In this document: positions 1 to 64,000 of the stretch, one piece after another
How the letters are laid out: each line of letters opens with the position of its first letter
How positions within the stretch are numbered: position 1 is the first letter of the stretch
Origin: Dictyostelium discoideum
Taxonomy: Eukaryota
NCBI GenBank assembly: GCA_000004695.1
Contig: CM000150.2
Location: 3,968,001 to 4,032,000 of the forward strand
Reading direction: 5' to 3'
Length of the DNA stretch: 64,000 nt
Program-made: the position numbers and the translations under genes
The notes under the pieces: generated by a model
Told to the model about the DNA's origin: nothing
Seen by the model: the letters and a program-made list of their open reading frames with translations, nothing else
Database searches by the model: none

Positions 1-3000
1 CACTACCAAAAGTATATTCAATATCAATTTCACACAATGGAAACTCTTTTAATAATTGATTAAATTTCTCTAAAACATTATTTGATGAATGAAATGTGGT
101 TCCATTGTAATCTGCAAAACCGCTTGAAAAATCTAATATTCTAAATACCATTTTTTCATTTACAAATGGTACAAGTGATTGCTTAATAATTGTACCTACT
201 AAAATATCATTTTGTCCTTTTTCTTGTTGGTAAAGTGATTCGAATGTTTGTGGTGGTAAAATTAATGAATCCTTTGATTGAAGGTAGGTGGAATATAATT
301 CATTTGTTGGTGCTTCAATTTTTAATGAATCTTGAATTGGTGTTAATGAAGTACATGCTGCATTATCGATTTCAATTAATACAGTACCATCTTCTAACAT
401 TACTACAATAGATGCAAAGTAAGAATCACCCATTTTTGCATTTAATGATGAATAAACATATACGTTTGTATGTTGATCCCTTGCTGATGGTATATTTGAT
501 GAATATAGATTAAAACCTTCAATTCTATCGAAAACCAATTGACAATGTTCATCAACTAAACCAATCATACCATGTAAACAACAATCTAAAATTGAAGAGT
601 TGAAAAATGACTTTTGATCTGGTAAATGTTTTGGAAGTTCTAATGAAACCACTGATAATGAACAATTATCACCTAAATAACACATCGATACAGCTTGAAA
701 CATTCCACTATATGTTAAACCAGTTTTTAACTTTATGTGGTCATATAAATCTTCTTTTGTCAATTTGGTTAAATTGCAACGTTTTTCAATCAAATCTTTA
801 ATATTGTATTTTTGATTGAATATTTTTAAAGACTTTTCACCATTGTGTTTAAATAATTGAAAATTACCAAACGATGATTGAATCCATTCATTCTTTTTTT
901 GATCTTTAAAATGGAATAATACTTTATATTCTGTTTTTCCAGTTGGATAAATGTTTGTTTGTAAACAATGATTTACTGAATCATCTGTAAAAATAAATGG
1001 AGTACTAAATTCCAATGTACTAATAGTTATATCTTGTGATGGATAAATTTTTAATAAATTATCAATATAACCACAACCTGGGAAATAGAATTTCCCTTTT
1101 ACAACATGACCTTTTAGATATTGGAATGGTTTTCTCTTTATGTTTATAAATGTTTGATAAGATTTTACAAATGGTGAATCAGTAATTGAATTACCTAATA
1201 TATCAATTGGTGGACCTGTTAAATAATAATTCTCATAGAGTGAATTAATTTTCCAAAATTGTTTTTCATCCCATTGGTATAGTGGTAATTTATGAGTTGG
1301 TACTATTGATCTATTTATATTTTCAAATTGACATTTAAAGTTTATATTATACCCATTCTGACAATATAATTGAGAAATGGTTTGTCTTATCTCTTTAACA
1401 TCATTCTTTTTCTTGTGAAGTGGTGAATAAATTGAAATACTATCACCTTTTCCAAAGTAACTTGAATCTTTTGGTATCATTTGTTTTAAATAAAATTGTA
1501 AAGTTGGATGAGGAGCCAATTCAATAAAAACAATATCAGTTCCCAGTTGATTATTTTCTATATGTTTGTATAGATTTTCAATTGTTTGAGTAAAGTTCAC
1601 TGATTTTAAAATATTTTCATAAGTATATTTTGGTGAATATGGAGTAGTTTTATAATCAAATAAATTTGTTGTTACTGTAGAAAATATTGGTATTTCCGAT
1701 TCTTTGGATTTATAGTCCAATGAAAGGATATATTCTTTAATTGCTTTTTGACTTGATGTATGGAAAGATGATAATGAACCTAACATTGATGTAAATTCAC
1801 CTTTACTTTTTAATTCTTCTGAAATTTTATTTAGTTGATCCTCTTTTCCTCCAATTACAATTGATGTTGGTGAATTATAACATGAAATTTCTACATCAGG
1901 ATATCTTGATGAAAATTGTTCAATAAACTTTTCAGGTGAAATATTAATTGATAACATTCTACCACAACCTGTTGTTGTACTCTGGGCTATTGATCTATGA
2001 TAAATTAAATAACATTCAGTTTCTAAATCAATCATACCTGAACAATAAGCGGCAGTAACTTCACCAAGACTATGACCAACTATAAATGTTGGTTTAATAC
2101 CCCAGTGTTTATATAATTCGAATAGTGAAATTTGTACCATACAAATTGCAGGTTGTGCTAATGCTGGATTATGAATTGATTTCATATCATCTACCGGAAT
2201 GGATCTTAATTTCTCTAATATCGAGAAACCATAATATTTTGATAATTTATTATCCAACATATCCATAGTTTTTCTAAATATTGGTTCATTTTTATATAAT
2301 TCCAATGCCATTGTATTATATTGTGAACCTTGACCACAAAATACCATAATAATAATTGGATTCTTTGATTTTATTGAAATGTTTGATGATGTTGTTTTGA
2401 TTGTTTTAATATTATTATTAGTTGATATTAAATTATCTTTAAAATCATTCCAATTTGAACCTAAAATAACTGAACGTTGGTATAATGAATTTGATTTACT
2501 CATTATTTGTTCCTTTACAAAATCATTAAACTCCATAGTTTCTTGATTAAAATTTGAAATTAAAGATTGATATTGTTCTAATGATTTAGTTGAATTTGCT
2601 GAAAATGGAATTAAATATTCAATATTGTTCTGATGTTGTTGTTGTTTTAAATTTATTGTATTATTATTATCACTGCTACTATTATGATTATAATTGAAAT
2701 CTTTTAAAATAATACAAACGTTTGAACCTGTAACTCCAAAATTATTAACAGCCATGGTAATTTCTTTTTTTGGGAATGGAGTTGGTTCTACCACTACTTT
2801 TAAATTCCATTCATTAAATTTTATTAATGGATTTGGTGTTTTAAAATGTAAATTTGGTATAAAGTATCTATTTTTAAACATTAAACAGCATTTAACCAAT
2901 GATGCAATACCAGAAGATGCTTCACAATGACCAATCATTGATTTAAACGAACCTATTAATAATGGATTTTCTTTTGAATGATTGTCTTTGAAAATACTTG

Positions 3001-3369
3001 AAATACCTTCTACTTCAATTGGATCACCAACTGGAGTACCTGTACCATGTGCTTCAACATAGTCTACATCTTTTGCATTGATATTACCAGATGATAATGC
3101 CATTTTAATATTTTCAGCTTGTGATTGTGCTGATGGTGAATAGAAATTTGATTTATCACTATATCCATTACCATCAACATTTGAACTTGTACCTTTAATA
3201 ACACAATAAACTCTATCACCATCAATAATTGCTTGGTTTAAATCTTTTAATAATAATACCCCAATACATTCACTTTTTACATAACCATCTGCATTTGCAT
3301 CAAAACTTTTACATCTTCCGTCTTTACTTAACATATTCATATATGAAAATGATTTTGGGGTATTTGCAT
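1..3369 (-). CDS. Type I polyketide synthase, exon 2 (partial; runs off the window 5' edge). Encodes the rest of the KS domain, then an acyltransferase domain and downstream linker.
   Basis: Minus-strand frame is open across the whole region. AG acceptor at 3370-3371, phase 1, joins exon 1. KS sequence ...[43 protein letters not shown] active-site motif [14 protein letters not shown] at ~2040-2100 on the minus strand. Confidence 0.85.
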
Positions 3370-3374
3370 CTATT

Positions 3375-3407
<33 letters not shown>

Positions 3408-3462
3408 TTTATTTTAATTAATATATGTTCCATTATTTTTTTTTTTTTTTTTTTCTACTTAC

Positions 3463-4087
3463 CAAAAATTAAACTTGTACCACCAACAATTGACATTTTA
3501 GAGTTTCCTTCAATGATAGATTTACAACCTAAAACCACAGCATTTGATGATGACGAACAAGCTGTATCTATTGTTATTGATGGACCATGAAAATCAAAAA
3601 TGTTTGAGACACGATTTGATGATGAATGTGATGATGATGAAAATATGTTGGTTTGAATTGAATCGATAGTTCTATTTAAATCTCTATATTCGTGAGTTGT
3701 ATTCCCAATGAAAACAGAGGTATTTGAACCGCGTAAATTAATTGGATCAATCATTGCATCTTCAATGGCTTCCCATGTACATTTTAAAAGTAAACGTTGT
3801 TGTGGATCTATTGCAGTTGCCTCTGGTGGACTTATACCAAAGAATAAAGGATCGAATGATTTAACTTCATCCATTGGTAATAAACCACCATATCTATTAT
3901 TAATCTCGCCCAATTTGTTGAAATTATCACTCCATCTTTCATTAGTTTCAATAATACCATCATAACCATTAACTAATTCTTTCCAAAGTTCACTTGGATT
4001 ACCTAAACTCTTGCCACTACCACCACCTGGTAATCTAAACCCAATTCCAATAATCCCAATACCATTATTTTCTTCTTTTAAAATCAT
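3463..4087 (-). CDS. Type I polyketide synthase, exon 1 (N-terminus, start of ketosynthase domain).
   Basis: ORF-track minus [25 protein letters not shown]... with the DTACSSS KS active-site Cys. Ends at a GTAAGT donor (phase 1). Intron 3370-3462 is a poly-A/T tract. Confidence 0.85.
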
Positions 4088-4236
4088 AATTTATTTTTTA
4101 AATTAATAACTATAAATGATTTATTGGATAATATATGTTAATAATTATATAATTAATTAATTTTTTTTTTTTTTTTTTTTTCATTTTATATGAAAAAATA
4201 AAAATAAAAAATTAAAAATATTTTATATCACCAGAC

Positions 4237-4330
4237 AGACAGATAGGTAGGTAGGTAGGTAGGTAGGTAGGTAGGTAGGTAGGCAGACAGGTAGGTAGGT
4301 AGGTAGGCAGACAGGTAGGTAGGTAGGCAG
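4237..4330. repeat. (TAGG)n tetranucleotide microsatellite, ~20 units, interrupted twice by CAGACAGG.
   Basis: Direct reading: taggtaggtagg... between the PKS start and the TBC gene 3' end. Confidence 0.9.
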
Positions 4331-4661
4331 ACACATTCATTAAAATCTATTTAAATAAAACAATCTAAGATGTTTATAATATTAAACTGTAAAAAAAAAA
4401 AAGTTTGGAAAAAAAAAAAAATAAAAAATAAAAGAGAACAGATTATGGTGTTTAGGAGCATTCTTCGAAGGATAAAAAAAAAATAATAATAATAGAGAAC
4501 AGATTATTTAATAAACATTTTTTCTAATAAAAAAAAAAAAAATAAAAAGAGAACAGATAAAATTTTAAATCCAAAAAATCTCAAAAAAAAAACAAAAAAA
4601 AAAAAAAAAAAACAATTTCTCCCGAAATTAATTTTTAATTGTTGTTATTAACAAACAATCC

Positions 4662-4693
<32 letters not shown>

Positions 4694-4851
4694 TATATAT
4701 TTTATTGTTCTTTTTCTTTATTCTCTCTTTAATTGTTTCTACTTTATTTTTTTTTTTTATTTTTTTTTTTTTTTTAATTTTTTTTTTTTTTTTTGTTTTT
4801 TTTTTTTTTTTTTTCTTGGTAGGGAAATAAAAAAAAAAATTATTAAAAATA

Positions 4852-5532
4852 TTACTTTTTAATAATATTATTATTTAAATTTATATTATTACTTTTTAAA
4901 TGTGATTGAGCTTCTTCATATAATGATCTATAATAGAAAGCAGTAGAGAATAAACTTTCAATATCACGTTCTTCCCAATTTTGAGTTGGAGGTTTTTGAA
5001 GGAAAATCATAATGTCAGGGAAATCTCTTTGCTTCAATTCATCAGACCATAAAACCAAGAAAGCGGCACAAACATAAACATGAAAAACACTAAATCCCTC
5101 CTTTTCACTTAGATAAGTATCCCACATACGTATTACCAATGGAAAAGGTATCTCTCTCATGAGTAAACAATTCATCCAACGAAATGCAAACGTAATGAAT
5201 TGAGCGTCTTGATCGGCCAAATGGGCACATAAACTATTGTTAATCTTCTCTAGTAATCCTTTTAAACTTGCCAACATTCTTTGTATACCAGGTTGAGCAA
5301 ATGTATAATGATCTTGAATACCATCCAATAATTTCGTTAAACACCAATAACTATCTGCTTCAACCATTGCCAATATGGTCGAATCAATTTGATCCACTTG
5401 ACAATTGGCAACATCTTCAACATACTCTGATAAAAATACCCAAATAAATGGTGTTGCTAAATCATTAATACCTTGAACATATCCTGTTGATGGATGCCTA
5501 ATACCCCATAAATATAAAATTCTTTCTAAAAT
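4852..5532 (-). CDS. TBC-domain Rab GTPase-activating protein, exon 3 (C-terminal half of the TBC domain).
   Basis: Minus frame reads ILERILYLWGIRHPSTGYVQGINDLATPF...MDQIDSTILAMVEADSYWC..., i.e. the Rab-GAP YxQ-type motif region. Phase-0 acceptor at 5533-5534. Confidence 0.8.
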   Translation of the reverse strand: MLERILYLWGIRHPSTGYVQGINDLATPFIWVFLSEYVEDVANCQVDQIDSTILAMVEADSYWCLTKLLDGIQDHYTFAQPGIQRMLASLKGLLEKINNSLCAHLADQDAQFITFAFRWMNCLLMREIPFPLVIRMWDTYLSEKEGFSVFHVYVCAAFLVLWSDELKQRDFPDIMIFLQKPPTQNWEERDIESLFSTAFYYRSLYEEAQSHLKSNNINLNNNIIKK

Positions 5533-5564
5533 CTAATAATAATTATAATTAATATTTTTAAAGA

Positions 5565-5671
<107 letters not shown>

Positions 5672-5689
5672 AATTATAATAATACAAAC

Positions 5690-6517
5690 ATCTTGAATTA
5701 AAGGTTGTTGAAAAAATGGTACACCAGGATTTGTTCTTGGTACATCCATTTGAATTTGTTTTAAAGTTCTTCTATCGGATTCACCTCTTTTCTCATCGGA
5801 AGTATAATATTGTGGTAAACCATCACGATATTCTTTTCTTTTTCTCTCTAAATGTTCATCTCTTCTTTCACAATTTGAGGGTAAATAACCTAATAGTATC
5901 TTCCAAGACATTGGTCTATATCTATCTGGTATACCACGCCATCCTAACGTTTTTAAACTTTCCATATCTACATGTATACCTGTATTTAATAATTTCTCAA
6001 ATTTCTTTATTCTATTACTATTTATATTTTGTATATTATTTTGTTGTTGTTGCTGTTGCTGTTGCTGCTGTAATGATGATGATGATGATGATGTATCAAT
6101 ACCACCATTACTTGAATTTAATGATGATGATAATGAATTTGAATTCGATGCTGATAAATGTGTACTACTATTACTATGACCAATTACTGATGTATTTATT
6201 GATGATGATGATAATGATAAATGTGATAAATTATTCTCTAATGTATTTAAATTTGATGCTGATGATGATGTTGTCATCTTTGATGTAGTTGTAGTTGTGG
6301 TGGTTGTTTGATTGTTATTATTATTATTATTGTTATTGTTATTGTTATTATTGTTATTGTTATTATTGTTATTATTGTTACTATCTATATTTGTTGTCGT
6401 TATTTGGGTTTGTGAATTTACAGTTGATAAATAAGGTGAGGTTGATGATGATGAAAATTGACCATGATTAAATATAACACTACTATCATAATCTTTTTTC
6501 CTATTTGGTATCATATT
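5690..6517 (-). CDS. TBC-domain RabGAP, exon 2: N/Q/T/S-rich low-complexity region, then the TBC N-terminal arginine-finger region.
   Basis: ORF-track 5558..6514 minus protein carries ...GWRGIPDRYRPMSWKILLGYLP...IQMDVPRTNP (RxxxW and IxxDxxR TBC motifs). Donor GTTTGT follows ...PLIQD (phase 0). Acceptor ATAATAG|AAATATG at 6518-6519. Confidence 0.8.
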
Positions 6518-6608
6518 TCTATTATTTTTTTTTTTTTTTTTTTTTTTATTAATATATTTATTTTTAAAATAACCCTCTGTAACTAATAATGAAAATTATA
6601 ACTCTTAC

Positions 6609-6734
6609 CCATTAAATTTTTCAAATCTAGTTGGATGTATATTGTTTACAGGTTTTGCTATACCTGGAGATTTTCTAGAAAATCTCCAAAATGCTTCTTT
6701 TACTGGACTATTTGTATCACTATGGTTACTCATT
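6609..6734 (-). CDS. TBC-domain RabGAP, exon 1 (MSNHSDTNSPVKEAFWRFSRKSPGIAKPVNNIHPTRFEKFNG).
   Basis: ATG at 6734, GTAAGA donor after ...AATGG (phase 2). Joining to exon 2 restores the frame (GG+A = Gly). Confidence 0.6.
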
Positions 6735-6837
6735 ATTGATTTTCTTACTTTTTTTTTTTTGTATATATTTATTTTTATTTGTTGATAAATTTGATTATTT
6801 TATTTATGACACTCTTTTTTTTTTTAGGTGAAGAAAA

Positions 6838-6870
<33 letters not shown>

Positions 6871-8380
6871 AAAAAGAAAAAACTTTTATATATATATGTG
6901 ATGTTATTTATTATTTCAAAAACAAAAAAAAAAAAAAAATATAAACAAAAAATAAAAAACAAAAAAACAAAAATAAAAAAAAGATAAAAAAAATAAAAAA
7001 CAAGAAAAAAAAAAAAAAACTAGTTTGTAAAATCTACTTTGTAAATAAATTTATATTTTCTTTTTTTGAAAAATGTAACATATGTGCAAAGTGTTGTGTA
7101 TTTTTTTTTTTTTAAAAAAAAAAAAATTTTGATTGTTATTTTGTTTTATTTTATTTTTTCCCTTCCTTATTACCTAAATTATAATTATCTGTAAAAAACA
7201 GCGTGCCTTTTTAAAAATATTGTTAGGCAGTTTGTTTGGTGTGCAAACAAAAAAAAAAAAAAAATAAAAAAAAATAAAAAAAAAAAAAATAAAAAAAAAA
7301 AATTAATTTTTTTCAAAATATCCTTTTTTTTTTTTTAAAACTTAAATTTTTTTTGTTCTATTTTTATTTTTAAATTCTATTTTTATTTTTAATTAATTAT
7401 AATAAATAAAATAATTTAAATTATTATGTAAAAGATTATGGATAATTATTTTAAATTTATTTATGAAAAAAAAAAAATAAAAAAAATAATAAAAATAAAA
7501 AAAATTAAAAAAAATTAAAAAAAAAAATTGTGGGAAATTTGGTGGTTCAAAAATAAGCATTAATATTTTAAAAAATTAAATTTTAATTTGCAATTTAGTA
7601 AATGAATCAATTAATTAATCAATTAATGAATGATTGAGTGGATGAATTAATTAATTAATTAATTATATATCGTTATAATTTACTGATGATGATAAATTCG
7701 TATCGATTTTTAATGGATATGTTACACCTTTTTTCATAGTTTTATATTTATAAATTAATATACCACTCTCTCCTCTATCTCTCTCTTTATCTATATCTAT
7801 ATTATTCTTAATAAAATCCTATTCTAATTAATTTTTTTTTTTTTTTTAAAAAATTAAATTGCACCACACATATAAAAAAAAACATCAAAAAAAAAAAAAG
7901 ATCTCTTTTGAATTATTTTTTTTATTTTAACTTTCATTTTTTATTTTTATTTTTTTTATTACTCATCTTTATATTCATTAATTGTATGTATACATAGTTG
8001 ATGTGGGGAAATTTCAAAAAAATTACACTACAACAAATAACTTACCTTGGTGATTCTAGGTGGATCAAATGGAATATATTCATCCGTTGTTTTTCTTCAA
8101 AAATAAAAAAATAATTACAAAGTAATTAAATTTTTTTATTTTTTTTATTTTTTTTTTTAAACAATAATTTAAATTTATTAATTCTTAATATGTATAGATA
8201 AATAGAGCACTCAAAAATACTCAAAATGATATAAAAATTAAAAAAAATGAATGTAATCATTCTGTTTTTTTGAATTTTTTTTTTTTTTTTCAAATCAAAA
8301 TAAATTTTATTTTTTTTTTTATTTTTTGGTCTAAACTAGTTGGCATGAGGAGTTTTAAATATATTGAAATACTGATGATT

Positions 8381-8770
8381 TTAATCTTTGTAATAAACTT
8401 CAGATATTTGTAAATATTTTAAACTTGATATAATATAAAAATTATCAAAAGGACAGTTTGAAAAACTTTGAGTGATTTGACTTTTATAATAATTTAGATC
8501 ACCTGCAAATTGAATAGTTTTTATATAAAAATTATTAAAAATTAAATTTGTTAAGGTATTTGGTAACCATTTAATTTTTTCAATTACTCCACCAATTATA
8601 TTTAAATAATAGGTTTGATAATCTAAAACTAAATTAATTAGATATAATGGTAAACAATTAAATGCAATTAATGGTTGGTAAAATTTAAATGGTTCTATAC
8701 CTTGATAACCTAAAATTTTTAATGTAGTAATTGGATTTGGTAAAAATAATAATGGTTGATTTAACATCAT
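8381..8770 (-). CDS. Hypothetical 129-aa protein (MMLNQPLLFLPNPITTLKILGYQGIEPFKFYQPLIAFNCLPLYLINL...).
   Basis: A 390-nt open frame in ~80% AT DNA is unlikely by chance. I see no recognisable domain. The frame stays open ~40 codons upstream without an ATG. Confidence 0.3.
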   Translation of the reverse strand: MMLNQPLLFLPNPITTLKILGYQGIEPFKFYQPLIAFNCLPLYLINLVLDYQTYYLNIIGGVIEKIKWLPNTLTNLIFNNFYIKTIQFAGDLNYYKSQITQSFSNCPFDNFYIISSLKYLQISEVYYKD

Positions 8771-8963
8771 ACCAAAAAATACTAATTTTTTTAAATTTTC
8801 TGGGAAAAAAAAGGAATATAGATTCAGATCTGAAATTTAATTATTAAATCTAATATCTTTGATCAAAAAAAGTTGAAAATGGAATTCGATGAACAAATTG
8901 AAATAATTTTTTTTAATGTTCATAAAAGGAAATTATAAAAATAAAAAATAATAAAATTTTAAC

Positions 8964-9001
<38 letters not shown>

Positions 9002-9025
9002 CTACAATTTTTTTATTATTTTTCT

Positions 9026-9056
<31 letters not shown>

Positions 9057-9367
9057 AATTTAAAATGATTTTATAGTAATGGACAGGTTTTTTTTTTTTA
9101 ATTTTTTTTAATTTTTTTTTTTTTTCAACTGTTTTATTTTATTTTTATTTTTAAAATGATTAAAAAGAACTTAAAAAATATAAATAAATGTGTATTTTTG
9201 AGTCCTCTATTTTTATACACTAAATTGAATTTTTAAAAATTAAAAATAAAAAAAAAAAAAAAAAAAAAAAAAATGAAATCCGATATAAATTAATATGGGG
9301 AAAATACAAAAAAACATAAAAAACTGAAAAATTATGTTTTTGGATTTTGTTTCTTTTAAAATGCACA

Positions 9368-9412
<45 letters not shown>

Positions 9413-9473
9413 AAAAACCGAAAATTTTTTTTCATTTTGGTTAATACAAATATTCTCAACAATACCTAAAAAA

Positions 9474-10485
9474 ATGTTTAGGTTATTAAATAAGAGTGAA
9501 TTAATAAAACCATTTATAAATAATAGTAGTAGTAGTATTAGTAATAATAATGTTAATAATTTAATTAATAAAACCATTATATTTCCAACATTTCAATCAT
9601 TAATATTAAATGAAAAATTTTATTCATTTAATAAAAAAAGTAATATTAGTTTTGTTGCACCATTAAAAAAGTCAAATGATAAAAATTTTTATAATCGTGG
9701 TGGTGGTGGAGGTGAAAATAAAAGTGATCAACAAAATAGTAGTGGTGGTGGTAAAAGAGCAAAATTTTTGAGAGCAAAAGAGGAATTAAGAAAAGAATCG
9801 TCAAGTAAAGTATCATCAAATTCACTTTATGGTAGTGGTTTAGCATCAACTGAAAATTTTAAAAAACCAAAACCAAGAACAACAACAATTGGTGATTATA
9901 ATCCACAAAAATATTTTTACCATCCAGCAAATAGAATTCATCAAGATTCACCAGAATATAAACTTAGAGAATCATTAAAACAAAAAAGAGAAAGTATAAA
10001 AATGGCAGTTGAGAAAAAGCGTTCTATAATATTCGAAAAAAGGGATCACAACGTTACAATGGAACAATTGGATAATCAAACAATACATATACATAATAAA
10101 TCGAAATATTTCGATAATCTCGATCCAAATGCAATTGGAACTGGTATTGCATTTTCAAGACTTGGTATTAAAAAAAATTTAGTTGAATCTTTAAAAAAAC
10201 ATTTTAACATTACAATTCCATCATTAATTCAGCAATTAGCAATACCTCCAATCCTTTCAAATTCAAAAGATGTTTTATTCGTTTCACAAACAGGTACTGG
10301 TAAAACTTTAACTTATCTCTTACCAATCATTCAAAATATTAAAAAATCTGAAGAACAAGAATTAAAAGAAATTAAAGAAAATATTAAATTAGAAAATAAT
10401 AATGAAAAAGAAGAAGAACAAGAGGAGGAAATAGTAGAAAAGGAAGAAGAAGAAGAAGAACAAGAAGATGAAAATATTGAAAAAG

Positions 10486-10528
<43 letters not shown>

Positions 10529-11864
10529 AGAAATTACAAATGAAGAAAAAGAAAACTCAAGATTATTATTAAAGAGAGCACCAAGAAGACCAAAAGCAAT
10601 TATTTTAGTACCAACTAGAGAATTAGCAATACAAGTTATGAAAGTTGCTAAAAAGATTTCATTTGAAGTTAAATTTAGTTGTACAGCAATTTCAAGTGGC
10701 GGTGGTGATCTTAATAAGTATTTAAAAACTTTTAAGAATTTACCAATTGATATATTAATTTCAACACCAGGTTCATTAATTAAATTAATTGAACAAAAAA
10801 AGATATTCTTTAGTAAATTACGTCATTTAGTTATTGATGAAGCAGATTCAATGTTTACAATTGGTAAAGGTTTTGAACAAGATATCGATAAAATCGTTCA
10901 ACCATTTAAATATCGTTTACAAAATAAACAAGAGATTGGTTCAGAAAACGCAATCAATGCCACAATTTGTAGTGCAACCTTAACAGAACAACTCATGAAA
11001 CAAATTAATCAATCTTTTCCATCCATTGAAAAATTATCAACTCCAACAATTCATAAATCATTAAATACATTAGAACAACGTTTCTTTTATATTCCGCCAG
11101 GTTTAAATGGTGGTGATAAACATGGTGCATTAATGAAAGCAATTGAAAGTGTTGTTCTTAATAAAAATGAAAATAAAAATAAAAATAAAAATGAAAATGA
11201 AAATGAAAATAATGAAAATGAAAATGAAAATAATGAAAATGAAAATGAAAATGAAAATGAAAATGGAAATGAAAATGAAAATGAAAATGAAAATGAAAAT
11301 GAAAATGAAAATAAAAATGAAAATGAAAATCAAGAAGATAAAGTGGAAACTACAACTACTACTACAACAAAAACTACTACTGATGGTAATAAAATTGCTA
11401 AGCAACAAAAGAGAAAAACATTAATTTTCTGTAATAAACCAGATTCATGTAGATCAACAGAATACTTTTTAACAGAGAATGGTATAAATGCAACATCATT
11501 ACATGGTGAAATGCCACCACATAGAAGATCAGAAAATTGGAAATCATTTTTAAATGGTGATAAAGAATTTTTAGTTGCAACTGATATAGCTTCAAGAGGT
11601 ATTGATATAGGTTTAATTGATCATGTAATTTTATTTGATTTCCCTTCAAATCCAATCGATTATTTACACCGTATTGGTAGAACAGCTAGAGCCGGTAATA
11701 GAGGTTTAGTCACTTGTTTAATCACTCATAAAGATAGATATTTAGCTGATGAAATTAAAGAATCAATTAGAAAAGGTTATACTTTAGAAAATATTTCAAA
11801 TAATAATTATAATAATAAGAATAATAATAATAATAATAATAATAGAAAAAAGTCATTTAAATAA
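9474..11864 (+). CDS. DEAD-box ATP-dependent RNA helicase, single exon, 796 aa. Carries E-rich and (N-E)n low-complexity insertions and a basic N-terminus (likely organellar or nucleolar).
   Basis: Motif I SQTGTGKTLTYLLP, motif II VIDEAD, motif III CSATL, motif V ATDIASRGIDI, motif VI HRIGRTARAG. Confidence 0.9.
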
Positions 11865-11901
11865 AATAAAATAAAATAAATTACACTATTAATTTTATTT
11901 T

Positions 11902-12801
11902 TTAATTATTATATTTTGAAGCGATTCTTGCTAAATTAAAACCAAATTCATTAATTAAATTTGTTTTTTCTTGATTTGCTAAAACTGAAACTACAATGTT
12001 TTCTTGAGGTATCATTACTAATACAGTACTACCACCAACTGCATTACCAGTGTGATAGATTATATCGGTATTATTTTTTGAAGAAGGTTGTTTAAACCAA
12101 CCAGTGCAATAGTTCATGGTATTCTTTCCAGTTAATGGTGGATTTGGTTTAAAGAGATGATCAATTGTGGATTGCTTTAAAAGTCGACCACCTAAAACGG
12201 TTGAACCAAGTTTACAAAGATCTTCAGCAGTTGAGATGAAACCACCACCTGGCCATTTATAACTGGAATTTGTGAATTCAGCATTACATAATGAGACTCT
12301 AGCTTCGTCGTATCCATTTGCTGAGATCTCTTGTTGAGTTCTTGGTGTGAATTTTAGAGCATACTGTTTTGATCTACCTGGAATTAAAGAATCATGTTCA
12401 TCAGGTTGAGTATCAAACATACCGCATGGTCTGAAAACTGAATCTCTCATAAATGTTGTAAAACTTTTACCAGATGCTGATTCAATTACTAAACCTAATA
12501 AAGTGTAACCAAAAGTTGAATAATTAAAATAATGACCTGGTTTAGTTTTCTCTAAATCTTTTACCCATGGATTCTCTTTAAACATTTCTAAAGGATTTCT
12601 ATGACCCCATGGATTATATTCTTTATCAGTTTTAAATTTCTCTACACTATAAAATTCTGCTTTTCTATTTAACCCATAATGTCTAATACCTCCTAAATGT
12701 GATGCAACATGATTAATAGTTAAAACATCATCTGGAAAATTTGGACTATTCTTCCATTCTGGTACATGTTTTTGAATTGAATCTGAAAATTTAATTTTCC
12801 C
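11902..12801 (-). CDS. Serine beta-lactamase-like protein (LACTB/penicillin-binding-protein-like esterase), exon 2.
   Basis: C-terminal family signature ...YHTGNAVGGSTVLVMIPQENIVVSVLANQ. Acceptor AAAG|GGGAAAATT, phase 0, joins exon 1 giving ...GVLFEQ|GKIKFSDSIQKHVPEW... Confidence 0.8.
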   Translation of the reverse strand, partial: GKIKFSDSIQKHVPEWKNSPNFPDDVLTINHVASHLGGIRHYGLNRKAEFYSVEKFKTDKEYNPWGHRNPLEMFKENPWVKDLEKTKPGHYFNYSTFGYTLLGLVIESASGKSFTTFMRDSVFRPCGMFDTQPDEHDSLIPGRSKQYALKFTPRTQQEISANGYDEARVSLCNAEFTNSSYKWPGGGFISTAEDLCKLGSTVLGGRLLKQSTIDHLFKPNPPLTGKNTMNYCTGWFKQPSSKNNTDIIYHTGNAVGGSTVLVMIPQENIVVSVLANQEKTNLINEFGFNLARIASKYNN

Positions 12802-12883
12802 CTTTAATTATTAATTAAATTGGATTAATATTTTTTTTTTTTTATTATTTATTATTTATTATTTATTATTATTATTAACTTAC

Positions 12884-13306
12884 TTGTTCAAATAATACAC
12901 CTAAACCAATTGAAGTTAAAGCTTTTGAAATACTCGCAACTCTTAATTTACTTGAAGTTTCCATTGGAATTACATTTTCGACATCAGCAAAACCAAATGC
13001 TTCTTTGTATATTGTTTCACCATTTGATTGAATACAAACACTTATTCCTGGTACACAATTTCCTTCTTTCCATGATAAAATCTCTTTTTTTAATTCTCTA
13101 TTCATATTTTTTTTATTTTTAATTATTATTGGTGATAATGTTGAACTATTAACAATACATTGAGTTGGTGATTTACAACATACACTATTATTTGTTAAAG
13201 TTGTTGTTTTTGTTGTTGTTGTTGGTTTATCTTCACAATTTAAAATTGTTGAAAATCCACTAATACCAACAAATAATAATGATGTTCCTTTTATTAATGA
13301 GTTCAT
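12884..13306 (-). CDS. Serine beta-lactamase-like protein, exon 1 (signal/TM, Thr-rich linker, S-x-x-K active site).
   Basis: MNSLIKGTSLLFVGISGF... then ...LRVASISKALTSIGLG, which holds the SxxK motif. GTAAGT donor at 12883. Confidence 0.8.
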
Positions 13307-13457
13307 CTTAAATACAAAGTGTTTAACAATAATATCAAAAAAAAAAAAATAAAAAAATAAAAATTAAAAAAAATAAAAATGAAAATAAAAAAAAGATTGA
13401 TGGTAAAACCACCAAATAAAAAAATAAAAATTTAATCAAAATAAAAATTGGGAAATC

Positions 13458-13502
<45 letters not shown>

Positions 13503-13528
13503 AACAATTTACAATTTATTAAAATAAA

Positions 13529-15295
13529 TTAAACTCCAAATGAAGTAATATCTAAACCAAAAATATTACATTTATTTATTGGATCAAAGAAAGTACTATT
13601 TTGATGGATTGGTTTATTTCGAATGGTTGATCGTTTAATATGAAAATTTATAAATATACCATTAATATACATAACATAAAGATTAATACTAAATGCTAAT
13701 GGATTATTTTTAACATAATTCTTTACAACTGATAAACCAACTATTAATCCTGGTCCACCTGATGGTGGTGATAAAACTGATTCTAAAAACATATTTGTTT
13801 CTGGTTCATTTAAATTATTATCATTATTTTCATTATTATTATTTTCATTATTATTAATATTATTATTTAATGGTATTTGTTTAACAATACGATATAGTGA
13901 AATTAAACGAGCAGGACCTTGAGATGCAGCAATAACTAAAGATAATTCTGGAACAACTTCAAGGAATGCTATTCTATCAATTTGAGTTTGTATAATTGGA
14001 AAACTTGTTGGTATGGCATTATTCATTGTTAATAATAAATCCATTTCAACATCACTAAGATATAGGTTTTGGTAGGTTGAAAACACCACATTACTTGGTA
14101 ATTTATTTTTATCAAGTGGAACTTTGGAATTGATTCTATTATTTTCTATTCTTTGTTGATTTATTGCATCTTCCAATTTTTTTATTGAATTTATTATAGT
14201 TGTTGTTGTCGTAGTTGTTGTTGCTATGGTACCTTGATTATTTTCATTTTCAGTGCCATCTTCTTGCTCCTCTTGACCTTCTTGACCTTCTTCTTCAATC
14301 TCTTGATTTTGTTGTTGTTGCTGCTGATGTTGGTTTATAGGTGGCAAACCACCATCAAATATTATATCATCTTCATTTGTAAAAACACCATTTTGAATTA
14401 TTAGATCATCGTCATCATCAACACCATCATTAGCTTCATTAAGAAATTCAGTATTTTCTTCATTCTCTTCATTATCATCATTCTCTTGAAATATTTCATC
14501 ATCATTATCAACTTGATTAACTTCTTCTTCTTCTTCCTCCTCCTCTTCTTCAGGCATTGGTTCAACTTCTTGATTATTCTCAACCAATTGTTGTTCTTCA
14601 TGTTGTGTTAAACCTCTCCATGATTTATCAATTATTATACCACCACCACCATTATTATTACTATTACTATTATTATTATTATTATCTCTGCTATTACTAC
14701 TATTATTATAATATTGATATAATTGGTCCTCTTTTGTTGTTAAATCAATCCATCTACAAGCCCAACACCATTGAGCTAAAGTTTGAATTCTTAAGAGTTG
14801 TCTTTTATTTACATCCCAAATTCTAATGTTTTTATCGATCGAAACTGATACTAAATAATTACCACATGGACTGAAATCAATACTTGGTATATTATGTTTA
14901 TGTTTTGGTAGAAGGAATTTGGTTTCTTGTGGATTCTCATCATCTAAATTCCAAATTGTAATCTTGTGACTATTTGAACTCACCGCTATCAATGGTTTAC
15001 TTGGACATATTGCAATACCCCATGTAGATACACCATGATTATATAATCGAATTACCTCTCTCTCAAAATCATTTACAAATATAATCCTAACGAAACCACC
15101 TTCATCCACTGATACTAAAACTTCTTCACCATCTAATATTCCTAATCGAATTTGATTAATTGTCATCTCCATAGTATCCATTGCAAATGTTTTAATTATT
15201 ATATTTGGATTATCAATATTTCTAACATTAATTACATCTGATTCTGCTGTAAATATAAATTTTGAATTATAACTAACTGCCATTAAATTTAATTT
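13529..15295 (-). CDS. WD40-repeat protein, main exon. About 4 WD repeats, then a long acidic/Q-rich disordered insert and a conserved C-terminal domain.
   Basis: WD-repeat dipeptides ...HKITIWNLDD..., ...KNIRIWDVNK... Acidic tract EEEEEEEEEVNQVDNDDE. Confidence 0.75.
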   Translation of the reverse strand, partial: KLNLMAVSYNSKFIFTAESDVINVRNIDNPNIIIKTFAMDTMEMTINQIRLGILDGEEVLVSVDEGGFVRIIFVNDFEREVIRLYNHGVSTWGIAICPSKPLIAVSSNSHKITIWNLDDENPQETKFLLPKHKHNIPSIDFSPCGNYLVSVSIDKNIRIWDVNKRQLLRIQTLAQWCWACRWIDLTTKEDQLYQYYNNSSNSRDNNNNNSNSNNNGGGGIIIDKSWRGLTQHEEQQLVENNQEVEPMPEEEEEEEEEEVNQVDNDDEIFQENDDNEENEENTEFLNEANDGVDDDDDLIIQNGVFTNEDDIIFDGGLPPINQHQQQQQQNQEIEEEGQEGQEEQEDGTENENNQGTIATTTTTTTTIINSIKKLEDAINQQRIENNRINSKVPLDKNKLPSNVVFSTYQNLYLSDVEMDLLLTMNNAIPTSFPIIQTQIDRIAFLEVVPELSLVIAASQGPARLISLYRIVKQIPLNNNINNNENNNNENNDNNLNEPETNMFLESVLSPPSGGPGLIVGLSVVKNYVKNNPLAFSINLYVMYINGIFINFHIKRSTIRNKPIHQNSTFFDPINKCNIFGLDITSFGV

Positions 15296-15302
15296 CTTTT
15301 AT

Positions 15303-15365
<63 letters not shown>

Positions 15366-15420
15366 ATTAATATGTTAAATAAAAAAAAAAAATAAGATTT
15401 ATATATATATATTAACTTAC

Positions 15421-15657
15421 CCATGCTAGTATATGTATTGTATTAATTCTAATACTTTGCAAATCTTCTGATTTTAATGGTACTAATGTTGAAGATACCC
15501 TTTTATGTTGTTTATTTTCATAGGATTTAAAGGAATTTGTATAATATTTCATATGTTTTGATTCTTGTAAACCATCATAATATAATTTAAATTCATCATT
15601 GATTTCTTCTACCTCTTCATTTGATTGGTTATTGTTATTTACATTTGTCTCATTCAT
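15421..15657 (-). CDS. WD40-repeat protein, putative exon 1 (MNETNVNNNNQSNEEVEE...SIRINTIHILAW).
   Basis: Ends at GCATGG|GTAAGT (phase 0). The acceptor ATAAAAG|AAATTAAATTTAATGGCAG at 15296-15297 keeps the frame into the WD exon. Confidence 0.5.
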
Positions 15658-15949
15658 CTCTTTTTTTTTTTAAAAAATTAAATAAAAAAAAAAATGAAAA
15701 AAAAAAAAAAAAGTGAAAAAAGCAACAAATGAAAAAATAAAAAAAAATAAAAAAAAATAAAAATAAAAATAAAATTTTACTAAAATTGGTAATTTCGTTT
15801 AAAACAAGAAAAAAAAATAAAAAAATAAAAAAAATAAAAAAATAAATAATTCTTTACATATATATATATATATTTTTTATTAATATTATTATTATTACAT
15901 TATCGTTTTTCTTTTTTTTTTTTAATTTTTTTTTTTTTTTTTTTTTTTT

Positions 15950-16164
15950 TTATACATTATCTTTTTTAATTGGTTGGTCATGTTTTAAAGAAGAATAATT
16001 TTGAATACTTTCTAATTGAACTTGATCTAAATGACCTCTTTGAATTATTTCGTCAAGGTATAAAATAAATTTTGGAATTTGTTCTATGAAATTTTGTTCT
16101 GTTACACCCTTTTTTTTACAAATATCTTTTAATGATTCAATAATTGGAAAAAAAACATCTGATA
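15950..16164 (-). CDS. copZ: Coatomer zeta subunit (zeta-COP; AP-sigma/zeta longin-fold family), exon 3.
   Basis: Hand-spliced; absent from the ORF track. ...SDVFFPIIESLKDICKKKGVTEQNFIEQIPKFILYLDEIIQRGHLDQVQLESIQNYSSLKHDQPIKKDNV* aligns with the zeta-COP C-terminus (..[35 protein letters not shown]). Confidence 0.7.
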
Positions 16165-16280
16165 CTAGTGTGGGGTTGTTTTTTTTTTTTTATTTTTTTT
16201 TAAAAAGAAAAAAAAAATTTATTTATTTAATAAATATAGATATTTTCATTTTATTTTTAATTTTATTTGAAAAACTTACA

Positions 16281-16359
16281 AGCTAATTCATCCATTTCTT
16301 CAGATCCACATAAAAATAACATTAAATCTCCTACATTAGTAAAAACTGTAATATATCCA
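16281..16359 (-). CDS. copZ: Coatomer zeta subunit, exon 2 (GYITVFTNVGDLMLFLCGSEEMDELA).
   Basis: Flanked by AG (16360-16361) and GTAAGT. Phase 2 in, phase 1 out, consistent with exons 1 and 3. Similar to zeta-COP NELMLMAVLNCLFDSL. Confidence 0.65.
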
Positions 16360-16455
16360 CTTTAGTGATTATTATTATTATTATTATAACAATTGATATA
16401 AACAATTAGTTTAAAATTAAAAATAGAATATTTTAAATTAAAATATTAAACATAC

Positions 16456-16625
16456 CTGAATTCAGTAACTAAATGTTTTTCATTTTTTGAATTTACCCAC
16501 TCATCCTTGGTGAATTGATATAATAACTTTTCATATTCACTCTGTTTCTCGTCATTTATATTACTATAATATTTTGAAAAAACTATATTACCATTGTTAT
16601 TGGTAATTAACAAACTATTGATCAT
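16456..16625 (-). CDS. copZ: Coatomer zeta subunit, exon 1 (MINSLLITNNNGNIVFSKYYSNINDEKQSEYEKLLYQFTKDEWVNSKNEKHLVTEF).
   Basis: ATG at 16625, GTATGT donor at 16455. Matches the zeta-COP N-terminus [18 protein letters not shown]...[14 protein letters not shown]. Confidence 0.7.
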
Positions 16626-16859
16626 ATTTGAGGGTTCAATAATTAAAAAAAAAAAAAAAATAAAAAAAAAAAATAAAAAAATTGAAAATAAAAAAAAAAA
16701 TAAAATTAAAAAAAAAAAAAAAAAAAATTATATTTAATTTTAAAAATAAAAATCCCACATTTTTTTTTTTTTTTTCTATTCTTTTCCATTCCAAAAAAAA
16801 AAAAAAAACATATACTAAACTATCTCTTTTTTTTTTCAAACCTATTTTATTTTACAATA

Positions 16860-16861
16860 TT

Positions 16862-16935
<74 letters not shown>
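16860..16935. repeat. (ATA)n/(AAT)n microsatellite, ~25 units, intergenic.
   Basis: Direct reading. Confidence 0.9.
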
Positions 16936-16938
<3 letters not shown>

Positions 16939-17000
16939 TTATTTCATAAACAGTCAATAAAAAATTAAATAAAAAAGAAAAAAAAAGAAAAAACTCAATA

Positions 17001-17343
17001 ATGAGTGAAGAATTAAAAATGAAAGAATATGATTATTCATTAAATGATAGTGAAGATGAAGACGATAGCGATAGTGATAGTGATAGTGGTAGTTATGATA
17101 ACGATGGTCAATTCGATTTAGATCAATTTGACCCAACTAAATCATTCGAATTATCATTAGTAAAGAGTAAAACTACATCACCAAAAAAGAATAAAAAATC
17201 AAAAACTTCCGATGAAGCATTCAGAGTTAAAATTAACCCATACTCTGCAAATTTAAAAAATATCATTGGACAATTGGAAAGTGATTCTACAACCCTATCG
17301 GATTTACATAAAAAGTTCTCTGAACAATTATATCGTTTAAAGG
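17001..17343 (+). CDS. Hypothetical small acidic protein, exon 1. MSEELKMKEYDYSLNDSEDEDDSDSDSDSGSYDNDG..., a casein-kinase-type acidic Ser cluster.
   Basis: ORF-track ORF. GTAAAC donor after ...LYRLK (phase 0). Confidence 0.6.
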
Positions 17344-17426
17344 TAAACATTTATTTATTTAATTTATAGTCTATTTAAATTTTATTTACTAATTATCTTT
17401 TTTTTTGTTATTATAATAATAACTAG

Positions 17427-17504
17427 GTTGAAGAAGCACTTTTAGAAAAACTACAACAAGATTTAAATAATAAAAACAATGGCAATGATGGAAATACAAA
17501 CTAA
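17427..17504 (+). CDS. Hypothetical small acidic protein, exon 2 (VEEALLEKLQQDLNNKNNGNDGNTN*).
   Basis: AG acceptor at 17425-17426 keeps the frame; stop at 17502-17504. Confidence 0.5.
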   Translation, partial: VEEALLEKLQQDLNNKNNGNDGNTN

Positions 17505-18056
17505 TGTAAATAGTATTTTTTCGAGTATTCGATTGAGTTGGAAAGATAATAATAGAATTTAAAAGCACCAGTTTAAAATGCTCAATTCAATTATTTATAA
17601 ATATTTTGAAAGATAACAAAAAAAATCAATCAATCTCTTTATTATTTTCAAAAAGAATTATTTCAATAGTAAAGTAAAATTAAGAATTTAAAATCAATTG
17701 GAATAAAGTAATAAACTAATAGTGTTTATTAATATCACACAAATACAAATACAAATACAAATAAATAATTATTAAATTAATAAAATATTTTATTTTATTT
17801 CTTTATAAATTTATTTCATTATTTATTTTTTTTTATTTGTATACCTCTTTTGAATTTTTTAATTAATGACATAGTTTTTAATTAAATCAATAAAAATGGG
17901 TATTTTTTTTTTTTTTTCCTATTAATGGATCCCGTTAAACCTGCCAATTATAGTTAAAAAATTTCATTTTATATAATAATTTTAATAAATAAAAATATAA
18001 TTATTATTTCCAAATTTAAATTATTTTAATTTTTTTTTTTTTTTTTTTCAAATTAA

Positions 18057-18087
<31 letters not shown>

Positions 18088-18133
18088 AAAATATTTTTTC
18101 ATTTTAAACAAAAAAAAAAGTACAAATAAAACA

Positions 18134-18440
18134 ATGAGTAATGAAAATGAAAAATCAATAGTTGAATATTTTTATATTGGAGAAAGAGTTAAAGGTGATG
18201 ATGGTAGTGTTGGTACAATAAGATATCAAGGTAAAGTTGATGGATTCGAAGGTAATTGGTATGGTATAGAATGGGATGACCCAAAGAGAGGTAAACATCA
18301 AGGTACAGTTAAAGGTAAACAATATTTTAAATGTATTAATAAAGGTAGTGGTTCTTTCATGAAATATGAAAAACTAATAAAAGGTGAAACATTCATGAAA
18401 TCAATATCTGATAAATTTCATCAAAAGATTGATAACTATG
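18134..18440 (+). CDS. tbcE: Tubulin-folding cofactor E, exon 1 (CAP-Gly domain).
   Basis: GIEWDDPKRGKHQGTVKGKQYFKCINKGSGSFMKYEKL matches the TBCE CAP-Gly sequence [30 protein letters not shown] donor. Confidence 0.85.
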
Positions 18441-18488
18441 GTATGTATATTATAATGAAATAATTATATATTATTATTATTATTATTA

Positions 18489-18520
<32 letters not shown>

Positions 18521-18586
18521 TATTAACACTCCCTATCCATTATATTTAATAAATATTGATCACATTATGACTATAGATGATTTATA

Positions 18587-18750
18587 TGTTGACTCTACAA
18601 AAGAAGATATTAAAATTCAAATTCAAATGATTGGTATGAATCAAACTAGAGAAAATCAAAAGAAATTCATTGCGCAAACCTTATTATCAGCAAGTTATTT
18701 ACCAATATCTGAAATTGATGAATCTCCATTAATATATAATAATTTTAAAA
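18587..18750 (+). CDS. tbcE: Tubulin-folding cofactor E, exon 2 (linker between CAP-Gly and LRR).
   Basis: Acceptor GACTATAG|AT (phase 1) and donor AAAA|GTAAGT (phase 1). DDLYVDSTKEDIKIQIQMIGMNQTRENQKKFIAQTLL... Confidence 0.7.
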
Positions 18751-18879
18751 GTAAGTGTTTGTTTATAAACAATATTACTAAATATTAATATTATGGTGGT
18801 GGTAGAGGTGGACGTACCCTCTCGTGTCCTCACAATTGTGTGAAATGCGCTAATAATACTTAATATTTAATTTTTTTAG

Positions 18880-19976
18880 ATTTAATTGAATTAAATTTAT
18901 CAAATTGTTTATTAAATAGTTGGACTCAAATTGTAAAATTATTGAAACAATTACCAAATTTAAATAGATTACATCTTTGTAATAATAGATTATCTTTTAA
19001 TATCGATGAATTTAAAAAAGAGGTAAATAGCAATAATGAATATGGTAATAGTATTGATGATTGTAATGTTAAAGATTTAATTTTAGTCAATTCAAATTTA
19101 TCAAATTGGTCAATCGTATCATCAATTTGTAAATATTTATTTAAAAATATTGAATCAATTTGTTTATCCTCAAATTCAATTGAAAATATAAATTTATTTA
19201 AATCAATACTTAATAATGATAATGAAAATGAAAATGAAAATGAAAATGAAATAGTAGAACAACAACAACAACAACAACCTCAATATTTATTCCCAACTTT
19301 AAAATCATTAGATTTAGCAAATAATAATATTAAAAGTTTTAATGATATTTTATCATCATTAGGTAATTTACCTCAATTAACTGAATTAAATTTAAATAAT
19401 AACCAAATCACCGATATCGAATTCAATGGTGATGTCGATGATGGTAATAAAAGTAATAATGGGAAAACTAACCAATTTAAAAATTTAAAAAGAATATATC
19501 TATCAAATAATAAAATCAATGATTGGAAATATCTTGACAAACTTGATGAATTACAATCTTTAGATGAATTATCATTTAGAAATAATCCAATCGTTGATTC
19601 TTTATTAATATCCAATAGCAATAATAGCAATACAAATGAAAATGAAATTGAAAATGATATTGAAAATAATAATAATAATATAAAAAAAGATAATAATAAT
19701 AATAATAAGAATAATAAGAATAATAAGAATAATAAAACTATTTTTTTAAATAGATTAAATATTATACCAAGATTATCAAATTTAAAGAAATTAAATTTAT
19801 CAGATATTACTTTACTTGAAAGAAAGGATGCAGAATTATATTTTCTTTATGAAAATTATAATTCAATTGATAAATTTAAAAACAATAAAAAATTGAATTA
19901 TTTAATTTCAATTCATGGTGAACCAGTTTATACGAAAATGTCATTACAATTGGAAAAGGAAGAAAATGGAAAGTAA
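18880..19976 (+). CDS. tbcE: Tubulin-folding cofactor E, exon 3 (leucine-rich repeats to C-terminus).
   Basis: LIELNLSNCLLNSWTQIVKLLKQLPNLNRLHLCNNRL... parallels human TBCE ...[34 protein letters not shown]. Multiple LxxLxLxxNxI repeats. Confidence 0.75.
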
Positions 19977-20411
19977 ATTAAAATAAAAAAACTATTTTTA
20001 GAAAAAAAAAAATAAAATAATTAAAAATGGAAAAATAAAATTAAAATAAAAAAAATTAAAATTGAGAAAAAACCCACTCAAAAATTTTATTTTTTTTTTA
20101 TTTTTTTATTTTTTTTTTTTTTTGCCTGTCTTACCCTTTTGTTTTTTTTAATTTTTTTATTTAAATAATCTGTTGTTTTTTTTTTTTTTTTTTTAAAAAT
20201 ATATTATTAATATTTATATATTATATATAAATTTATTTAACATTACATTTATTATCATTATTCAGTAAAAAAAATAAAATAAAAAAATAAAATAAAAAAA
20301 AAAAATAAAATAAAATAAAATAAAACTCAACAATAAATATTTCTGTATTTATAACAATATATATAAACCATTGTTTTTTTTAGAAGAAAACAATAACTAA
20401 ATAATAATAAA

Positions 20412-20496
20412 ATGATGGAGAATCTATTTGGTGATGAAGTTGAAGTACCTTTATTAGTTCAATTATGTACTCAAAGAATTAAAGATTCATTAGAGA
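20412..20496 (+). CDS. Elongin-A (RNA Pol II elongation factor SIII subunit A) C-terminal-domain homolog, exon 1.
   Basis: MMENLFGDEVEVPLLVQLCTQRIKDSLE; GTAAGA donor, phase 1. Confidence 0.6.
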
Positions 20497-20585
20497 GTAA
20501 GAAAAAAAAAAATTATCACCTGAATGCAAATACTAATACTCGTTTTTTTTTTTTTTTTTTTTTCTTTTTTTTTTATATATTATAG

Positions 20586-20680
20586 CTTGCAAAGATTTAG
20601 GTAAAATACCAGATGAACTCCTTATACCAATCCTTGATAAATGTACTGCTCAACAATTAGCAACTGTTGAAAGTAGAATT
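20586..20680 (+). CDS. Elongin-A homolog, exon 2 (F-box-like/BC-box region).
   Basis: TCKDLGKIPDELLIPILDKCTAQQLATVESRI resembles Elongin A [25 protein letters not shown]. Confidence 0.65.
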
Positions 20681-20815
20681 GTAAGTGTTATTAAAAAAAA
20701 AAAAAAAAAAATTAAACAAAAAAAAAAAAATTAAACAAATAAAAAACAATAACATTAACACTATTTTATTTTATTTTATTTTATTTTTATTTTTATTTTA
20801 TTTATTAATTTATAG

Positions 20816-21286
20816 GGTAGATATGTTGATACAGAGGAATTGTGGAAAAGACACTGTCATATAATATCACCAGAGAAAAGACATACATTAAAGGATGACG
20901 AAAGTTGGAGAGATTTATTTACAATTTTAGAGAGAGAATATCAAAATAAAACCAAGAAAACTGGTGAAGCATTAAGAAAGATTTATAATAATGCTGCAAA
21001 TAATAAGAAATCAAAACAAATTAAAGTTTTAAACGATGTTGTGACTCCAACCGCTTCAAAGAGATGGAGTGGCACAGTTAGTAAAACTCCATCCTATAAA
21101 CAAAGCGGTAGTTCTTCACCTGGCAAATATAGTAATGGTAGTCCAATAAGTAGAAGTGAATCAAGCAGCAGTGGTAGCGGTGGTGGTGGTAGTGGTAGTT
21201 ATGGTAATGTTTTTAAACCCTCTGCTTCAAATCAACCAAAATTAATGGCAAAAGTTTTAAAAGAACATAATAGGAAATTTAAATAA
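20816..21286 (+). CDS. Elongin-A homolog, exon 3.
   Basis: GRYVDTEELWKRHCH...ESWRDLF...KLMAKVLKEHNRKFK* parallels Elongin A QLWKVHCH..ESWREMY..PMMAKTIKAFKNRFSRR. Confidence 0.7.
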   Translation, partial: GRYVDTEELWKRHCHIISPEKRHTLKDDESWRDLFTILEREYQNKTKKTGEALRKIYNNAANNKKSKQIKVLNDVVTPTASKRWSGTVSKTPSYKQSGSSSPGKYSNGSPISRSESSSSGSGGGGSGSYGNVFKPSASNQPKLMAKVLKEHNRKFK

Positions 21287-21907
21287 TTTTAAATACAAAA
21301 AAATAATACAAAAAAATAATACAAAAAAAATACAAAAAAAATACAAAAAAAAAAAAAAAAGAGAGATAGAAATATTTAAATCCATATTTATTATTATTTA
21401 TTATTATTTTTATTTTCATTTTTTTTAATTTTTTTTTTTTTTTGCTAAAACCATAAACACACACTCTCAATACACATTGTAAATAATTAAAAATAAAATA
21501 AAATAAAAAATCTTTTTTATCATCCAAGAAATCAAACCATTTATTTATTTTTATAAAAAATAAAGAATAATATTTTAAAAAAATTATGATGAAGTTCACA
21601 AAAAATTAAAATAAAAAATAATCAATCAAAAAAAAAAAATAAAAAAAAATAAAAAAAAATTAAAAACCATAACAAAAACCAAAATAGAAAAAAAGTTTGT
21701 TTTTTTTTTTTTAAAAATACACAATTTTTATTCTTTATTTTGTGTTTAAGAATTGAGATGAAATAGTAGGGGATACATACACATATTTTGTGATGCTGTT
21801 TGTATTTTTTTTTTTTTTTTTTTTTGTTTTTTTTTTTTGTTTGTTTTTTTTTTTGTTTTTTTTTTTTTTTTTTTATATCAAAAAAAAAAAAAGAGATACT
21901 TGACTGT

Positions 21908-22396
21908 TTAGTTTCCACCTTTATCTTCACACCATTCATTTTCTTTTCTGATTTGTTCTTCTTCTTCTGGAGTAAAGTCGTTCTTGATGTTGAAGATTTT
22001 TCTGATTTCTTCTGGGGTTTTACCTCTGATCATATTGGCAACAGTTTTACAGGTAACATCTAATAATGGTTTGATATCCAAATAATTGGCTGCCAAGATT
22101 AATTCGAATAAGGTTGGTTGATCGACTTTACAGAAATCTCTATCATATGGTGGGATATCATCTAATCTCTTTTCATCCTTTTTATCGTCACCTTGTGGTG
22201 ATGGATGTTGATGGTGATGTCTGCAATAGTCAAGAACTTTCTCTAAAATAGTGCTAGTAACATTTGGTAATGGAATTGGACTATCTGATTCACCAATATC
22301 TTCAATCATATTCTTGATTGTAACTGACATACAAGCGATTTCTTTTTCAATTTCAAAGACTTTTTCATCTGAAGATTCTAATTTAACTAAAGACAT
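21908..22396 (-). CDS. Skp1 (SCF ubiquitin-ligase subunit; glycoprotein FP21), single exon, 162 aa. This is the Ser39 isoform. Dictyostelium has two near-identical Skp1 genes (fpaA/fpaB); which one this is cannot be decided from sequence.
   Basis: [162 protein letters not shown] matches Dictyostelium Skp1 as I recall it. Confidence 0.95.
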
Positions 22397-22787
22397 TTTT
22401 TCTATATTTTTTTTTTACCTTTTTCTTTTCTTTCTAAATTTAAATTGTTATTACTGATAAAAAAAACAAAACAAAACAAAACAAAAAAAAGATATTATTT
22501 ATTTATTTGAGTGTGGGTGTGTGGTTGTAAAAATAAAAAAAAGAAAAATAAAAAAAAAAAATTTTTAAAATTGAAAAAAATTTAAGAAAAAAAATTTTAA
22601 AAAAAAAAAAAAAAATTATTAAAAAAAAAAAAAAAAATAGAAAAAAAAAAAATAGAAAAAAAAAAAAAAATAAAAAAAACTTTATTTATTTATCAAGATC
22701 TCTATCTTTTAAAAGCCAAGAAAAAAAAAAAAGTTTTCAACTAGAAACTTGTATTCCAAAAAAAAAAATAAAAATTAAAAAATAAAA

Positions 22788-22824
<37 letters not shown>

Positions 22825-22837
22825 CTAAAAGCAAACT

Positions 22838-23296
22838 ATGGGCGACACATATTCTTTAGTTTTGGTCGCAGGTTACCTATCAATTTTTTTATTCATTGGA
22901 GCAATAGGTTATTTTTATTTAAGTAAACCAAGAATACCCTCTTCAAATGTAAATGAACAACAACAACAACAACAACAGCAACAACAACAACAACAACAAC
23001 CTCAGATTAATATAGAAGATGAACCTCAACAACGTGGGGGTATTGGTCGTATGAATTTAAGAAATAGAAGACAACCAATTATTAATCAAAGAGATGAAGA
23101 TACAGAATCTAGTGGAAGTGATAGTGATAATAGTACCAATAGCGATAATTATGACGATGACAATGGTCAAGAGGGTGAGGGTGAGGATATTGGTGTAGTT
23201 GCACCAGGTATTGTATCAAATCGTTCAGGTAAGAAAATTGGTAAAAAGAAATTAGAGAAATTAAAATTAAAAGATGAAAAAAGAAAAGCAAGAGAG
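22838..23296 (+). CDS. DDRGK domain-containing protein 1 (UFM1-system ER adaptor, UFBP1) homolog, exon 1 (TM anchor, poly-Q, acidic region).
   Basis: N-terminal hydrophobic segment LVLVAGYLSIFLFIGAIGYFYL, then low complexity. GAG|GTAAGA donor, phase 0. Confidence 0.7.
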
Positions 23297-23431
23297 GTAA
23301 GAATTTATTATTTTTTATTTTTTATTTTTTTTTTAATTTCGCCAATGAATTTAGACCATTTTTTAATTTAAAATACTTATTATAATTCATTTTTATTATT
23401 AAAATAATAATATAATATACTAAATTAATAG

Positions 23432-23746
23432 TATCAAGAATATTTAAGAGAAGAAAAAAAGAAAACAGATTTAGAAAAAGAAGAAGCATTAAAAGAAAAA
23501 AGATTAGAAGAAAAAGAGAATGAAAAATTAAGAAAGGAAGAAGAGGAAAGAATTCGAATAGAAAAAGAGAGAAAAGAAGATGAAGAATATAATTTATTAA
23601 AAAGTCAAATTTCATTACAAGAATCTGGAATCACTAAAAATGAAGATTATGATAAATCATTATTACAATTATTTATCAAATATTTAAAAGAACATAAAAT
23701 TTGTTTATTAGAAGATATTGCTATTGAATTTAATATAAAAACTAAT
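23432..23746 (+). CDS. DDRGK1 homolog, exon 2 (charged coiled-coil, PCI/winged-helix start).
   Basis: YQEYLREEKKKTDLEKEEALKEKRLEEKENEKLRKEEEERIRIEKERKEDEEYNLL...; AAT|GTAAAT donor, phase 0. Confidence 0.7.
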
Positions 23747-23837
23747 GTAAATAATTTAAATTATTATAATAATAATTTCCAAAAAAAAATAAAATAAAAT
23801 TAACTTTTTTATTTATTTATTTTTTATTTTATTTTAG

Positions 23838-24071
23838 GAAGTAATTGACCGTATTAAGACATTGGATAAACAAGGTTTAATTTCGGGTGTAATTGATGAT
23901 AGAGGAAAATTTATTTATATCACTAAAGAGGAAATGGAAGCTGTTGCAAAATTTGTAAACAAAAAGGGAAGAGTCAACATTGAACAAATTGCATTGGAAA
24001 GTAATAGATTAATTGATTTTTCAAAAAAGGTTGTTGACAATAATGATCAAGATCCAGTGGACACAAACTAA
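23838..24071 (+). CDS. DDRGK1 homolog, exon 3, containing the eponymous DDRGK motif.
   Basis: ...[44 protein letters not shown]... matches human DDRGK1 [43 protein letters not shown]. Confidence 0.85.
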
Positions 24072-24421
24072 CCAACCAACTAACCAGCCATCAACCAATC
24101 AACTAACCAACACCTTCAAAACTAATCAAAAAAAAAAAAACAATTTTTATTTTTATTTTTATTATTTTATTTATTTTTAATTTTTTTGAATTTTAATTAA
24201 AATTAATTTTTTAATTTAGGAACAAAATGGGAAATAAATTTTCAGTTTTTTCCACTTTTTTTTTATTTTTTTTATTTTTTTTTTATTTTTTTTTTATTTT
24301 TTTTTTTAAAACTTTTTTTTTATTTTTATTTTTTATTTTTTTTTTGTATAACTTCCAAACATAAACTTATTTATTTATTTATTTATTCATTTATTTATTT
24401 TCATTTTACATTTAATAAAAA

Positions 24422-25146
24422 ATGAGCAGTCCAACACCTACTCCAAACAAATATAGAAATAATAGAAATAATAATAATAATAATAATTGTGACAATAAAA
24501 ATAATAATAATAGAAATAATAATAGAAATAATAATAAAAATAATAATAATGAAAGAGGAGGAGGGGGAAGAGGAAGAAGAAACAATAACCAACTACAACA
24601 ACAACAATATAATGATGATAATGATCCAGAATTATTATTAGCATTTGAAATTAGTAAAGCAGAGTATGAATTGGAACAAGAAAAACAAAAGAAAATTAAA
24701 GATGCAAATGATTTTTCAATTCCTTTATCAAAGAGTAGTTCAGAATTTATACCTTCATCTACTACAACAACAACTACAACAACCACTACAACCACAACTA
24801 CAGATACTGGAACTGTCAACACTACCACTAATAATAATAATAATAATAATATTAATAATAATAATATAAATGCAACCAAAAAAAAGAAAAAAGATCAAAT
24901 TGATATGACACATTTATTAAATAAAACACCACAACAGAATAATCAATATCAAAGACGTTATAACAACAACAACAACAACAATAATAATAATAATAATAAT
25001 AGTAATAATAATAACAATCATAATAATCATAATAAAAGGAGACCTAATAACTATAATAGTAATAGTAATTATAATTATAGCTATCACAGTAATAATAATT
25101 ATAATTATAGGAATGATTTCAGAGATAATTCATTTTTACAAGCAAA
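24422..25146 (+). CDS. RNF10-like RING E3 ligase, exon 1 (Asn-rich and Thr-rich low-complexity N-terminus).
   Basis: ORF-track ORF. The downstream RING exon has no in-frame ATG, so it needs an upstream exon. Donor CAAGCAAA|GTAAGT (phase 2) and acceptor ATTAG|T at 25304-25305 restore the frame (AA+T = Asn). Confidence 0.55.
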
Positions 25147-25305
25147 GTAAGTTAAGAATAAGCAGAATCTAATTAAGAATAGTTTCTATATAAAAATATA
25201 TATATAGGTTCTTTTTTTTTTATATGTTTTAATTTTTAAAAATAAATTTCGATGATATTAATACTATTATTAAATAATTAATTATTTATAATAAACATTA
25301 ATTAG

Positions 25306-26114
25306 TTATTTATTTAAAATTAATCCATATGGTAATTATACATCAGCATTAAAAGAAGCTGATAATTTTGTGGCATGGAATAAAGTTGAACAAGTAATTT
25401 ATTTAATTAATGAATCCCATTCAATTCAATGTCCAATTTGTTTAGAGAAACCAATAGCACCAAAGATTACAAAATGTGGCCATATCTTATGTTATACATG
25501 TATACTTCGTCTCTTATCACATTCAAGCAAATGTCCATTATGTTTTCAAATCATTCAATCTAAATCCGATTTAAAAAGTTTAATATTCAAAAATACTAAA
25601 AAATTTAATGAAAATGATTCAATCACTTTTCAATTATTAAAATTTCAAGAAGGTTCAATCGTACCATTTTTGGTTAATAATAATAATAATATTATTAATA
25701 ATAATAATAATAATAATTTAATACCAACAAAGATATCATTTCCAAATCAAGGTGATGAAAATCAATTATTTTCAAAGTTTTCAATAGTTACAGATATTGA
25801 TGATATTATTGAAGTTGAATTAAGGGAAATTTTAAAGAGTAGAGAAACAGAATTATCAGAGTCTGGTGGTGATTCTGAAACATTGGTTTTCTTAACTAAT
25901 GCAATGTCAGATATTGAAGATAGAAGGGAACAATATAAAACAATGACTGAAACTAGACATTTAATTGATGAAAAGAATTTCATTACATTAATTAATCAAA
26001 ATAATCAAACTAAAAATGAAAAGAAATTTGATTATTATACTTGTAGTAATAATTTTGAAATTAGAATGGCTTTAGAGGATTATTTAAATTCTAAAAATAA
26101 TGGTATTGATTATT

Positions 26115-26152
<38 letters not shown>

Positions 26153-27058
26153 GAAGAAGAGGAAGAAGAAGAAGAAACAGATAAAAAAAATAATAAACAA
26201 AAAAAATTAATAAATGAAAAAGAAAAAGAGGAAAAAGAAAAAGAAGAAAAAATTAATAAAGAAATTAAAGAATTAAAAATTACAACAACAACTACAACAA
26301 CTACAACAACAACAACAACTACAACAATTGAACCAGTTGTTGAAGTTTTACAATCAGAACAACAACAACAACAATTACAACAACAATTACAACAACAATT
26401 ACAACAACAACAACAACAATTATCATTATTACCAAAATTAAAAATTTCATATGAAAATCAACCATATAATGGTGTTTATTATTTATATCAATCAAATGAT
26501 GGACAAAAGATTTATTTACATCCATTGGATATGAAAATTATTGAATTTGAATTCAAGGATAAATCGATCAATGATATTCCATCAACTATTAAATCAAGAA
26601 TCATAGAGTTAGAGACTTACCAAGTTACAGAGCAATCAAGAAAGAAATTTAAATCATTAAATGTATTGGCTTTAACAACTAGTATTTTATTTGCAGAGAT
26701 TGATTTACATTCAATTGTATCAAAAGAAACTTTATCACATTTCAATAATGAACTTAGGGCAAGAAAAGATATTAGAAATCAAAAGAAAAGAAAAGAACAA
26801 AAATTACAAAGATCAAAAGAATTGGAAAGAGCAAAAGATATTGAAAGAGCTCAAGAATTGAAAGAAATTTATCTAAAAGAAAAAGAAATATCTTTACAAT
26901 TAGAAAGAGAACGTCTAGAAGAAGAAAGATTAGAATATGAAGAGAAATTAAAAAATGGTGAAATTAAAATTTCAAAGAAATTAGGTTTCTTAGATGCAAT
27001 TCAATCACATAATAATATTGATTCTTTAAATGATTTCCCTGAACTTTCTAAAAAATAA
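25306..27058 (+). CDS. RNF10-like RING E3 ligase, exon 2 (C3HC4 RING, conserved RNF10 C-terminal domain, charged coiled coil).
   Basis: CPICLEKPIAPKITKCGHILCYTCILRLLSHSSKCPLCFQIIQSKSDLKSL matches human RNF10 [31 protein letters not shown]...KCPICYSSVHKKDLKSV. Confidence 0.8.
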
Positions 27059-27582
27059 AAAATATAAAATATTAAAAAAATAATAACACATGATATCAAT
27101 CATCAGTTAATTAAAAAAAAAAAAAAAAAAAATAAAATAAAATTGTAACTAAAAATAAATTAAAAAAAATTAAAAAATAATTTATAAATAATAATTTTAT
27201 TAAAATTTCATTAAAAATAAAATAAAAAATAAAAAATAAAACAATGGATGTGTTAAAGATAATTTAATAATAATAATAAAAATAAATAGGGGGGGAGGGG
27301 GTTGTTTGTTTTATTTTTTTTATTTTTATTTTTTTGTTTTTTATTTTAATTTTTAATTTTTTTTTTGGGTTTATAAATAGAAAAATAATAATAAAAATTC
27401 ATTGTAAATCTATTAATAGAATTGGAAAAAAATGGAATTTATAAAATTATTATTTAAGTATGTAAAAAATATATATAATTCTTTTTTTTTTTTAAACAAA
27501 AAATATTTAAAATTAAAAAAAAAAAAAAAGAGAATCAATTGATTATTTTATATATAGAGCAAGAGATGAAAATTTATATAGA

Positions 27583-30500
27583 ATGTTATACTTTCCATTA
27601 GTATATGGTAGTGCATATGCAATTGGTAGTGTATTTGTAGTAGTTGGTATATTTGAAAGATTTTTTAGACCATTTGAAATTTATTGGATGTTAAATTTTA
27701 CAGTTTGGGCAATGATATCAAGTCATAATTATGTATCAATTATAAAGAATTCAATTAGAATTTCAATTTCAGTTATAATTGGTGCAATTGTATCATATGG
27801 ATCATTATCAATAGTTGGTGAAAGTGTTTGGCCGAATGGTTTCATATTTTTTGTATTTTTATTTTTAGCATCTGGTATAATGATGTCATCAAAGTTATTA
27901 CCATTTACATTTGGTAAATTTATGTTTATTTCATATTATTTCTTAACTTTTACAGAAGTGAAATATAGAGTACCATTTTATTCACCAATTACACATTTAA
28001 AATATTGTTTGGGAACAATCATATCAATTGGTATTTGTTTAATTACATGTACCCTTTATAGAATGAAATTTTCAAATGATTTATTCATTAGAATTACGTT
28101 TAATATATTTAGTGAAATTAAAGATTATATTAGAACATCACAAAAAATACTTCATCAAAAAATTAATTTACATAAAAAAAATAAAAATAAAAATAAAAAA
28201 GTTGAAGTACAAGTAGAAGAAAAAGAAAAAGAAAAAGTACAAGTAGAAGAAGAAGAAAATAATAAAATTTTATTTTTTAATAAAAAATTAACATTTAAAA
28301 AAAGATTAGATTTTCATTTTTATGAATATTCTAGATTATTAAATGGATTAAATTCATATTTAAATGAATGTAAAAAAGAATTTCAGTCAAATAAAGATTT
28401 AATATTTCATTTTGAAAAAGTTCAAGTTATTTTAGAAAGAAATCATAAGAAATTATATGCAATTGGGTTTGGTTTAACTCAATCATTTTCAATTGAATAT
28501 TTAAGTCAAATTCAACCAATAATTCCATTAATTGATAAATTAATTACAGAGACTGAATGTATTTTTAATATTATGGAAAAACAATTAAGAAAAAAGTATA
28601 TTCATTATGATAATCATGAATATGTTAAATGGTTTTTAAAATTACATAGTTTAGATGTAACAAATCAAAAATTATATGAAGAAGCAAATAAACAATATTT
28701 TCATACTTATCCATTTTTAATTGATGATATGAATATAATTTTAAATGATTTATTACCAAAATTAAAAAATAATAAAAATATAAGTGGTATTGGTAGTGGA
28801 ATTGGTATTGGTGGTGGTATAGGTAGTAGTAGTGGTGGTAGTGGTAGTAGTAGAGGAAGTGGTGATGGTAGTGGTAGTGGTGATGGTAGTGGTAGTAATG
28901 GTAGTAGTGGTAATTGTGGTGAAAATCCATTTAGAATTAATTCATTAGAATTTTATCAATTTGAAATTAATGAATCATTTAAAAGAGTTGATAAAATTAC
29001 AAAGAATTTAGAAGAAGAATTTACATCAATTTTTAAAGATAAAAAACCATTTAATCCAAATGATGATAATATTTTAACAAAAATTAGTTTTAGTGTTGAA
29101 GGTTTTGCTTTATTTATACAAGAACAAAAGTATTTATCTAAACAAGTATTTTTAATATCATATCATTTATCATTAAAAAAGTATAGACCAAGGGAAATTC
29201 TATATTTACAATCATTTTTTTATAAATTAAAAAAATGTTTTTTAATATTAAATGAAAGAAAAGTATTAAATGAAATTGAGAATGAAAAACTACTAAATAG
29301 AATTTATAAATTAAATTACACATTTATTAAAAAAGTTAAAATATTTTTAAAATATTTAATTTTTAAAAGAATTTTGTATGATTGGATATTTTCATTAAAA
29401 TATTCAATAGTGATTACATGTGGTGCTGTAGGAATTTACGAAATTAATAAAAATTCGGATTTTATATTATTTGAAAAATTGTCATGGGCTTTGGATACGT
29501 TTATAGTGATTTCTCAACCTGATATTGGCGCAATTGGATTCGTCAGTGCTACACGTATAGTTGGTACAATGATTGGAGGTTTCAGTGGATTCGCATGTGT
29601 AGTACTAAGTAAGTTAGGTCAATCAGAAGTTGCAGCCGCTTTTATTTATAGTGGTTTTTCATTTTTTATAATTACTTTAATTGCATTTTTAATTCAAGAA
29701 CAACCATTTGAAAATATGATTCAAATTATAATTTTCACATATTCAACAATATCTGTACCACAATTTGAACAAAGAAAAGAGTCAATAATATATGCATTAT
29801 TTAAAATTGCTCATGTCACATTTGGTGTAATCGTTGTATTATTAGTTGCAATGATTTCACCCTATTTCGATTTCAAACAATTAGAAAAGAATCTTTATAA
29901 AATACCAGAAGCAATAATTGATATGCTTGATTTTTTATTATATTATAGTTTTACATTAAATCCACCAAATAAAAATATTGATAAAGAAATTTCATTAATT
30001 ATTCCAGAAAATAATTCAACAAAAACTATAAATGGTTCAAAAAATGAAAATGAAAATGAAAATGAAAAAGAAAATGAAGAAATTAATAATTTAAAAGATG
30101 ATATTGAAAATAATATTAAATCAATTAATAAATTAACATTTAGAGAATATCGTATATTAATTGGTAAAAAGTATATTAAATTAAGAAGAGTTTTCCCACT
30201 ACAAAGGCAATTGTTGATTGATTCTGGTTTTGAGTTATTTTTTAATTTTAAAAAGTATGAAAGAATTAAAAGTATTTTATACTCAATTCAAAAATTACAT
30301 AATTTATTCGGTGCTTTGGAATTCATGATTATCGAGGCAAATTATCAACAATATATAAGATCAATTGGGTCATTATCAATTGAACTAAATCAATCATTAA
30401 TGAATGATCTTTTAAAAACTTCAAGTGATTTGGCAAATTTATTACCAGTGAAAAATAAAAATATTAATTTTACAAAGAAAACTTCAAAACAATTATCATT

Positions 30501-30696
30501 GGCAGTTGATAAAGATAATAGTATTCAATTATGTAATCAATTAATTAAACATATTGATTTATTAATTGATAGTTTTAATTTTCCATTAGTTCCATATCAT
30601 AGAGTTAATGCAATTTTATATGCATTATTTTGTTTTGTAAATCAATATAATATAGTTTATAATAAATTAATTTTATATAAAAATATTTCAATTAAA

Positions 30697-30741
<45 letters not shown>

Positions 30742-30774
30742 GAAAGTGATCAAATTTTAAATATTAAAAATTAA
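27583..30774 (+). CDS. Large polytopic membrane protein (1063 aa) resembling the FUSC/ArAE (fusaric-acid-resistance/aromatic-acid exporter, ALMT-like) family. Two hydrophobic blocks separated by a long hydrophilic loop.
   Basis: N-terminal ~6 TM helices (residues 1-160). Second TM block ...SIVITCGAVGIYEI...ISQPDIGAIGFVSATRIVGTMIGGFSGFACVVLS.... G/S-rich linker. Single exon. Confidence 0.55.
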
Positions 30775-31183
30775 AAAAAATAAAATATATTATGTTTAGT
30801 TCTTTTTAAAAAATTATTTTCCAACTCCATTAATTTTTTTTTAAAATATCTGAACACCAAATTAATAATTATTATTATTTTTTTCTTTTTTTTTTTTTAT
30901 TTTTTTAAAAATGAAATAATAAATTTTTTTTTTTATTTATTTTTGATCTATACAAAATAACCCCCACCTTTTTAATTTTTCCTTTTTTTTATTTTCATTT
31001 AAATTATTTTTTTTTATATTTTATTTTTTTTTTTATGTATAATGAAAGCACACATCAAAATAAAAAAAAAAAAAAAAAAAAAATTTAATAGCATATTCTT
31101 ATAAAAAAAGAAGCACAACACAAATAAATAAATAATTTAAGAAACAATTTATAAATAAAAGAAATAGTTGGAAAAAAAAAAGA

Positions 31184-31485
31184 ATGTTTTCAAGAGTGAA
31201 ATATATAAACATTTTAATATCATCAATTATTTTATTCATTGTCTTTAATTTTGTTGAATGTTCGAATAAATTAAAAGAAGATAATAATAATAATTTTAAT
31301 AATAATTATAGTAATGAATATTATAGCAATAAACAATTAAATTTTAAAAAACCAATTAAACAAAATAATCAAAGTGATGGATTACATTTATCAGAGAATG
31401 ATAGGACATATAGTTTCGATTCAAATTATTGTTTAAATGAATTTATTTTAGATAAAATAGAAAACGATTTAACTTTATTTCAAAA
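31184..31485 (+). CDS. Transmembrane RING E3 ligase with luminal MRH-like domain, exon 1 (signal peptide plus N-rich region).
   Basis: MFSRVKYINILISSIILFIVFNFVECS... signal peptide. Donor AA|GTAATT, phase 2. Confidence 0.6.
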
Positions 31486-31504
31486 GTAATTAATTTTTTT
31501 AATG

Positions 31505-31550
<46 letters not shown>

Positions 31551-31575
31551 TAATAATTTTTTTAAAAATAAATAG

Positions 31576-31976
31576 TACTATTTATAAAATTAATTTTAAT
31601 AAAACATTTGATATATTTGTTAATTTATGTTTAATTAATAAGACAACAACACCTTGTAAAACAGATGAATCAGTATGTATGGTTAATTCAAATACAGGAT
31701 TGGAGATTGAAAATTTAGGTTATTTCAATACATTGGAATACGCCAATAACAATGCATTGGGTGTAGATTTCTCATTTGTTGGTGGTCAATGTTTAAATTT
31801 TGGACATGGAGGATTCGGTAGTGATAGTAGTGGTGATTCAATCTATTATAAAACAAATATTAGTTTAATTTGTGGTTCAAATGATAATGAAACAATGATC
31901 TCATTTTTAAATCCTTGTCATTTATCAATTATTATTAAAACAACTAATAATTGTGTAGTTTCAAGTCAATCAATTA
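31576..31976 (+). CDS. Transmembrane RING E3 ligase, exon 2 (Cys-containing luminal domain with mannose-6-phosphate-receptor-homology-like pattern).
   Basis: ...TTTPCKTDESVCMVNS...GQCLNFGHGGFGSDSSGDSIYYKTNISLICGSNDNETMISFLNPCHLSIIIKTTNNC.... Acceptor AATAG|T supplies the third base of Asn. Donor A|GTATGT, phase 1. Confidence 0.6.
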
Positions 31977-32075
31977 GTATGTATACTTTATTCATTTTCA
32001 TTTTCATTTTTTAATTATATATTATATATTATTGCTATTTACAATAATTTTTTTTTTTTTTTTATAAAAATTTAG

Positions 32076-32349
32076 ATTCAGTTTTAAAAATTTTTGTTAT
32101 TTTATTTGCAGTTATTATAGCATTCGCTTTTATTATTGGGTTAAGTGTATTATGTAGAGAGAAATTAAAAAAAATTTGTTGTTGCTTTGGTCAAAACAGA
32201 AATAGTTTAAATAATTTAAATCAAAATAATATAAATATAAATGATGATTCTCTAAATAATATTCAACAACCAAATGAAAATACACATTTATTAAATAATA
32301 ATAATAATAATGGTATAAGTCTAATTAATAATAACAATAACAATAGCCA

Positions 32350-32432
<83 letters not shown>

Positions 32433-32647
32433 GTAATAGTAATAGTGGAAACGTATTTAATCATAATGTACTCCAGGGTGAAACACCAGAATCAGATTGT
32501 TGCACAATTTGTTTTGATTCAAAAATCAATGCAGTTTTGTTAAAATGTGGACATTGTGCAGTATGCTTGCAGTGCACTAGAAAAATTAGTATTTGTCCAA
32601 TTTGTAGACAAAAAATTGATTCTGTAGTTCAAATGTATCAAGTTTAA
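32076..32647 (+). CDS. Transmembrane RING E3 ligase, exon 3 (TM helix, poly-N, C-terminal RING-HC of the XIAP/MUL1 type).
   Basis: SVLKIFVILFAVIIAFAFIIGLSVLC (TM), then ...ESDCCTICFDSKINAVLLKCGHCAVCLQCTRKISICPICRQKIDSVVQMYQV*. Confidence 0.75.
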
Positions 32648-33178
32648 TTGATGCATATATATAAAAAAAAAGTAGACATAATTCTTAAAAATGAAAAAAT
32701 AAATTATGATCAATTTAATTTAATCCTTTTATCATTTTAATTTTAATAAAATTTTGTTCAACAAATATATATATATTTTTTTTTTTTTAACATTATTAAA
32801 AAAGTTTTTTTTTTATTTCTAAATAAAATCAAATACACTATAAATTATATTAATAAACTGTAAAGTTAAATTTATTATGAAAAGTAAAAAATACTGTATA
32901 TTTCAAATTCATTATTTTTATTATTATCTACTACATTGAAATTTTTTTTTTTTTTTAAAAAAAATAAAATTATATATGTATCTTTTAAATATAAATTAAT
33001 CATTACAATAAAATTTGTAAAAACCCCGCTTTTTTTTCTTTTTTTTCATTTCCAAATTTATTTAATTTTTAATTTTTTTTATATTTTATTTTATATTTTT
33101 TTTTAAACTTAATTTAAATTTGTTTTTATTGTTTTTCAGTTTATTATTATTAACAATGAAAAACCAATAAAAAAAAGA

Positions 33179-34462
<1,284 letters not shown>

Positions 34463-34802
34463 TAAAAAAACAAAAATAATAATTGATTATTACCAACACA
34501 TGTCAAAAGAATGAATCAAATAAAAAGATAATTTTTTTTTTTTTTTTTTTCTTATTTTTTTTTCATTTTTTTCTTAAATTTTTAATGCTTTTGTAATTTA
34601 ATTATTGTGAAAAATTAATACAATAAAAAAATGATTTAAAAAAAAAAAACCGGAGATTTTTTTATTTTTTTAGAGAATTTGATTCATTGAAAGGGTTTGT
34701 AGATCTAGATATTTTTTTTAAAATTTTTTTTATTTGGTTGGAACTTGTTTTTTTTTTTTAAATAATTTCACATCATAATACATTTAAATAAATATTAAAA
34801 AA

Positions 34803-37041
34803 ATGATTAATAAATCATTTTTATTGATATCAATTTTATTACTTTTAAATAATAGTAAAATTATAGATTCTACATCATCATGTCCAGCAGGTACAAATAA
34901 TATGGCAAATGGTGGTTGTCCAACTGTTATGTATCCTGATCTAAATTGTGAATGTGATAATGGACAATGTTTTGCATGTTTAGATATTGATGAATGTATA
35001 AGTGGTCATAATTGTGTAGCACCAGCATACTGTGTGAATGATTATGCAACATTTTCTTGTAAATGTCCACCAAATGGTTATACTCCAAATGGAACTGGTT
35101 GTGATGATATTAATGAATGTAGTTTAGGAAGTCATGATTGTGTAACACCTGCATACTGTGTGAATAAAATTGGTTCATTTACATGCGAGTGTCTAAATGG
35201 TTATACATTATCTTCAAATAGTAAATCATGTGATGATGTCGATGAATGTACTACTACTCCAACTATTTGTGGTTCTGCAACATGTATGAATACACAAGGA
35301 GGTTATAAATGTAATTGTCAAGAAGGTTATATCTATAGTCCGATAACAAGTAGTTGTTTAGATATTGACGAATGTACTAATCCATCCATTTGCGGTTCTG
35401 CAATTTGTAATAATTCACCTGGTAGTTTCTTTTGTCAATGTCTAAATGGGTATTCATATAATTCAGTATCAAAAGCATGCGATGATGTAAATGAATGTAT
35501 TGACACACCAACCGTTTGTGGTTCTGCAAAATGCACAAATATAGATGGTGGTTATATTTGTAATTGTGACATTGGTCTCAGTTATGATTCATCAACAAAG
35601 AGTTGTTTAGATTATAATGAGTGTAGTATGGGTACTCATAATTGTGTTTCACCTGCAACTTGTGTAAACACTCATGCTTCATTTACTTGTGAATGTATTA
35701 ATCAACCAGGATATACTCTTTCAAATAATGGAACAAATTGTATCGATATTGATGAATGTAGTTTAGATACTGATGATTGTATTTCACCTGCCTATTGTGT
35801 AAATGAGCCAGCTGGTTCATTTACATGTGTATGTAATGACGGTTATACTCTATCAGGTGATGCAAAAAGTTGTATTGACATTGATGAATGTAGTTCAAGT
35901 ACTCATGATTGTGTTTCACCTGCGACTTGCGTAAACAATGATGGTTCATTTTCTTGTATTTGCAAAGATGTACCAGGTTATTCTTTATCAAGTAATGGAA
36001 AAAGTTGTTCAAAAAATAATATTTCAATTTCATCAGTTATACCATCATTTACCAATGGAGGTGAAGCAAGTTTTATTGGTGTATTTGGAAATACATTTAA
36101 AGATTTATCATTGTTAATCGGTTCAAATAATTGTTCAATAATAGCCAACTCATCAAATTTAATAAAATGTACAGCCCCTCCAGGTCAAGGTGTCCATTCT
36201 GTTATATTAAATATAGATGGTGAACAATATATTGCAAATCAAATCTATCAATATCAAAATCAAATTCTTCAATGTCCAAATGATTGTTTATCAAAATTAA
36301 ATCAAGGTATATGTGATTCAAAAACAGGTCAATGTAAATGTAATACAGGTTTCAATTCATATGATTGTAGTGGTATTATAATTTTAGATGATACAAAGAG
36401 TAATGGTGGAATTAAATTTGATAATCATACCAATTCATTTACAACTGATGATAATAATGTTAAATTTTTGATTTATTATAAACTATTAAAAGAAGTTGGA
36501 TTTGATGGTCAGGTTTATAAAACTTACCCATTGAAAAAAGAATGGATTTTAAATAGTACTTTTGAAAATGAAATGATATTTGAACAAACCATTTCACATG
36601 ATTCAAATTGTAAAATTATTACTCACTTTCAAGAAATAAAAGATGAAAAAAAAGCATTTCAATTTGCAAATGAACAATTTTATTTGGAAAAAGGGTCAAT
36701 TAAAGTTACAATTAAAGTTACAAAATATGATTATATAAATAATTTAAATACCTTGGAATTGGAATTAATTTCATCAATTGAAGAACAAGATCAAAATAGA
36801 AATGATTGTAATAGTAAAGATATCGATATTGAAGATATTAATAGTCCAGCATCTTCAAAATTTAGTTTTATTAAAATTTCAAAAGATAATAAAATATTTT
36901 CTGGTAGATTTTTAAATAAATTATTATCAGATAATAGAGAAACCTTTTTTTCAACTGAAAATATTAAAGATTTGGAATCAAATTCAATTACAACTTTATT
37001 AAAATTACCACATTTTAATAATGAATGTATTATTGATCCTG
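34803..37041 (+). CDS. Type I membrane protein with ~9 tandem calcium-binding EGF-like domains, an IPT/TIG domain and a laminin-type EGF, exon 1 (extracellular part).
   Basis: Signal peptide MINKSFLLISILLLLNNSKI. Repeated D-[IV]-[DN]-EC-x(6-10)-C-x-N-x(4)-F-x-C-x-C consensus (cbEGF). IPT-like ...ISSVIPSFTNGGEASFIGVFGNTF...CSIIANSSNLIKCTAPPGQGVHSVILNIDGEQY. Donor G|GTATGT, phase 1. Confidence 0.85.
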
Positions 37042-37117
37042 GTATGTTTATTATTACTTAAACAAACATTATTTTATTATTATTTTAAATACTAATAAAA
37101 AAGTTTGTTAACTTTAG

Positions 37118-37323
37118 ATTTTTCTGTATTATTATCAACTGATTTCAAAGAAAATTGTAAAGAGGATAATAGAAAATGGGTAATACCGGTTTCAATTGTA
37201 ATTCCAGTTGTATTCGTAGCTTCTGCCATAATTTTTATTTCAATAATTTATAAAAAATCAACAACAGTTAAAATTGGTTTAAAAAAATTTAAATCAATAA
37301 AATTAAATTCAATGAAAGGTTAA
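37118..37323 (+). CDS. cbEGF/IPT membrane protein, exon 2 (TM helix and short cytoplasmic tail).
   Basis: ...WVIPVSIVIPVVFVASAIIFISIIYKKSTTVKIGLKKFK...*. Acceptor TTTAG|AT completes GAT. Confidence 0.75.
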
Positions 37324-37378
37324 GCACAATAAATAAAGTTAAAAAAAAAAAAAAAAAAATTGAAATTATTAATTTGTT

Positions 37379-40300
37379 TCTTTTTTTTTTATAAATCAAC
37401 CAATAATGATAAAATAATTTTCAAAACAATAGGTTAAAAATCATAAACACTAGAAACCATTGTAACTTATGTTGTTTTTGAATCAAAAACCATTAGAATA
37501 CTCATAAATACCATAAACAAATATATTAACATTAATATTATTAAAAATTTCTCATAATAAAAGAAATAATTATTTTTAAAAAACAAAGAATTTATTATTG
37601 TTTTGTAATTGTAGAAAATTTTACTATTTATTATAGAGTGGCTAGTTTGGAAGTACTGTGCTTGGTAAACAATAGTCTTTTATAATTTGATTTTTAAATA
37701 TTTTCAATTTGTTTGATGTATTCTGTTTTGTTACAAATTGAGAGTGTTTTGATAATGATAGTTTATAGTTTTTAACTTTGTTTATGCAATCCAAGTTTGC
37801 GGTACCATTTACTCTATTTATAGGTAGATATCCAAAAAATCTTTAAAGTTCGATTCCAGGTTTAAAGATTTTTTGTTTTTTTTTTGATATAAATAAACTA
37901 TTGTAGTATACAATTAGTATGTTATTTTTTATTTATTTATTTTAGGTTTTTTAGTTTTTGTGAATTTAAAATAGTATGTTATTTTAGATTAGGTAATTAA
38001 TAATTAATTGGTGGTGTAATTGTTGGAATTGGTTCATTTGTGTTTATGCTCCATTCTTTTTTAAATTTTTTGATGGTTTCGGACCATTGGGTTTCTTTTT
38101 GAGTTTTTGTGAGGTTGTTTTTAATTGAGTATTGGTTAAAGTTTGATAAAGTTCTTGAATATTCCAATCTTATTAGCTTGTGCCATTTTGATTTTAATAT
38201 ATCATAATCTAGTGTTGTGTTGTTTATTTGGTTGTTCCAATTATCAATTGATTGAGTTATATTGATGTCAAATAATGATTTGCATAACCATATCCATATT
38301 TGGTGAATAACTAATGAGATTATGTTCCAATATGCATGTGTTCTGACTAGATCAAGATTTGTGTTTATATAATTCCAGTTGAACCTGTATTTTTTATATT
38401 GTGCGTTTTCTGCAAAATGAAAATTAATATTGATAGTTGGATCTGGTTTAAATGCTTTGTTGTTTGTTTGTGGTTTATAAATGAGTGTGTATAATTTTGT
38501 TGTTTGGTTTTTTGTTAGTGACCAGTTTTTGTTTCCATTGCAATTTTTATAAATAAAATATTTTAATTTGTCGTGGTTTATGAAGTTGAATGTGTGCTGA
38601 CAATTGAAAAACAAATGACCATAGGGATCATTATTCATTTCATTGTTGCAAATGGGGCAAACTTTGTTGTGTAGATGATTAATCGGAAGACATCTAGCAT
38701 GGAATCTTTGCATTGTATCACGGCCTTTTGGATCTTTTAATTTTTGAATTTTGACAAATAGTTGGTCGTATGTGTATTTCCATAATAGTTGTATTGATTG
38801 TTGGTGCGAAGTAAGAAGTAGATCTGAATATTTCTTGCCAATATAGTCTTTTGATTTACATTGGTGATTGTTTAGTATTGTCGAGTAGATTTCTTTGAGT
38901 GTTGGTGGTAATGGAATATTATTTGTGTTTAATGTTTGAGAGGTTTGATTTTTTATTAATATTGGTTGTAGGATTTGAACTTTATCTTTTAGATATCCAA
39001 TTTGAGTTGCATAGTTTTCCCATTCTTTTTTGATTTTTATAAGGTATGGAGAAGAGATTGATTTGTTGATGATTTGATCCATCCAACTTATCATGTATAT
39101 TGAATTTTTTGCAGATTTATGCATTTGTAAAAATCTGTTGTATATCCAAATCTTTTGAGCAACTTGTCGTAATTGTATATTCCACATACCCCAACCACCT
39201 TCTTTTAATGGTTTTAATGATCTATCATAACACATCGAAGGTATTTTTGCACGTGAATGGATGGTTGATGTGTTGTTTTCAATGGAATTGGTATTGAGAG
39301 TTGGTGATTCAGAATTTGCGGGAGAATTCATAAACCATGAGATTAATTTATTAATTTGAATTTCTTCATCTTTTGTAAATTCTTCAAGGTATGATAAATA
39401 TGTTATTGGTGATAGTGAGTAGGTGTTTATGATGGTTGTTTTTGTTTTTAAAATGTTGTGCCACTAGTTTTCCATAGTACTAATGATTTATTCAACGTTT
39501 TCATTGTTTCTGGTAATTTCCTATGTAAACCTTTATGATTAAAGAAATAGCCAAGGACTCTTTCAGATTGATCTTTTTTGGTTATTGGTATTCTTTTTGA
39601 TTGTGAAATATTGTTTATTATGTGTTTATCAGTGATTTTGTGGGGTTGATTTCTATTATTGCACTTTTGTCAAAATTTAATGATGATGATGTTGAAGCGC
39701 AGAAATTATCGAAATGTTTGATTGATTGTTGTTGTTGTTCGTAGTTGATGTTGTATGTTGTAGAGTCGTCTGCAAATTGGGTAAATTTGATTTTAATTTG
39801 TGGATTGGGTGAAATTGGTAATCCAATTATTGAATTGTCTGCATTGTTCTTGCTTATATTTCAATTACAATTACAAATAAAGTGGCTGAGATTGGGTCAC
39901 CTTGTTTTACACCTCTTTTAATATCGAATTTTCTGGTCGTTTTACCATTAATTGAAATTTTTGCTTGTGAGTCAGATAATAGCTTGTGGATTAAATTTAT
40001 TAATTTTATTGGTATACCAATATGAATTAATGTTCTTTTAATACTATCGTGAGAGATAGAATCAAATGCTTTAAAGAAGTCAATAGTGTGATGATACCAG
40101 GGAGGTTTTTAGATTTGAGGTAGTTGATTAATTCATTGATGTTGATGTTGTCTATGATGAATCTGTGGGGTACGAAACCAGTTTGGTTGTTATTTATGAT
40201 GAAAGGAAGTATTCTTAGAAGACGTGCATTGATTACTTTTGAGAGGATCTTGTAATCAGTGTTTAGAAGTGTAATGGGACGACGATTTGATATGAGTAAG

Positions 40301-41345
40301 GGGTTGCCTTTCTTGTATATTGTGTGTATAAGACCTTCGGTGAATTCTGTTGTGATGTGGTGAGGATTTTCTAGTATATCGTTGAATAATGCAGTGAGAA
40401 TTGGTTTAACTTGGTTTAAATGATTAATGTAGAAAGCATTTGCAACGCCATCTGGACCGGGTGATTTGTTGGGGTTACAGGTTTTAATTGCAGCTTCAAC
40501 TTCATCTTGTATAAATGGTGAGTCTAAACCATTACAATATTCATTTTTTATGATGGGCCATGTGTTTAGCATGAGCTGGTGAGTAATTGGACAACATATT
40601 TGTAAGCTATATAGATTTGTGTAGAATTCAACAAATGCATTTTCAATTTGGTCGGATGTAATGATGTTACCATATTGGATTGATTCAATTTTTGCATCTT
40701 TTGATCTTTTGTTTAGTATTGCTGATAGATACTTGATAGGTATTTCTCCATTTATATGTTTTTTTAATATGTTTGTGTGGTTTTGATGTAATTTGTTTTT
40801 GTTACATATAATATTGTATTCGGCGATGCATTGTTCTTCAAGATGTTTGAATTTTGCTGCTTTTTCTAATAGTATTTGTTTTGCACGTTGAGTTTGTTTG
40901 TCTTTGTTATATTGATAGTTTTTTAGAGTTTTAATAATTTTTGATTTTACTTTTGACCAGTTTGTAAATTGATTGATTGATGTGTTATTGTGATTAGTTA
41001 TTAAATGATTGATAATATTGATTGCTTCATGGTCATTTGCAGTACCAGGTGATAATATCCATCTTTTCTTATGTTTATTTATTTGAAAAGGTGAAGAAAT
41101 TGTTGTTGATATTGGATTATGATCTGATAATGAAGATGGAATTTGGTGGACTTGTGTATATATATTTTCAGGGTCTATTCTATTGTATTGAGTATATATT
41201 CTATCTAATCTGTTGCCATGTGTATGAGTTGGAGTGTTTTTAAATTCACCTTGATCAATTAAATGGTGTTGGTATGTGTAGGATTGGATAATATCATCTA
41301 ATAGTGAATTGTCGTTGTGGATACAGTTGAAATCTCCTGCGATAA
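37379..41345 (-). mobile_element. 5'-truncated, frameshifted non-LTR (LINE-type) retrotransposon of the tRNA-gene-targeted TRE family. Most likely TRE3-type, since it lies downstream of a tRNA gene. ORF2 keeps the C-terminal part of the APE endonuclease, the reverse transcriptase and a C-terminal CCHC-like zinc knuckle. Ends are approximate.
   Basis: Minus-strand translation gives APE motifs ...ISAGDFNCIH...SDHNPI. RT motifs: KSPGPDGVANAFY (RT N-terminus), FVPHRFI, DFFKAFDSISHD (only after a frameshift), QFADDSTTY (YxDD box). Zinc knuckle CPICNNEMNNDPYGHLFFNCQH. Several frameshifts and stops between 39330 and 40030. The 3' end was put at the T-run near 37379-37392. The 5' end lies ~70 bp from the tRNA-Tyr 3' end. 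Confidence 0.8.
37997..40572 (-). pseudogene. Disrupted ORF2 (endonuclease, reverse transcriptase, Zn-knuckle) of the TRE-like retrotransposon.
   Basis: ORF-track fragments 37997..39331 and 40027..40572 (minus) are pieces of one pol-like ORF. They are separated by frameshifts and stops, and the FADD box falls in the gap. Confidence 0.75.
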
Positions 41346-41414
41346 TAGATACATGTTGGGATTGGTTTTGTTTCTGGAATCGAACATGCGTCTGTTGACA
41401 TCACGAAAGAAAAG

Positions 41415-41497
41415 TCCGGCTTGCCAGATTCGAACTAGCAACCGATTGATCACTTTCTATACTACAGTCAATCGCGCTACCATTGCGCCAAAGCCGG
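41415..41497 (-). tRNA. tRNA-Tyr (anticodon GUA) with an ~11 nt intron 3' of the anticodon.
   Basis: Minus-strand sequence CCGGCTT-TG-GCGC-AATGGTA-GCGC-G-ATTGA-CTGTAG[TATAGAAAGTG]A-TCAAT-CGGTT-GCTAG-TTCGAAT-CTGGC-AAGCCGG-A. It has a 7-bp acceptor stem, a 4-bp D stem, and a 5-bp anticodon stem formed across the intron. The T-loop is TTCGAAT and the discriminator is A. It is followed by a T-run terminator (TTTTCTTTCG). Confidence 0.85.
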
Positions 41498-41789
41498 ATG
41501 ATGAAAATAAAATTATTTTTACCAATTAAGGTTCGTTTTTTTTTCAATTTTTATTAAAATTGTCAGAGAATACCCTTAAACTGGCACCAAATAACTCAAT
41601 GTCGGTATCTACAGCAAATTCACCTAGATATCCATATGATTTTATGGAGCTGTATATTTAATAGGAATTGGATGATTGTTGATAAAAGAATAAAATTAAA
41701 TAAAAATACTTTTTTTTTTTTTGATGTAAATCAAAAACGAGTTTTTTAAATAGAAATAATTTATTGTTATAATTTAGAAAAAAAAAATT

Positions 41790-42233
41790 TTAAACTTTAC
41801 TTAAAGTAAGTTTATATTGGTAATTGTATGTACTACCCATGATAGCAAAACCACCACTATAAGATTTTACAATTTTGGAACTAGTTGGAATTTGATCTTT
41901 ACTGGTGCAATCTTCGCTATAGAAAACACCACTATAACCTTTAGTTATTTTATATTCAACATGGAGATTTTCACCAGAATTGTAAACACTAACTTTATTT
42001 GGATCACTGAAAAATGTTGATCCAATACCCTTTGAAAATGTATGATTATATGAACTAAAAACAATATTATTTTGTAATAATTGAGCCAACAAGAATATAC
42101 TTTGTGAACCATTATCCAAAGTTTGAGGAATTTCTGGTAATTTACATTTACTACCAAACATTTGAGCATTTGATACTAAACATAATGAAACTAAGAATAA
42201 TAAAAAAAAGGTAAAACTATTAGAAATTTTCAT
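41790..42233 (-). CDS. Small secreted protein, tandem-family copy 1 (147 aa). Signal peptide plus a ~125-aa domain with two conserved Cys.
   Basis: MKISNSFTFFLLFLVSLCLVSNAQ|MFGSKCKLPEIPQTLDNGSQS...EDCTSKDQIPTSS...; 70-80% identical to copy 2. Confidence 0.7.
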   Translation of the reverse strand: MKISNSFTFFLLFLVSLCLVSNAQMFGSKCKLPEIPQTLDNGSQSIFLLAQLLQNNIVFSSYNHTFSKGIGSTFFSDPNKVSVYNSGENLHVEYKITKGYSGVFYSEDCTSKDQIPTSSKIVKSYSGGFAIMGSTYNYQYKLTLSKV

Positions 42234-43449
42234 ATTTTTATTTTTATTTATTTAAAGAATTAAAGTTTAATATATAGAAAACAAATTAAAAAAAAAAAGG
42301 GTATAAATAGATTTTTTTTATCCTTTTTTTTTTTTAATTTTTAAAAATTAAATATTTCAATTTCAAAAACAACCCCAGAAAATTTAAGATAACTTAAATT
42401 TTTAAAAACTATTTCTAATTTAAAAAAATATTAAACAATTTTTTTAACTTAAAATTAAAAATTACCATCTTTGCAAATAAAAATAATTAAAGATATATTT
42501 ATAGTTATTTTTATTTTAAAAAATATTAAAGAAGTACGATTTTTATTGGATATTATTAAATTTAAAAACAGTTAAAATTTTAAATTTGAAAAATCATACT
42601 AAAAATTTTTTGAATTTTTCTTTTAATAGGAAAATGAAAAGGTTTTGGGGAATGTTTAAAAAATAAATTTTTATTTTTTTTATTTTTAAATTTTAACTTC
42701 TAAAAAAAAAAAACAAAAAAAAGAAATGAATAATAGAAATCTGATTAATGATAATCCTACATAATCAAATTATTCAAAACTGACCAACATAAACACCAAC
42801 GCCATCGAAAACATTAACAGATCCAATGAGAGTTTTAACCAATCAAAATGATGTAACTTTAGAATGTTTCGATCAAGAACATCAATCATAAATTTCGATA
42901 ATTGTATTAAATTTACCGCTCATTAAAACAAATTGGAGATAAGGTAATACTTCTTTAAAATCCAAATTGATGATCATTCGAACTATGGTGGATTCATTAA
43001 TGAGCAATCATCAATTCAAAAGCATCATCAACTGAAAACCACAATTCAAATATTATCAATATCACTATCATTAATTTGTATTTCAATACCAAATTATAAA
43101 CAATCAATAATCCTGATCCTTCAGTACTAATATATACTTATCTATCATTGGTTTCCATTTCTTTTGCTGCTAAATTTATTGCCAGACAGTTATTTTGGTG
43201 TCCCTCCAAATTACATAAACAGTTTTTAGGATAATATTTAACTCATTATTCTCTTTGACAATTCTATTAGCATCTTCAAATGATGAACTTTCTATTTCAT
43301 TTTATAATAAGACATTTAAAAATTATAATTCCATTTTGGGAAAAGGAGCCATTTTGTAAAACTTTAATAAAAATACATTTTTTTTATGTAAATCATAAAC
43401 AAGTTTTCTAAACAGAAATAATTTATTTTTTTTTTTATAAAAAATAGTT

Positions 43450-43893
43450 TTAAACTTTAGTTAAGATAAATTTATATTGGTAATAATATGTACTACCCAT
43501 GGTAACAGAGCCACCACTATAAATTACTACACTATAGGAATCAGATGGAATTTGACCTTTACTTGTGCAATCTTCGTTATAATAAACTCCACTATAACCG
43601 CTAACTATTTTATATTCAATATGGAAATTTTCACCAGAATTGTAAACACTAACTTTATTTGAATCACTGAAAAATGTTGATCCAGTACCTTTTGGAAATG
43701 TATGATTATATGAACTAATAACAACATTATTTTGCATTAATTGAGCCAACATGAATACACTGTGTGAACCATTATCCAAAGTTTGAGGGATTTCTGGTAA
43801 ATTACATTTTTTACCAGACATTTGAGCATTTGATACTGCACATAACGAAACAAAGAATAGTAAAAAAAAGGTAAAACTATTAGGAATTTTCAT
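43450..43893 (-). CDS. Small secreted protein, tandem-family copy 2 (147 aa).
   Basis: MKIPNSFTFFLLFFVSLCAVSNAQ|MSGKKCNLPEIPQTLDNGSHS...; intact ORF. Confidence 0.7.
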   Translation of the reverse strand: MKIPNSFTFFLLFFVSLCAVSNAQMSGKKCNLPEIPQTLDNGSHSVFMLAQLMQNNVVISSYNHTFPKGTGSTFFSDSNKVSVYNSGENFHIEYKIVSGYSGVYYNEDCTSKGQIPSDSYSVVIYSGGSVTMGSTYYYQYKFILTKV

Positions 43894-45336
43894 GTTTTTA
43901 TTTTTATTTATTTTAAAGAATTAAAGTTTATATAGAAAATAAATGAAAAATAAAAATGAGAAAAAATAAATGTTTAAAATAGATTTTTATTTTTCTTATC
44001 CCTTTTTTTTTTTTTTTTTATTTTTAATTTTTAAAAATTAAATATTTCAATTTCAAAACCTACCTCAGAAAATATTAAATTTCAGATAACTTTAATTTTT
44101 GAAAAACTAACTCAATTAAAAAAATAAGTTTAATGAAAAAAATAAAAACAATTCTATTTGACCCTAAAAATAAAAATTCCCATCTTAAGCAATATTGTTT
44201 TTTTTTTTATTTTTTTTTTATTTTTTTAAAATAAAAGAAGTATGATTTTTAATTGAATATTTATAAAACCGGATACAATTTTCAATTTGAAGTATTATTC
44301 TGAATACTTTTTTTTCTTTTAATACATTTTAAAATAATTATTTTAATTAAAAAAAAAATTAAAAAATAATAATAAAATAATAACAATTTTTTAATTTGTT
44401 AATTAATAAAATTATTGGTTGAAAATTAAAAAGTTTTGGGGGGTGTGAAAAATAAATTTTTTTTTTTTATTTTTTAAACCCCAAAACTTCTGGAAAAAAA
44501 AAAAAAAAAACAAAAAAGAATTGAATAATCCTATGGAATCAAATTATTCAAAACGGACATTAACACTAACACCACCAAATCAGATTAATGGTTATCCTAT
44601 GGAATCAAATTTTTCAAAAACATAAACAGACCAAATGACAGGTTTAACCAATCAAAATGATATTAATAATAGATATTAAATTTACAAACTGAAATGTAAA
44701 TATATATAAATTAATTGTTACATACATATACATACATACATACACACACATATATATTATATACTATCGCAATAATTAAATTAAAAAAGTTTGTTCTTTA
44801 CAAGTACACATTCAAAGTGATCCAAACTCAGCAAATACATCAACAACCAATAATATTATTATAAAATTAGAATGGTTCAATCAAGCAACCATTCAATTTG
44901 CTAATAGCTAGTATTAAATACTTCTCATTAAAACAATTTGGAGATAAATAGCAATAATCGATTCAAAACCATCATCAATTGAAAATCAATAATTAGATTC
45001 AAAAATGAACTCAATTCAAACATTATCAATATTGCAATGATTCATTGGTAATGTAATACCCAATAATAGATAGCTATCTATTAATACTATAAACAATCAA
45101 TAATCATGACTTTACAGTATTAATAGATAGCTATCTATTATTGGGTTCCATTTCCTTTGCTGCTGTTGGTGTCCCTCAAGTTTACATTCAAAAAGTTTTA
45201 AGGATATTATTTAACTCATTATTCTCTCTGACAATCTTCTAATGATGAACTTTCTTTTTCAATTTAAAATAAAGTATTAAATAATTATAAGGCCATTTTG
45301 GTAAAAGGAGAATAAAACATTGTAAAACTCTTATAT

Positions 45337-45373
<37 letters not shown>

Positions 45374-45406
45374 ATGATATACAGAAATAATTTATTGTTT
45401 TATAAT

Positions 45407-45838
45407 TTAAACTTTACTTAAATTAAGTTTATATTTGTATGAGTGTGTACTACCCATGATAACAAAACCACCATCATAATATCTTAGAATATCGGAACTA
45501 GTTGGAATTTGATCTTTACTTGTGCAATCTTCGTTATAAAAAACACCACTATAACCCTTAACTTTTTTATATTCAACATGGAAATTTTCACCAGAATTGT
45601 AAACACTAACTTTATTTGAATCACTGAAAAATGATGATCCAGTACCTTTTGGAAATGTATGATTATATGAACTAATAACAACATTATTTTGCATTAATTG
45701 AGCTAACAAGAATACACTTTGTGAACCATTATCCAAAGTTTGAGGAATTAATGGTAAATTACATTTTTTACCAGACTTTTGAGCATTTGATACTACACAT
45801 AATGAAACAAAGAATATTAAAAAAAAAGGTAAAACTTA
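45407..45838 (-). pseudogene. Small secreted protein, tandem-family copy 3. The N-terminal (signal peptide) region is frameshifted relative to the ATG at 45836-45838.
   Basis: The downstream frame encodes ...SNAQKSGKKCNLPLIPQTLDNGSQSVF... colinear with copies 1-2. Compared with copy 2 there is a 2-bp loss (cctaaTAgtttt to tctaagtttt) and a T9 run where copy 2 has T8. This puts ATGAAAATTTCTAAG out of frame, with a stop after 11 codons. It could instead be a homopolymer sequencing error. Confidence 0.5.
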
Positions 45839-46518
45839 GAAATTTTCATATTTTTATTTTTATTAATATAAAGAATTAAAGTTTAATATATATAGAAAAT
45901 AAATGAAAAATAATTATTAAAAAAAAGTGTTTAAATAGATTTGTTTTTTTAATCCTTTTTTTTTTTTTGTTATTTAAATTTTTAAAAAAATTAAATATTT
46001 CCATTTCAAAACTAACCCCATCGAAATTTAAAATTTCAGACATATTATCTAAAAAAAAACTAATGCTAATAAAAAAAAAAAATAAGTTTTATAAAAGAAA
46101 AAAAATTCTATTTGACTAAAAATAATTCTATTTGACTAAAAATAAAATTACCATCTTGACCAATAAAAATAATTAAATATTTATTAATAGTTATTTTTTT
46201 TTTTTTTTTTAATTCAAAAATAAAAAATGGATGATTACTATTGGAAATTATTAAATTTAAAACCGTTGCAATTTTAAAATTTGTAATATCTTTATAACTT
46301 TTTTTGTTTTTTTTCTTTTTTATTAGAAAGATTAATAATAATAATAATAATAATAATAAATTAACAATAATTAAAAATAATTGGTTTATTTGTACCGAAT
46401 TTTTGGTGGAAAATGAAAAAGTTTTGGAGGGGGATATTTATAAAATAAATTTTTTTTTTTTATTTTTTTAATTTTTCTTGAAAAAAAAAAAAAAAAAAAA
46501 AAAACAAAACAAAAAAAG

Positions 46519-46675
46519 AAATGAATAATGAAAATCAGATTAATGATAATCCTATAGAATCAAATGATTCAAAACCGACACCAACACCAACACCATCGAA
46601 AACAATAACAGATCAAATGATCGGTTTAACCAACCAAAATGATGTTAATAATATATTAAATTTACAAACTGAAAT
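46519..46675 (+). CDS. KxDL-motif protein (KXD1/BORCS4, BORC/BLOC-1-related complex subunit) homolog, exon 1.
   Basis: MNNENQINDNPIESNDSKPTPTPTPSKTITDQMIGLTNQNDVNNILNLQTE; donor AT|GTAACT, phase 2. Not in the ORF track. Confidence 0.6.
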
Positions 46676-46836
46676 GTAACTTAATATTAATATTTTTATA
46701 TATATATATATATCAATAAATATATTCGTTACATATACTATATCGCAATAATTAAATTATAATAAAAGTTTTCTAACAATATATATTTTATCATTACTCA
46801 TTCTGTCTATCTCCCTCTTACTAAAACATTATTTAG

Positions 46837-46989
46837 ATTAAAAAAACAATATGAAACCAATCATATGTTATCACACTTCAATGAATATTCATCTCAAAAA
46901 TATCATCAAATGTCTAGCGATTTTGAAAAGCATACAAAAATGTTAAAAGAAATGAAAAAAGATTTAGATTATATATTTAAAAAAACAAG
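46837..46989 (+). CDS. KXD1 homolog, exon 2 (KxDL motif).
   Basis: (I)LKKQYETNHMLSHFNEYSSQKYHQMSSDFEKHTKMLKEMKKDLDYIFKKT aligns with human KXD1 [51 protein letters not shown]. Frame consistent across both introns. Confidence 0.75.
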
Positions 46990-47090
46990 GTAAATATTTA
47001 TAAATTATTCCTATTATTATTATTATTATCATTTAATTTAATAAATACTTTATTTATTATTTTATTAATTATTACTTTATTTATTTACAG

Positions 47091-47186
47091 AAATTTACAA
47101 ATATTATTAAATGAAAAATTTCAAATACCTGGCGTAACTGATCAATACAATGAAGAAGAAGATGAAGATGATGATGGTGATAATTA
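47091..47186 (+). CDS. KXD1 homolog, exon 3 (acidic C-terminus).
   Basis: (R)NLQILLNEKFQIPGVTDQYNEEEDEDDDGDN*, compare KXD1 ...SFLEEEDEDP. Confidence 0.7.
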
Positions 47187-47345
47187 AATAATAATTAAAT
47201 TGTAAAAGTAAAAATAATAATAATAATAAAATGATCATTTGTATATAAATATAGAATCAATAAAATTTTAGAAAATAAAAAAAAAAAAAACAATGTTATA
47301 TTTGGTTATGGGTATAAATGTACAATGTATTTTTCTTTTCTTTTT

Positions 47346-47377
<32 letters not shown>

Positions 47378-47408
47378 TATATATTGTTTTTTTTTTTTTT
47401 TTTTATAT

Positions 47409-47483
47409 TTATTGTTGTTGTTTTAAATTTGCTGTCCATTTTTCAACATTAAAATTTTGATATTTCTTTACAAATTCATGATT
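47409..47483 (-). CDS. mekA: MAP kinase kinase (MEK), exon 4 (C-terminal tail NHEFVKKYQNFNVEKWTANLKQQQ*).
   Basis: Phase-0 acceptor TTTAG on the minus strand. Completes kinase subdomain XI after ...PTERPTASNLL|GTATGT. The symbol is tentative, given only because D. discoideum is reported to have a single classical MEK1. Confidence 0.6.
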   Translation of the reverse strand, partial: NHEFVKKYQNFNVEKWTANLKQQQ

Positions 47484-47579
47484 CTAAAGGATAAAAATAA
47501 AAAAAAAGAAATTGGTTAATATTAAATAGTGATTATTAAATAAATTTTTTTTTTTTTTTTTTAAAAAATAAAAACATAC

Positions 47580-47779
47580 TAATAAGTTTGAAGCTGTTGG
47601 TCTTTCAGTTGGTTCTTTTTGTAAACATTCAGAAATGAATGACCTAAATTCCTTTGAAAAAGTTGATGGTAAAATTGGTACCTCTTCTTTTACGATACAA
47701 TCTAAAAGTACCCAAAATCCCATACCCTCTGGTACACTACTACCACTATCAACTAATCCACCATTGCTTATATCTAATA

Positions 47780-47848
<69 letters not shown>

Positions 47849-48647
47849 TCCTTATATTGTTATTACTATTATTTATATCTAAATTTTGAAGTTGTAATTG
47901 TAATGGTTGTTGTTGTTGTTGCTGTTGTTGTTGCTGTTGTTGTAATGGTTGTTGTTGTTGTTGCTGTTGTTGTTGCTGTTGTTGTAATGGTTGTTGTTGT
48001 TGATGTGGTAAATTAGAACCATAAGGGAATTTACCTATTGCGCATTCTAAAATTGTTAAACCTAAACTCCAAATTTCAGAATCGAAAGAATAAGACCTAC
48101 CACTTATACGTTCAGGAGACATATAGGTGACAGTACCAACCCAAGTTACAGCCTTTGAGAGAGTATGTTGTAATTGACCACTAACACCGAAATCTGCAAT
48201 CTTTGCTTCACCTTTATTGTTTACCAGAATATTTGAAGGTTTAATATCACGATGAATTAAATGTAACTTTCTGTGAAGGTAAACTAAACCTTGTAACACT
48301 TGAAATGCGATTTTACCCAAAACCGGTTCAGGAATGGTCGAAGTTTTCTTCATGATATCACTTAGTGATCCAAGTTCCATGAATTCCAATGCAATGAAAA
48401 TTGAGCCCTCTGTATAGAATGCATCATAAAATGAAACTATATATGGATAAGAGGTCTTGTGTAATGTCTTTAGCTCCAATATAATCTGTTTTCTAATATT
48501 CTCTTGAATATCCAATGTTATCACTTTCAATGCAATATATGTACCAGATGTTTCATGATATGCTAACTTTACAACACCACCTGCTCCTCTTCCTAATACT
48601 CTTATTATTTTTAAATCTTTTAAATCATATGATAAATTTGTATCATA
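47580..48647 (-). CDS. mekA: MAP kinase kinase, exon 3 (kinase domain with poly-Q/poly-N insertion).
   Basis: KYDTNLSYDLKDLKIIRVLGRGAGGVVKLAYHETSGT (GxGxxG)...HRDIKPSNILVNNKGEAKIADFGVSGQLQHTLSKAVTWVGTVTYMSPER (HRDxKPxN, DFG, SxxxS/T MAP2K activation loop). Confidence 0.85.
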
Positions 48648-48752
48648 CTTTTAAAAAATAAAGAAGGGAGAGAAAAAAAAAAAAAAAATAATTAATAAAT
48701 TATAATAAATATATATAAATATATATATATATATAAAATTTAAAATATTTAC

Positions 48753-49341
48753 ATGTGGGTGATTATTAGCACTATTATTTAAATAATTATTACTACTACC
48801 ACTACTACTTATATCAAATGAAGAATTTGATGATGATTGTAATGCATTAAAATTATTGAAATTATTATTATTACCATAATTATTGTAGTTATTAAAATTA
48901 TTAAAATTATTATTACTATTATTATAATTATTATTATTATTATTACTATTATTATTATTATTATAATTATTATAATTATTATTATTATTATAATAATTTG
49001 TAAATGTATTATTAAAAGAATGTGAAGAAGTTGGTGTTGATATTGAAATACCAGATAGTTGAGGTGAATCAATACCATTATTCATAAGATTATTAAAATT
49101 ATTAAGATTATTGTTATTATTATTATTATTGTTGTTGTTGTTGTTGTTATAAAATCCTTGATTGAAATCCATACTTTCAGAAGAAGTTGGTGAAGCTAAC
49201 AACTGTGGGTTTAAATTTGAATGAAGTGATTTATTTTTATTTCTATCATTTACTGAACTGTTTTTTGGTGATTCACCTTTAATTAATAATCCTTTTTTGT
49301 TAATTAATAAATCACCTTCTTTAAATGTACCACTTGTAGTT
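48753..49341 (-). CDS. mekA: MAP kinase kinase, exon 2 (Asn/Tyr-rich low-complexity N-terminal region).
   Basis: (L)TTSGTFKEGDLLINKKGLLIKGESPKNSSVNDRNKNKSLHSNLNPQLLASPTSSESMDF...NNHPH|GTAAAT. Confidence 0.65.
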
Positions 49342-49448
49342 CTTTTTAAATTTTTTTTATTTTTGTTTTATTTTTTTTAATTATATTTTCAATAATTAAT
49401 ATTTATTTACTTAAATTTTTAAAAAATTAAAATTATATTAATACATAC

Positions 49449-49578
49449 AATGAATAACTATTTTCATTATTTTGAACAGGTGTTTCAACTTTTAAATTCA
49501 CTTTTTTACCAGTTTTAACTCCGACCGCATTATTATTATTATTATTATTATTACTACTATTATTATTACTATTATTAC

Positions 49579-49622
<44 letters not shown>

Positions 49623-49699
49623 TTATTAGTGGTGGGTGTATTAATGATATTATTACCACTACTACTTATATTTGTATTTGTATTTGTATTTGTATTCAT
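49449..49699 (-). CDS. mekA: MAP kinase kinase, exon 1 (MNTNTNTNTNISSSGNNIINTPTTNNNN...).
   Basis: ATG at 49697-49699. Donor TCATT|GTATGT (phase 2) plus acceptor A gives Leu, in frame with exon 2. Confidence 0.55.
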
Positions 49700-49716
49700 A
49701 ATTATTATTTTTTGTT

Positions 49717-49768
<52 letters not shown>

Positions 49769-50085
49769 TAAAAATAAAAATAAAATATATATATATAAAA
49801 AATATTTTATTTTATTTTGTTCAAAAAGAAGAAAAAAAAAATCTTAAAATAAAAAAAATTTTTTCATTTTTTTTTTTTTTTTTTTTTAAAAATGTATGAT
49901 ATAATTTCAATTATTTCACAACAACTTTTTTTTTTTTTTCTTTTTGATCAAATTAAATTAAAAAAAAAAAAAGTGAGCAGTATTAATTTTAAAATATGGA
50001 TTAAAGAATATCAAAATTTTATGTTTATCTGTTTTGAAATCATTTAAAATTTTCAAATAGCAATAAATGGTAAGATAACTTTTTA

Positions 50086-50135
<50 letters not shown>

Positions 50136-50523
50136 CAAGAAAACAAAAGAGGCTTTACGACACTTTGGGTTGCAATTGCTCAAAAATTTCCGTCTAATTG
50201 TCCTAGCTATATGCTATTCTCAATAATTGTATTACTTTTATATTAAATAAATAATACTATTTTTGAGAATTGTCATTTTTGCTAAGACAATTAGATGGAA
50301 AATTTTGAAAAATTGTAATTCAAATCATTAGGTACCAACTCAAGATTCACAAGATGACCAAGTAATTGAACCAGGATGTTGATATGCCAGTAGATTGCAA
50401 TGCGATGCAGCAGATTCTGCAAAAATGAATAAAATACAAATAAATAATAAAAACTAATAATTTAATACAAAAAATAAAAAAGGTGTTTATTTTTCTTTTT
50501 ATTTATTTAATTTCTTTTTTATA

Positions 50524-50566
<43 letters not shown>

Positions 50567-50579
50567 TTCTTTATTATTT

Positions 50580-53077
50580 TTATACATCTAAATTCCAAAT
50601 TGAATTTGCTAATTCATCAATTGTTTGATAATTTCTAAGTAATGGATTATGTCTTGCAGCAGTTGTAAAAGCATCACAATGATGAATTAAAGTATATTGC
50701 ATAGCTCTTTTAATGAAATTTTGAGGATTTTCATTATAATAATCTAACCAACTCTTTTCATTTTCTTTGTTTGAATTTGGTAAAAGATATTTTGATAAGA
50801 AAGATTTTAATCTAACTTTATCCAATGCGAAGACCGAGATATAAAGTGAAACCAATTCATACCAACGATCACCAATTTTTGAGTCACCCCAATCAATTAA
50901 ATATTTTGGATCCCAAATTTTAATAGTTTTCTTTACTTCAACAAGTTTACAATCTTGATCGTCATTGTTTTTGCCTTTTTGATTTAACTGTTTTAATCTT
51001 GACGCTAAAGAATTCTTAATACCTTTTTTAGCAGATTTTGAAGTTTTATTTAATTTTTTAATTTTCTCTAATACTATTATTTCAGAGGTTGATTCAATAC
51101 CTAAAACATTTTCATCAGTTAAATCTGCATGAATAAAACATGGATCCATTGAATAATCTATTAATTCAGTTTTATCAATTGGTAAATAACTAGCCAATTG
51201 TGAACGAAGATGTGGAGGTAAACCATTCCAATTCCAATGATTTGAAATATATTTTGAATCAAGTGATAATAATTGATTTTTCCAAGGTAACCATTTATCT
51301 TTCTTATATTCATTTAATAATGATTTAATATTATCATCAATTAAAATTGATTGTTTTTCATTATTTTCAATATTATTATTATTATTATTATTATCATCAA
51401 TTTCAATTGAATGAATTAATGATACTTTTTCAACTAAGAAATCAACTAAATTGTCATCTAATACTTTAATATCTTCTTCTTCATCATCTTCGTCATTCTC
51501 ATCATCATTTTCATCTTCTTCAGGTGGTGATGGATATGGATAAGGTAATGAATCTGGTACAGGTTGAACATCTTGTAAATTTAAAGTATCTTTTAAATAT
51601 TCTGTTACAATGTACGGCCATTTCCATTCACATTGTAATTTATCACCTAATAAATCTTTAATATTACCATATGATAATAACTTTGGAAATGTTGAATTTA
51701 ATTTTGAATTCTCTTTAATCTTTGAATATAAGAATAACTCTGTTGACCATGACTTTTCACCACCCAATTCTGAACAATATAATTTAATAACATATTTTTC
51801 ATCAACAATGAAAACTGGACTTTGACCTGAATTTGGCATTTCTAAATATAATGTTGATTCTTTTGGTGGTAATTTAATTTGTTTTGATTTTACTTTTAAA
51901 TCTGAATCATCATCCTCATCCTCATCATATTTTTTACGATTTTCTTCTTTTTTTTTTAATTCTTCTTCTTCCTTTTCTTCATTTTTATTAATATTTGTTG
52001 TATTTATAAGTTCATCATTATCATTATTATTATTATTATTAATTATAATTGGTTTTTCATTAAATTTTAAATTTGAATTATTTAAAATTGATTTAATAAT
52101 TAAATCCCAATAATCTGTATCATCAAATGAATGAGTGAATTGATCATTTTTAAATTCAAATTGATTGAATTTATTTTGAAAATCAGGACGTGAAGTTAAG
52201 AGATGTTTTTTAAAATCATCATAATCTTTTTTTTGATCATTTGCTAAATCGGAACAAACTTCATCGAAATTTTGAGAATTACAAAAGTTTTGAGTTACTG
52301 CAATCGATTGTTCCATATTTAAAACCATATGCCACCAACCACCTGGTACGAATATAGTTTCACCAGGTTCTTGAATACATTCAATTGGACGATAGTCTGG
52401 TGGTAGGTAAGGGTAAACCTCTAATAGCCAAAGTAGGGATGGAGGTGAACCGTAGATTTTATCAACTACTTCGTCCGACTCTACTGTGTATGGTGTGAAA
52501 TTGGGTGGATACATTAACCAACGCTTTCTGCCAGATATTAGCGAATTCCAGGCACTCGTGCCGGCAGGGTCGATGTGCCACGAAGCACCGCTTCTCTCTG
52601 GACCGATTACAATCCATCGGAAATGGGGTCTGTGCTCTTCGCCATTATATTTAAATAAATCTTCAGGAAAGAATTTAGGTATATTATAATCGTCCAATAG
52701 TGATGGCACTTTCTCGCCAAATGCCTGATCGAATACATACAATGGCTCCTCATCAGTCTGAGTCTTCATATATTGACAATAGTCCCTAAACGTCATTTGA
52801 ATACGCTTATTATCCTGATGTGATATCTTGAATACAACATCACCACATCTCTCTATCAATCTCTCCTCTGACCATTCATTCTTCTCCATCATTGGTGTAC
52901 CTCTCTGTGCATTCTTAAATATAACCGGTATCGATGGTATCTCATACTCCCTTTGGAACTCCTCAACTGTCAACTCATCACTCTCAATATGTTTAACATG
53001 TCCGAAATCAACACCATAGTCTTTAACCTTCATATGTCTTCTTAACCATCTCGTATAAACTTCATGTGAATAGAAAT
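50580..53077 (-). CDS. F-box / JmjC (cupin, 2OG-Fe oxygenase-like) / aminoglycoside-phosphotransferase-like (APH kinase fold) tri-domain protein, exon 2.
   Basis: JmjC core ...WIVIGPERSGASWHIDPAGTSAWNSLISGRKRWLMYPP...GWWHMVLN. C-terminal APH-like block ...DPCFIHADLTDENVL...IDWGDSKIGDRWYELVSLYISVF. Same architecture as Arabidopsis At1g78280. Confidence 0.8.
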
Positions 53078-53150
53078 CTAAAGAAAATTAATTAGATTTA
53101 TTTATTAATTCATTCATTCATTCAATCAATATTTTAATGTTATAACTTAC

Positions 53151-53529
53151 CTGGAAAATGTAATGGAATATATGGTTTTTTAAATTTATTAAAAGAATTT
53201 GGATAAAGATATGATAAAGCACTAATTTTCCAATTTTCAATATATTTTACAAATTCTTTTCTACCTTTAATCTCTCTTAGGAATGCATCTTTCCAAAGTC
53301 TATCATCACCTAATAAAATATAAAATGCTGGACTAACACATTGATATTTCAATAGTTCACTACATGTGAATTCATTGAAAACAACGTTCAATAAAATTTG
53401 ATCCTCTAAAATTGATAATGCACCCAATGATTTAGTTCTAAGATCTGTTTCTCCAATTACAACTTTGACACCTTTTGAATTTATAATTTCTTGTTTTTTA
53501 TCTTTTTTATCTGGTCTTTTATAAAATTG

Positions 53530-53580
<51 letters not shown>

Positions 53581-53604
53581 TAATGTGTTTTTAAGAACTA
53601 CCAT
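53151..53604 (-). CDS. F-box/JmjC/APH protein, exon 1 (poly-N, then F-box-like motif).
   Basis: ...LGALSILEDQILLNVVFNEFTCSELLKYQCVSPAFYILLGDDRLWKD (F-box). Donor CCAG|GTAAGT (phase 1) joins TTCTTTAG|AT at 53078-53079. Confidence 0.7.
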
Positions 53605-53623
53605 TTTATTTTATTTATTATTT

Positions 53624-53656
<33 letters not shown>

Positions 53657-54200
53657 CAATTTATTTAAATTTTTATATAAAAATGAAGTTTTAAAATTAT
53701 ATAGTTTTTTTGAATTAATAAGTAAAAAAAAATAATATTCTTTTATTATTTTTATTATTTTTATTATTTAAAAAATAAAATAAAAAAAAAAAATAAAAAA
53801 ATTCTTTAAAATTTGAAATGTTCCACCTGAGAAAATGGGTCAAATTTTATTAATTTTTTTTTTTTGAAAAAAATATCTTTTAATTTTTATGATAATTAGG
53901 TTCCAACCGATTATTATGATGTATGCACAAATTTTTTAAATGTAAAAAAAAAAAAAAAAAATTAATAAAAAAAAAATAATAATAAAAAAAAATTAATTTT
54001 TTGATATTTTTTTCAAAATAAAAGTTTTTTTTTTTTTTTTTTTTTTTTTATCATTATCAATTTTATTTTCAAGTAAGTGAGAACTTTTTTATGTTAAATT
54101 TCATACTTTAATACTACTTTATAAAATATAAAAAACTAATCGATTTTCTTTAAATTTCATTTTTTTTTTTTTTTTTTTTTTTTTAATCCTATCTTTCTCT

Positions 54201-54237
<37 letters not shown>

Positions 54238-54272
54238 CTTTCTTTTAATTTTAAATTAAACTCAAATAAAGG

Positions 54273-54319
54273 ATGTCAGGTTATCCAAACCAATATCCAC
54301 ATGGTTATCCACAACAAGG
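54273..54319 (+). CDS. YPPQ-repeat/KGFK-tail small protein A, exon 1 (MSGYPNQYPHGYPQQG).
   Basis: ATG at 54273; GG|GTAAGT donor, phase 2. Not in the ORF track. Confidence 0.55.
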
Positions 54320-54379
54320 GTAAGTTTATTTATATTAATTTTTATTTATATTAATTTTATCATTTTAATTTATTAACAT

Positions 54380-54419
<40 letters not shown>

Positions 54420-54435
54420 TTTAAATAATTCTTAG

Positions 54436-54573
54436 ATACCCACCACAACAAGGTTACCCACCACAACAAGGTTATCCACCACAAGGTTATCCACCACAAC
54501 AAGGTTACCCACCACAAGGTTATCCACCACAACCAGGTTACCCAATGCAACCAGGTTATCCAATGCAACCAGG
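54436..54573 (+). CDS. YPPQ/KGFK protein A, exon 2 ((G)YPPQQGYPPQQGYPPQGYPPQQGYPPQGYPPQPGYPMQPGYPMQPG).
   Basis: Seven tandem GYPPQ(Q) units; both splice sites in phase 2; GG|GTATGT donor. Confidence 0.6.
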
Positions 54574-54716
54574 GTATGTAAATTTAAACAATTGTTTTTA
54601 TTTTATCTTATCTATCCCCCCTCTTCCCCCTCTTCCTTATCTTATTTTATTTTATTTTATTTTATTTTTTTTTTTTTTACCAATATTAATATTTATTTTA
54701 CTTTTAAATAATGTAG

Positions 54717-54909
54717 TGTTGTAGTTCAACCAAATATGTACCCACAAGGTCATCACACTGCTTATCCAGTTGGTTATGGTCATCATGGTAAATTCAAACA
54801 TAAGGGTTACAAGAAACATCACAAGAAACATAAGGGATTCAAAGGTTTCAAGAAAGGATTCAAAAAAGGATTCAAAGGTTTCAAGAAAACTTTCAAATAC
54901 AAACATTAA
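54717..54909 (+). CDS. YPPQ/KGFK protein A, exon 3 (VVVQPNMYPQGHHTAYPVGYGHHGKFKHKGYKKHHKKHKGFKGFKKGFKKGFKGFKKTFKYKH*).
   Basis: Frame continuous with exons 1-2. Basic KGFK-repeat tail also found in gene C. Confidence 0.6.
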
Positions 54910-54976
54910 GATCTCTTTTTAAAAGAAATGGGTTTTGTTTTATTCTTTTTGTATTTTAATAAATATCAATTAATCC

Positions 54977-55007
<31 letters not shown>

Positions 55008-55305
55008 ACAAACGAGATTGTATATTATCTTTTTTTTTTTAAAAAAAAAAAAAAAAACAGTTTGAATTTTTATTTTAATAAATTCCATCTTTGGAATTGT
55101 TTTTACCTTTTGATGATAAAAAAAAAAAAAAAAAACATTGAAAATTTTATTAATTTAATAACTCCATCTTTGGAATTGTTTTTACCAATCTATAATAATT
55201 AATTTTTTATTATTATATTTTTTTCATTACTTTTTTTTGTTTTTTTTTTTTGTTTTTTTTTAATATTTAAACATTCAACAAAAGATTTTAAATACTTATT
55301 TCTTT

Positions 55306-55345
<40 letters not shown>

Positions 55346-55400
55346 AAACCAAATAAATTAAATAATAGATAAATAATTAATTAAATTTTACAACATTAAA

Positions 55401-55426
55401 ATGTCAAATCCACCATCCATTCCAGT
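55401..55426 (+). CDS. YPPQ/KGFK-related small protein B, exon 1 (MSNPPSIPV).
   Basis: ATG at 55401; donor GT|GTATGT, phase 2. Confidence 0.45.
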
Positions 55427-55620
55427 GTATGTACCAAAAAAAAAAATTAAAAAATAAAAAAAAAAAAATAATTTACTAATACAAAAATTTAAATAAAAAT
55501 TATAGAAACACTGGGTTTGTTTTCAAAAAAAAAAAATTTTAAATTTAACATAATATTATTAAATAATTTAATTATTTTAACATTGTATTATTGATATAAT
55601 TTTATTTTTAAAATTAATAG

Positions 55621-55804
55621 ATTAATTACACCAGATATGTATCCTCATGGTAAACATTCAAGTACTGGATTAACAGGTTCTCACCATAATAAAGGAAAAG
55701 GAAAAGGAAAAGGAAAAATAATGGGAAAAGGTTTTAAACATAAAAGAGGTTTAAGTTTTAAACATAATCCAATCTCAAAAGGAATTAAAAAAATTTTCAA
55801 ATAA
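55621..55804 (+). CDS. Small protein B, exon 2 (LITPDMYPHGKHSSTGLTGSHHNKGKGKGKGKIMGKGFKHKRGLSFKHNPISKGIKKIFK*).
   Basis: Shares the MYP[QH]G[HK]H and basic KG-repeat tail with genes A and C. Acceptor AATAG at 55619-55620. Confidence 0.45.
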
Positions 55805-56275
55805 AGAAGTTCATCATTTTGATTTTATAAAAAATAAATAAATAAATAAATTCATTTTTTTTTACTCAATTTATAATTTTTTTTTAATTTTTTTTTAATT
55901 TTTTTTTTGTTTTTAATAATTAGTAATTAGTAATTTTAATACTCATATTTAAAATGTTTAAGATAATTAAAAAAAAAAATTAAAATAAAATAAAATAAAT
56001 TTTTATTTTATTATTGTTATTATTTAAACATAAACAATTGTAAATTTATTTTTTTTTATTTTTTTTTTTTTCAAAGAAATGACACAAAAAGGTACCTTTA
56101 GGGTTTTCAATTAATTTTTTTTTTTTTTAAATTAATTTTCTAATTTTTTTTTTTTTTTTAAATTTTTTTTATTTTTTTTTAAATTAAAAAAAAAAAAAAA
56201 AAAAAAAAGATTTTTGTACTTATTCACACAAAATTAATTTTTATTAAACTTATATATTTCAAACAATTAAATAAA

Positions 56276-56310
56276 ATGTATCCATATAATAATCAAGGTT
56301 ATCCACCAGG
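56276..56310 (+). CDS. YPPQ/KGFK protein C, exon 1 (MYPYNNQGYPPG).
   Basis: ATG at 56276; GG|GTAAGT, phase 2. Confidence 0.5.
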
Positions 56311-56404
56311 GTAAGTAAAAATTATTTTTATTTTTTTTTTTTTTTTATCTTTCTGATACAAGTTCATTTATTAATTTATTTATTCTTTCTTTCTTTAATT
56401 ATAG

Positions 56405-56434
56405 CTACATTCCACCACAAGTTGGCATGCCAGG
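56405..56434 (+). CDS. Protein C, exon 2 ((G)YIPPQVGMPG), a 30-nt micro-exon.
   Basis: AG|C...CCAGG|GTAAAT; phase 2 on both sides. Confidence 0.45.
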
Positions 56435-56517
56435 GTAAATAGCAATTATTTTTGCCTTTTTTTTTTTTATCCATTAAATCTTTATTAACACAAAGTTTAT
56501 TATTTCTTTAAATTTAG

Positions 56518-56553
56518 CTACATTCCACCTCCACCACAAATGGGTATGCCAGG
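56518..56553 (+). CDS. Protein C, exon 3 ((G)YIPPPPQMGMPG), a 36-nt micro-exon paralogous to exon 2.
   Basis: AG|C...CCAGG|GTAAAT. Introns 2 and 3 are near-duplicates (each begins GTAAATAGCAATTATTTTT). Confidence 0.45.
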
Positions 56554-56616
56554 GTAAATAGCAATTATTTTTTTTTTTTTTTTCTCTTTACTCTTAAAAC
56601 CATTTGTATTGACACA

Positions 56617-56650
<34 letters not shown>

Positions 56651-56670
56651 CTACTCTTTCTTTAATCCAG

Positions 56671-56845
56671 TTATATTCCACCACCTGTAGGTGTAGTTCC
56701 AATGCCACAAATGGGTATGCCAGGATGTCCACCAATGGTAGTTCCAATGCAACCACTTCCAGGACAATACCCAATGGGTGCTCCTTATCCATACAGTGGA
56801 GGCTATGGCTATGGTTATCGTGGTCACAAATTTAAGAAATTTAAA
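56671..56845 (+). CDS. Protein C, exon 4 ((G)YIPPPVGVVPMPQMGMPGCPPMVVPMQPLPGQYPMGAPYPYSGGYGYGYRGHKFKKFK).
   Basis: Acceptor CCAG|T completes Gly; donor AAA|GTTTGT, phase 0. Confidence 0.5.
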
Positions 56846-56959
56846 GTTTGTATTTAAAATAATAAAAAAAAAAAAAAAAATCAACAAATAGATTTTAAAA
56901 TACTAACTTTTTTTTTTTTTTTATTAAAAATAATAAAAATAATATTAAATATTAAATAG

Positions 56960-56998
56960 GGTTATAAAGGTTTCAAAAAAGGATACTATCGTTATTAG
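56960..56998 (+). CDS. Protein C, exon 5 (GYKGFKKGYYRY*).
   Basis: Acceptor AAATAG|GG; stop TAG 56996-56998. Confidence 0.45.
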   Translation, partial: GYKGFKKGYYRY

Positions 56999-57281
56999 AA
57001 TAATTAAAACTCTACTTTTTTTGTAAACATATTAATTCCTTTTTTTTTTTTTTTACATTTTCAAAACTTCAAAACTAAAATAAATTGTAAATTAACTTTA
57101 TATGACTCTTAAACTAAAAAACTATCACTTTTGTTTTGGTTTTTTTTTTTTTTTTTTTAATTTTTTTTTTTTTTTGATTTTTTTTAAAATCGAAAAAGAG
57201 GACAATATTATCGAATATATTGAAATAATCCTTTCTAATTAAAAAAAAAAAAGTATTTTTAATTATTTATCTATTTTTCCC

Positions 57282-57336
<55 letters not shown>

Positions 57337-57653
57337 ATAATAATAATAATAATAAAAAATAATAACAATAAAAAAAAAAATAAAAATGAAAATTAGTTTT
57401 TGAAATCTTTTTTTTATTTTATTTTATTATATCCTATTTTATTTTATTTTTTTATTATTATTTTAATAAAAAGAATTTTGATATCAAAATTATTATTAAA
57501 AAAATCATTAAAAAAAAAAAATCTTTTTTTTAAACTTTTTTGGTGCATATGCAATCAAAGTCCGACAGGATAGGAGTTACTTTTTTTATTTTTTTTTTTT
57601 TTTATTTTTTTTTTTTATTAATTTTTTCATTAAAATTTTTCAAAAATAAAAAA

Positions 57654-57697
<44 letters not shown>

Positions 57698-57967
57698 CCT
57701 ACAAATAAAAAGCTTTCAAATTAATTTAGGGTGTGTTGTTGTTATTAGTTTGTAACATAAATTGATAACTATTTATTTACACCACACTTATATATGATAT
57801 GTAAATAACAATAATTGTAGCAGAAAATAAAATAATAAAATAATAAAATAATAAAATAATAAAATAAAAACATAAATCAAATTTAAAAATTTATTTCTGC
57901 CCCGCTCCTATATTCCCCAGCCTACAGTTTTTTTTATTTTTTTGGTGTTTTTTTTTATTTTTTTTGG

Positions 57968-57998
<31 letters not shown>

Positions 57999-58153
57999 GT
58001 ATAAAAGTAAAAAAAAAAAAAAAAATAAAATTTAATTAATAAAAGCAAAAAAAATAAAATAAAAATAAAAATAAAAAATAGAATATAATCACATCAAAAT
58101 CACATATCGTTTAACATTTTATTTATACAAAAACTCCGCGTGTAAAATATATA

Positions 58154-58256
<103 letters not shown>

Positions 58257-58323
58257 ATATTAAATAAAAGAAAAGAAAAGAAAAAGATAAAAAAAACAAA
58301 AAACAAAAAACAAATTAAAATTT

Positions 58324-58385
58324 AATGTGCAGACCAGAAGAGTTATTCGTAGATAGAATTAGTCCACATTTTATTTGTCCGATTG
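58324..58385 (+). CDS. RING / TRAF-type zinc finger / CBM20 (starch-binding) protein, exon 1.
   Basis: MCRPEELFVDRISPHFICPIG; donor G|GTAAGT, phase 1. Confidence 0.6.
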
Positions 58386-58552
58386 GTAAGTAATAGGTTA
58401 TATAATATTTAGTGTACATTGATTATATATTCCTAATAACAATAATTTCATATTATCAACTACAACTATAAATTCAACCACAATTACAACACAAATGATA
58501 ATGATAATAATGATAATAATGATAATAATGATAATAATAACCAAATAAATAG

Positions 58553-58833
58553 GAGGAGGTGTTATTGAAGATCCAGTTGTAACACCATGTGGTCATACAT
58601 TTTGTAACCCGTGTTTAATAAAATGGTTACAATCTAGGAGACAATGTCCGACTGATAGATTACCAGTTACAGATAAACAGTTGATTCAAAATTGGTTAGT
58701 TTATTATTACACTTCCGAACTTACTGTTAGATGCGATCATTATAATAAAGGTTGTTTATGGACGGGTAAGTGGTGTGTATTAGGTAGTCATTTAACACAA
58801 TGTCAAGCTGCATTTTCAAAGATTAGATTTTGG
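58553..58833 (+). CDS. RING/TRAF-ZnF/CBM20 protein, exon 2 (rest of C3HC4 RING, then TRAF-type zinc finger).
   Basis: (G)GGVIEDPVVTPCGHTFCNPCLIKWLQSRRQCPTDRLPVTDKQLIQNWLVYYYTSELTVRCDHYNKGCLWTGKWCVLGSHLTQCQAAFSKIRFW; donor TGG|GTAAAT, phase 0. The exact acceptor (58551/52 vs 58554/55) is ambiguous but both give Gly. Confidence 0.7.
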
Positions 58834-58964
58834 GTAAATAATCATCATCATTATTAATTATTAATTATTATTTATTAATTAATTAATTAATTTAAAATAA
58901 CCAATTAAATAACTTTTTTATTTTTTATTTTTTTATTTATTTTATTATTTTTTGTATTTTTTAG

Positions 58965-59243
58965 TTAAAATATCATGTTCCATTTGGACAACAAATTAGA
59001 GTTACAGGTAATTGCGATCAATTGGGTAATTGGGACCCAAAGAAATCATTCCCATTAAAATTTTTGCAAGGTGATACATGGGAAGGTGAAATTATTTTGG
59101 CACAAAGTGGAAGAATAGAATATAAATATTGTATTAGTTATTATGATACTGGTGAATTGGTGTATTGGGAAGCTGGTCCAAATAGAGTTATTTTAATTTC
59201 TGGTTCTTCAATTTATAGAAGAGATATCTTTAAAAATCCTTAA
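58965..59243 (+). CDS. RING/TRAF-ZnF/CBM20 protein, exon 3 (family-20 carbohydrate-binding module).
   Basis: LKYHVPFGQQIRVTGNCDQLGNWDPKKSFPLKFLQGDTWEGEIILAQSGRIEYKYCISYYDTGELVYWEAGPNRVI matches the CBM20 consensus (V.F.V.....G..V.V.G....LG.W.......L........W...V.LP.G..IEYKY.......V.WE.G.NR). Confidence 0.8.
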   Translation, partial: LKYHVPFGQQIRVTGNCDQLGNWDPKKSFPLKFLQGDTWEGEIILAQSGRIEYKYCISYYDTGELVYWEAGPNRVILISGSSIYRRDIFKNP

Positions 59244-59818
59244 AAAATAATTTAATAATAATAATAATAATAAAAATAATAAAAATAATAATAATAATGA
59301 TATGCAAAAAAAAATAAAAAAAATAAAAAAAATAAAAAAAAAATCATAGTCACAAATAGTCAATTTTTATAATAATAGAATATACATATCTTAAGGATAT
59401 CATATCTTATTTGTAAAAAAATAAAAAAAAAAAAACAAATAAAATAAATAAAGATGTTTAGAAAAAAAAATAAAAAAAATAAAATAATGGGAAATACAAA
59501 CCATTCCGACTATTAAAATTATCATGCCCAGCCAATTTAGTCAAATTTTTGAAAAATTTAAAAAAATAATTTTTTATTTTTTTTTTATTTTTTTTTAAAT
59601 TTTCAAAGAAAAAAGTTGAGGAAAACCATCGGTAATTCAAAAAAAAAAAAAAACTAAATTTATGCAATGGTACTAGTAATAGGTTATTATATAATATTCT
59701 CAATTCAATTAACCAAGTATTTGGGTAAACACCTGTCACTTTTTTATTTTGTTGTTATCATGATAACAACATTAAATTTACTGATTGCCCAATCAGCCTT
59801 TTACCAAAATAAAAATTT

Positions 59819-59856
<38 letters not shown>

Positions 59857-60748
59857 GGGAACTGGGTGAACTTAAAGCCAAAAAAAGATATTATTTTATT
59901 ACTACTTTCACACTTTGGCACCACAAACATGATTATTTTAATTTTTTTTTTTTTTTTTATTTATTTTTGTTTTCAAACGTGTTTTGAAGTTTTAGACTTT
60001 TTGAGGAAAAAAACATTGTTTTTATTTGAAAAAGAAAAAAAAAAAAAAATTGAATTTTTATTTTTAGTTTTATAAAAAAAAAAAATAAAAAAAATAAAAT
60101 AGATTCATTTTCAACCTCCATCCAAATATAAGGTAATAACTTTCTCTTTCTTTCTTTTTATTTTAAAATAAAAATAATTTTATTATAATTGTTTTTCTTT
60201 TAAAAAAAAAAAAAAAACAAAATCATTTTATTTTTATTTTATTTATTTTTATTTTTGTTTTTTATTTTTTTTATTTTTTTTTTTTTTTAAATACTCATAT
60301 TTTTTTTTATTTTATTTTTTTTATATTTTCAATTATTATCTAAAATATAAAATCCTATTTCCTATCCCGACATTATAAAATTTTCAACATACAATAAATA
60401 TAAAAAGTTTTAATATACAAATTATAAATCATATAATTTGTAAAATTAACAACCCACACCACACAAAAAAAAAAAAAAAAAACAAAAAAAAACCAGACCA
60501 CTCCACTCTATTTATTTTTATAGTCTGAAATTGCCAAAATAATCAACACTTCATTATTTAATTTTTTTTATTATAATTTAATTAAATAAATATTTATATA
60601 AAATTTGTTTTTTTTTTTTTTTATTTTCCTGATATTAAAAAAAAAAAAAAGAAATTAGAAAAATCATTATATTAATAATTTAAAACGTTTAAAAAAAAAA
60701 AACAAATAAAGAAATAAAGAAATAAAAAAAAAAAAGAAACTTTAAAAA

Positions 60749-60996
60749 ATGAGCCAATCAACTGCATATATTATTTTAAATATTTTAGTTATTTTAGCTG
60801 GTTGTTTTATAACAGCATGTGGTATTTATTTATTCGTTAATGGTTTATTCCATAGTATTATTGGATTTGTACTTGGTATTTATTATCTTTTGGCTGGTGT
60901 TTGTATTGTACTCCTCGAAATCGTCTTCCCACAAAAATTAGTAAATCTTTTTGGTTTTTATACATATTGGTTTGGTAAAGGTGCTCTTATTTCTTT
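60749..60996 (+). CDS. Small 4-TM membrane protein (~140 aa), exon 1.
   Basis: MSQSTAYIILNILVILAGCFITACGIYLFVNGLFHSIIGFVLGIYYLLAGVCIVLLEIVFPQKLVNLFGFYTYWFGKGALIS; donor TT|GTAAGT, phase 2. Confidence 0.6.
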
Positions 60997-61099
60997 GTAA
61001 GTATTAAAAAAATTAAAAAAAAAATATTAATTATTAATTAAAAAAAAAAATATTATTTATTAATTAAAATTTTTTTTTTTTTTTTTTTTTATAATATAG

Positions 61100-61268
61100 A
61101 ATTGGTTTATTAATCCTTGGAAATAGTGGATTCTTTTTAGCAGCTGGTATTATTGTAATTGCCGTTGGTATTGTTTGTATGATTTTCCATTTCCTTTTAG
61201 GTTGTCCACGTCCATTAATAAATCGTAGTGTTGAAAGAAAACCAGAACCACAAGGTCAACATGCTTAA
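61100..61268 (+). CDS. Small 4-TM membrane protein, exon 2.
   Basis: (L)IGLLILGNSGFFLAAGIIVIAVGIVCMIFHFLLGCPRPLINRSVERKPEPQGQHA*. Confidence 0.55.
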
Positions 61269-61285
61269 TCAATTTTTTTAATTAC

Positions 61286-61319
<34 letters not shown>

Positions 61320-61380
61320 AACAAGTCATGTTTTGTATATATATAATAAAAAAAAAAAAAAAAAAAAAAAAAAAACTTTA

Positions 61381-62207
61381 TTATTTTAATTGTTGTTGTT
61401 GTAATTGTTCTAATTTAATTGATTTTAAATAATTTTTTGATTTTTCAGATTTTAAAAAATATTTAAATAAATTTGAAAATGGATAAAAATTTAATAATAA
61501 AAAAAAGTTTAATTCAAATGGTAAAGTTATTCTTTGTTTTCTATTTTCAATTGCAGATATGGTAGCTTTTGAAATTTGATCAATTGAAACTTTTGGTAAA
61601 TATTTTCTTATAATTGGAAATTGATCATCATTGATATTATTATTTTGGAAATAGTCAGTTTTAATTTCACCTCCAATCACTTCCAATATATTAATACCAG
61701 TACCTGATAAATCAAATTTTAAACATTGAGTCAAACCCCTAATTGCCCATTTCGAACACGAATATCCAACACAACCCCCGATTGGTACTGACGAAACTGG
61801 TGTATTGATAATCACAATGGTCCCATCACCATTAAGTAGCATTGGTTTTAGTAATGAACTTATCATATTGAATGTAATTGAATATGATGATGAAATCAAT
61901 TCATTACATTCTTTAAAAGATGTATCTTCAATATATTTCCAAGTACCTGATCCAGCACAGTTTACTAAAATTTCAACATATTGTCCAAATTTATTTGAAA
62001 TATTTTCAATTTCTTGTTTACAATTTTTAAAATCTTCTTCTTTAGTTAAATCTGAACAAATATAATAACATTTTTCATTTCCAAATTGAATTTTAATATT
62101 TTCAATAATATTTTTTAATTTATTTTCATTTCTACCAATTAAAATAACTTTACAACCTTTTTTAGCAAATTCATTTGTAATACCTAATCCAATTCCACTT
62201 TTAATTT
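61381..62207 (-). CDS. Short-chain dehydrogenase/reductase (SDR) paralog A, exon 2.
   Basis: (S)GIGLGITNEFAKKGCKVILIGRNENKL...VNCAGSGTWKYIED...GYSCSKWAIRGL (catalytic YxxxK). Confidence 0.8.
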
Positions 62208-62286
62208 TTTCAAATAATAAAATTATTAATAATTTTATTTTATTTTAATTATTTCAATAAAATTATAATAATAATAATATATATAC

Positions 62287-62378
62287 CTTGATGCACCAGT
62301 TACTACAATTAATTGATCAGATAATTTAATTTTATTATTATTACTAAAAATTAAATTTTTTAAAAAACTAAATACCAT
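62287..62378 (-). CDS. SDR paralog A, exon 1 (MVFSFLKNLIFSNNNKIKLSDQLIVVTGAS).
   Basis: ATG at 62376-62378. Donor AAG|GTATAT (phase 2) plus T of exon 2 gives Ser, completing TGASSGIG (NAD(P)-binding GxxxGxG). Confidence 0.7.
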
Positions 62379-62542
62379 TTTTTTATTTTTTAACAAAAAA
62401 AAAAACAAAAAAAAAAAAAAAAAATTAAAAAAATGATTAGGAAAAATTATTAAAAAACAGATAATTTTTAACACCTTTTTTACCCACTTTTTTTTTTTTT
62501 TTTTTTTTTTTATTATTATTTTTTTTTTTTTTTTTTTTTATT

Positions 62543-63394
62543 TTATTCTTGTTTATTATTATTTATATTATGAAATTGTTGTTGTTTTAATTTAAATTGT
62601 TGTTGTTTTAATTTAATTTCAATTAAACGATTTCTTGATTTTTCAGAGAGTAAAAGATATTTTAATAAAATTGAGAATGGGAAAAAAGCGAAATATTTTG
62701 CAACATTTAACATTAATGGTAGGATTAACTTTTGTTTTCTATTTTCAATTGCTTTGATTGTACCTTTTGCAACTTGATCAACTGTTACCTTTGGTACGAA
62801 TTTACTGAGTAATGGGAAAGAGTCATCGCCGATACCGTTGTGTTGGAAATACTCGGACTTAGTTTCACCGGGTATCACCTCCAACACATTGACACCGGTG
62901 CCACGTAAATCGATTCTCAAACATTCTGTAAACCCTTTTAAAGCCCATCTCGAGCACGCATACCCAATACAACCACCCCAAACATTCACAGAAACTGGCG
63001 AATTAATATTCACAATAGTGCCCTCGCCATGAAGTAGCATTGGCTCCAATAGCAGTCTTGTCATATTAAATGCCGCGAAATAGGGTAACGACATCATATC
63101 ATTACATTCCTTAAACGATGTCTCTTCAATGAATTTCCAATTACCTGCACCTGCACAATTAACTAATATTTCCACATATTGACCATTATCATTTGAAATT
63201 TTACCAATCTCTTTTAAACAATTATTTAAATCTTCCTCTTTTGATAAATCTGCACTTATATAATAACATTGATTATTACCATATTCAATTTTAATATTTT
63301 CAATTATTTCTTTTAATTTATTTTCATTTCTTGCAATTAATATAACTTTACTACCTTTTTTTGCTAATTCTTTTGTAATTTCTAAACCTATTCC

Positions 63395-63395
<1 letters not shown>
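62543..63395 (-). CDS. SDR paralog B, exon 2.
   Basis: (S)GIGLEITKELAKKGSKVILIARNENKLKEIIENIKIEYG...VNCAGAGNWKFIEE...GYACSRWALKGF. The catalytic-Lys position is Arg. Confidence 0.8.
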
Positions 63396-63433
<38 letters not shown>

Positions 63434-63494
63434 ATAATCAATAATTAAAAAATGAAAAAAATGAAAAAAATAAAAGGGAGTAATTAATATTTAC

Positions 63495-63581
63495 CTTGAT
63501 GCACCAGTTACAACAACTAATTTATCAAATAATATTAATTTTTTAAAACCAAAAACTAAATAATTTAATAAACTTAATACC
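63495..63581 (-). CDS. SDR paralog B, exon 1 (MVLSLLNYLVFGFKKLILFDKLVVVTGAS).
   Basis: ATG at 63579-63581. Donor AAG|GTAAAT (phase 2). Same intron position and phase as paralog A. Confidence 0.7.
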
Positions 63582-64000
63582 ATTTTTTTTATTTTTTTTA
63601 TTTACTTTAATTTTTTTATTTTTTTTTATTATTTTATTTTATTTTTTATTCTTTTTTTTTTTTTTTTTTTTTTTGTAGTAAAAAGTAGATTGTGGAATGA
63701 AAAAAAAAAAAAATAAAAAATAAAAAATAAGTAACACAAAAAAAAAAAAAAAAATAAAAAATAAAAAAAAAAAAATAAAAAATAAAATTTATGTTCAACC
63801 CAATTTATATTATACCGAAAATATCTTAGCCCATTTTTATCCAAAATTTTATTTTTGTTTAATTATGCCATCGCAAACAATTTTTTTTTTTTTTTCCCCA
63901 ACCTCCTAAAAATCATTGAATAAAATAATCAATAAAAAAAGTGTAATTATTATTATTGTTTTATTTTTATTTGTTCATTTTATTTTATTTTTTCCTTTTT

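Follow-up and report, generated by a model that had tools for sequence, protein, structure and literature searches.

A defective, 5′-truncated retrotransposon of the TRE3 group, probably TRE3-B, behind a tyrosine tRNA gene of Dictyostelium discoideum

Organization of the locus

In the window, a 64,000-nucleotide stretch of Dictyostelium discoideum DNA, a tRNA-Tyr(GUA) gene and the remains of a non-LTR retrotransposon both lie on the minus strand, with the 5′ end of the element facing the tRNA gene (Table 1). The tRNA gene and its 11-nt intron had been proposed in the initial annotation and are borne out by ARAGORN and by a match to Rfam RF00005 at 41497..41415 (57.8 bits, E 6.9e-10). The anticodon loop reads CU-GUA-G, followed by the 11-nt insert (TATAGAAAGTG) and an A. 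Orthologues of the gene are conserved in L006 and L007, two divergent assemblies of the D. discoideum complex, and the L006 orthologue is typed by ARAGORN as tRNA-Tyr(gta). In addition to the internal B box and the terminator, we observed an external B box (exB) 28 nt past the end of the tRNA gene and 4 nt ahead of the 5′ junction of the element. The exB motif is kept at the orthologous sites in L006 and L007, both of which are free of the element, and motif scans place exB boxes 9-33 nt ahead of the TRE3 copies in L001, L004 and L009.

The 5′ junction of the element is ambiguous within 41371-41368, and the gap between it and the 3′ end of the tRNA-Tyr gene measures 43-46 nt, shorter than the ~70 bp first given. 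Homology between the window and full-length D. discoideum copies spans only the interval from this junction to 37886, where the terminus …TTTATTTATATC marks the end of homology to all other copies and is followed by A10. The same conserved terminus is common to five other copies, each of which then passes into unrelated flank, and other family copies carry A14-A22 at the point that matches the A10 tail of the window. The stop codon of ORF2 occupies 37997-37999. With homology confined to the interval between 41371 and 37886, plus A10, the element is ~3.5 kb long and not 4.1 kb. The initial annotation, which described a ~4 kb element with 37379 as its end, therefore extended too far: 37379-37875, ~12% of its span, is host intergenic DNA and not part of a 3′ UTR/C-module at 37.4-38.0 kb, and the promoter activity suggested for that module would fall, between 37.4 and 37.87 kb, on DNA that holds no element sequence. 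The oligo(A) tail that it proposed to look for does exist as A10 at 37885-37876, although the element does not end at 37.38 kb. For annotation, the corrected span with the tail included is 37876-41371 in place of 37379-41497.

Table 1. Features of the tRNA-Tyr locus and the adjoining element, in window coordinates
Feature	Position	Strand	Basis
tRNA-Tyr(GUA) gene, 11-nt intron after position 37	41415..41497	-	ARAGORN, Rfam, sequence, B-box scan
Internal B box of tRNA-Tyr, AGTTCGAATCT	41436-41426	-	B-box scan
TTTT Pol III terminator of tRNA-Tyr	41413-41410	-	sequence
External B box (exB), TGTTCGATTCC	41376..41386	-	motif scans
5′-truncated TRE3 element body	37886..41371	-	BLASTN, global alignment, tblastn
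APE endonuclease C-terminal remnant (IAGDFN, SDHNPI), N-terminal half missing	41119..41379	-	Pfam, translation
Reverse-transcriptase domain (SPGPDG, FVPHRF, FADD)	39640..40314, approximate	-	Pfam RVT_1, E 5.1e-29
ORF2 C-terminal Cys/His motif CPICNNEMNNDPYGHLFFNC, CX2CX10HX4C	38600..38659	-	translation
Element 3′ UTR, 111 nt, ends …TTTATTTATATC	37886..37996	-	ORF list; terminus in five other copies
Oligo(A) tail, A10	37876..37885	-	sequence
Perfect 15-bp inverted repeat, 13-nt loop; host flank, outside element	37833..37875	.	self-inverted BLAST, B-box scan

Ten non-LTR RT/pol proteins, of which seven are from D. discoideum, served as tblastn queries and matched no other non-LTR RT fragment in the window. 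The 'KS-type element boundary' that had also been placed nearby is not there; the only KS-like sequence proved to be a polyketide-synthase ORF at 3455-4087.

Coding remnants and decay of the element

The minus-strand translation holds IAGDFN, LSDHNPI, SPGPDG, GFVPHRF, FADD and CX2CX10HX4C, and thus all of the APE, RT and CCHC-type motifs that had been claimed for it. Pfam recognizes RVT_1 as well as the C terminus of Exo_endo_phos, the latter only over profile positions 138-225 of 225 (E 5.6e-6). The CX2CX10HX4C motif is the counterpart of the zinc-finger region reported in ORF2 of TREs, where the domain order is APE-RT-ZF (PMC5006619). Relative to a full-length copy of 5296 bp, the element body covers approximately nt 1799-5296, and tblastn with P0001, an AX4 protein, matches residues 149-1259 in the element. 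The 5′ truncation that had been read from the sequence is accordingly present: the first ~1.8 kb is missing, comprising the 5′ UTR, ORF1 and ORF2 codons 1-148, and ORF1 is absent because of this truncation.

Global alignment of the element body gives 55 mismatches and 7 indels. Compared with an intact copy, the window copy displays four frameshifting indels, two in-frame deletions and 55 substitutions; at least three frameshifts or stops had been predicted. The RT domain is broken by -1 near 40084, -4 near 39846 and -1 near 39646, and a short way past its end, near 39453, is a +2 insertion. Judged from these lesions, the window copy is a passive relic that would be unable to move or to encode protein.

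Family membership and comparison with named elements

By BLASTN, the element is 97.9% identical over ~3.5 kb to full-length D. discoideum copies (L001 7646-11143), and copies of its family are 97-98% identical. Its best protein match is DDB_G0291958 (97% identity), whose 90% cluster includes the GenBank 'pol' entry AAD43057.1/Q9Y1H5 of 1275 aa. The full-length relative in L001 (5848-11143, 5296 bp) has two ORFs overlapping in the -1 frame, ORF1 of 402 aa and ORF2 of 1275 aa. The non-LTR structure of TRE3, with ORF1, an APE-RT-zinc finger ORF2, short UTRs and an oligo(A) tail, is seen as ORF1 and ORF2 in the L001 copy and as the APE C terminus, RT, Cys/His motif and A10 tail in the window. The L001 copy lies 68 nt after a tRNA-Lys gene and the L004 copy 71 nt after a tRNA-Thr gene; in both, as in the window, the element shares the orientation of the tRNA gene and begins just past the exB box. 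The L003 copy, which has a clear 10-bp target-site duplication (TSD), has no tRNA gene within 2 kb upstream.

[quoted passage not shown] At 43-46 nt, the element falls within both ranges. Together with the shared strand and the identity to D. discoideum copies, this distance upholds the TRE3-type assignment that position and orientation had first suggested. We put at about 0.9 the probability that 41371..37876 on the minus strand is a defective, 5′-truncated TRE3-group non-LTR (L1-like) retrotransposon, most likely TRE3-B.

The element shares with TRE3-B the D. discoideum host and, through its full-length relatives, a length of 5296 bp, two ORFs, an APE-RT-Cys/His ORF2 and an oligo(A) tail; it differs in its 5′ truncation by ~1.8 kb and its four frameshifts. 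With TRE3-A (Tdd-3) it has in common the targeting geometry, the domain order and an A-rich 5′ start (AAAAAAACCG...), whereas ORF2 is only ~40% identical at the amino acid level and TRE3-A ends …CCAATATT and not …TTTATTTATATC. TRE5-A (DRE) is a related L1-like TRE with an APE-RT-ZF ORF2 that also targets tRNA genes. Unlike the studied element, it carries A/B/C modules, a structure ascribed to TRE5-A only (PMC5006619, PMC5911963), and its insertions lie ~50 bp upstream of tRNA genes and are oriented opposite to them. Apart from the family that fits TRE3-A, D. discoideum families show ORF2 identities of 29-35% to the element; among these, P0030 has TRE5 geometry, with a copy in L008 that precedes an oppositely oriented tRNA gene by 48 bp, and is only 32% identical. 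We rejected a TRE5 reading, as the element lies downstream of tRNA-Tyr in the same orientation. Skipper-2 (DGLT-P) also inserts downstream of Dictyostelium tRNA genes, but as a Ty3/gypsy LTR element it has an integrase and a chromodomain; the studied element contains no LTRs and, by Pfam, neither of these domains.

Length bears on the choice among TRE3 subfamilies. Published consensus lengths are 5229 bp for TRE3-A, 5279 bp for TRE3-B and 4734 bp for TRE3-C, and none of the TRE3-D copies is full length (PMC5006619, Table 1). A sister family (P0010), 40% identical in ORF2, has copies in L008 and L009 that measure 5228-5233 bp, 67 nt downstream of tRNA-Thr and with a 15-bp TSD in L009; its length and downstream geometry fit TRE3-A, on which its putative typing is based. 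As the family of TRE3-A length is thus a different sequence and 5296 bp is near 5279, the element fits TRE3-B best. Assignment to another subfamily is unlikely, even though the full length deviates by 17 bp from the published TRE3-B consensus and homologues in the databases are named only 'hypothetical protein' or 'pol'. TRE3-A is opposed by the 40% ORF2 identity to the family that matches its length, TRE3-C is far too short, and TRE3-D, lacking full-length copies, contrasts with the intact 5.3-kb copies of the family of the element. Cluster sizes (79 versus 13+29 members) furthermore track the published copy-number order, A > B. From length, relative cluster sizes and the GenBank accession AAD43057, TRE3-B is the most likely subfamily. 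P0014 was considered as a TRE3-C candidate and rejected, its locus in L009 being a TRE3-A-type element of 5228 bp.

Flanking DNA and alternative readings

The host flank is collinear with L006 and L007 up to window positions 41376/41374, and the flank directly at the 5′ junction (AAACA) is unlike the orthologous empty sites. Since both orthologous loci share the tRNA-Tyr gene and exB without the element, the insertion is lineage specific. On the 3′ side, ~260 bp beside the element (37871-37614) have no counterpart in the element-free orthologues, and below ~37614 the flank aligns with them piecewise, at 93.8% over 37392-37455 and at 92.6% over 37587-37613. Being matched where the element is absent, these two segments are local DNA. 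In the loop of the palindrome listed in Table 1, the plus strand includes GTTCGATTCCAGG, which resembles a B box in inverted orientation; beside it, neither ARAGORN nor Rfam detected a second, degenerate plus-strand tRNA. That facing B-box motifs form a double TFIIIC site and a TRE3 landing pad that is preferred or has a special structure, or that integration made the palindrome and the ~260 bp, appears highly improbable. An 8-nt A-rich sequence, AAACAAAA, is repeated at 41373-41366 and 37878-37871 and is the only candidate TSD, possibly arising by chance; it overlaps the edge of the palindrome. Because of the ~260 extra bp and the palindrome in the 3′ flank, the exact pre-insertion site is not reconstructable.

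These flanks bear on two further readings of the element. One would extend it to ~37380, by a longer 3′ UTR ('C-module') or by 3′ transduction ending at a second A10 run at 37391-37382, and could account for the ~260 bp absent from the element-free orthologues. We nevertheless rejected 3′ transduction or a C-module for 37380-37875 and consider such an extension barely credible, as five other copies end in …TTTATTTATATC plus (A)n before unrelated flanks, parts of 37392-37613 are found at element-free loci, no A run closes the unmatched 260 bp on the side away from the element, and A/B/C modules belong to TRE5-A. The other holds that the whole element was inserted and that a later deletion removed 1.8 kb from its 5′ end. 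Internal deletions in the family copies L001b, L003 and L004 would be in keeping with such a loss, as would the unmatched AAACA flank, but the host flank is intact through exB, and one end of the deletion would have had to fall no more than a few nucleotides from where the 5′ junction originally lay. A second 5′-truncated family copy in L002, and an A-rich overlap of 3-4 nt where element and host meet, which fits microhomology-mediated 5′ joining, likewise argue against later deletion, which we regard as improbable. For non-LTR elements, 5′ truncation is the usual outcome.

Proposed route of insertion

Truncation at the time of insertion, target-primed reverse transcription and targeting by TFIIIC are inferred here from established knowledge of non-LTR and TRE elements. 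A full-length TRE3 RNA with bound ORF1 and ORF2 proteins would have been drawn to the tRNA-Tyr gene and its Pol III transcription complex, the target in that complex presumably being TFIIIC on the B box or the external B box; TFIIIC-mediated targeting has been the subject of an experimental study for TRE5-A only (PMC5006619). A nick by the APE endonuclease may then have opened the DNA a few nucleotides past exB, and the oligo(A) tail would have primed reverse transcription. If reverse transcription halted or switched template ~1.8 kb before the 5′ end of the RNA, the 5′ UTR/promoter and ORF1 would be absent from the product, as would the N-terminal half of the endonuclease. The four frameshifts would have been acquired after insertion.

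Place of the element in the genome

Elements of this kind are already known in D. discoideum, and just behind a tRNA gene is their usual place. Both TRE3 and its preference for the region behind tRNA genes are on record (PMC5006619, PMC5911963), and 61% of D. discoideum tRNA genes are associated with a TRE. Beyond annotation, the element has very little importance, its use lying in boundaries, polymorphism and a gene-model artefact. Its presence or absence can be used as a marker to tell D. discoideum lineages apart. In one public assembly, a 1182-aa gene model joins the dead element to the tRNA and to an adjacent ORF of 147 aa. Paralogues of this ORF, DDB_G0270004 and DDB_G0270144, are on chromosome 1, which makes the same location probable for the window. 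The fused gene model is an artefact and should be discarded.

Table: Coordinates of features in the window
Feature	Position	Strand	Details
Ketosynthase-like ORF	3455-4087	minus	N-terminus GIGFRLPGG...DTACSSS
EGF-repeat gene	34803-37323	plus	two exons, 814 aa; intron 37042-37117; stop codon at 37323
Perfect 15-bp inverted repeat	37875-37861 / 37847-37833		CAAAAAATCTTTAAA / TTTAAAGATTTTTTG; directly behind A10 tail
A10 tail	37885-37876		
Conserved element terminus	37886		
TRE3 element	41371..37876	minus	
External B box	41386-41376		TGTTCGATTCC
TTTT terminator	41413-41410		behind tRNA-Tyr
tRNA-Tyr(GUA)	41414-41497	minus	ARAGORN
Tandem paralogous 147-aa ORFs	41790-42233 and ~43450-43893	minus	83.6% DNA identity

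An intron-containing tRNA-Tyr gene

ARAGORN predicts a single tRNA in the window and reports a four-base anticodon (gtag), because the run modeled no intron. The Rfam tRNA model matches end to end at 41497..41415 (-) with 57.8 bits and an E value of 6.9e-10, and in the anticodon loop 14 nt stand at a place for which the model expects 3, revealing an 11-nt insert. Direct reading of the sequence gives the anticodon arm as ATTGA-CU-GUA-G-[TATAGAAAGTG]-A-TCAAT, and ARAGORN calls the orthologue in another assembly tRNA-Tyr(gta). The gene is thus a tRNA-Tyr(GUA) whose 11-nt intron follows position 37, which confirms this part of the initial annotation.

Boundaries and decay of the element

Homology between the window and L001, a full-length genomic copy that we used as the BLASTN reference, extends only from 41371 to 37872 (97.9% identity). 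All copies compared share a 3' terminus, ...TTTATTTATATC, followed by oligo(A), and the window element retains both. The 5' junction lies at 41371, or at 41368 when the alignment is not carried across one mismatch, which leaves a gap of 43-46 nt to the tRNA gene. Because the terminus, A10 tail and junction fall at these positions, the 3' limit proposed initially (37379) is ~490 bp too far and the proposed tRNA-element distance of ~70 bp too large.

Three-frame translation of the minus strand yields IAGDFN, LSDHNPI, SPGPDG, GFVPHRF, FADD and CPIC...H....C over five frame segments, including every protein motif listed initially. Pfam detects RVT_1 at E 5e-29; of Exo_endo_phos it matches the C-terminal third only. 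The stitched pseudo-protein is 97% identical to D. discoideum DDB_G0291958, whose 90% cluster includes the 1275-aa GenBank 'pol' protein AAD43057.1 / Q9Y1H5. In the intact relative at L001 5848-11143 (5296 bp), ORF1 encodes 402 aa and ORF2 1275 aa, with a -1 frame overlap between the two. The window copy begins near nt 1799 of this element, at ORF2 residue 149; missing are the 5' UTR, all of ORF1 and the endonuclease's N-terminal half. Compared with the intact copy, it shows 55 substitutions, four indels that shift the frame (-1, -4, -1, +2) and two deletions that keep it. Truncation and frameshifts confirm that this is a dead copy, as first supposed.

Family assignment

TRE5 elements insert about 50 bp upstream of tRNA genes in the opposite orientation (PMC5911963). 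The published values are 5229 bp and 14-228 bp from the tRNA for TRE3-A, 5279 bp and 34-188 bp for TRE3-B, and 4734 bp for TRE3-C, with only a partial consensus for TRE3-D (PMC5006619, Table 1). Members of the window element's family follow a tRNA-Lys at 68 nt (L001) and a tRNA-Thr at 71 nt (L004), both in the same orientation, and the geometry of the window copy fits this pattern. Tandem arrays of the family in L001 and L002 agree with those described for TREs. The element is a TRE3, and the initial identification of a TRE3-type element downstream of a tRNA gene stands with corrected coordinates; elements of this class are a routine, already known repeat in D. discoideum.

Two other families narrow the subfamily. 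The P0010 family, with 40% ORF2 identity to the window element, has a length of 5233 bp in the L008 copy and 5228 bp in the L009 copy. The latter is flanked by a perfect 15-bp target-site duplication (TSD) and sits 67 nt downstream of a tRNA-Thr, in the tRNA's orientation; the length and geometry of the family match TRE3-A. The L008 copy of the P0030 family (32% identity) sits upstream of a tRNA-Thr, 48 bp away and oppositely oriented, which matches TRE5 geometry. By elimination, and from a full length of 5296 bp against the published 5279 bp, TRE3-B is the most likely subfamily, with a probability of roughly 0.8.

Target site

The external B box ends 4 nt ahead of the element's 5' junction, and in the other TRE3 copies examined such boxes lie 9-33 nt before the element. 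These spacings agree with the published idea that TRE3 target sites lie downstream of a B box, internal or external (PMC5911963). The sole TSD candidate of the window element is the A-rich AAACAAAA.

Several comparison loci show further arrangements. A copy of the same family at L003 2055-8441 has a clear 10-bp TSD (TCATCATTTC), is interrupted by ~1.1 kb of unrelated sequence and adjoins a polyketide-synthase gene; neither ARAGORN nor Rfam detects a tRNA gene in the 2 kb upstream of it. At L004 ~9066-9110, a family copy is cut at its 3' end, with a G-rich (GGGGACA)n repeat replacing the terminus and A tail. In L008, two tRNA-Thr(AGU) genes (11443-11556 and 11953-12066) are arranged as an inverted pair with ~400 bp between them, and their flanks are 93% identical. 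One of the two has a TRE5-type fragment 48 bp upstream, and two tandem TRE3-A copies are located ~2 kb away.

Empty sites in related assemblies

The orthologous locus in D. discoideum GCA_054883475.1 (L005) is 99.9% identical to the window over 21 kb and contains the same dead copy. Two further assemblies labeled D. discoideum, GCA_054859355.1 (L006) and GCA_054859385.1 (L007), share the gene order (147-aa gene, tRNA-Tyr, EGF-repeat gene) at 77-94% identity to window 33000-45000, with many indels. Their homology spans the tRNA and external B box up to 41376/41374 and restarts at 37455/37357; in alignment to the window, the element between these points is absent. Since a non-LTR element, once inserted, is not excised, both loci are ancestral empty sites, and the insertion is specific to the window's lineage. 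The divergence of both assemblies, far beyond ordinary strain variation, suggests cryptic species or mislabeling.

A 1182-aa gene model in GCA_054883475.1 (L005 14819-19055 (-), window 37997-42233) joins dead TRE3 ORF2 pieces, crosses the tRNA-Tyr gene and finishes in the neighboring 147-aa ORF; it is a chimeric annotation artifact.

The 3' flank and neighboring genes

The stretch 37379-37875 is host intergenic DNA. It separates the element from the EGF-repeat gene, which runs convergently and has its stop codon ~550 bp from the TRE3 tail. Parts of it align to element-free loci (37392-37455 at 93.8%, 37587-37613 at 92.6%), and the A/B/C-module architecture is a feature of TRE5-A, not TRE3 (PMC5006619, PMC5911963). 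For both reasons, the suggestion of a 3' UTR/C-module with promoter activity here has no basis.

The inverted repeat behind the tail encloses a 13-nt loop with an inverted B-box-like motif. Together with ~260 adjacent bp (to ~37614), the palindrome is missing from L006 and L007, and no further copies occur among the sequences compared. We considered 3' transduction as its origin, which would bring an A run at the distal end; none is present, and this origin is therefore ruled out.

The 814-aa protein has calcium-binding EGF repeats and a ComC_SSD (PF22933) match, and a hydrophobic C-terminal stretch in exon 2 looks like a putative transmembrane segment. The 147-aa ORFs have signal-peptide-like N-termini, and their family is fast-evolving: the best database matches, AX4 DDB_G0270004 and DDB_G0270144 among them, are only 76-85% identical. 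The ketosynthase-like ORF is probably a polyketide synthase exon and may be the source of the 'KS-type' wording in the initial annotation, though it lies 34 kb from the element.

What the first reader, a model, noticed from the sequence alone, without database searches (positions are those of the whole stretch)
41530..47190. Three-fold tandem segmental duplication carrying a novel small secreted-protein gene plus decaying fragments of the KXD1 gene
Three ~1.7-1.9 kb units in direct repeat (approximately 41.7-43.4, 43.4-45.3 and 45.3-47.0 kb) each carry a minus-strand gene for a 147-aa protein with a signal peptide. The mature part has two conserved Cys and conserved NGS/NHT sequons. Copies 1 and 2 are intact and diverged (~75% aa identity). 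Copy 3 has a 2-bp deletion plus a T8-to-T9 change inside the signal-peptide codons that frameshifts it from its ATG. Each unit also contains, upstream of the secreted gene, a copy of the 5' part of the plus-strand KXD1 gene (ATGAATAAT..GATAATCCT...CAAATGA..GGTTTAACCAATCAAAATGAT...). This fragment is intact only in the third unit, where it continues into the real three-exon KXD1 gene (46519-47186), and is broken by stops or substitutions in units 1 and 2. So the duplication unit was defined by recombination inside KXD1 exon 1, and the array is caught in the act of pseudogenising. The array abuts a tRNA-Tyr gene and a TRE retrotransposon, a region type known to be recombinogenic.
Basis: seen in the sequence. 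Interest (0 to 1): 0.6.

Follow-up and report, generated by a model that had tools for sequence, protein, structure and literature searches.

The report
Tandem array of orphan secreted-protein genes
A stretch of a Dictyostelium discoideum chromosome carries three old head-to-tail copies of a small gene for a secreted protein found only in close relatives, one copy now broken, each dragging a dead piece of the neighbouring KXD1 gene; this is ordinary gene birth-and-death, caught in detail.

Summary
Window 41690-46770 contains two full repeat units (1660 and 1957 bp) and a third that ends inside the real KXD1 gene. Similarity extends well beyond the coding parts. Each unit carries a minus-strand 147-codon gene for a signal-peptide protein with two invariant Cys. 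Copies 1 and 2 are intact. Copy 3 has a 2-bp deletion plus an extra T in a T8 run, giving a stop at codon 11. A second, independent assembly has the same lesions. Units 1 and 2 carry dead KXD1 5' fragments.

Three points need correction:
- The original breakpoint lay in KXD1 intron 1, not exon 1. Unit 2 keeps all of exon 1 plus about 115 nt of intron.
- Each junction also holds a 0.33-0.4 kb spacer body of unknown origin.
- The array is old, with coding regions 11-12% diverged. Two other isolates have two units and bear scars of losing the middle one. An outgroup has one unit. The retrotransposon is a later, AX4-lineage-only insertion.

The protein family is restricted to D. discoideum and close relatives. 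It has no Pfam match and no convincing fold match, although the model is confident and all-beta. Its function is unknown. Copy 2 is DDB_G0270004, copy 3 is the patched model DDB_G0271008, and copy 1 is unannotated. Interest is modest.

The parts
37456..41400 (-). 5'-truncated non-LTR retrotransposon lying downstream of the tRNA gene (a TRE3-type position). It is not part of the repeat and is specific to the AX4 lineage.
   Evidence: The RVT_1 domain is in ORF 40027-40572. The 444-aa ORF has 93-99% identical copies on several AX4 chromosomes. Synteny with L002/L003 stops at about 37455 and resumes at about 41690-41710, and no RT gene lies there in L002-L004. TRE3 elements integrate about 100 bp downstream of tRNA genes (PMC5006619). 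The ends are approximate.
41415..41497 (-). tRNA-Tyr(GTA) gene with an intron. It sits just outside the left edge of the array and is conserved at this position in all four genomes.
   Evidence: Rfam RF00005 at 57.8 bits, E=7e-11. ARAGORN finds it in the window and calls the ortholog tRNA-Tyr gta in L002. It is also present beside the single-copy gene in L004.
41690..43349 (.). Repeat unit 1 (1660 bp): 3' flank, sec1, intergenic promoter region, dead KXD1 fragment and spacer X1.
   Evidence: The left edge is fuzzy, roughly 41600-41690.
41790..42233 (-). sec1: an intact 147-aa ORF with a signal-peptide-like N-terminus, absent from all protein databases searched.
   Evidence: ORF. The exact sequence is not in the 15-billion-protein collection. 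The best hit is 85% identical.
42726..42855 (+). Dead KXD1 fragment 1, covering exon-1 codons 1-42, with two in-frame stops.
   Evidence: tblastn 70-79% identity, E=1e-9. Translation is MNNRNLINDNPT*.... Alignment.
42856..43349 (.). Spacer X1. Its roughly 330-nt body is of unknown origin. Its right-hand 100-190 nt is homologous to the 3' flank of the sec gene.
   Evidence: 69% identical to X2 and found nowhere else in the window. Found only in inter-unit spacers of related loci. No similarity to the rest of KXD1.
43350..45306 (.). Repeat unit 2 (1957 bp), the most diverged unit. It has no ortholog in the two-unit isolates.
43450..43893 (-). sec2: an intact 147-aa ORF, identical to DDB_G0270004 (AX4 hypothetical protein).
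   Evidence: P0004 has the identical sequence.
44509..44790 (+). Dead KXD1 fragment 2. It covers all of exon 1 (ATG changed to TTG, an internal 39-nt duplication, stops), the exon/intron boundary and about 115 nt of intron 1.
   Evidence: tblastn E=5e-11. Translation, alignment. The local alignment score has z=23 against shuffles.
44791..45306 (.). Spacer X2. It includes a perfect 31-bp-stem hairpin at 45058-45146.
   Evidence: Hairpin fold is -52.8 kcal/mol, z=-11.8.
45307..46770 (.). Repeat unit 3, the terminal and original copy. Homology with unit 2 runs into intron 1 of the functional KXD1 gene.
45407..45849 (-). sec3 pseudogene. A 2-bp deletion near 45836/45837 plus an A9 run at 45819-45827 (T9 in the coding sense) gives a net -1 shift and a stop at codon 11. 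Annotated in AX4 as the patched model DDB_G0271008.
   Evidence: Identical in independent assembly L001. Intact orthologs exist in L002/L003, with 94% nt identity. P0017/P0005 are models without a signal peptide.
46521..47187 (+). Functional KXD1 (KxDL-motif protein) gene of 134 aa, with exons 46521-46675, 46837-46989 and 47091-47187.
   Evidence: Pfam PF10241 at E=8.8e-21, spanning both splice junctions. A 134-aa KxDL gene is called at the same place in L001/L003/L004. Splice sites were read.

Best explanation
This is an old tandem segmental duplication in Dictyostelium discoideum (AX4-type chromosome 1), evolving by gene birth and death.

The ancestral locus read: tRNA-Tyr, then one sec gene (minus strand), then a roughly 0.6-kb shared promoter region, then KXD1 (plus strand). 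One duplication copied a segment running from roughly 0.1-0.2 kb downstream of the sec stop codon to a point at least 115 nt into KXD1 intron 1. About 0.35 kb of unrelated DNA ended up at the junction. A second duplication of the KXD1-proximal unit produced three units. Both events predate the split of AX4 from two other sequenced D. discoideum isolates.

Later changes:
- The KXD1 fragments decayed, because they were never complete genes.
- Unit 1 lost about 225 nt at the junction between the KXD1 fragment and the spacer.
- The middle unit was deleted in the lineage of the two other isolates, by recombination between the two spacers.
- In the AX4 lineage, sec3 acquired a frameshift in its signal-peptide codons.
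- In the AX4 lineage, a retrotransposon inserted downstream of the tRNA gene.

The cargo gene encodes a 147-aa precursor. It has an N-terminal signal peptide and a 123-aa all-beta mature domain, with two invariant Cys and one invariant N-x-T sequon. The family is found only in D. discoideum, D. cf. discoideum, D. citrinum and D. dimigraforme. The intact copies are kept open by selection but change quickly at the amino-acid level.

Shown: the anatomy, the orthology and the order of events. Inferred: secretion, glycosylation, a disulfide bond, and an extracellular role that tolerates or favours rapid change, such as dealing with bacteria or with other amoebae.
For: Repeat structure beyond the coding sequence.

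Organism: sec2 is identical to the AX4 protein DDB_G0270004.

Copy number:
- Three units in the window and in L001.
- Two units in L002 and L003, each with a dead KXD1 exon-1 fragment between the copies.
- One unit with no fragment in D. cf. discoideum L004.

Orthology:
- Unit 3 against the proximal units: CDS 94%, intergenic 92-93%, KXD1 exon 1 98%.
- Unit 1 against the distal units: 3' flank 88-92%, dead KXD1 fragment 88-91%, and the same fragment/spacer junction.
- The NJ tree puts sec3 with the proximal copies at 95% bootstrap, and sec2 outside that pair at 76%.

The middle unit is old and was lost elsewhere:
- The single spacer of L002/L003 matches the AX4 spacer 1-2 at 85-94% for most of its length.
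- Over its last roughly 120 nt it matches the spacer 2-3 at 89-91% against 69%.
- L003 keeps an inverted 240-nt remnant that is 87% identical to the unit-2 intergenic region, against 72% for unit 3.

Breakpoint in intron 1.

Selection on the ORFs:
- One gapped column in 444 CDS columns, against 477 of 737 in the intergenic region.
- P=0.02 of escaping a stop codon after 54 random AT-biased substitutions.
- 47 invariant columns across 11 proteins.
- dN/dS is 0.4-0.75 between orthologs and about 1.0-1.5 between paralogs.

The frameshift is real.

Family restriction: a profile HMM against 1.84 billion representatives finds only three true clusters, all Dictyostelium. There is no Pfam hit.

Fold: AlphaFold2 on the mature domain gives pLDDT 84 and pTM 0.76, with eight strands.
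Against: - The position of the single-copy outgroup gene in the tree is unresolved (27% support). So L004 may have collapsed from an array rather than preserve the ancestral state.
- The origin of the spacer body is unknown. 'Filler DNA at the junction' is an inference.
- The grouping of unit 1 with the distal copies is weak on the coding sequence alone (38% bootstrap). It rests on the flanks and the shared junction.
- dN/dS near 1 between paralogs rests on only about 90-100 synonymous sites. It is not significantly above 1 and is also compatible with relaxed constraint.
- No expression, secretion or glycosylation data were available. No signal-peptide predictor was run.
- The structural model rests on 14 closely related sequences.
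Confidence: 0.8

Rival explanations
1. The three-unit array is a recent expansion specific to AX4 or to laboratory strains. It arose from an ancestral two-unit array by unequal crossing-over, so the middle unit is new.
For: Two other D. discoideum isolates have only two units. Unequal crossing-over between tandem units is the usual way such arrays grow.
Against: - A new hybrid unit should be nearly identical to its parent units. Unit 2 is the most diverged of the three: CDS 87-89% and intergenic 68-76% to everything.
- X1 and X2 are only 69% identical, whereas X1 is 79-93% identical to its ortholog in L002.
- Unit 2 keeps KXD1 intron sequence that unit 1 and its orthologs have lost.
- L003 carries an inverted remnant of unit-2 type.
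Confidence: 0.07
2. Each unit originally contained a complete KXD1 gene, and the spacer X is the decayed remainder of it (end of intron 1, exons 2-3).
For: The unknown part of X2 (about 395 nt) is close in length to the rest of KXD1 after the homologous intron segment (about 416 nt). This is my reading.
Against: - tblastn with exons 2 and 3 finds nothing in units 1 or 2.
- An nhmmer profile of four X copies finds nothing in KXD1 from four genomes.
- Local alignment scores equal those of shuffled sequence (z=0.75, -0.39 and 0.62), whereas the exon-1/intron-1 control gives z=23.
- Exon 1 in the same units is still 80-86% identical. Neutral decay alone cannot have erased exons 2-3.
Confidence: 0.05
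3. Copy 3 is not dead. The frameshift is an assembly error, or it is bypassed, so there are three working paralogs. Bypass could occur by slippage on the T9 run, since a T10 run would restore the frame, or by the spliced model annotated as DDB_G0271008.
For: - The lesion lies in and next to a homopolymer.
- With T10 the N-terminus reads MKISKFYLFFLIFFVSLCVVSNAQ, a plausible signal peptide (my reading).
- The rest of the ORF is still open and 94% identical to intact orthologs.
- Two annotation pipelines produced spliced models.
Against: - An independent assembly has exactly the same 2-bp deletion and T9 run.
- The spliced models lack a signal peptide.
- The AX4 model borrows a 3' exon from spacer X2. 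Both features are typical of automated rescue of a pseudogene.
- No evidence for slippage is available.
Confidence: 0.08
4. The array was created or is driven by the recombinogenic tRNA/TRE neighbourhood.
For: The array starts about 200 nt from a tRNA-Tyr gene. In the window a retrotransposon lies on the other side of that tRNA.
Against: - The tRNA lies outside the repeat unit.
- It sits beside a single-copy gene in L004 and beside two-unit arrays in L002/L003 that have no retrotransposon.
- No retrotransposon sequence occurs at any unit junction.
- 61% of D. discoideum tRNA genes have a TRE nearby (PMC5006619). So the association is expected by chance.
Confidence: 0.05

Closest known systems
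Tandem segmental duplications with truncated neighbour-gene fragments at unit junctions (birth-and-death evolution of tandem gene families; unprocessed pseudogenes)
   Same: It has head-to-tail units that include coding and non-coding DNA. A partial copy of the flanking gene is dead on arrival. Copy number differs between isolates through recombination between units. Individual copies are lost to frameshifts.
   Different: Each junction also carries 0.33-0.4 kb of DNA whose source could not be found. The units are old (11-12% CDS divergence), not recent copy-number variants.
Dictyostelium discoideum AX4 hypothetical proteins DDB_G0270004, DDB_G0271008 and DDB_G0270144
   Same: sec2 is identical to DDB_G0270004. 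sec3 underlies DDB_G0271008. DDB_G0270144 is a fourth, sec1-like copy elsewhere on the same chromosome-sized contig, and it is also frameshifted.
   Different: sec1 has no database entry. The DDB_G0271008 model hides the pseudogene state of sec3. No function, domain or publication was found for any of them.
KXD1 / KxDL-motif protein family (Pfam PF10241)
   Same: The gene at 46521-47187 is a full member: E=8.8e-21, KKDL motif, 134 aa.
   Different: The copies in units 1 and 2 hold only the poorly conserved N-terminal exon. That exon contributes just the first third of the domain. They carry stops, so they are gene relics and not family members.
TRE3 tRNA-gene-targeted non-LTR retrotransposons of Dictyostelium
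   Same: The element has a reverse-transcriptase ORF, is multi-copy in AX4, and lies downstream of a tRNA gene (PMC5006619).
   Different: Subfamily assignment by ORF2 phylogeny was not done. The element is a neighbour of the array, not a component of it.
Small beta-sandwich domains in the PDB (FHA domains, secretin beta-domains, a designed beta protein)

Membership tests
Tandem segmental duplication | Head-to-tail direct repeats whose similarity covers non-coding as well as coding DNA | tested here: met
   Alignments of 1.36-3.4 kb at E=0. Intergenic 73-79%, 3' flank 74-81%, spacers 69%.
Tandem segmental duplication | Regular unit period and collinear order of parts in each unit | tested here: met
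   Periods of 1660 and 1957 nt. The order sec, intergenic, KXD1 5' part, spacer is the same in all units.
Tandem segmental duplication | Orthologous locus with a different unit number in relatives | tested here: met
   Three, two, two and one units in the window/L001, L002, L003 and L004.
Unprocessed pseudogene (sec3) | A disabling lesion in an otherwise homologous ORF, reproducible in independent sequence, with intact orthologs | tested here: met
   Net -1 frameshift and a stop at codon 11. Identical in L001. L002/L003 orthologs are intact.
KxDL / KXD1 (PF10241) | Pfam domain above the gathering score, with the KxDL motif | tested here: met
   74.5 bits against a cut-off of 27.2, for the spliced 46521-47187 product.
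KxDL / KXD1 (PF10241), fragments in units 1 and 2 | A complete, open KxDL domain | tested here: not met
   Only exon 1 is present, with stops. Exons 2-3 are undetectable.
Classical secreted protein | A cleavable N-terminal signal peptide and no membrane anchor | tested here: inconclusive
   By inspection, the sequence has an MK n-region, a 14-residue hydrophobic core, SNA-Q at -3/-1, and no C-terminal hydrophobic tail. AlphaFold2 gives a helix at residues 5-21. No signal-peptide predictor or secretome data were available.
Any described protein family or fold (sec proteins) | A significant match to Pfam or to a solved or predicted structure | tested here: not met
TRE3 retrotransposon | A non-LTR element with RT located about 100 bp downstream of a tRNA gene | tested here: met
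   RVT_1. The element lies 3' of the tRNA. Its far end maps about 140 nt downstream of the tRNA in the empty allele of L002. The definition comes from PMC5006619.
TRE3 retrotransposon | ORF2 clusters with TRE3 elements in a phylogeny | not tested
   Database names were uninformative, all 'hypothetical protein'.

The most novel reading that the evidence does not exclude
The sec genes encode a structurally new extracellular protein family restricted to this lineage. Its copy number (one to three at this locus) and on/off state vary between isolates as an adaptive, contingency-like system. The on/off state would be set by a homopolymer-linked frameshift that a single extra T would reverse. Such a system could act in amoeba-bacterium or amoeba-amoeba interactions.
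Probability: 0.1. Interest if true: 0.55.

Novelty: new member of a known kind. Interest (0 to 1): 0.3.

Why it matters
The main value is as a clean, well-dated example. It shows how a compact, AT-rich protist genome makes and loses genes. Four related genomes preserve one-, two- and three-unit states, together with the deletion scars.

It also flags concrete annotation errors in the reference genome:
- an intact gene (sec1) that is missing from the annotation
- a pseudogene (sec3) disguised by a patched gene model.

Finally, it points to a small orphan family with a confident but unmatched all-beta model. That makes it a reasonable target for anyone studying Dictyostelium secreted factors. 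It does not bear on a long-standing open question.

Tried and rejected
- I tested whether the spacer X is the decayed remainder of KXD1. tblastn, an nhmmer profile and shuffle-calibrated local alignment were all negative.
- I tested whether X comes from the tRNA-side flank. Only the last 100 nt or so is clearly homologous to the sec 3' flank. A 20-nt motif (CAGTTATTTTG[G]TGTCCCTCC) and a weak gapped alignment suggest up to about 190 nt in L002 (z=3.2, 1 of 300 shuffles). AX4, L003 and L004 flanks were negative.
- I looked for X elsewhere in the window and in seven related loci and found none. No Dictyostelium whole-genome DNA collection was available.
- The first structure prediction, with the signal peptide included, gave pLDDT 51 and was discarded.
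- The profile-search hits P0015 (2805 aa, 14 stretches) and P0016 (bacterial Ig-like repeats) were rejected. Their scores are inflated by repeats, and their domains are PKD-like or Big_13.
- Literature searches found nothing for the gene identifiers, UniProt accessions or hairpin sequence. A general search on Dictyostelium tandem duplications returned nothing relevant.
- The Rfam scan of the array found only the tRNA above threshold. The miRNA-precursor look-alikes are far below their gathering scores.
- The afdb50 fold library was not installed.
- No genomic place was on record for the fourth copy, DDB_G0270144.

Full report
**Source of the window.** The window is Dictyostelium discoideum. 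The 147-aa product of 43450-43893(-) is identical to AX4 protein DDB_G0270004, which lies on the 4.92-Mb chromosome-sized contig. A second assembly, GCA_054883475.1 (locus L001), aligns to window 37450-49915 at 99.7% identity.

**The repeat.**
- blastn of 41-48 kb against itself gives three long direct alignments at E=0: 41682-42854/45312-46645, 41692-42908/43359-44716 and 42186-45409/44159-47411.
- The repeat finder gives a 300-nt family at 41779, 43439 and 45396, with spacings of 1660 and 1957 nt.
- A three-way MAFFT alignment shows the same order of parts in each unit. The order is about 100 nt of 3' flank, the minus-strand ORF, 0.5-0.67 kb of intergenic DNA, then the 5' end of KXD1.
- Identity between units is 88-89% in the ORF, 73-79% in the intergenic DNA, 74-81% in the 3' flank and 80-86% in the KXD1 part.
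- The similarity therefore extends well beyond the coding regions.

**The cargo genes.**
- sec1 (41790-42233) and sec2 (43450-43893) are intact 147-codon ORFs and are 76% identical in protein.
- sec3 (45407-45849) reads MKISKFYLFF* from its ATG.
- Relative to the other two, sec3 has lost 2 bp (TCTAATAGTTT becomes TCTAAGTTT) and has T9 where they have T8. The net shift is -1. The rest of the ORF is open and 78% identical to sec1.
- L001 is identical to the window throughout the array except for one intergenic T-run at 45340. The lesion is therefore real.
- In AX4, sec3 is annotated as DDB_G0271008 (P0017). In the other assembly it is a 138-aa model (P0005).
- Both models start with a mini-exon, MSEILNFDG, taken from the intergenic ORF 45876-46043. 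Both lack a signal peptide.
- The AX4 model also ends in an exon taken from the spacer downstream. These look like automated rescues of a pseudogene.
- The exact sec1 protein is not in the 15-billion-protein collection. In L001 its ATG starts a 1182-aa chimeric model that runs into the retrotransposon.

**The KXD1 parts.**
- Splicing 46521-46675, 46837-46989 and 47091-47187 gives 134 aa. The GT/AG sites were read.
- The product matches Pfam KxDL (PF10241) at E=8.8e-21 across both junctions. A 134-aa KxDL gene is called at this position in L001, and KxDL genes of 133 and 129 aa in L003 and L004.
- One residue of the protein I submitted (I for L at codon 53) was mis-spliced by hand. This does not affect the result.
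- tblastn with exon 1 finds 42726-42855 in unit 1, covering codons 1-42 at 70-79% identity. It finds 44509-44670 in unit 2. Exons 2 and 3 are found only in the real gene.
- Fragment 1 translates as MNNRNLINDNPT*....
- Fragment 2 has TTG in place of ATG, an internal duplication of 39 nt, and stops.
- Fragment 2 continues through the exon-1 end (…ACTGAAAT|GTAA…) and about 115 nt of intron 1, up to …TATCGCAATAATTAAATTA….
- The duplication breakpoint was therefore in intron 1 or beyond, not in exon 1.

**The spacer.**
- About 0.5 kb lies between each KXD1 fragment and the next sec gene. These are X1 (42856-43349) and X2 (44791-45306).
- X1 and X2 are 69% identical to each other and match nothing else in the window.
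- A profile of four X copies finds only the inter-unit spacers in the window and seven related loci.
- I tested whether the 330-395-nt body of X is the remainder of KXD1. tblastn and nhmmer were negative.
- Local alignment scores equalled those of dinucleotide shuffles (z=0.75, -0.39 and 0.62). The exon-1/intron-1 control gave z=23. That idea is rejected.
- The right-hand 100 nt or so of X is the duplicated 3' flank of sec.
- In L002 a 20-nt motif and a weak gapped alignment (z=3.2) suggest that this flank-derived part may reach about 190 nt.
- The origin of the rest is unresolved. I treat it as DNA captured at the original junction, which is an inference.

**Comparative loci.** The look-up of encoding contigs returned the orthologous region from three more genomes. 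tblastn then gave the content of each.

| Locus | Source | Units | Other features |
|---|---|---|---|
| L002 | D. discoideum, GCA_054859355.1 | 2 | Dead KXD1 exon-1 fragment between the copies |
| L003 | D. discoideum, GCA_054859385.1 | 2 | Dead KXD1 exon-1 fragment between the copies |
| L004 | D. cf. discoideum, GCA_054859235.1 | 1 | No KXD1 fragment |

- All three have the tRNA next to the distal sec gene. None has the retrotransposon.
- Synteny with the window jumps from about 37455 to about 41700.
- L002 and L003 flanks are 85-94% identical to the window. L004 flanks are 82-89% identical, so L004 is the outgroup.

**Orthology and order of events.**
- Unit 3 is orthologous to the proximal units: CDS 94%, intergenic 92-93%, KXD1 exon 1 98%.
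- Unit 1 is orthologous to the distal units. The 3' flank is 88-92% identical and the KXD1 fragment 88-91%. They share the same fragment/spacer junction, since L002 changes from KXD1 fragment to X at exactly the X1 position.
- Unit 2 has no ortholog and is the most diverged unit.
- An NJ tree of the coding sequences groups sec3 with the proximal copies at 95% bootstrap. It places sec2 as their sister at 76%. The position of L004 is unresolved.
- The single spacer of L002/L003 follows the AX4 spacer 1-2 at 85-94% for most of its length. Over its last roughly 120 nt it switches to the spacer 2-3, at 89-91% against 69%.
- L003 also holds an inverted 240-nt piece that is 87% identical to the unit-2 intergenic region 44227-44468. 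The counterpart in unit 3 is only 72% identical.
- Together these results show that the three-unit state predates the split of these isolates. The middle unit was removed in the L002/L003 lineage by recombination between the two spacers.
- The sec3 frameshift and the retrotransposon insertion are specific to the AX4 lineage.

**Selection.**
- Across eight units the coding sequence has one gapped column in 444, which is the sec3 lesion. The intergenic region has 477 gapped columns in 737.
- sec1 and sec2 differ at 54 nucleotides. Random AT-biased substitutions of that number leave the ORF open in only 2% of simulations.
- Eleven family members share 47 invariant columns, including C30, C109 and N63-x-T65.
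- Nei-Gojobori dN/dS is 0.36-0.75 for most orthologous pairs (0.90 for sec3 vs the L002 proximal copy) and about 1.0-1.5 between AX4 paralogs.
- With only about 90-100 synonymous sites, the values above 1 are not significant.
- The picture is a conserved core with fast-changing positions. The most variable stretch is residues 117-131.

**The protein family.**
- Pfam finds nothing.
- A profile HMM run against 1.84 billion cluster representatives returns three true clusters, all from Dictyostelium (D. discoideum, D. cf. discoideum, D. dimigraforme). It also returns two hits inflated by repeats, which I discount.
- The word-indexed search adds D. citrinum.
- A second, single-copy locus next to an IRE1-like kinase and a proteasome subunit gene holds a more distant member, in one D. 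discoideum isolate and in D. dimigraforme.
- The D. citrinum member examined lies in yet another context.
- AX4 has a fourth, sec1-like copy, DDB_G0270144. Its model contains an out-of-frame stretch, so it too is damaged.
- The N-terminus (MK, then a 14-residue hydrophobic core, then SNA-Q) looks like a signal peptide, and there is no C-terminal anchor. This is by inspection only.
- AlphaFold2 on the mature 123 residues with 14 homologs gives pLDDT 84 and pTM 0.76, with eight strands. The full-length run was poor.
- Foldseek against the PDB and BFVD finds nothing at E<=0.001, with TM<=0.40. The AlphaFold database library was unavailable.
- No paper in the searchable library mentions these genes.
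- Function is therefore unknown. My working inference is a secreted, N-glycosylated, disulfide-stabilised beta protein acting outside the cell, in a role that tolerates rapid change.

**Neighbourhood.**
- Rfam confirms the tRNA at 41415-41497(-). ARAGORN calls the ortholog tRNA-Tyr GTA.
- The element to its left has an RVT_1 ORF and 93-99% identical copies on other AX4 chromosomes.
- It lies downstream of the tRNA, which is the TRE3-type position. TRE3 elements sit about 100 bp downstream and TRE5 about 50 bp upstream, and 61% of tRNA genes carry a TRE (PMC5006619).
- The tRNA is outside the repeat, and arrays exist without the element. I therefore see no support for a causal link.

**Verdict.** This is an ordinary but nicely resolved case of tandem duplication and birth-and-death in an orphan secreted-protein family. 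It comes with useful annotation corrections and an unexplained junction spacer.

Noticed in passing
window 45058-45146 (within spacer X2): A perfect inverted repeat forms a 31-bp stem with a roughly 25-nt loop (-52.8 kcal/mol, z=-11.8 against shuffles). X1 has only one arm, so this is a recent inverted duplication within an otherwise diverged spacer. Rfam gives only sub-threshold miRNA-precursor look-alikes. No paper holds the sequence.
   Followed up: partly
window 41790-42233 (-): sec1 is an intact, conserved 147-aa ORF that is absent from every protein source in the 15-billion-sequence collection. In GCA_054883475.1 its start codon begins a 1182-aa chimeric gene model that runs into the retrotransposon RT. 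It is probably a missed gene in the AX4 annotation.
   Followed up: yes
window 45407-46043 (-) and about 45020-45080: The AX4 gene model DDB_G0271008 covers the frameshifted sec3. It uses an upstream mini-exon (MSEILNFDG) and a 3' exon taken from spacer X2 (…YLLLGITLPMNHCNIDNV). The product has no signal peptide. This is likely an annotation artefact.
   Followed up: yes
window 45819-45837: The two sec3 lesions are 2 bp lost and one T gained in a T8 run. One further T (T10) would restore the frame and give a plausible signal peptide. The extra T may be half of a compensation, or the run may slip.
   Followed up: no
L003 8650-8890 (locus coordinates; reverse-complement 7556-7796): An inverted 240-nt segment is 87% identical to the unit-2 intergenic region (window 44227-44468), in an isolate that lacks unit 2. 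It is flanked by the GTGTCCCTCC motif of the spacer. It is a scar of a complex deletion or inversion.
   Followed up: yes
L002 8720-8800 (locus coordinates): A partial direct duplication covers the 5' end of the tRNA-Tyr gene plus about 15 nt upstream (AAAGCCGGATGATGAAAAT occurs twice, about 50 nt apart).
   Followed up: no
window 37456-41400: The retrotransposon next to the tRNA is 5'-truncated. Endonuclease-domain coding sequence runs to within about 60 nt of the tRNA 3' end. About 140 nt of the empty-site flank seen in L002 is not recognisable in the window. This suggests a target-site deletion or rapid divergence.
   Followed up: partly
L006 11537-14864 (D. discoideum GCA_054859355.1, second family locus): Four tandem genes of 132-139 aa with no Pfam hit lie near the second-locus family member. 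This is another small tandem array of uncharacterised genes.
   Followed up: no
AX4 chromosome-sized contig, outside the window: DDB_G0270144 (135 aa) is a sec1-like fourth copy. Its model contains a stretch translated from the wrong frame (…SCWLYYYKIMLLLVHIIIHFQKVLDQHFSVIQIK…), so it is another damaged family member. Its position could not be retrieved.
   Followed up: partly

Follow-up and report, generated by a model that had tools for sequence, protein, structure and literature searches.

A conserved, lineage-restricted long hairpin in an intergenic spacer of Dictyostelium discoideum, possibly a young hairpin-RNA gene

The microRNA (miRNA) genes of Dictyostelium discoideum are mostly intergenic and single-copy and are less AT-rich than their surroundings, with precursors usually 75–125 nt in length, and it has been suggested that exceptionally long miRNA hairpins in dictyostelids are newly evolved. 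About 30 miRNAs are known in this species, turnover between close species is very fast, and whole miRNA modules have been gained or lost between D. discoideum and D. firmibasis, with spacers that are correspondingly shorter (PMC11014262). Primary transcripts (pri-miRNAs) start at a G after a T-rich stretch, 116 nt upstream of the 5p arm in mir-1177 and 281 nt upstream in mir-1176 (PMC6161686). For a high-confidence miRNA, the Kozomara & Griffiths-Jones rules used on D. discoideum ask for a precursor folding energy below −0.2 kcal/mol/nt, 10 or more reads from each arm, arms that form a duplex with a 2-nt 3′ overhang, a common 5′ end in no fewer than 50% of the reads, and small RNAs that are dependent on DrnB/RbdB (PMC6161686). 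The pri-mir-1177 transcript runs into the downstream gene. A different kind of hairpin locus is represented by the hairpin-RNA (hpRNA) or inverted-repeat proto-miRNA loci of plants, flies, and fungi, which are long, nearly perfect, young stem-loops of narrow distribution. Their stems are expected to yield heterogeneous siRNA-like products, not one precise duplex; the loci are recognized by the small RNAs that map to them, and their arms are often homologous to a target gene.

The hairpin described here resembles ddi-mir-1177 (a 151-nt hairpin) and ddi-mir-1176 in being single-copy, intergenic, and less AT-rich than its surroundings (PMC6161686, PMC11014262), in having T-rich motifs ending in G at 100–300 nt upstream, and in a normalized folding energy past −0.2 kcal/mol/nt, at about −0.38 to −0.40 kcal/mol/nt over 161–169 nt. 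It lies just upstream of a protein gene, as ddi-mir-1177 does, and like other D. discoideum pri-miRNA genes it belongs to a module that is either wholly present or wholly absent when close species are compared. It differs from listed D. discoideum precursors in its weaker energy (about −0.40, compared with −0.43 to −0.70 kcal/mol/nt), in its length (161 nt rather than the usual 75–125 nt), in being much more AT-rich (24% GC), and in that its sequence is absent from the published miRNA lists that were searched. With hpRNA and proto-miRNA loci it has in common a long, nearly perfect, young stem-loop of narrow phylogenetic distribution; unlike them, it has no similarity to other sequence in the window (the whole stretch of DNA analyzed, 64 kb in length). 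Our preferred reading, held tentatively and as plausible rather than probable, is that the locus is a young, single-copy, structured hairpin-RNA gene restricted to D. discoideum and its closest sister species, probably read from the + strand and likely a low-output substrate of Dicer.

The window has a GC content of 21.9% and is matched at 99.6% identity over 13.9 kb by a contig of assembly GCA_054883475.1. Within it, the intergenic spacer that contains the hairpin is 880 nt long, and both flanking genes lie on the − strand (Table 1). The ends of these genes agree with the first-pass annotation, which had placed a GC-enriched island between the promoter of a MEK gene and the 3′ end of a JmjC gene. 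The JmjC gene is spliced, with one exon encoding 817 aa. Reading along the − strand, the hairpin falls 256–416 nt past the JmjC stop and directly ahead of a T-run preceding the kinase gene, and AATAAA sites occur approximately 80–100 nt past the same stop. The island itself (50150–50425) has 31% GC against 6–10% in its flanks, which are 90–94% AT and not about 85% as originally described. The island consists of two parts, and the value of about 40% GC once given for all of it applies only to the segment of about 100 nt at 50325–50425, the long hairpin at 50164–50324 having 24%. The adjoining A-run, first put at 60 nt, was counted at 46 nt; this poly(dA:dT) tract may function as a promoter or nucleosome-free element. 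AATAAA is found at the matching place in D. cf. discoideum as well as to the right of the island in the window, but these hexamers are only possible poly(A) signals because the hexamer is common by chance in AT-rich DNA.

Table 1. Positions of the hairpin, its parts, and neighboring features in the window.
Feature	Position	Strand	Basis or remark
Protein-kinase gene (MAP-kinase-kinase-like; called MEK in the first-pass annotation)	ATG 49699	−	ORF list and Pfam
T14CT5 run ending in G, after CACAACAAC	49926–49946	+	218 nt upstream of hairpin; candidate + strand start motif
Poly(dA:dT) tract	50087–50132	A46 on +, T46 on −	Borders island on kinase-gene side
Long imperfect hairpin, 161 nt, about 57–61 base pairs	50164–50324	+ favored, tentatively	Inverted repeat, folds, conservation
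Apical part (inner stem and terminal loop)	50215–50277	+	Near-invariant between D. discoideum and D. cf. discoideum
GC-richer (40%) non-coding flank	50325–50425	None; 3′ of hairpin on +, 5′ on −	Part of same lineage-specific module
Two AATAAA hexamers	50428–50444	+	Directly right of island; candidate poly(A) signals
T-rich motif ending in G (CCTTTTTTATTTTTTG)	50468–50483	−	144 nt upstream of hairpin base; resembles pri-miRNA start-site motif
JmjC/Cupin_8 gene	Stop 50580–50582	−	ORF list and Pfam domain match

The hairpin is built from outer arms at 50164–50207 and 50281–50324 (44 nt, 82% complementary, spacer of 73 nt) and nested inner arms at 50216–50242 and 50244–50270 (27 nt, 81% complementary), with a lower stem of 35 bp. 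The imperfect inverted repeat with a nested pair inside it had been recognized correctly at first pass, with arms given as 35 bp and a spacer of about 85 nt in place of the 44 and 73 nt measured here; a downstream segment that had been called palindromic amounts to a 5-bp stem. Compared with dinucleotide shuffles, the whole 276-nt block 50150–50425 is exceptionally stable on both strands, as had been anticipated, folding at −83.6 kcal/mol (z −7.7) on the + strand and −78.8 kcal/mol (z −7.0) on the − strand. The hairpin alone (50160–50328, + strand) folds at −64.6 kcal/mol with a z of −13.3, none of 200 dinucleotide shuffles being as stable, and of the 2554 sliding 170-nt folds computed across the entire 64-kb window, that of its + strand ranked first in stability. 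The − strand hairpin folds at −55.8 kcal/mol, and the + strand fold is better than that of the − strand by 9–12 kcal/mol in both D. discoideum and D. cf. discoideum. The hairpin is real and goes beyond what chance would produce.

Orthologous loci totaling about 77 kb were collected by way of the JmjC protein from D. cf. discoideum (L001), D. citrinum (L002), D. firmibasis (L003), D. purpureum (L004), and a second strain of D. discoideum (L005). The JmjC gene followed by the next gene on the same strand is an order common to D. cf. discoideum, D. citrinum, and D. firmibasis, and the downstream gene in D. purpureum looks different. Identity between D. cf. discoideum and the window is about 81% over 13.4 kb, reaching about 95% in coding parts and merely 42–59% in the spacer toward the kinase gene (49700–50100). 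The island is nevertheless kept in D. cf. discoideum at the orthologous position (L001:9190–9505), where its hairpin (L001:9341–9500) folds at −65.8 kcal/mol with a z of −10.4. In the second D. discoideum strain, the module of about 330 nt that comprises the hairpin and the GC-richer flank is identical to that of the window. The spacer is 994 nt long in D. cf. discoideum, 587 nt in D. citrinum, and 380 nt in D. firmibasis, and the multiple alignment contains one large gap of about 330 nt in the latter two species, covering the T-rich motif, the GC-rich flank, and the hairpin. A profile built from both hairpins found no match in the D. citrinum or D. firmibasis loci. The simplest history to fit these alignments would be that the module was gained once the D. 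citrinum lineage had split off. A weak BLAST match in D. purpureum (L004:9214–9309) was taken as chance, lying as it does in an AT-rich intron of the next gene.

Several further differences among these spacers were observed. The poly(dA:dT) tract that adjoins the module is 46 nt in one D. discoideum strain and 32 nt (T32) in the other (L005:~3800–3835), and its counterpart is T27 in D. cf. discoideum but only T17 in the D. citrinum spacer. In D. cf. discoideum there is a 34-nt insertion (TTTGAAGAAGTAGGATCGTCCTTTTCTCTCTCTC, L001:9305–9338) exactly at the hairpin base, starting with TTTGAA as do the hairpin's first bases, which suggests a hotspot of slippage or duplication at the base of the stem. 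The D. citrinum spacer, without the module, has a 73-nt hairpin of its own (L002:9252–9325; −18.6 kcal/mol, z −4.4) directly before the kinase-side T-run, i.e. in the same relative place as the D. discoideum hairpin, and no sequence homology was detected between the two.

Analysis of covariation was based on two diverged sequences, those of D. discoideum and D. cf. discoideum. Their consensus structure, on the + strand of the window, has 57 pairs and not one is broken in either species. Seven of the 57 were changed on one side only, always between G·U and either A·U or G·C, and in two both bases were replaced (U-A became A-U, and A-U became G-C). If a random change is assumed to preserve a pair with a chance of one-third, at least 7 pair-preserving single changes among 11 would be expected with p ~0.04. 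This pattern is modest evidence that base pairs have been kept through compensatory and wobble changes, as expected for a structured RNA. When four 1×1 positions that pair in one species only are added to the consensus pairs, there are 61 pair sites, 59 of which are canonical in each species on the + strand, compared with 54 and 56 on the − strand. G·U pairs number 5 and 4 in the two species if the + strand is read and 0 and 1 if the − strand is read; when distinct sites are counted, the + strand has G·U at 8 and A·C at 1 (p = 0.02), and on the − strand there would be a C·A mismatch in one species at 7 of the 13 variable pair sites. A process acting symmetrically on DNA strands would give equal numbers of G·T and A·C; the imbalance seen here therefore speaks for selection on an RNA of the + strand, and we regard it as modest evidence for that strand (p ~0.02–0.04). 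Divergence is also distributed unevenly along the hairpin, the apex differing at 2 of its 63 columns and the lower stem at 29 of its 98 (Fisher p = 1.1e-5). Although the lower stem has diverged by about 22–30%, its consensus pairs are all intact; constraint therefore falls on sequence in the apex and on pairing alone in the lower stem. Such a pattern would be expected if a defined product or binding site were located at the apex, with the lower stem as a platform for processing.

As to whether the hairpin is an already described miRNA, 12–18-mers from all of its parts, in both DNA and RNA alphabets, were absent from the supplements of PMC6161686 (Liao 2018), PMC11014262 (Edelbroek 2024), and PMC4894637 (Meier 2016), in a search of read alignments, precursors, and mature tables that covered mir-7089 to mir-7105 (Avesson 2012) in part and that found mir-1177 as its positive control. 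A full-text search of the literature with hairpin 16–18-mers gave no match, none of 13 published mature miRNA sequences occurs in the 64-kb window, and none of the miRNAs passing in Edelbroek 2024 (PMC11014262) is on chromosome 1 (NC_007087). Absence from published sets and from the passing miRNAs of NC_007087 argues against an abundant, precisely processed miRNA. We take NC_007087 to be the chromosome of mekA. Of the three candidates in the first-pass annotation, namely a miRNA-like or other structured ncRNA precursor, a MITE-like remnant, and a cis-regulatory hairpin, the stable fold and conserved pairing support a structured RNA, for which a miRNA is no more than a putative identity.

Each strand of the locus has a T-rich motif that ends in G and whose distance from the hairpin is typical of pri-miRNA starts, and in this respect the locus fits a pri-miRNA-like gene. 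The − strand motif is conserved as T15-G in D. cf. discoideum, lies within the block that D. citrinum and D. firmibasis lack, and by its resemblance to known start sites is a candidate − strand start. The + strand motif has a counterpart, CACAACAAC-T13-G, on the corresponding strand of D. cf. discoideum near L001:9845–9870, but it is weak as a start because T-runs are ubiquitous in the D. discoideum genome. A T-run-GATCAAATTAAATT motif occupies 49926–49960 on the + strand, some 250 nt upstream of the kinase ATG, and is oriented opposite to the kinase gene. In each of D. cf. discoideum (L001:9960–9990), D. citrinum, and D. firmibasis, the strand of the kinase gene itself carries a very similar T-run-GATCAAATTTAATTT just upstream of the ATG; the two may be related by local inversion or may be a chance resemblance of low-complexity sequence.

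Indels of 4, 1, and 34 nt interrupt the alignment of the GC-richer flank with D. cf. discoideum, and the pairings that alifold proposed for this flank were all weak, AT-rich, and invariant on either strand, giving no convincing conserved structure. The island is non-coding. The longest open reading frame had initially been put at less than 15 codons, and a TTG-initiated frame of 43 codons is in fact present on the − strand at 50291–50422, but this was rejected as coding because indels disrupt it in D. cf. discoideum and its 43-aa product has no Pfam match. In the GC-richer flank, the window has an in-frame TGA at a place where the D. cf. discoideum frame stays open, and all codon positions, first and second included, show substitutions. 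A small + strand exon was also considered (intron ATG/GTAAGA...TTAG/GTACC, peptide of 17 aa) and was rejected; its frame relative to the splice site is not kept in D. cf. discoideum, where the upstream ATG-GTAAG is missing too, substitutions show no synonymous bias, and the peptide has no Pfam match. Known RNA classes did not account for the island either. The best match in an Rfam scan of 49700–50700 at a permissive E-value was MIR4245, which scored 23.2 bits where the gathering score is 74 (E = 0.21), and all remaining matches had E > 1. Inspection by eye revealed no snoRNA boxes (C/D or H/ACA), DUSE (CCCAYAA), or tRNA-like B box (GGTTCAATTAC) present or conserved in both D. discoideum and D. 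cf. discoideum.

A second long hairpin occurs in the window at 45058–45146 (context 45040–45165), with 36-nt arms that are 97% complementary, a 17-nt spacer, and a sequence unrelated to the first. Its folding energies are −52.8 kcal/mol (+ strand) and −58.7 kcal/mol (− strand), with z between about −11 and −12; among 170-nt folds of the 64-kb window it ranks second in stability, and it was absent from the miRNA supplements searched. It is situated between tandem paralogues of a protein of about 147 aa with an N-terminal hydrophobic segment (ORF 43450–43893, − strand), encoded in three diverged units at 41691–42430, 43357–44173, and 45406–46125 that are 82–87% identical; D. cf. discoideum apparently has a single such unit (L001:13063–14323). 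Part of one arm of this second hairpin has a diverged copy at 43095–43171. In the second D. discoideum strain, a gene for a reverse transcriptase (RVT_1) of 1182 aa lies just past the tandem paralogues (L005:11661–15897), placing a retroelement near the region of the second hairpin.

An alternative explanation for the conserved hairpin could be a neutral DNA quasi-palindrome with no RNA function, formed by inverted duplication or template switching in the ancestor of D. discoideum and D. cf. discoideum, persisting because little time has elapsed, and held complementary by arm-to-arm templated repair. Template-switch mutation explains how a perfect inverted repeat may originate suddenly and can give coupled changes in both arms, and template-switch repair in a quasi-palindrome can likewise yield seemingly compensatory pairs. 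The lineage restriction and AT-richness of the element and the failure to find it in searched miRNA sets are consistent with this, covariation statistics from only two diverged copies are weak, and palindromes seem to arise readily in these spacers, given the unrelated near-perfect hairpin 5 kb away and the small one in the D. citrinum spacer. However, a neutral palindrome predicts as many A·C as G·T, not the 8:1 excess of G·U that was found, and would hardly leave every consensus pair unbroken in a lower stem as diverged as this one. Nor would it predict a near-invariant apex; homogenization of the arms leaves the loop unexplained, and the apical 63 nt, loop included, by far exceed the remainder of the spacer in conservation. 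Template switching may explain how the element arose, not how it has been maintained, and a purely neutral palindrome, though a serious candidate, is in our view unlikely. The inverted-repeat layout, compact size, and sharp bounds of the module, its presence in two species and absence from the next two, and the existence of Thug-S transposon-derived miRNAs in D. discoideum would also suit the remnant of a MITE or of a DNA transposon of the foldback type, the stem being made by its terminal inverted repeats, as the first-pass annotation had suggested. This is highly improbable, since BLASTN and nhmmer searches of the 64-kb window and the five related loci (~77 kb) recovered self and orthologue matches only, exact-pattern scans of JGI metagenome contigs with two core 22–25-mers gave 0 matches, and the arms have no flanking target-site duplication or direct repeat (CGACAC/TTTGGG...TTCAAA/TCATTA in the window and ATGAG/TTTGGA...TTCAAA/GAGAG in D. 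cf. discoideum). A transposon remnant would also not be expected at the orthologous position in two species with substitutions that keep its pairing.

It is also conceivable, although quite improbable, that the element acts from the − strand, the strand of both neighboring genes. It could then be a pri-miRNA-like transcript running from the T-rich motif at 50468 toward the kinase gene, as pri-mir-1177 runs into its neighbor, or an RNase III-cleavable hairpin in read-through RNA from the JmjC gene that ends transcription ahead of the kinase promoter. The promoter-like motif inside the module favors the − strand, being conserved and at a distance from the hairpin within the reported range of 116–281 nt; the place of the hairpin between the JmjC stop and the T-run ahead of the kinase gene is suitable, and the − strand also folds well, as noted. 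Against this are the C·A mismatches at more than half of the variable pair sites and the weaker − strand fold in both species, and the gene pair does not need the module, because D. citrinum and D. firmibasis share the gene order without it. The retention of the kinase gene in these two species without the module similarly counts against a DNA-level cis-regulatory module, in which the invariant apical 63 bp would be a palindromic cluster of transcription-factor sites approximately 500 bp upstream of the kinase ATG. The extension of apical conservation into the loop and the position of the element upstream of the kinase gene are what such a module would predict, but it leaves unexplained both the pair-preserving evolution of the 35-bp lower stem and the G·U asymmetry, and we consider it very unlikely.

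The locus fits a young hairpin-RNA gene because it combines an exceptional fold, orthologous conservation, pair-preserving changes, strand asymmetry, and gain or loss as a module in the manner of known miRNAs. In the mechanism that we infer, which extends to transcription, its strand, processing, and any target, RNA polymerase II would make an RNA of approximately 300–500 nt, more likely from the + strand and antisense to both neighbors, starting at or beyond the poly(dA:dT) tract and ending near the AATAAA hexamers. This RNA would fold into an imperfect stem-loop of about 60 bp that could be a natural substrate of the nuclear Dicer-like DrnB/RbdB machinery, which processes D. discoideum pri-miRNAs. 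RNAs of about 21 nt would be released, most plausibly from the near-invariant apical 63 nt, and would probably be too rare or too imprecisely cut to enter curated miRNA lists, so that the locus might best be described as a proto-miRNA or hpRNA locus. A more specific version, in which a hairpin-RNA gene is seen soon after its birth as a module of about 330 nt, with purifying selection on + strand pairing and on apex sequence and with DrnB-dependent small RNAs that stringent pipelines discard, is rather unlikely to hold in full.

How new hairpin genes arise in D. discoideum is an open question (PMC11014262). At this locus three states can be compared, i.e. presence of the module in two D. discoideum strains, a diverged orthologue in which structure is preserved, and empty sites in two further species. 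If the hairpin is not expressed it would be a well-preserved palindrome of little wider interest. If it is expressed, it would be convenient for studying how a Dicer substrate is born, and, should the reading as a young hairpin-RNA gene prove true, it would represent a dated de novo origin of a miRNA or hpRNA in Amoebozoa, with the state before that origin still to be seen in D. citrinum and D. firmibasis.

Follow-up and report, generated by a model that had tools for sequence, protein, structure and literature searches.

The locus at positions 50,580 to 53,604 of the window (the whole 64,000-nucleotide stretch of Dictyostelium discoideum DNA analysed here) raises the question of whether one gene encodes an F-box, a JmjC oxygenase and an aminoglycoside phosphotransferase (APH)-like kinase in a single polypeptide, as had been proposed from the letters of the DNA, and of what such a protein might do. 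Our analysis makes it very probable that the locus is jcdI (Fbxo13; DDB_G0270006), a single gene whose two exons encode a three-module enzyme of 983 residues. It is almost certainly not a new gene, jcdI having already been named and studied (Boland et al. 2022, PMC9485057).

Gene model and identity

The start codon is an ATG that follows an A-rich leader. The parts of the gene are as follows.

53151..53604, minus strand: exon 1 of jcdI, codons 1–151 and the first base of codon 152
53078..53150, minus strand: AT-rich 73-nt intron in phase 1, GTAAGT...TTTAG
50580..53077, minus strand: exon 2 of jcdI, from the remaining bases of codon 152 to codon 983, and the stop
50580..50582, minus strand: TAA stop codon of jcdI

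From the listing of open reading frames alone, in which two frames are separated by stop codons, the exons could be taken for two separate genes, one encoding an F-box protein and the other a JmjC-kinase protein. This model was rejected and its probability is negligible: the intron is a canonical, in-frame GT–AG intron, and the alignments of 49 orthologues, a transcript-derived Physarum sequence included, continue unbroken across the junction, with F153, S155, Y159, R161 and R164 conserved. A protein of ~120 kDa has also been seen when tagged at either end, in a study in which 'exon 1' and 'exon 2' were cloned separately (PMC9485057). The single two-exon gene of the sequence-only reading is thus upheld. 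Homologues were retrieved with the full-length query after deletion of its low-complexity runs; when the last 431 residues were used unedited as query, nothing was returned, for which these runs are the suspected cause.

An exact look-up of the 983-residue sequence in the protein collection gave no entry, and the top database match was a protein of Dictyostelium cf. discoideum with 92% identity. Because the exact match is absent from the collection, the case for identity with JcdI/Fbxo13 (UniProt Q55CL5) draws on residue numbers and motifs, on the structure of the gene and on the Skp1A neighbour. H319 is located in the motif SWHIDP and VFNEF occupies residues 75–79, in agreement with the published H319A and VFxxF-to-ARxxA mutants (PMC9485057). 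The two exons and a poorly conserved N-terminus of ~42 residues are likewise the same, as is the D. discoideum genomic context, with the window also coding for exactly the D. discoideum SKP1a (Skp1A) protein, and there is no known difference from Q55CL5. The poly-N/K-rich residues 1–42 have pLDDT values below 50 in the full-length AF2 model, which agrees with the published description of residues 2–42 as 'poorly conserved' and their removal in that work (PMC9485057).

The F-box and Skp1 binding

53272..53442, minus strand: F-box, residues about 55–111, with the VFxxF motif

When scanned with the F-box family models (Pfam PF00646 or PF12937), the query alone gave an F-box-like match of E=0.18 that scored 12 bits where the cut-off is 24.3. 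Among the orthologues, F-box-like matched 42/49 (best E 1e-10) and F-box 32/49, in the same alignment columns. The AF2 model places helices at residues 55–65, 68–78, 81–87, 92–97 and 101–111, forming a helical bundle with 10-residue mean pLDDT values of 90–94 for residues 61–110 and 73 for residues 51–60. With a profile built from dictyostelid N-termini only, 12 of the 14 matches in the PDB were F-boxes, including the top 12, led by that of Skp2 (E=0.0015) and including that of KDM2A (0.05). To our knowledge, KDM2A and KDM2B (FBXL11/FBXL10) are the other known proteins in which a JmjC oxygenase is paired with a Skp1-binding F-box. Their F-boxes rank among the leading matches of this profile. 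Their order is the opposite, with JmjC first and the F-box and leucine-rich repeats C-terminal; they carry CxxC and PHD domains, lack a kinase domain and are members of another JmjC subfamily.

The N-terminal F-box of JcdI binds Skp1 directly, as seen by reciprocal co-immunoprecipitation and by co-purification from E. coli, and mutation of VFxxF to ARxxA abolished the co-immunoprecipitation (PMC9485057). Since these experiments, including an F-box point mutant, are published, the two-hybrid test of Skp1 binding that might otherwise be called for has in effect been done. JcdI is moreover an abundant Skp1 interactor (PMC9485057), and this, together with a genuine F-box and the precedent of the animal KDM2 proteins, would fit a classical SCF substrate receptor in which the JmjC and kinase domains recognise targets for ubiquitination by Cul1/Rbx1. 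We consider such a role distinctly improbable. The F-box mutant still reduced the O2 threshold (PMC9485057), and control of enzyme abundance through Skp1 has been proposed instead: a study of a Toxoplasma relative suggests, 'as for Dictyostelium JcdI', that Skp1 governs the abundance of an enzyme, rather than the protein being a substrate receptor, with the limit that this relative is classed there as an orthologue of the Dictyostelium paralogue JcdH and not of JcdI (PMC11570480). The earlier suggestion that the enzyme is delivered to an SCF complex consequently goes further than the evidence. We favour a role in which the F-box would mainly couple the solubility and abundance of the enzyme to Skp1, itself regulated by O2 through prolyl hydroxylation and glycosylation.

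The JmjC oxygenase and the O2 phenotype

52251..53000, minus strand: JMJD6-like JmjC/cupin 2OG-Fe(II) dioxygenase domain, residues 178–427
52575..52577, 52569..52571 and 52329..52331, minus strand: proposed Fe ligands H319, D321 and H401, respectively
52524..52526, minus strand: K336, which with Y265, W306 and N329 makes up the proposed 2OG contacts
51864..52250, minus strand: helical extension (residues 428–485), followed by an N/E/K/D-rich low-complexity linker (about 491–556)

The central domain is most similar to human JMJD6, matching it over residues 178–427 with E=1.4e-67 (phmmer), the next family being JMJD5 at about 5e-7; the Pfam scores are 68.7 bits for Cupin_8 (cut-off 27.4) and 60.4 bits for JmjC (cut-off 24). 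The HxD...H triad and 2OG-binding lysine expected of an active oxygenase are borne out: Y265, W306, H319, D321, N329, K336 and H401 are invariant in the 49 orthologues, and the iron triad of JMJD6 lines up with H319, D321 and H401. The aligned identical residues of JMJD6 are H187/D189/H273, W174, N197 and K204, and Y265 aligns with the tyrosine of the JMJD6 PLYIFD motif, presumably Tyr131. Human JMJD6 (a lysyl 5-hydroxylase; PDB 6mev, 3k2o) shares the JmjC core but has neither an F-box nor a kinase domain; it falls in a clade of its own, in which other homology blocks flank the core, and its T184 corresponds to A316 in JcdI. Downstream of the domain, the AF2 model gives moderate to high confidence to helices across residues 422–485 (mean pLDDT 65–93 per block of 10 residues), and pLDDT is below 50 for residues 493–518 and 531–556 of the linker, which is missing in most orthologues.

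Biochemically, JcdI turns 2OG into succinate; its Km for O2 is about 22%, its turnover is limited by physiological O2, and the H319A mutant is inactive (PMC9485057). Overexpression lowers the O2 level required for culmination, an effect that needs His319 and not the F-box, and that disappeared with a construct shortened at its two ends, the N-terminus and the C-terminal region (PMC9485057). As this construct lacks the N-terminus too and was expressed at a lower level, a need for the kinase domain would be only one reading of the loss. Neither the jcdI knockout nor the jcdI/jcdH double knockout has an O2 phenotype (PMC9485057).

The names given to orthologues in databases ('lysine-specific demethylase JMJ21', 'histone arginine demethylase JMJD6', 'transcription factor jumonji') imply that JcdI demethylates lysine or arginine in histones, and removal of methyl groups from arginine has been suggested for JMJD6 itself. 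We regard this as very unlikely. The names are transferred by homology, the literature covered yielded no histone activity assay, and a Pfam scan of the query and the 49 orthologues revealed no domain that would read chromatin or bind DNA. In the JcdI study itself, lysyl hydroxylation is the reaction predicted, and its authors add that the reaction may be a distinct one because the clade split early from JMJD6 (PMC9485057).

The C-terminal kinase domain

50583..51839, minus strand: APH(7'')-Ia-like kinase-fold domain, residues about 565–983
51783..51785, minus strand: beta3 lysine K583
Within the kinase domain, minus strand: alphaC glutamate E598
51108..51131, minus strand: catalytic loop H801-A-D803-LTDE-N808
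50892..50894, minus strand: metal-binding D880 in the motif IDWGD

The C-terminal third of JcdI has a bilobal kinase fold. The Pfam APH model (PF01636) was borderline in the full-length scan (23.1 bits against a cut-off of 23.2), rose to 26.2 bits with the C-terminal domain alone, and matched 18/18 of the aligned C-terminal domains and 47/49 of the full-length orthologues. Of the PDB structures searched, the one most closely related is the hygromycin-B 7''-O-kinase APH(7'')-Ia (PDB 6iy9) of Streptomyces hygroscopicus; a score of 29.1 bits against a cut-off of 640 for the corresponding NCBIfam model (NF000137) marks JcdI as a relative and not a member of that family. Like its stand-alone bacterial relatives (~330 residues), APH(7'')-Ia is free-standing, whereas the JcdI domain is fused and carries large disordered insertions (residues 656–686, 712–726 and 812–870), so that about 60 inserted residues separate the catalytic loop from the metal-binding aspartate. 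Hygromycin is an unlikely substrate of the JcdI kinase.

The Brenner-type HxDxxxxN signature that had been expected in this region is present. Both the 18 fused proteins compared and the 49 of the full-length alignment keep K583, H801, D803, N808 and D880 without exception, with conservation of at least 90% at E598; the domain comparison spans amoebozoan, plant and fungal sequences that are only 22–30% identical in the domain. In 63 stand-alone relatives of 300–400 residues the catalytic residues are conserved save at position 808, where most have His (50/63) in place of the Asn808 of the fused proteins (Asn in 11/63). Judged from its sequence, the C-terminal third of JcdI is a complete APH-fold kinase domain with all canonical catalytic residues conserved. 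The published work describes the region only as homology blocks i1–i5, 'modestly conserved' (PMC9485057), and the word 'kinase' has zero uses either there or in the report on the Toxoplasma relative from the same laboratory (PMC11570480). The i1–i5 region also separates JcdI from other F-box-bearing proteins: Dictyostelium JcdH and Toxoplasma FBXO13 (JMJD6b) are paralogues that combine an F-box with a JMJD6-like domain and bind Skp1 (PMC9485057, PMC11570480), and their clade lacks this region.

Is this domain likely to be active? It might instead be a pseudokinase or scaffold that uses the APH fold for substrate binding, folding or docking. Long low-complexity insertions break up the fold and could affect kinase activity, the region has been treated in the literature as modestly conserved blocks, and neither an activity report for this domain nor a phosphotransferase assay for any F-box/JmjC/APH protein was found in the literature. 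Pseudokinases, however, usually lose at least one of the lysine, the catalytic aspartate and the metal-binding aspartate, and all three are retained here despite the low identity across the domain; we judge the pseudokinase reading to be unlikely, though worth keeping in mind. An active kinase, our preferred reading, would use ATP or GTP as phosphate donor and a hydroxyl group as acceptor. With a pTM of 0.73, the full-length AF2 model only hints at a defined domain arrangement.

Distribution of the fusion

The three-domain reading is supported by the Pfam and phmmer searches and the orthologue counts, and the fusion is old, as had been suspected: it is present in dictyostelids, Physarum, land plants, streptophyte algae and early-diverging fungi. 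The kinase subfamily is a small one: of 1.84 billion proteins, 1342 representatives matched at E<=1e-3. The JmjC domain lies upstream of the kinase in 10/10 of the long representatives sampled. The plant proteins pointed to in the sequence-only reading, the JMJ21/At1g78280 family, proved an apt comparison. At about 940–1000 residues they have the same order of F-box, JmjC/Cupin_8 and APH, with 31–34% full-length identity and invariant catalytic residues; they differ in lacking the dictyostelid poly-N and acidic insertions and in having their own insertions in the kinase N-lobe. Their architecture is recorded in Pfam-based plant surveys (PMC3567966, PMC10178440). A literature search on the plant protein, which returned mostly journal-identifier noise, yielded no functional study, and a search joining JmjC, F-box and 'aminoglycoside phosphotransferase' gave no match.

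Proximity to Skp1A

The presence of Skp1 in the same window had been considered noteworthy. The exact Skp1A gene is indeed there, about 28 kb from jcdI, and the two genes are also close in D. citrinum and D. firmibasis, where their protein accessions are two or three apart. In Cavenderia and Acytostelium they are not close together, and in D. purpureum no Skp1 was found in the sequence flanking jcdI, which spans 10 kb in one direction and in the other stops after about 3 kb at the end of the contig. A rough estimate gives a chance of about 18% that some F-box gene would lie this near one of the two Skp1 genes. With proximity limited to close relatives and a chance of this size, functional clustering of Skp1A with jcdI was judged unlikely; the arrangement is most simply explained as retained local gene order, the genes being adjacent only in close relatives.

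Implications

The gene and its F-box/JmjC/APH architecture are already known. The point of use to specialists is that the i1–i5 region of JcdI corresponds to a full hygromycin-kinase-type domain with, as far as its residues indicate, an intact catalytic set, and that among the long proteins sampled this kinase subfamily occurs only fused to a JMJD6-like oxygenase. That the kinase always lies behind a JmjC domain in these proteins suggests joint action, and the two modules may act on a shared substrate. In one such scheme the JMJD6-like domain would hydroxylate a protein side chain, for example to 5-hydroxylysine, and the APH-like kinase would phosphorylate the new hydroxyl; the outcome may be an O2-dependent phospho-mark or degron, possibly read in a Skp1 context. 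Human JMJD6 is called a lysyl hydroxylase in the literature, and the APH-family enzyme AGPHD1/HYKK phosphorylates free 5-hydroxy-L-lysine. HYKK/AGPHD1, FN3K and LanK-type LxmK belong to the same kinase superfamily as the JcdI domain, and their activities show that the APH fold can phosphorylate hydroxylysine or peptide-bound residues. Loss of the overexpression phenotype in the doubly truncated construct without the C-terminal region (PMC9485057) would also fit. The scheme argues by analogy, however, and the closest structural relative phosphorylates the hydroxyl of an aminoglycoside sugar and not an amino acid; we consider it quite unlikely as it stands. We give only a small chance to the broader proposition that one polypeptide writes an O2-gated 'hydroxy-then-phospho' mark, with its level set through O2-regulated Skp1.

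These observations bear on studies of Dictyostelium O2 sensing and of plant JMJ21, and they advise caution over the 'histone demethylase' label on the plant orthologues. If the coupled scheme were true, it would represent a previously undescribed post-translational modification pathway common to amoebae, plants and early-diverging fungi.

Gene structure and identity

The gene under study consists of two open reading frames joined by a single intron:

53140..53604, minus strand: ORF 1 of the jcdI region (ORF listing)
50580..53033, minus strand: ORF 2 of the jcdI region (ORF listing)
53150..53078, minus strand: jcdI intron of 73 nt with canonical GTAAGT...TTTAG borders, read off the minus strand

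Removal of the intron links the two ORFs in frame, giving a spliced coding sequence of 2952 nt that encodes 983 residues and ends with a TAA stop codon at 50582..50580. The ORFs lie within a GC-richer island (up to 0.43) in otherwise extremely AT-rich DNA. The sequence-only reading had delimited the gene at 50580–53604, which matches its start and stop exactly, and all of the motifs it quoted are found at the expected positions in the translation.

It is close to certain that this gene is jcdI, encoding Dictyostelium JcdI/Fbxo13 (DDB_G0270006, Q55CL5) described by Boland et al. 2022 (PMC9485057). Because an exact look-up of the 983-residue sequence returned no entry in the protein collection, where the top homologue is from Dictyostelium cf. 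discoideum (92% identity), this identity rests on residue numbering, motifs, gene structure and genomic context. JcdI was cloned as two exons, and the published mutants are the inactivating H319A and a VFxxF-to-ARxxA change in the F-box (PMC9485057); in our translation His319 is the histidine of SWHIDP, and VFNEF occupies residues 75–79.

The F-box and JmjC domains

The F-box is weak in the JcdI query alone (Pfam F-box-like E = 0.18, sub-threshold) but clear from its relatives, with F-box-like passing in 42 and F-box in 32 of the 49 aligned orthologues at the same columns. Of the 14 PDB hits of a profile built solely from nine dictyostelid N-termini, the 12 highest-ranked are F-boxes, among them those of Skp2 (E = 0.0015), KDM2A, FBXL2 and FBXW8. 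Residues 55–111 form five helices in the full-length AlphaFold2 model, with block-mean pLDDT of 90–94 for residues 61–110 and 73 for 51–60, and Skp1 binding via this motif has been demonstrated experimentally (PMC9485057).

The central domain is recognized by Pfam as Cupin_8 (1e-18) and JmjC (2.9e-16). Its closest relative in a PDB sequence search is human JMJD6 (E = 1.4e-67 over residues 178–427), followed by the JMJD5 family at ~5e-7. In the alignment the JMJD6 iron triad corresponds to H319, D321 and H401, and residues of its 2-oxoglutarate (2OG) pocket correspond to W306, N329, K336 and Y265; all seven are invariant in the 49-sequence alignment, in keeping with the earlier proposal of a JmjC cupin with an HxD...H iron triad. 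The measured Km for O2 in 2OG turnover is ~22% (PMC9485057).

A C-terminal kinase domain

The C-terminal region of JcdI, published as homology blocks i1–i5, is a catalytically complete kinase domain, as judged by its conserved residues and fold match. The full-length protein scores just at threshold for Pfam APH (23.1 bits, cut-off 23.2), the C-terminal 431 residues alone pass (26.2 bits), and 18 of 18 aligned C-terminal domains match. A profile of this family matches the hygromycin-B 7''-O-kinase structure 6iy9 over a span that runs from the Gly-rich loop to the DFG-like motif (E = 9.2e-24), all remaining matches having E ≥ 0.018. In Foldseek, the domain's AlphaFold2 model (pLDDT 80.3, pTM 0.79) likewise matches 6iy9 (E = 1.7e-8). 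Identity among the aligned kinase domains is just 22–30%, yet the catalytic set is conserved: K583 (β3), the Brenner motif H801-x-D803-xxxx-N808 and the metal-binding D880 are invariant, and E598 (αC) is kept in at least 90% of sequences. The APH assignment, beforehand the least certain element of the three-domain proposal, is the one now best supported by our own analyses, its HxDxxxxN motif included. The domain is related to the APH(7'')-Ia resistance enzymes but falls outside their family, scoring 29 bits with the NCBIfam model, whose cut-off is 640.

Between the catalytic loop and the metal-binding aspartate lies a Lys-rich, low-complexity insertion of ~60 residues (812–870; about 50922..51098), modelled as a long β-hairpin with a disordered tip. 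A variable insertion is present at this site in orthologues as well, compared with a short turn in APH(7'')-Ia.

The order F-box/JmjC/APH is found in orthologues from all dictyostelids sampled, Physarum, land plants, Klebsormidium and Closterium, as well as in the fungi Calcarisporiella and Funneliformis. Land-plant orthologues are named JMJ21 or F-box protein At1g78280, and the shared domain order that the sequence-only reading gave for At1g78280-type proteins holds among the database homologues. Database names for the family are inconsistent and mostly homology-transferred ('lysine-specific demethylase JMJ21', 'histone arginine demethylase JMJD6', 'transcription factor jumonji', 'phosphatidylserine-specific receptor', 'transferases, transferring glycosyl groups'), and none of these reflects the kinase domain.

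An exhaustive search of 1.84 billion protein representatives with the kinase-domain profile returned 1342 proteins at E ≤ 1e-3, 158 of them at E ≤ 1e-30. The top matches are of two kinds: long proteins that end in this domain, with JmjC/Cupin_8 upstream in all ten scanned, and stand-alone proteins of ~330 residues that retain the Lys, Glu, His-x-Asp and Asp. Most of the latter (P0166, P0168, P0173 and others) read HxDxxxxH, a histidine replacing Asn808, in contrast to the invariant HxDxxxxN of the aligned fused eukaryotic proteins, a consistent group difference. Among the stand-alone relatives looked up, three derive from JGI/IMG metagenome assemblies, where they bear the annotation 'hygromycin-B 7''-O-kinase'; one cluster contains a Bellilinea (bacterial) metagenome-assembled genome and is the only one demonstrably bacterial.

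Proximity to Skp1A

The sequence-only reading also remarked that the window contains Skp1. The gene is indeed there, as an exact match that shares its strand with jcdI and lies ~28 kb away, but the significance of its position is doubtful. The features concerned are:

21908..22396, minus strand: Skp1A gene (fpaA), 162 aa, identical to D. discoideum AX4 SKP1a (EAL71965.1)
37997..40572 and 41414..41497, minus strand: retroelement-like stretch with ORFs of 444 and 181 aa, and a tRNA-like gene (ORFs; ARAGORN)
41790..42233, 43450..43893 and 45407..45736, minus strand: three tandem small paralogous ORFs

Between the two genes lie ORFs of retroelement-like character and the small ORFs of a tandem family. 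The 181-aa ORF, as read from its sequence, resembles a non-LTR retroelement reverse transcriptase, and ARAGORN places a tRNA-like gene, whose anticodon is oddly four bases long, ~850 bp from the retroelement-like ORFs. Dictyostelium is known for retroelements that target tRNA genes, and this arrangement is similar. Of the tandem ORFs, which are ~1.7–2 kb apart, two encode 147 aa and have a hydrophobic N-terminus reminiscent of a signal peptide, and the third, at 109 aa, is a partial copy; together they appear to be a small secreted-protein family.

Protein accession numbers put jcdI and Skp1a two or three entries apart in D. citrinum and D. firmibasis. However, the numbering may not follow gene position exactly, since in D. 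firmibasis the 10-kb flanks of jcdI do not show Skp1 within the first three genes to each side. In D. purpureum no Skp1 was found near jcdI in the sequence covered, 10 kb on one side and, on the other, the ~3 kb before the contig ends, and in Cavenderia and Acytostelium the two genes are far apart by accession number. For a ~34-Mb genome with ~54 predicted F-box genes and two Skp1 genes, some F-box gene would by a rough estimate lie this close to Skp1 by chance in ~18% of genomes. The proximity looks like retained local gene order, not a functional cluster.

Implications for JcdI function

JcdI is an O2-limited dioxygenase that binds Skp1 through its F-box and depends on Skp1 for solubility in E. 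coli; its overexpression lowers the O2 required for culmination, an effect that needs H319 and not the F-box (PMC9485057). A construct truncated at both ends, and so lacking the C-terminal region, had no effect but was expressed at a lower level, and knockouts are without phenotype (PMC9485057). The same laboratory's study of Toxoplasma FBXO13, classed as an orthologue of the JcdI paralogue JcdH and not of JcdI, proposes that Skp1 tunes enzyme abundance, rather than the protein being a substrate receptor, 'as for Dictyostelium JcdI' (PMC11570480).

Since its catalytic residues are conserved and the fusion is strict, we infer that the kinase domain is probably active and would share a substrate with the oxygenase, the two working together. 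A more specific version, in which the kinase would phosphorylate the hydroxyl made by the oxygenase, seems to us quite improbable; it draws only on analogy, with the APH-family enzyme AGPHD1/HYKK, which phosphorylates 5-hydroxylysine, with JMJD6 as a lysyl hydroxylase, and with APH-fold peptide kinases, which occur among the structural neighbours of the domain. As for the kinase domain itself, the F-box/JmjC/APH architecture is recorded for plant JMJD6-class proteins (PMC3567966, PMC10178440), and the word 'kinase' has zero occurrences in the functional papers PMC9485057 and PMC11570480. The jcdI gene, its Skp1 interaction and its dioxygenase activity are already known, and to these the kinase domain is a modest, testable addition.

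Follow-up and report, generated by a model that had tools for sequence, protein, structure and literature searches.

Background

In MARCKS the effector domain is unstructured and has Phe residues scattered through a polybasic cluster; it binds acidic membranes by charge and Phe insertion. The hisactophilins of Dictyostelium discoideum, which are small (about 13 kDa), abundant, His/Lys-rich and cytosolic, link membrane and actin and set a precedent for an association with membrane or actin that depends on charge. XYPPX repeats, on the other hand, are found in the C-terminal domain of comitin and in the C-terminal tail of squid rhodopsin, and D. discoideum annexin VII (synexin) has an N-terminal GYPPQ(Q) repeat; the corresponding Pfam entry, PF02162, is a low-complexity repeat class and not a family of common descent. 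In ALIX, annexin A7/A11 and PLSCR3, proline-rich regions are type-1 ligands of ALG-2, the type-1 motif being PPYP or PXYP followed by YP after four residues (PMC3397542, PMC5037681), and AnxA7/A11 carry the type-1-like sequence PGYPPPPGGYP (PMC5037681).

Here we describe three small genes (A, B and C) in a 64,000-nucleotide stretch of D. discoideum chromosome 1 (the window), flanked by jcdI (DDB_G0270006) and a RING/CBM20 gene (DDB_G0270014). Their products share a plan in which a Tyr/Pro repeat of XYPPX type, present in A and C only, precedes a conserved core and a Lys/Gly/Phe(/His/Tyr) tail. The best overall explanation, to which we would assign a probability of roughly 0.6, is that they form an annotated tandem orphan family that is expressed, conserved and disordered, with a putative cytosolic adaptor role.

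Three small spliced genes

An earlier note, made from the DNA alone, had proposed three consecutive spliced genes on one strand, and models rebuilt from the sequence agree with it: all three lie on the plus strand, introns are GT-AG throughout and all frames close. The products are of 125, 69 and 104 aa, A thus falling outside the proposed size of ~65-110 aa. The features, in window positions, are as follows.

Gene A, 54273-54319, 54436-54573, 54717-54909, plus strand: 3 exons, 125 aa
A exon 1, 54273..54319, plus strand: MSGYPNQYPHGYPQQG; donor ACAAGG/gtaagt, phase 2; L001 identity 100%
A exon 2, 54436..54573, plus strand: GYPPQ(Q)/GYPMQP repeat array with tandem periodicity of 18/33 nt; donor ACCAGG/gtatgt, phase 2
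A exon 3, 54717..54909, plus strand: VVVQPNMYPQGHH core, Lys/Gly/Phe/His tail, stop codon; L001 identity 99%
Gene B, 55401-55426, 55621-55804, plus strand: 2 exons, 69 aa
B exon 1, 55401..55426, plus strand: MSNPPSIP; donor CCAGT/gtatgt, phase 2
B exon 2, 55621..55804, plus strand: LITPDMYPHGKH core, KGKGKGKGK run, KGFKHKRGLSFKHNPISKGIKKIFK tail, stop codon
Gene C, 56276-56310, 56405-56434, 56518-56553, 56671-56845, 56960-56998, plus strand: 5 exons, 104 aa
C exon 1, 56276..56310, plus strand: MYPYNNQGYPPG, with a conserved PPGY motif; donor CCAGG/gtaagt, phase 2
C micro-exon 2, 56405..56434, plus strand: 30 nt, YIPPQVGMPG; L001 identity 100%
C micro-exon 3, 56518..56553, plus strand: 36 nt, YIPPPPQMGMPG; copy of micro-exon 2 including both flanking intron ends
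C tandem duplication, 56387..56583, plus strand: unit of ~113-119 bp comprising intron 3' end, micro-exon and intron 5' end
C exon 4, 56671..56845, plus strand: Pro/Met/Val-rich region, QYPMGAPYP core, GYGYGYRG stretch, start of basic tail; phase-0 donor
C exon 5, 56960..56998, plus strand: GYKGFKKGYYRY, stop codon; L001 identity 100%

The introns were said to lie mostly in phase 2, which holds for six of the seven (the exception, in phase 0, is the final intron of C), and almost always after CCAGG, which does not: that sequence precedes four, with CAAGG and CCAGT preceding one each, and a Gly codon is split by five of the seven. The peptide quoted for the basic tail, HKGYKKHHKKHKGFKGFKKGFKKGFKGFKK, is found in A. 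As the note had remarked, the genes are invisible to a listing of open reading frames, there being no plus-strand ORF of at least 60 aa at the locus; the minus-strand ORFs at 54652-54906, 56565-56792 and 56651-56887 were judged spurious. An Rfam search of positions 53600-57600 gave no match.

Conservation and coding capacity

The window was compared with six other Dictyostelium assemblies (L001, L003, L004, L006, L007 and D. firmibasis). Against L001, exons are 94-100% identical (87% for exon 2 of B) and introns 47-83%. Across the other genomes reading frames and splice sites are kept and exon indels are multiples of three, the repeat number in exon 2 of A included; B is intact, with whole-codon indels, in L001, L003, L004, L006 and L007 and has decayed in D. 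firmibasis. Substitutions at codon positions 1, 2 and 3 number 43:35:140, a pattern that excludes a minus-strand gene. The dN/dS ratio is 0.04-0.06 for A (dS 0.3-0.6), 0.17-0.37 for B and 0.08-0.24 for C (dS at least 0.1), and the 62-residue tail of A is identical in the D. firmibasis protein. Moreover, independent annotations of five other assemblies contain the same structures, with products of exactly the projected lengths, and in a sister assembly the independently annotated P0069 is identical to the five-exon projection of C. Taken together, these comparisons indicate that the three genes are real, protein-coding, under purifying selection and spliced as first proposed.

A tandem family with exon turnover

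In BLASTP comparisons run with composition correction and low-complexity filtering off, A matched C at E=4e-20 and B at E=5e-10, and all three products have a V..P.(M/Q)YPxG core followed by a K/G/F tail. A, B and C thus form a tandem paralogous family. The earlier note had given every member an N-terminal repeat, which is true of A and C, while B has none.

The duplication of micro-exons together with their flanking introns in C, also pointed out there, is borne out by two matches: positions 56411-56464 and 56530-56583 (exon end and intron start) are 89% identical over 54 nt, and positions 56387-56416 and 56500-56529 (intron end and exon start) are 90% identical over 30 nt. The number of micro-exons differs by species, with two in D. 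discoideum strains and L001, one in L003/L004, which lack micro-exon 3, and none in D. firmibasis. The duplication is both real and lineage-specific. Change in the family comes chiefly from slippage of repeats by whole codons, from exon-plus-intron units being duplicated, gained or lost at Pro-Gly codon pairs (CCA GG/N) and from decay of a member (B in D. firmibasis). Calling it rapidly evolving is consequently apt for repeat number and exon structure but not for substitutions, which are under purifying selection (see the values for A above).

A profile of the tail matched only B and the C orthologue in an HMMER scan of 1.84 billion representatives, and again only these two in a 5.8-billion word-indexed database. 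With C as the query the orthologue of the sister species was the sole match, and full-length A retrieved only unrelated GYPPQ-rich proteins through low-complexity matches. In these libraries, which evidently lack several known members, no relative turned up beyond the species group of D. discoideum, to which the family would seem to be restricted.

Annotation and expression

The question raised earlier, whether the family is annotated, can be answered directly for B, whose spliced product matches DDB_G0270010 exactly (EAL72355.1, XP_646468.1, Q55CL3). Upstream lies JcdI (DDB_G0270006, Q55CL5), and the downstream RING protein exactly matches DDB_G0270014 (EAL72357). The DDB_G, EAL/GenBank and UniProt numberings each leave one free slot on either side of B (0270008 and 0270012), and Kin et al. 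2018 list 0270006, 0270008, 0270010, 0270012 and 0270014 consecutively, the middle three having no product name. From these three numbering systems and the gene order, and not from a sequence match, we infer that A is DDB_G0270008 and C is DDB_G0270012. The exact sequences of A and C had no match in the protein collection, nor had the overlapping minus-strand ORFs, an absence that is uninformative because the annotated orthologues of A and C from other assemblies are missing from it too; for the same reason the notion that the reference strain AX4 lacks annotation for A and C was abandoned. Thus, the genes are already in the reference annotation as uncharacterised entries and are not new. The three gene IDs and UniProt accessions are not mentioned in the main texts of the literature searched, and Sillo 2008, Kjellin 2019 and Singh 2017 do not list the genes in their supplements.

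Expression values were taken by gene ID from published stranded RNA-seq (PMC6198379), A and C being linked by position. A is found in all four cell types at about 346-1485 TPM, highest in spores; C ranges over 173-5825 TPM, with about 5,500 in stalk; and B stands at 38-83 TPM in stalk and does not exceed 3.4 anywhere else (PMC6198379). A and C are abundant as early as growth and the 0 h point of development, C being in the thousands at the start (PMC6198379). The developmental profile, which the earlier note had asked to be checked, is therefore one of stalk enrichment for C and B and of presence in all four cell types for A: expression is very high for A and C, and low and stalk-specific for B. 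Codon usage (TTC 7/7, CCA 23/23 and GGT 17/21 in A; TTT, GGA and AAA in B) agrees with these levels, high for A and low for B.

Protein properties and possible roles

The products contain almost no acidic residues (D+E: 0 in A, 1 in B, 0 in C) and many basic ones (K+R: 18, 15 and 9), giving pI values of 10.0, 10.8 and 9.7, respectively, with GRAVY between -1.5 and -0.6. A and C have 16 Tyr each; Cys is absent from A and B and occurs once in C; His occurs 10 times in A and once in C. The last 40 residues of A hold 18 Lys, 7 Phe and 2 Tyr and are free of acidic residues. An AlphaFold2 model is devoid of secondary structure (pLDDT 57, pTM 0.11). A, B and C are accordingly predicted to be disordered and strongly positively charged, which fits the earlier description of disordered, cation-tailed peptides. 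By inspection, none of the N-termini (A, MSGYPNQYP / MSGYPNQYPHGYP; B, MSNPPSIPVLITPD; C, MYPYNNQGYP / MYPYNNQGYPPGY) holds a hydrophobic stretch of signal-peptide length. N-myristoylation and prenylation were rejected, position 2 not being Gly and a CaaX box being absent.

The role that we tentatively propose, possible if doubtful, is that of small disordered cytosolic adaptors. In this role the basic-aromatic tail would attach to polyanionic surfaces, acidic phospholipid membranes being the likeliest, through its charge and the insertion of Phe/Tyr, and the Tyr-Pro repeat might mediate docking or self-association in the manner of the N-terminal tails of annexin VII/A7/A11, possibly recruiting ALG-2-type penta-EF-hand proteins. 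Since B has no repeat, a mechanism based on it could not be general to the family.

One may also consider that the proteins bind nucleic acids or form condensates, a Tyr-rich, prion-like N-terminus and a Lys-rich tail driving phase separation with RNA or DNA through cation-pi contacts, either as a miniature FUS-like architecture or simply as basic proteins of the nucleolus or nucleus. The 16 Tyr and acid-free polycationic tails of A and C would suit this, as would the disordered model and an mRNA abundance appropriate for bulk scaffolds, and the KKHHKKHK-type runs resemble nuclear localisation signals. However, the Pfam scan found no RNA-binding domain, B has no Tyr-rich part, and the basic residue is Lys rather than Arg, Lys being the weaker partner in Tyr-cation interactions; we regard this explanation, in either variant, as unlikely.

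More speculative, and in our view rather improbable, is that these are a hitherto unrecognised, clade-specific class of very abundant disordered polycations that couple Ca2+/penta-EF-hand signalling to membranes, which they would do through the annexin-VII-like Tyr-Pro repeat, or that build a cross-linked intracellular matrix in stalk cells, with Gln, Lys and Tyr cross-linked during the terminal vacuolisation and death of these cells. If true, this would account for C being among the most abundant stalk-cell mRNAs.

A role as cross-linkable cell-wall or spore-coat peptides had been suggested in the earlier note; the proteins would then be extracellular, Tyr/Lys-rich structural peptides cross-linked into the stalk or spore wall. 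The stalk enrichment of C and B, with C at about 5,500 TPM in stalk cells, is in its favour, and so is a content of Tyr, Lys and Gln suitable for dityrosine or Gln-Lys cross-linking; the XYPPX family of Pfam also includes mussel adhesive plaque proteins. Nevertheless, no N-terminus is hydrophobic or signal-peptide-like, on which ground we rejected a secreted wall protein, Pfam detects no Cys-rich or cellulose-binding repeats of the kinds that characterise coat and stalk matrix proteins in Dictyostelium, A and C are abundant already in growing cells and at 0 h, and none of the genes is spore-specific. A wall or spore-coat role is thus very unlikely.

Still more improbable, to a degree that leaves it little standing, are histatin-like peptides, cationic and with much His, Lys, Gly and Tyr, that would attack ingested bacteria or serve to bind metals or polyphosphate in acidic compartments. 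The tail of A (GHHGKFKHKGYKKHHKKHK...) is similar in composition, with 10 His and 18 Lys in the protein, and the organism eats bacteria, but C has only one His, a signal peptide or targeting signal is absent, the highest expression is in terminal cell types that do not feed, and the supplements of two papers on transcriptome responses to bacteria did not yield the genes. Finally, that the locus does not code on the plus strand at all, and consists of chance ORFs in low-complexity DNA, a non-coding transcript or minus-strand genes, can be dismissed as extremely improbable: minus-strand ORFs of 75-84 aa do overlap exon 3 of A and exon 4 of C, and the A and C proteins lack a match in the protein collection, but against this stand the third-position excess with plus-frame dN/dS far below 1, the conserved splice sites and whole-codon indels, a codon bias as in highly expressed genes, the exact match of B to an annotated plus-strand protein and the same structures in five independently annotated assemblies.

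What we describe is, then, an ordinary though unstudied family of small proteins, which opens no long-standing question and should be useful to annotators and orphan-gene researchers. In a major model organism A and C rank with the more abundant mRNAs, yet they are unnamed and go unmentioned in the main texts searched. As the whole family lies within 2.8 kb, a single deletion would remove all three genes. The locus also offers a compact example of disordered proteins in which repeat slippage and exon-plus-intron turnover go together with sequence under purifying selection.

Comparison with known systems

The resemblance of A to annexin VII, noticed earlier together with the lack of an annexin core, holds and is limited to the low-complexity repeat, of which A has about nine GYPPQ(Q)/GYPMQP units. 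In the Pfam scan of A, B and C the only match was a borderline one of A to PF02162 (19.2 bits against a gathering threshold of 19.0, E=0.0011), B and C giving no hit, and a PDB sequence search yielded only the squid rhodopsin tail (2z73), as the best hit of A, at E=0.08. In the literature searched 'Dictyostelium' and GYPPQ occurred together only in a paper on Dictyostelium comitin, whose repeats, like those of squid rhodopsin, are of the XYPPX type found in A. The unit of C, GYIPPP.. MGMPG, differs from the annexin VII-type repeat, and annexin VII, comitin and squid rhodopsin all lack the Lys/Gly/Phe tail of A, B and C. No annexin domain was hit in the three proteins at E up to 1, and 69-125 aa leave no room for the core of four annexin repeats; annexin membership was rejected. 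Likewise, (G)YPPQ(G) runs are common to the repeat of A and to plant glycine-rich and CYSTM proteins, NINE/TM2 and penta-EF-hand proteins, which match the low-complexity repeat only and have neither the MYPxG core nor the basic tail. The likeness to annexin VII-type repeats is compositional and no evidence of common descent.

Regarding ALG-2, A has a motif similar to that of the type-1 ligands: PGYPMQPGYP or PGYPPQQGYP occurs in A in five of seven genomes, with 1-3 PXYP-X4-YP matches, and in neither L003 nor L004; it resembles the PGYPPPPGGYP of AnxA7/A11, such matches being expected by chance in a GYP-rich repeat. YP-X4-YP is found in every A and C orthologue, the full type-1 motif in none of B or C, and the type-2 motif PxPGF is absent from the proteins.

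Hisactophilin is a folded, myristoylated beta-trefoil, whereas A, B and C are predicted to be disordered and carry no lipidation signal. Compared with MARCKS, the tail of A has no PKC-type Ser sites, a signal for N-terminal myristoylation is missing, residue 2 being Ser or Tyr, there is much Gly and His, and sequence homology is absent; in composition and in the predicted model, however, the tails of A, B and C are, like the MARCKS-type segment, unstructured, Lys-rich and interspersed with aromatic residues.

Gene models and existing annotation

Rebuilt from the sequence, the three small tandem genes (here A, B and C) have the following structures:

Gene A: exons 54273-54319, 54436-54573 and 54717-54909, + strand, 125 aa
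Gene B: exons 55401-55426 and 55621-55804, + strand, 69 aa
Gene C: exons 56276-56310, 56405-56434, 56518-56553, 56671-56845 and 56960-56998, + strand, 104 aa

The coordinates given in the earlier note, as well as the peptide that it quoted, were correct, and its size range of ~65-110 aa fits B and C but not A. The protein of A is laid out as MSGYPNQYPHGYPQQ(GYPPQQ...)GYPMQPGVVVQPNMYPQGHHTAYPVGYGHHGKFKHKGYKKHHKKHKGFKGFKKGFKKGFKGFKKTFKYKH; an N-terminal repeat had been ascribed to all three proteins but is missing in B, a minor error. In this window of ~22% G+C the coding structure at 54273-56998 becomes visible only once spliced: the + strand there lacks any ORF of 60 aa or more, and the minus-strand ORFs are only spurious, so the genes are indeed invisible to an ORF track. 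All seven introns are GT..AG, A+T-rich and 83-194 nt long, and five of them split a Gly codon. That nearly all lie in phase 2 directly after CCAGG holds for the phase (six of seven, the sole phase 0 intron being the last of C), but for the CCAGG in just four, with CAAGG and CCAGT preceding one intron each.

The B protein exactly matches "hypothetical protein DDB_G0270010" of D. discoideum AX4 (EAL72355.1, XP_646468.1, Q55CL3). The upstream neighbour is the JmjC gene jcdI (DDB_G0270006, Q55CL5), and the product of the downstream neighbour, a RING/CBM20 gene that we rebuilt at 58325-59243, exactly matches DDB_G0270014 (EAL72357.1). All three numberings leave a single free slot between jcdI and B (DDB_G0270008, EAL72354, Q55CL4) and another between B and the RING gene (DDB_G0270012, EAL72356, Q55CL2). 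Kin et al. 2018 (PMC6198379) tabulate expression for DDB_G0270006, DDB_G0270008, DDB_G0270010, DDB_G0270012 and DDB_G0270014 in consecutive rows, the middle three without product description. Since there is one slot on each side of B and the rows are consecutive, we strongly infer, by position and numbering rather than by sequence match, that A is DDB_G0270008 and C is DDB_G0270012. The protein collection contains no exact copy of the A or C protein, which is uninformative because it also lacks the orthologues annotated in other assemblies. The reference annotation and published expression tables already include all three genes, though without a name, family description or study.

Conservation across Dictyostelium assemblies

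The syntenic locus was taken from six other Dictyostelium assemblies: D. cf. discoideum GCA_054859235.1 (L001, with L005 being the same locus), D. firmibasis (L002) and four further ones (L003, L004, L006, L007). Between the window and D. cf. discoideum, the exons of A and C are 94-100% identical and exon 2 of B 87% (aligned bases), while introns, with gaps counted, are just 47-83% identical. In the other assemblies the splice dinucleotides are all conserved, exon indels are always whole codons, and annotated product lengths equal the projected ones exactly (124, 126, 117, 117, 125 and 127 aa for A; 102, 112, 104 and 104 aa for C), one annotated C orthologue (P0069) being identical to the projected protein. 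Substitutions at codon positions 1, 2 and 3 stand at 43:35:140 (window versus L001, L002 and L003), and dN/dS is 0.04-0.06 for A (at dS 0.30-0.62), 0.17-0.37 for B and 0.08-0.24 for C. Conserved splice sites, whole-codon indels, the codon-position ratio and low dN/dS bear out the proposal that these are real genes, spliced as coding units; on these comparisons a non-coding or minus-strand reading is effectively excluded.

Several observations concern the surrounding DNA. The region upstream of A (54000-54272, the promoter region) is 93% identical to D. cf. discoideum in aligned bases, compared with 66-82% for the introns of A, which suggests conserved regulatory sequence. A 19-nt element, TCCATCTTTGGAATTGTTT, occurs twice between A and B (55084-55102 and 55163-55181; chance expectation 0.02), both copies lying inside a 79-bp tandem repeat (55041-55186). 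L001, D. firmibasis, L003, L006 and L007 have exact copies of it in the corresponding place, and L004 one with a single mismatch, although the A+T-rich spacer around it diverges between genomes. The element has no match in Rfam; a role in regulation or at a 3' end is possible. At L006 3151-3633 and L007 3053-3538, between B and C, an insertion of ~1 kb includes an annotated 160/161-aa ORF, acidic at its C-terminus and without a Pfam match; it is missing from the window and L001-L004 and is thus a presence/absence polymorphism within the cluster. The 206-aa RING protein DDB_G0270014 shows 100% identity across the five assemblies returned for it, including L003 and L004, where dS of gene A is ~0.6; for a protein that is uncharacterised, such constraint is unusually strong.

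Protein features and family relationship

A and B share V(V/L)(V/I)xP(N/D)MYPxG(H/K)H followed by a K/G/F tail, and the counterpart of this core in C is (Q)YPMG..YP..GYG..GHKFKKFKGYKGFKKG. BLASTP, with composition correction and low-complexity filtering off, gives 4e-20 for A-C and 5e-10 for A-B, and together with the shared core and tail this upholds the view of a single family. No further copy was found elsewhere within the 64-kb window. The database search that had been proposed found B already annotated, and otherwise returned little: neither 5.8 billion clustered proteins nor a full HMMER profile scan of 1.84 billion representatives, libraries that miss known family members, yielded relatives beyond B and a C orthologue. 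The only PDB match was to a squid rhodopsin tail.

Asp and Glu together number 0 in A, 1 in B and 0 in C, the pI is 10.0, 10.8 and 9.7, respectively, and Pro plus Gly make up 35-42% of A and C and 25% of B. None of the three has a hydrophobic N-terminus, a Gly at position 2 or a CaaX box. A single-sequence AlphaFold2 model of a C orthologue, weak evidence in itself, has no secondary structure (pLDDT 57, pTM 0.11), in line with the composition. The proteins are probably abundant, cytosolic, disordered polycations.

Expression

The developmental profile, which the earlier note had proposed to examine, is available from Kin et al. 2018 (PMC6198379; TruSeq stranded libraries, strain AX2, HL5 medium), and is high for A and C, and low and chiefly in stalk for B.

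Expression in TPM (PMC6198379)
A (DDB_G0270008): cup 346-621, stalk 749-1183, spore 1399-1485, vegetative 396-436
B (DDB_G0270010): cup 1.7-3.4, stalk 38-83, spore <1, vegetative <0.2
C (DDB_G0270012): cup 1125-2300, stalk 5258-5825, spore 1363-1596, vegetative 173-187

Both B and C are in the stalk-specific gene list of that study, and in the Parikh 2010 time course reproduced there DDB_G0270012 falls from 3605 at 0 h to 709 at 16 h (PMC6198379). Codon usage is consistent with these levels, A using TTC (7/7), CCA (23/23) and GGT (17/21), and B using TTT, GGA and AAA.

Evolution of repeats, micro-exons and gene B

The earlier description of a rapidly evolving family built by micro-exon shuffling is half right. 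There is variation in the number of repeats and in exon structure, but substitutions are constrained: the repeat array of A differs by whole units in every genome, whereas the 62 residues of its tail are unchanged between D. discoideum, D. cf. discoideum and D. firmibasis. Together with both intron ends, the two micro-exons of C in the window make up a tandem duplication of ~113-119 bp, as had been noticed. Two are also present in L001, L006 and L007, one in L003 and L004, and none in D. firmibasis, where C has a 22-residue internal duplication in their place. In L003 (2397-2432) and L004 (2323-2358) gene A is split by one more intron, giving a micro-exon of 36 nt (YPMQPGYPMQPG) whose phase-2 CCAGG|gt boundaries match those of the micro-exons in C. 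The position CCA GG|gt keeps recurring simply because each repeat unit has a Pro-Gly codon pair there, and the phase recurs because duplicating any intron-bearing unit copies it.

In D. firmibasis, B is a remnant with in-frame stops (L002 ~7830-7950; ..LVNPELYPK*.., ..GLSFKKIPI..) and is therefore dispensable there; in D. discoideum, accordingly, B is expressed at a low level in stalk only and has a higher dN/dS.

Possible function

The observation of the earlier note is confirmed and its interpretation partly supported. We tentatively favour, at a probability of roughly one in four, that the proteins would act as small adaptors binding membranes or other polyanions, because their tails resemble basic-aromatic clusters and their repeats resemble the N-terminal tails of annexins. 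A scaffold for nucleic acids or condensates is a doubtful alternative. The secreted, cross-linkable peptide of cell wall or spore coat suggested earlier is improbable, as the proteins lack a signal peptide and the genes are expressed in growing cells; a histatin-like cationic peptide is very improbable, and that the genes are an artefact is scarcely credible. In practical terms, the gain is a clean account of an orphan family that is clade-restricted, highly expressed and removable in its entirety by one 2.8-kb deletion.

The favoured adaptor role draws on likenesses to two known systems. The archetype of basic-aromatic clusters that bind acidic membranes is the MARCKS effector domain, and the tails of this family are similar to such binders, above all that of A, with 18 Lys, 7 Phe, 2 Tyr and 5 His in 40 residues. 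In mammals, the N-terminal tails of annexins A7 and A11 act as type-1-like ligands for ALG-2, a penta-EF-hand protein; the motif is PXYP-X4-YP, and the sequence in AnxA7/A11 reads PGYPPPPGGYP (PMC5037681, PMC3397542). PGYPMQPGYP or PGYPPQQGYP is present in A in five of seven genomes, and the PPGY motif of C is kept in all seven. The resemblance of the GYPPQ repeat to the annexin VII N-terminus stands, with Pfam giving as its sole match a threshold-level XYPPX for A, and the Tyr-Pro repeats of the family are like the N-terminal tails of annexin VII/A7/A11.
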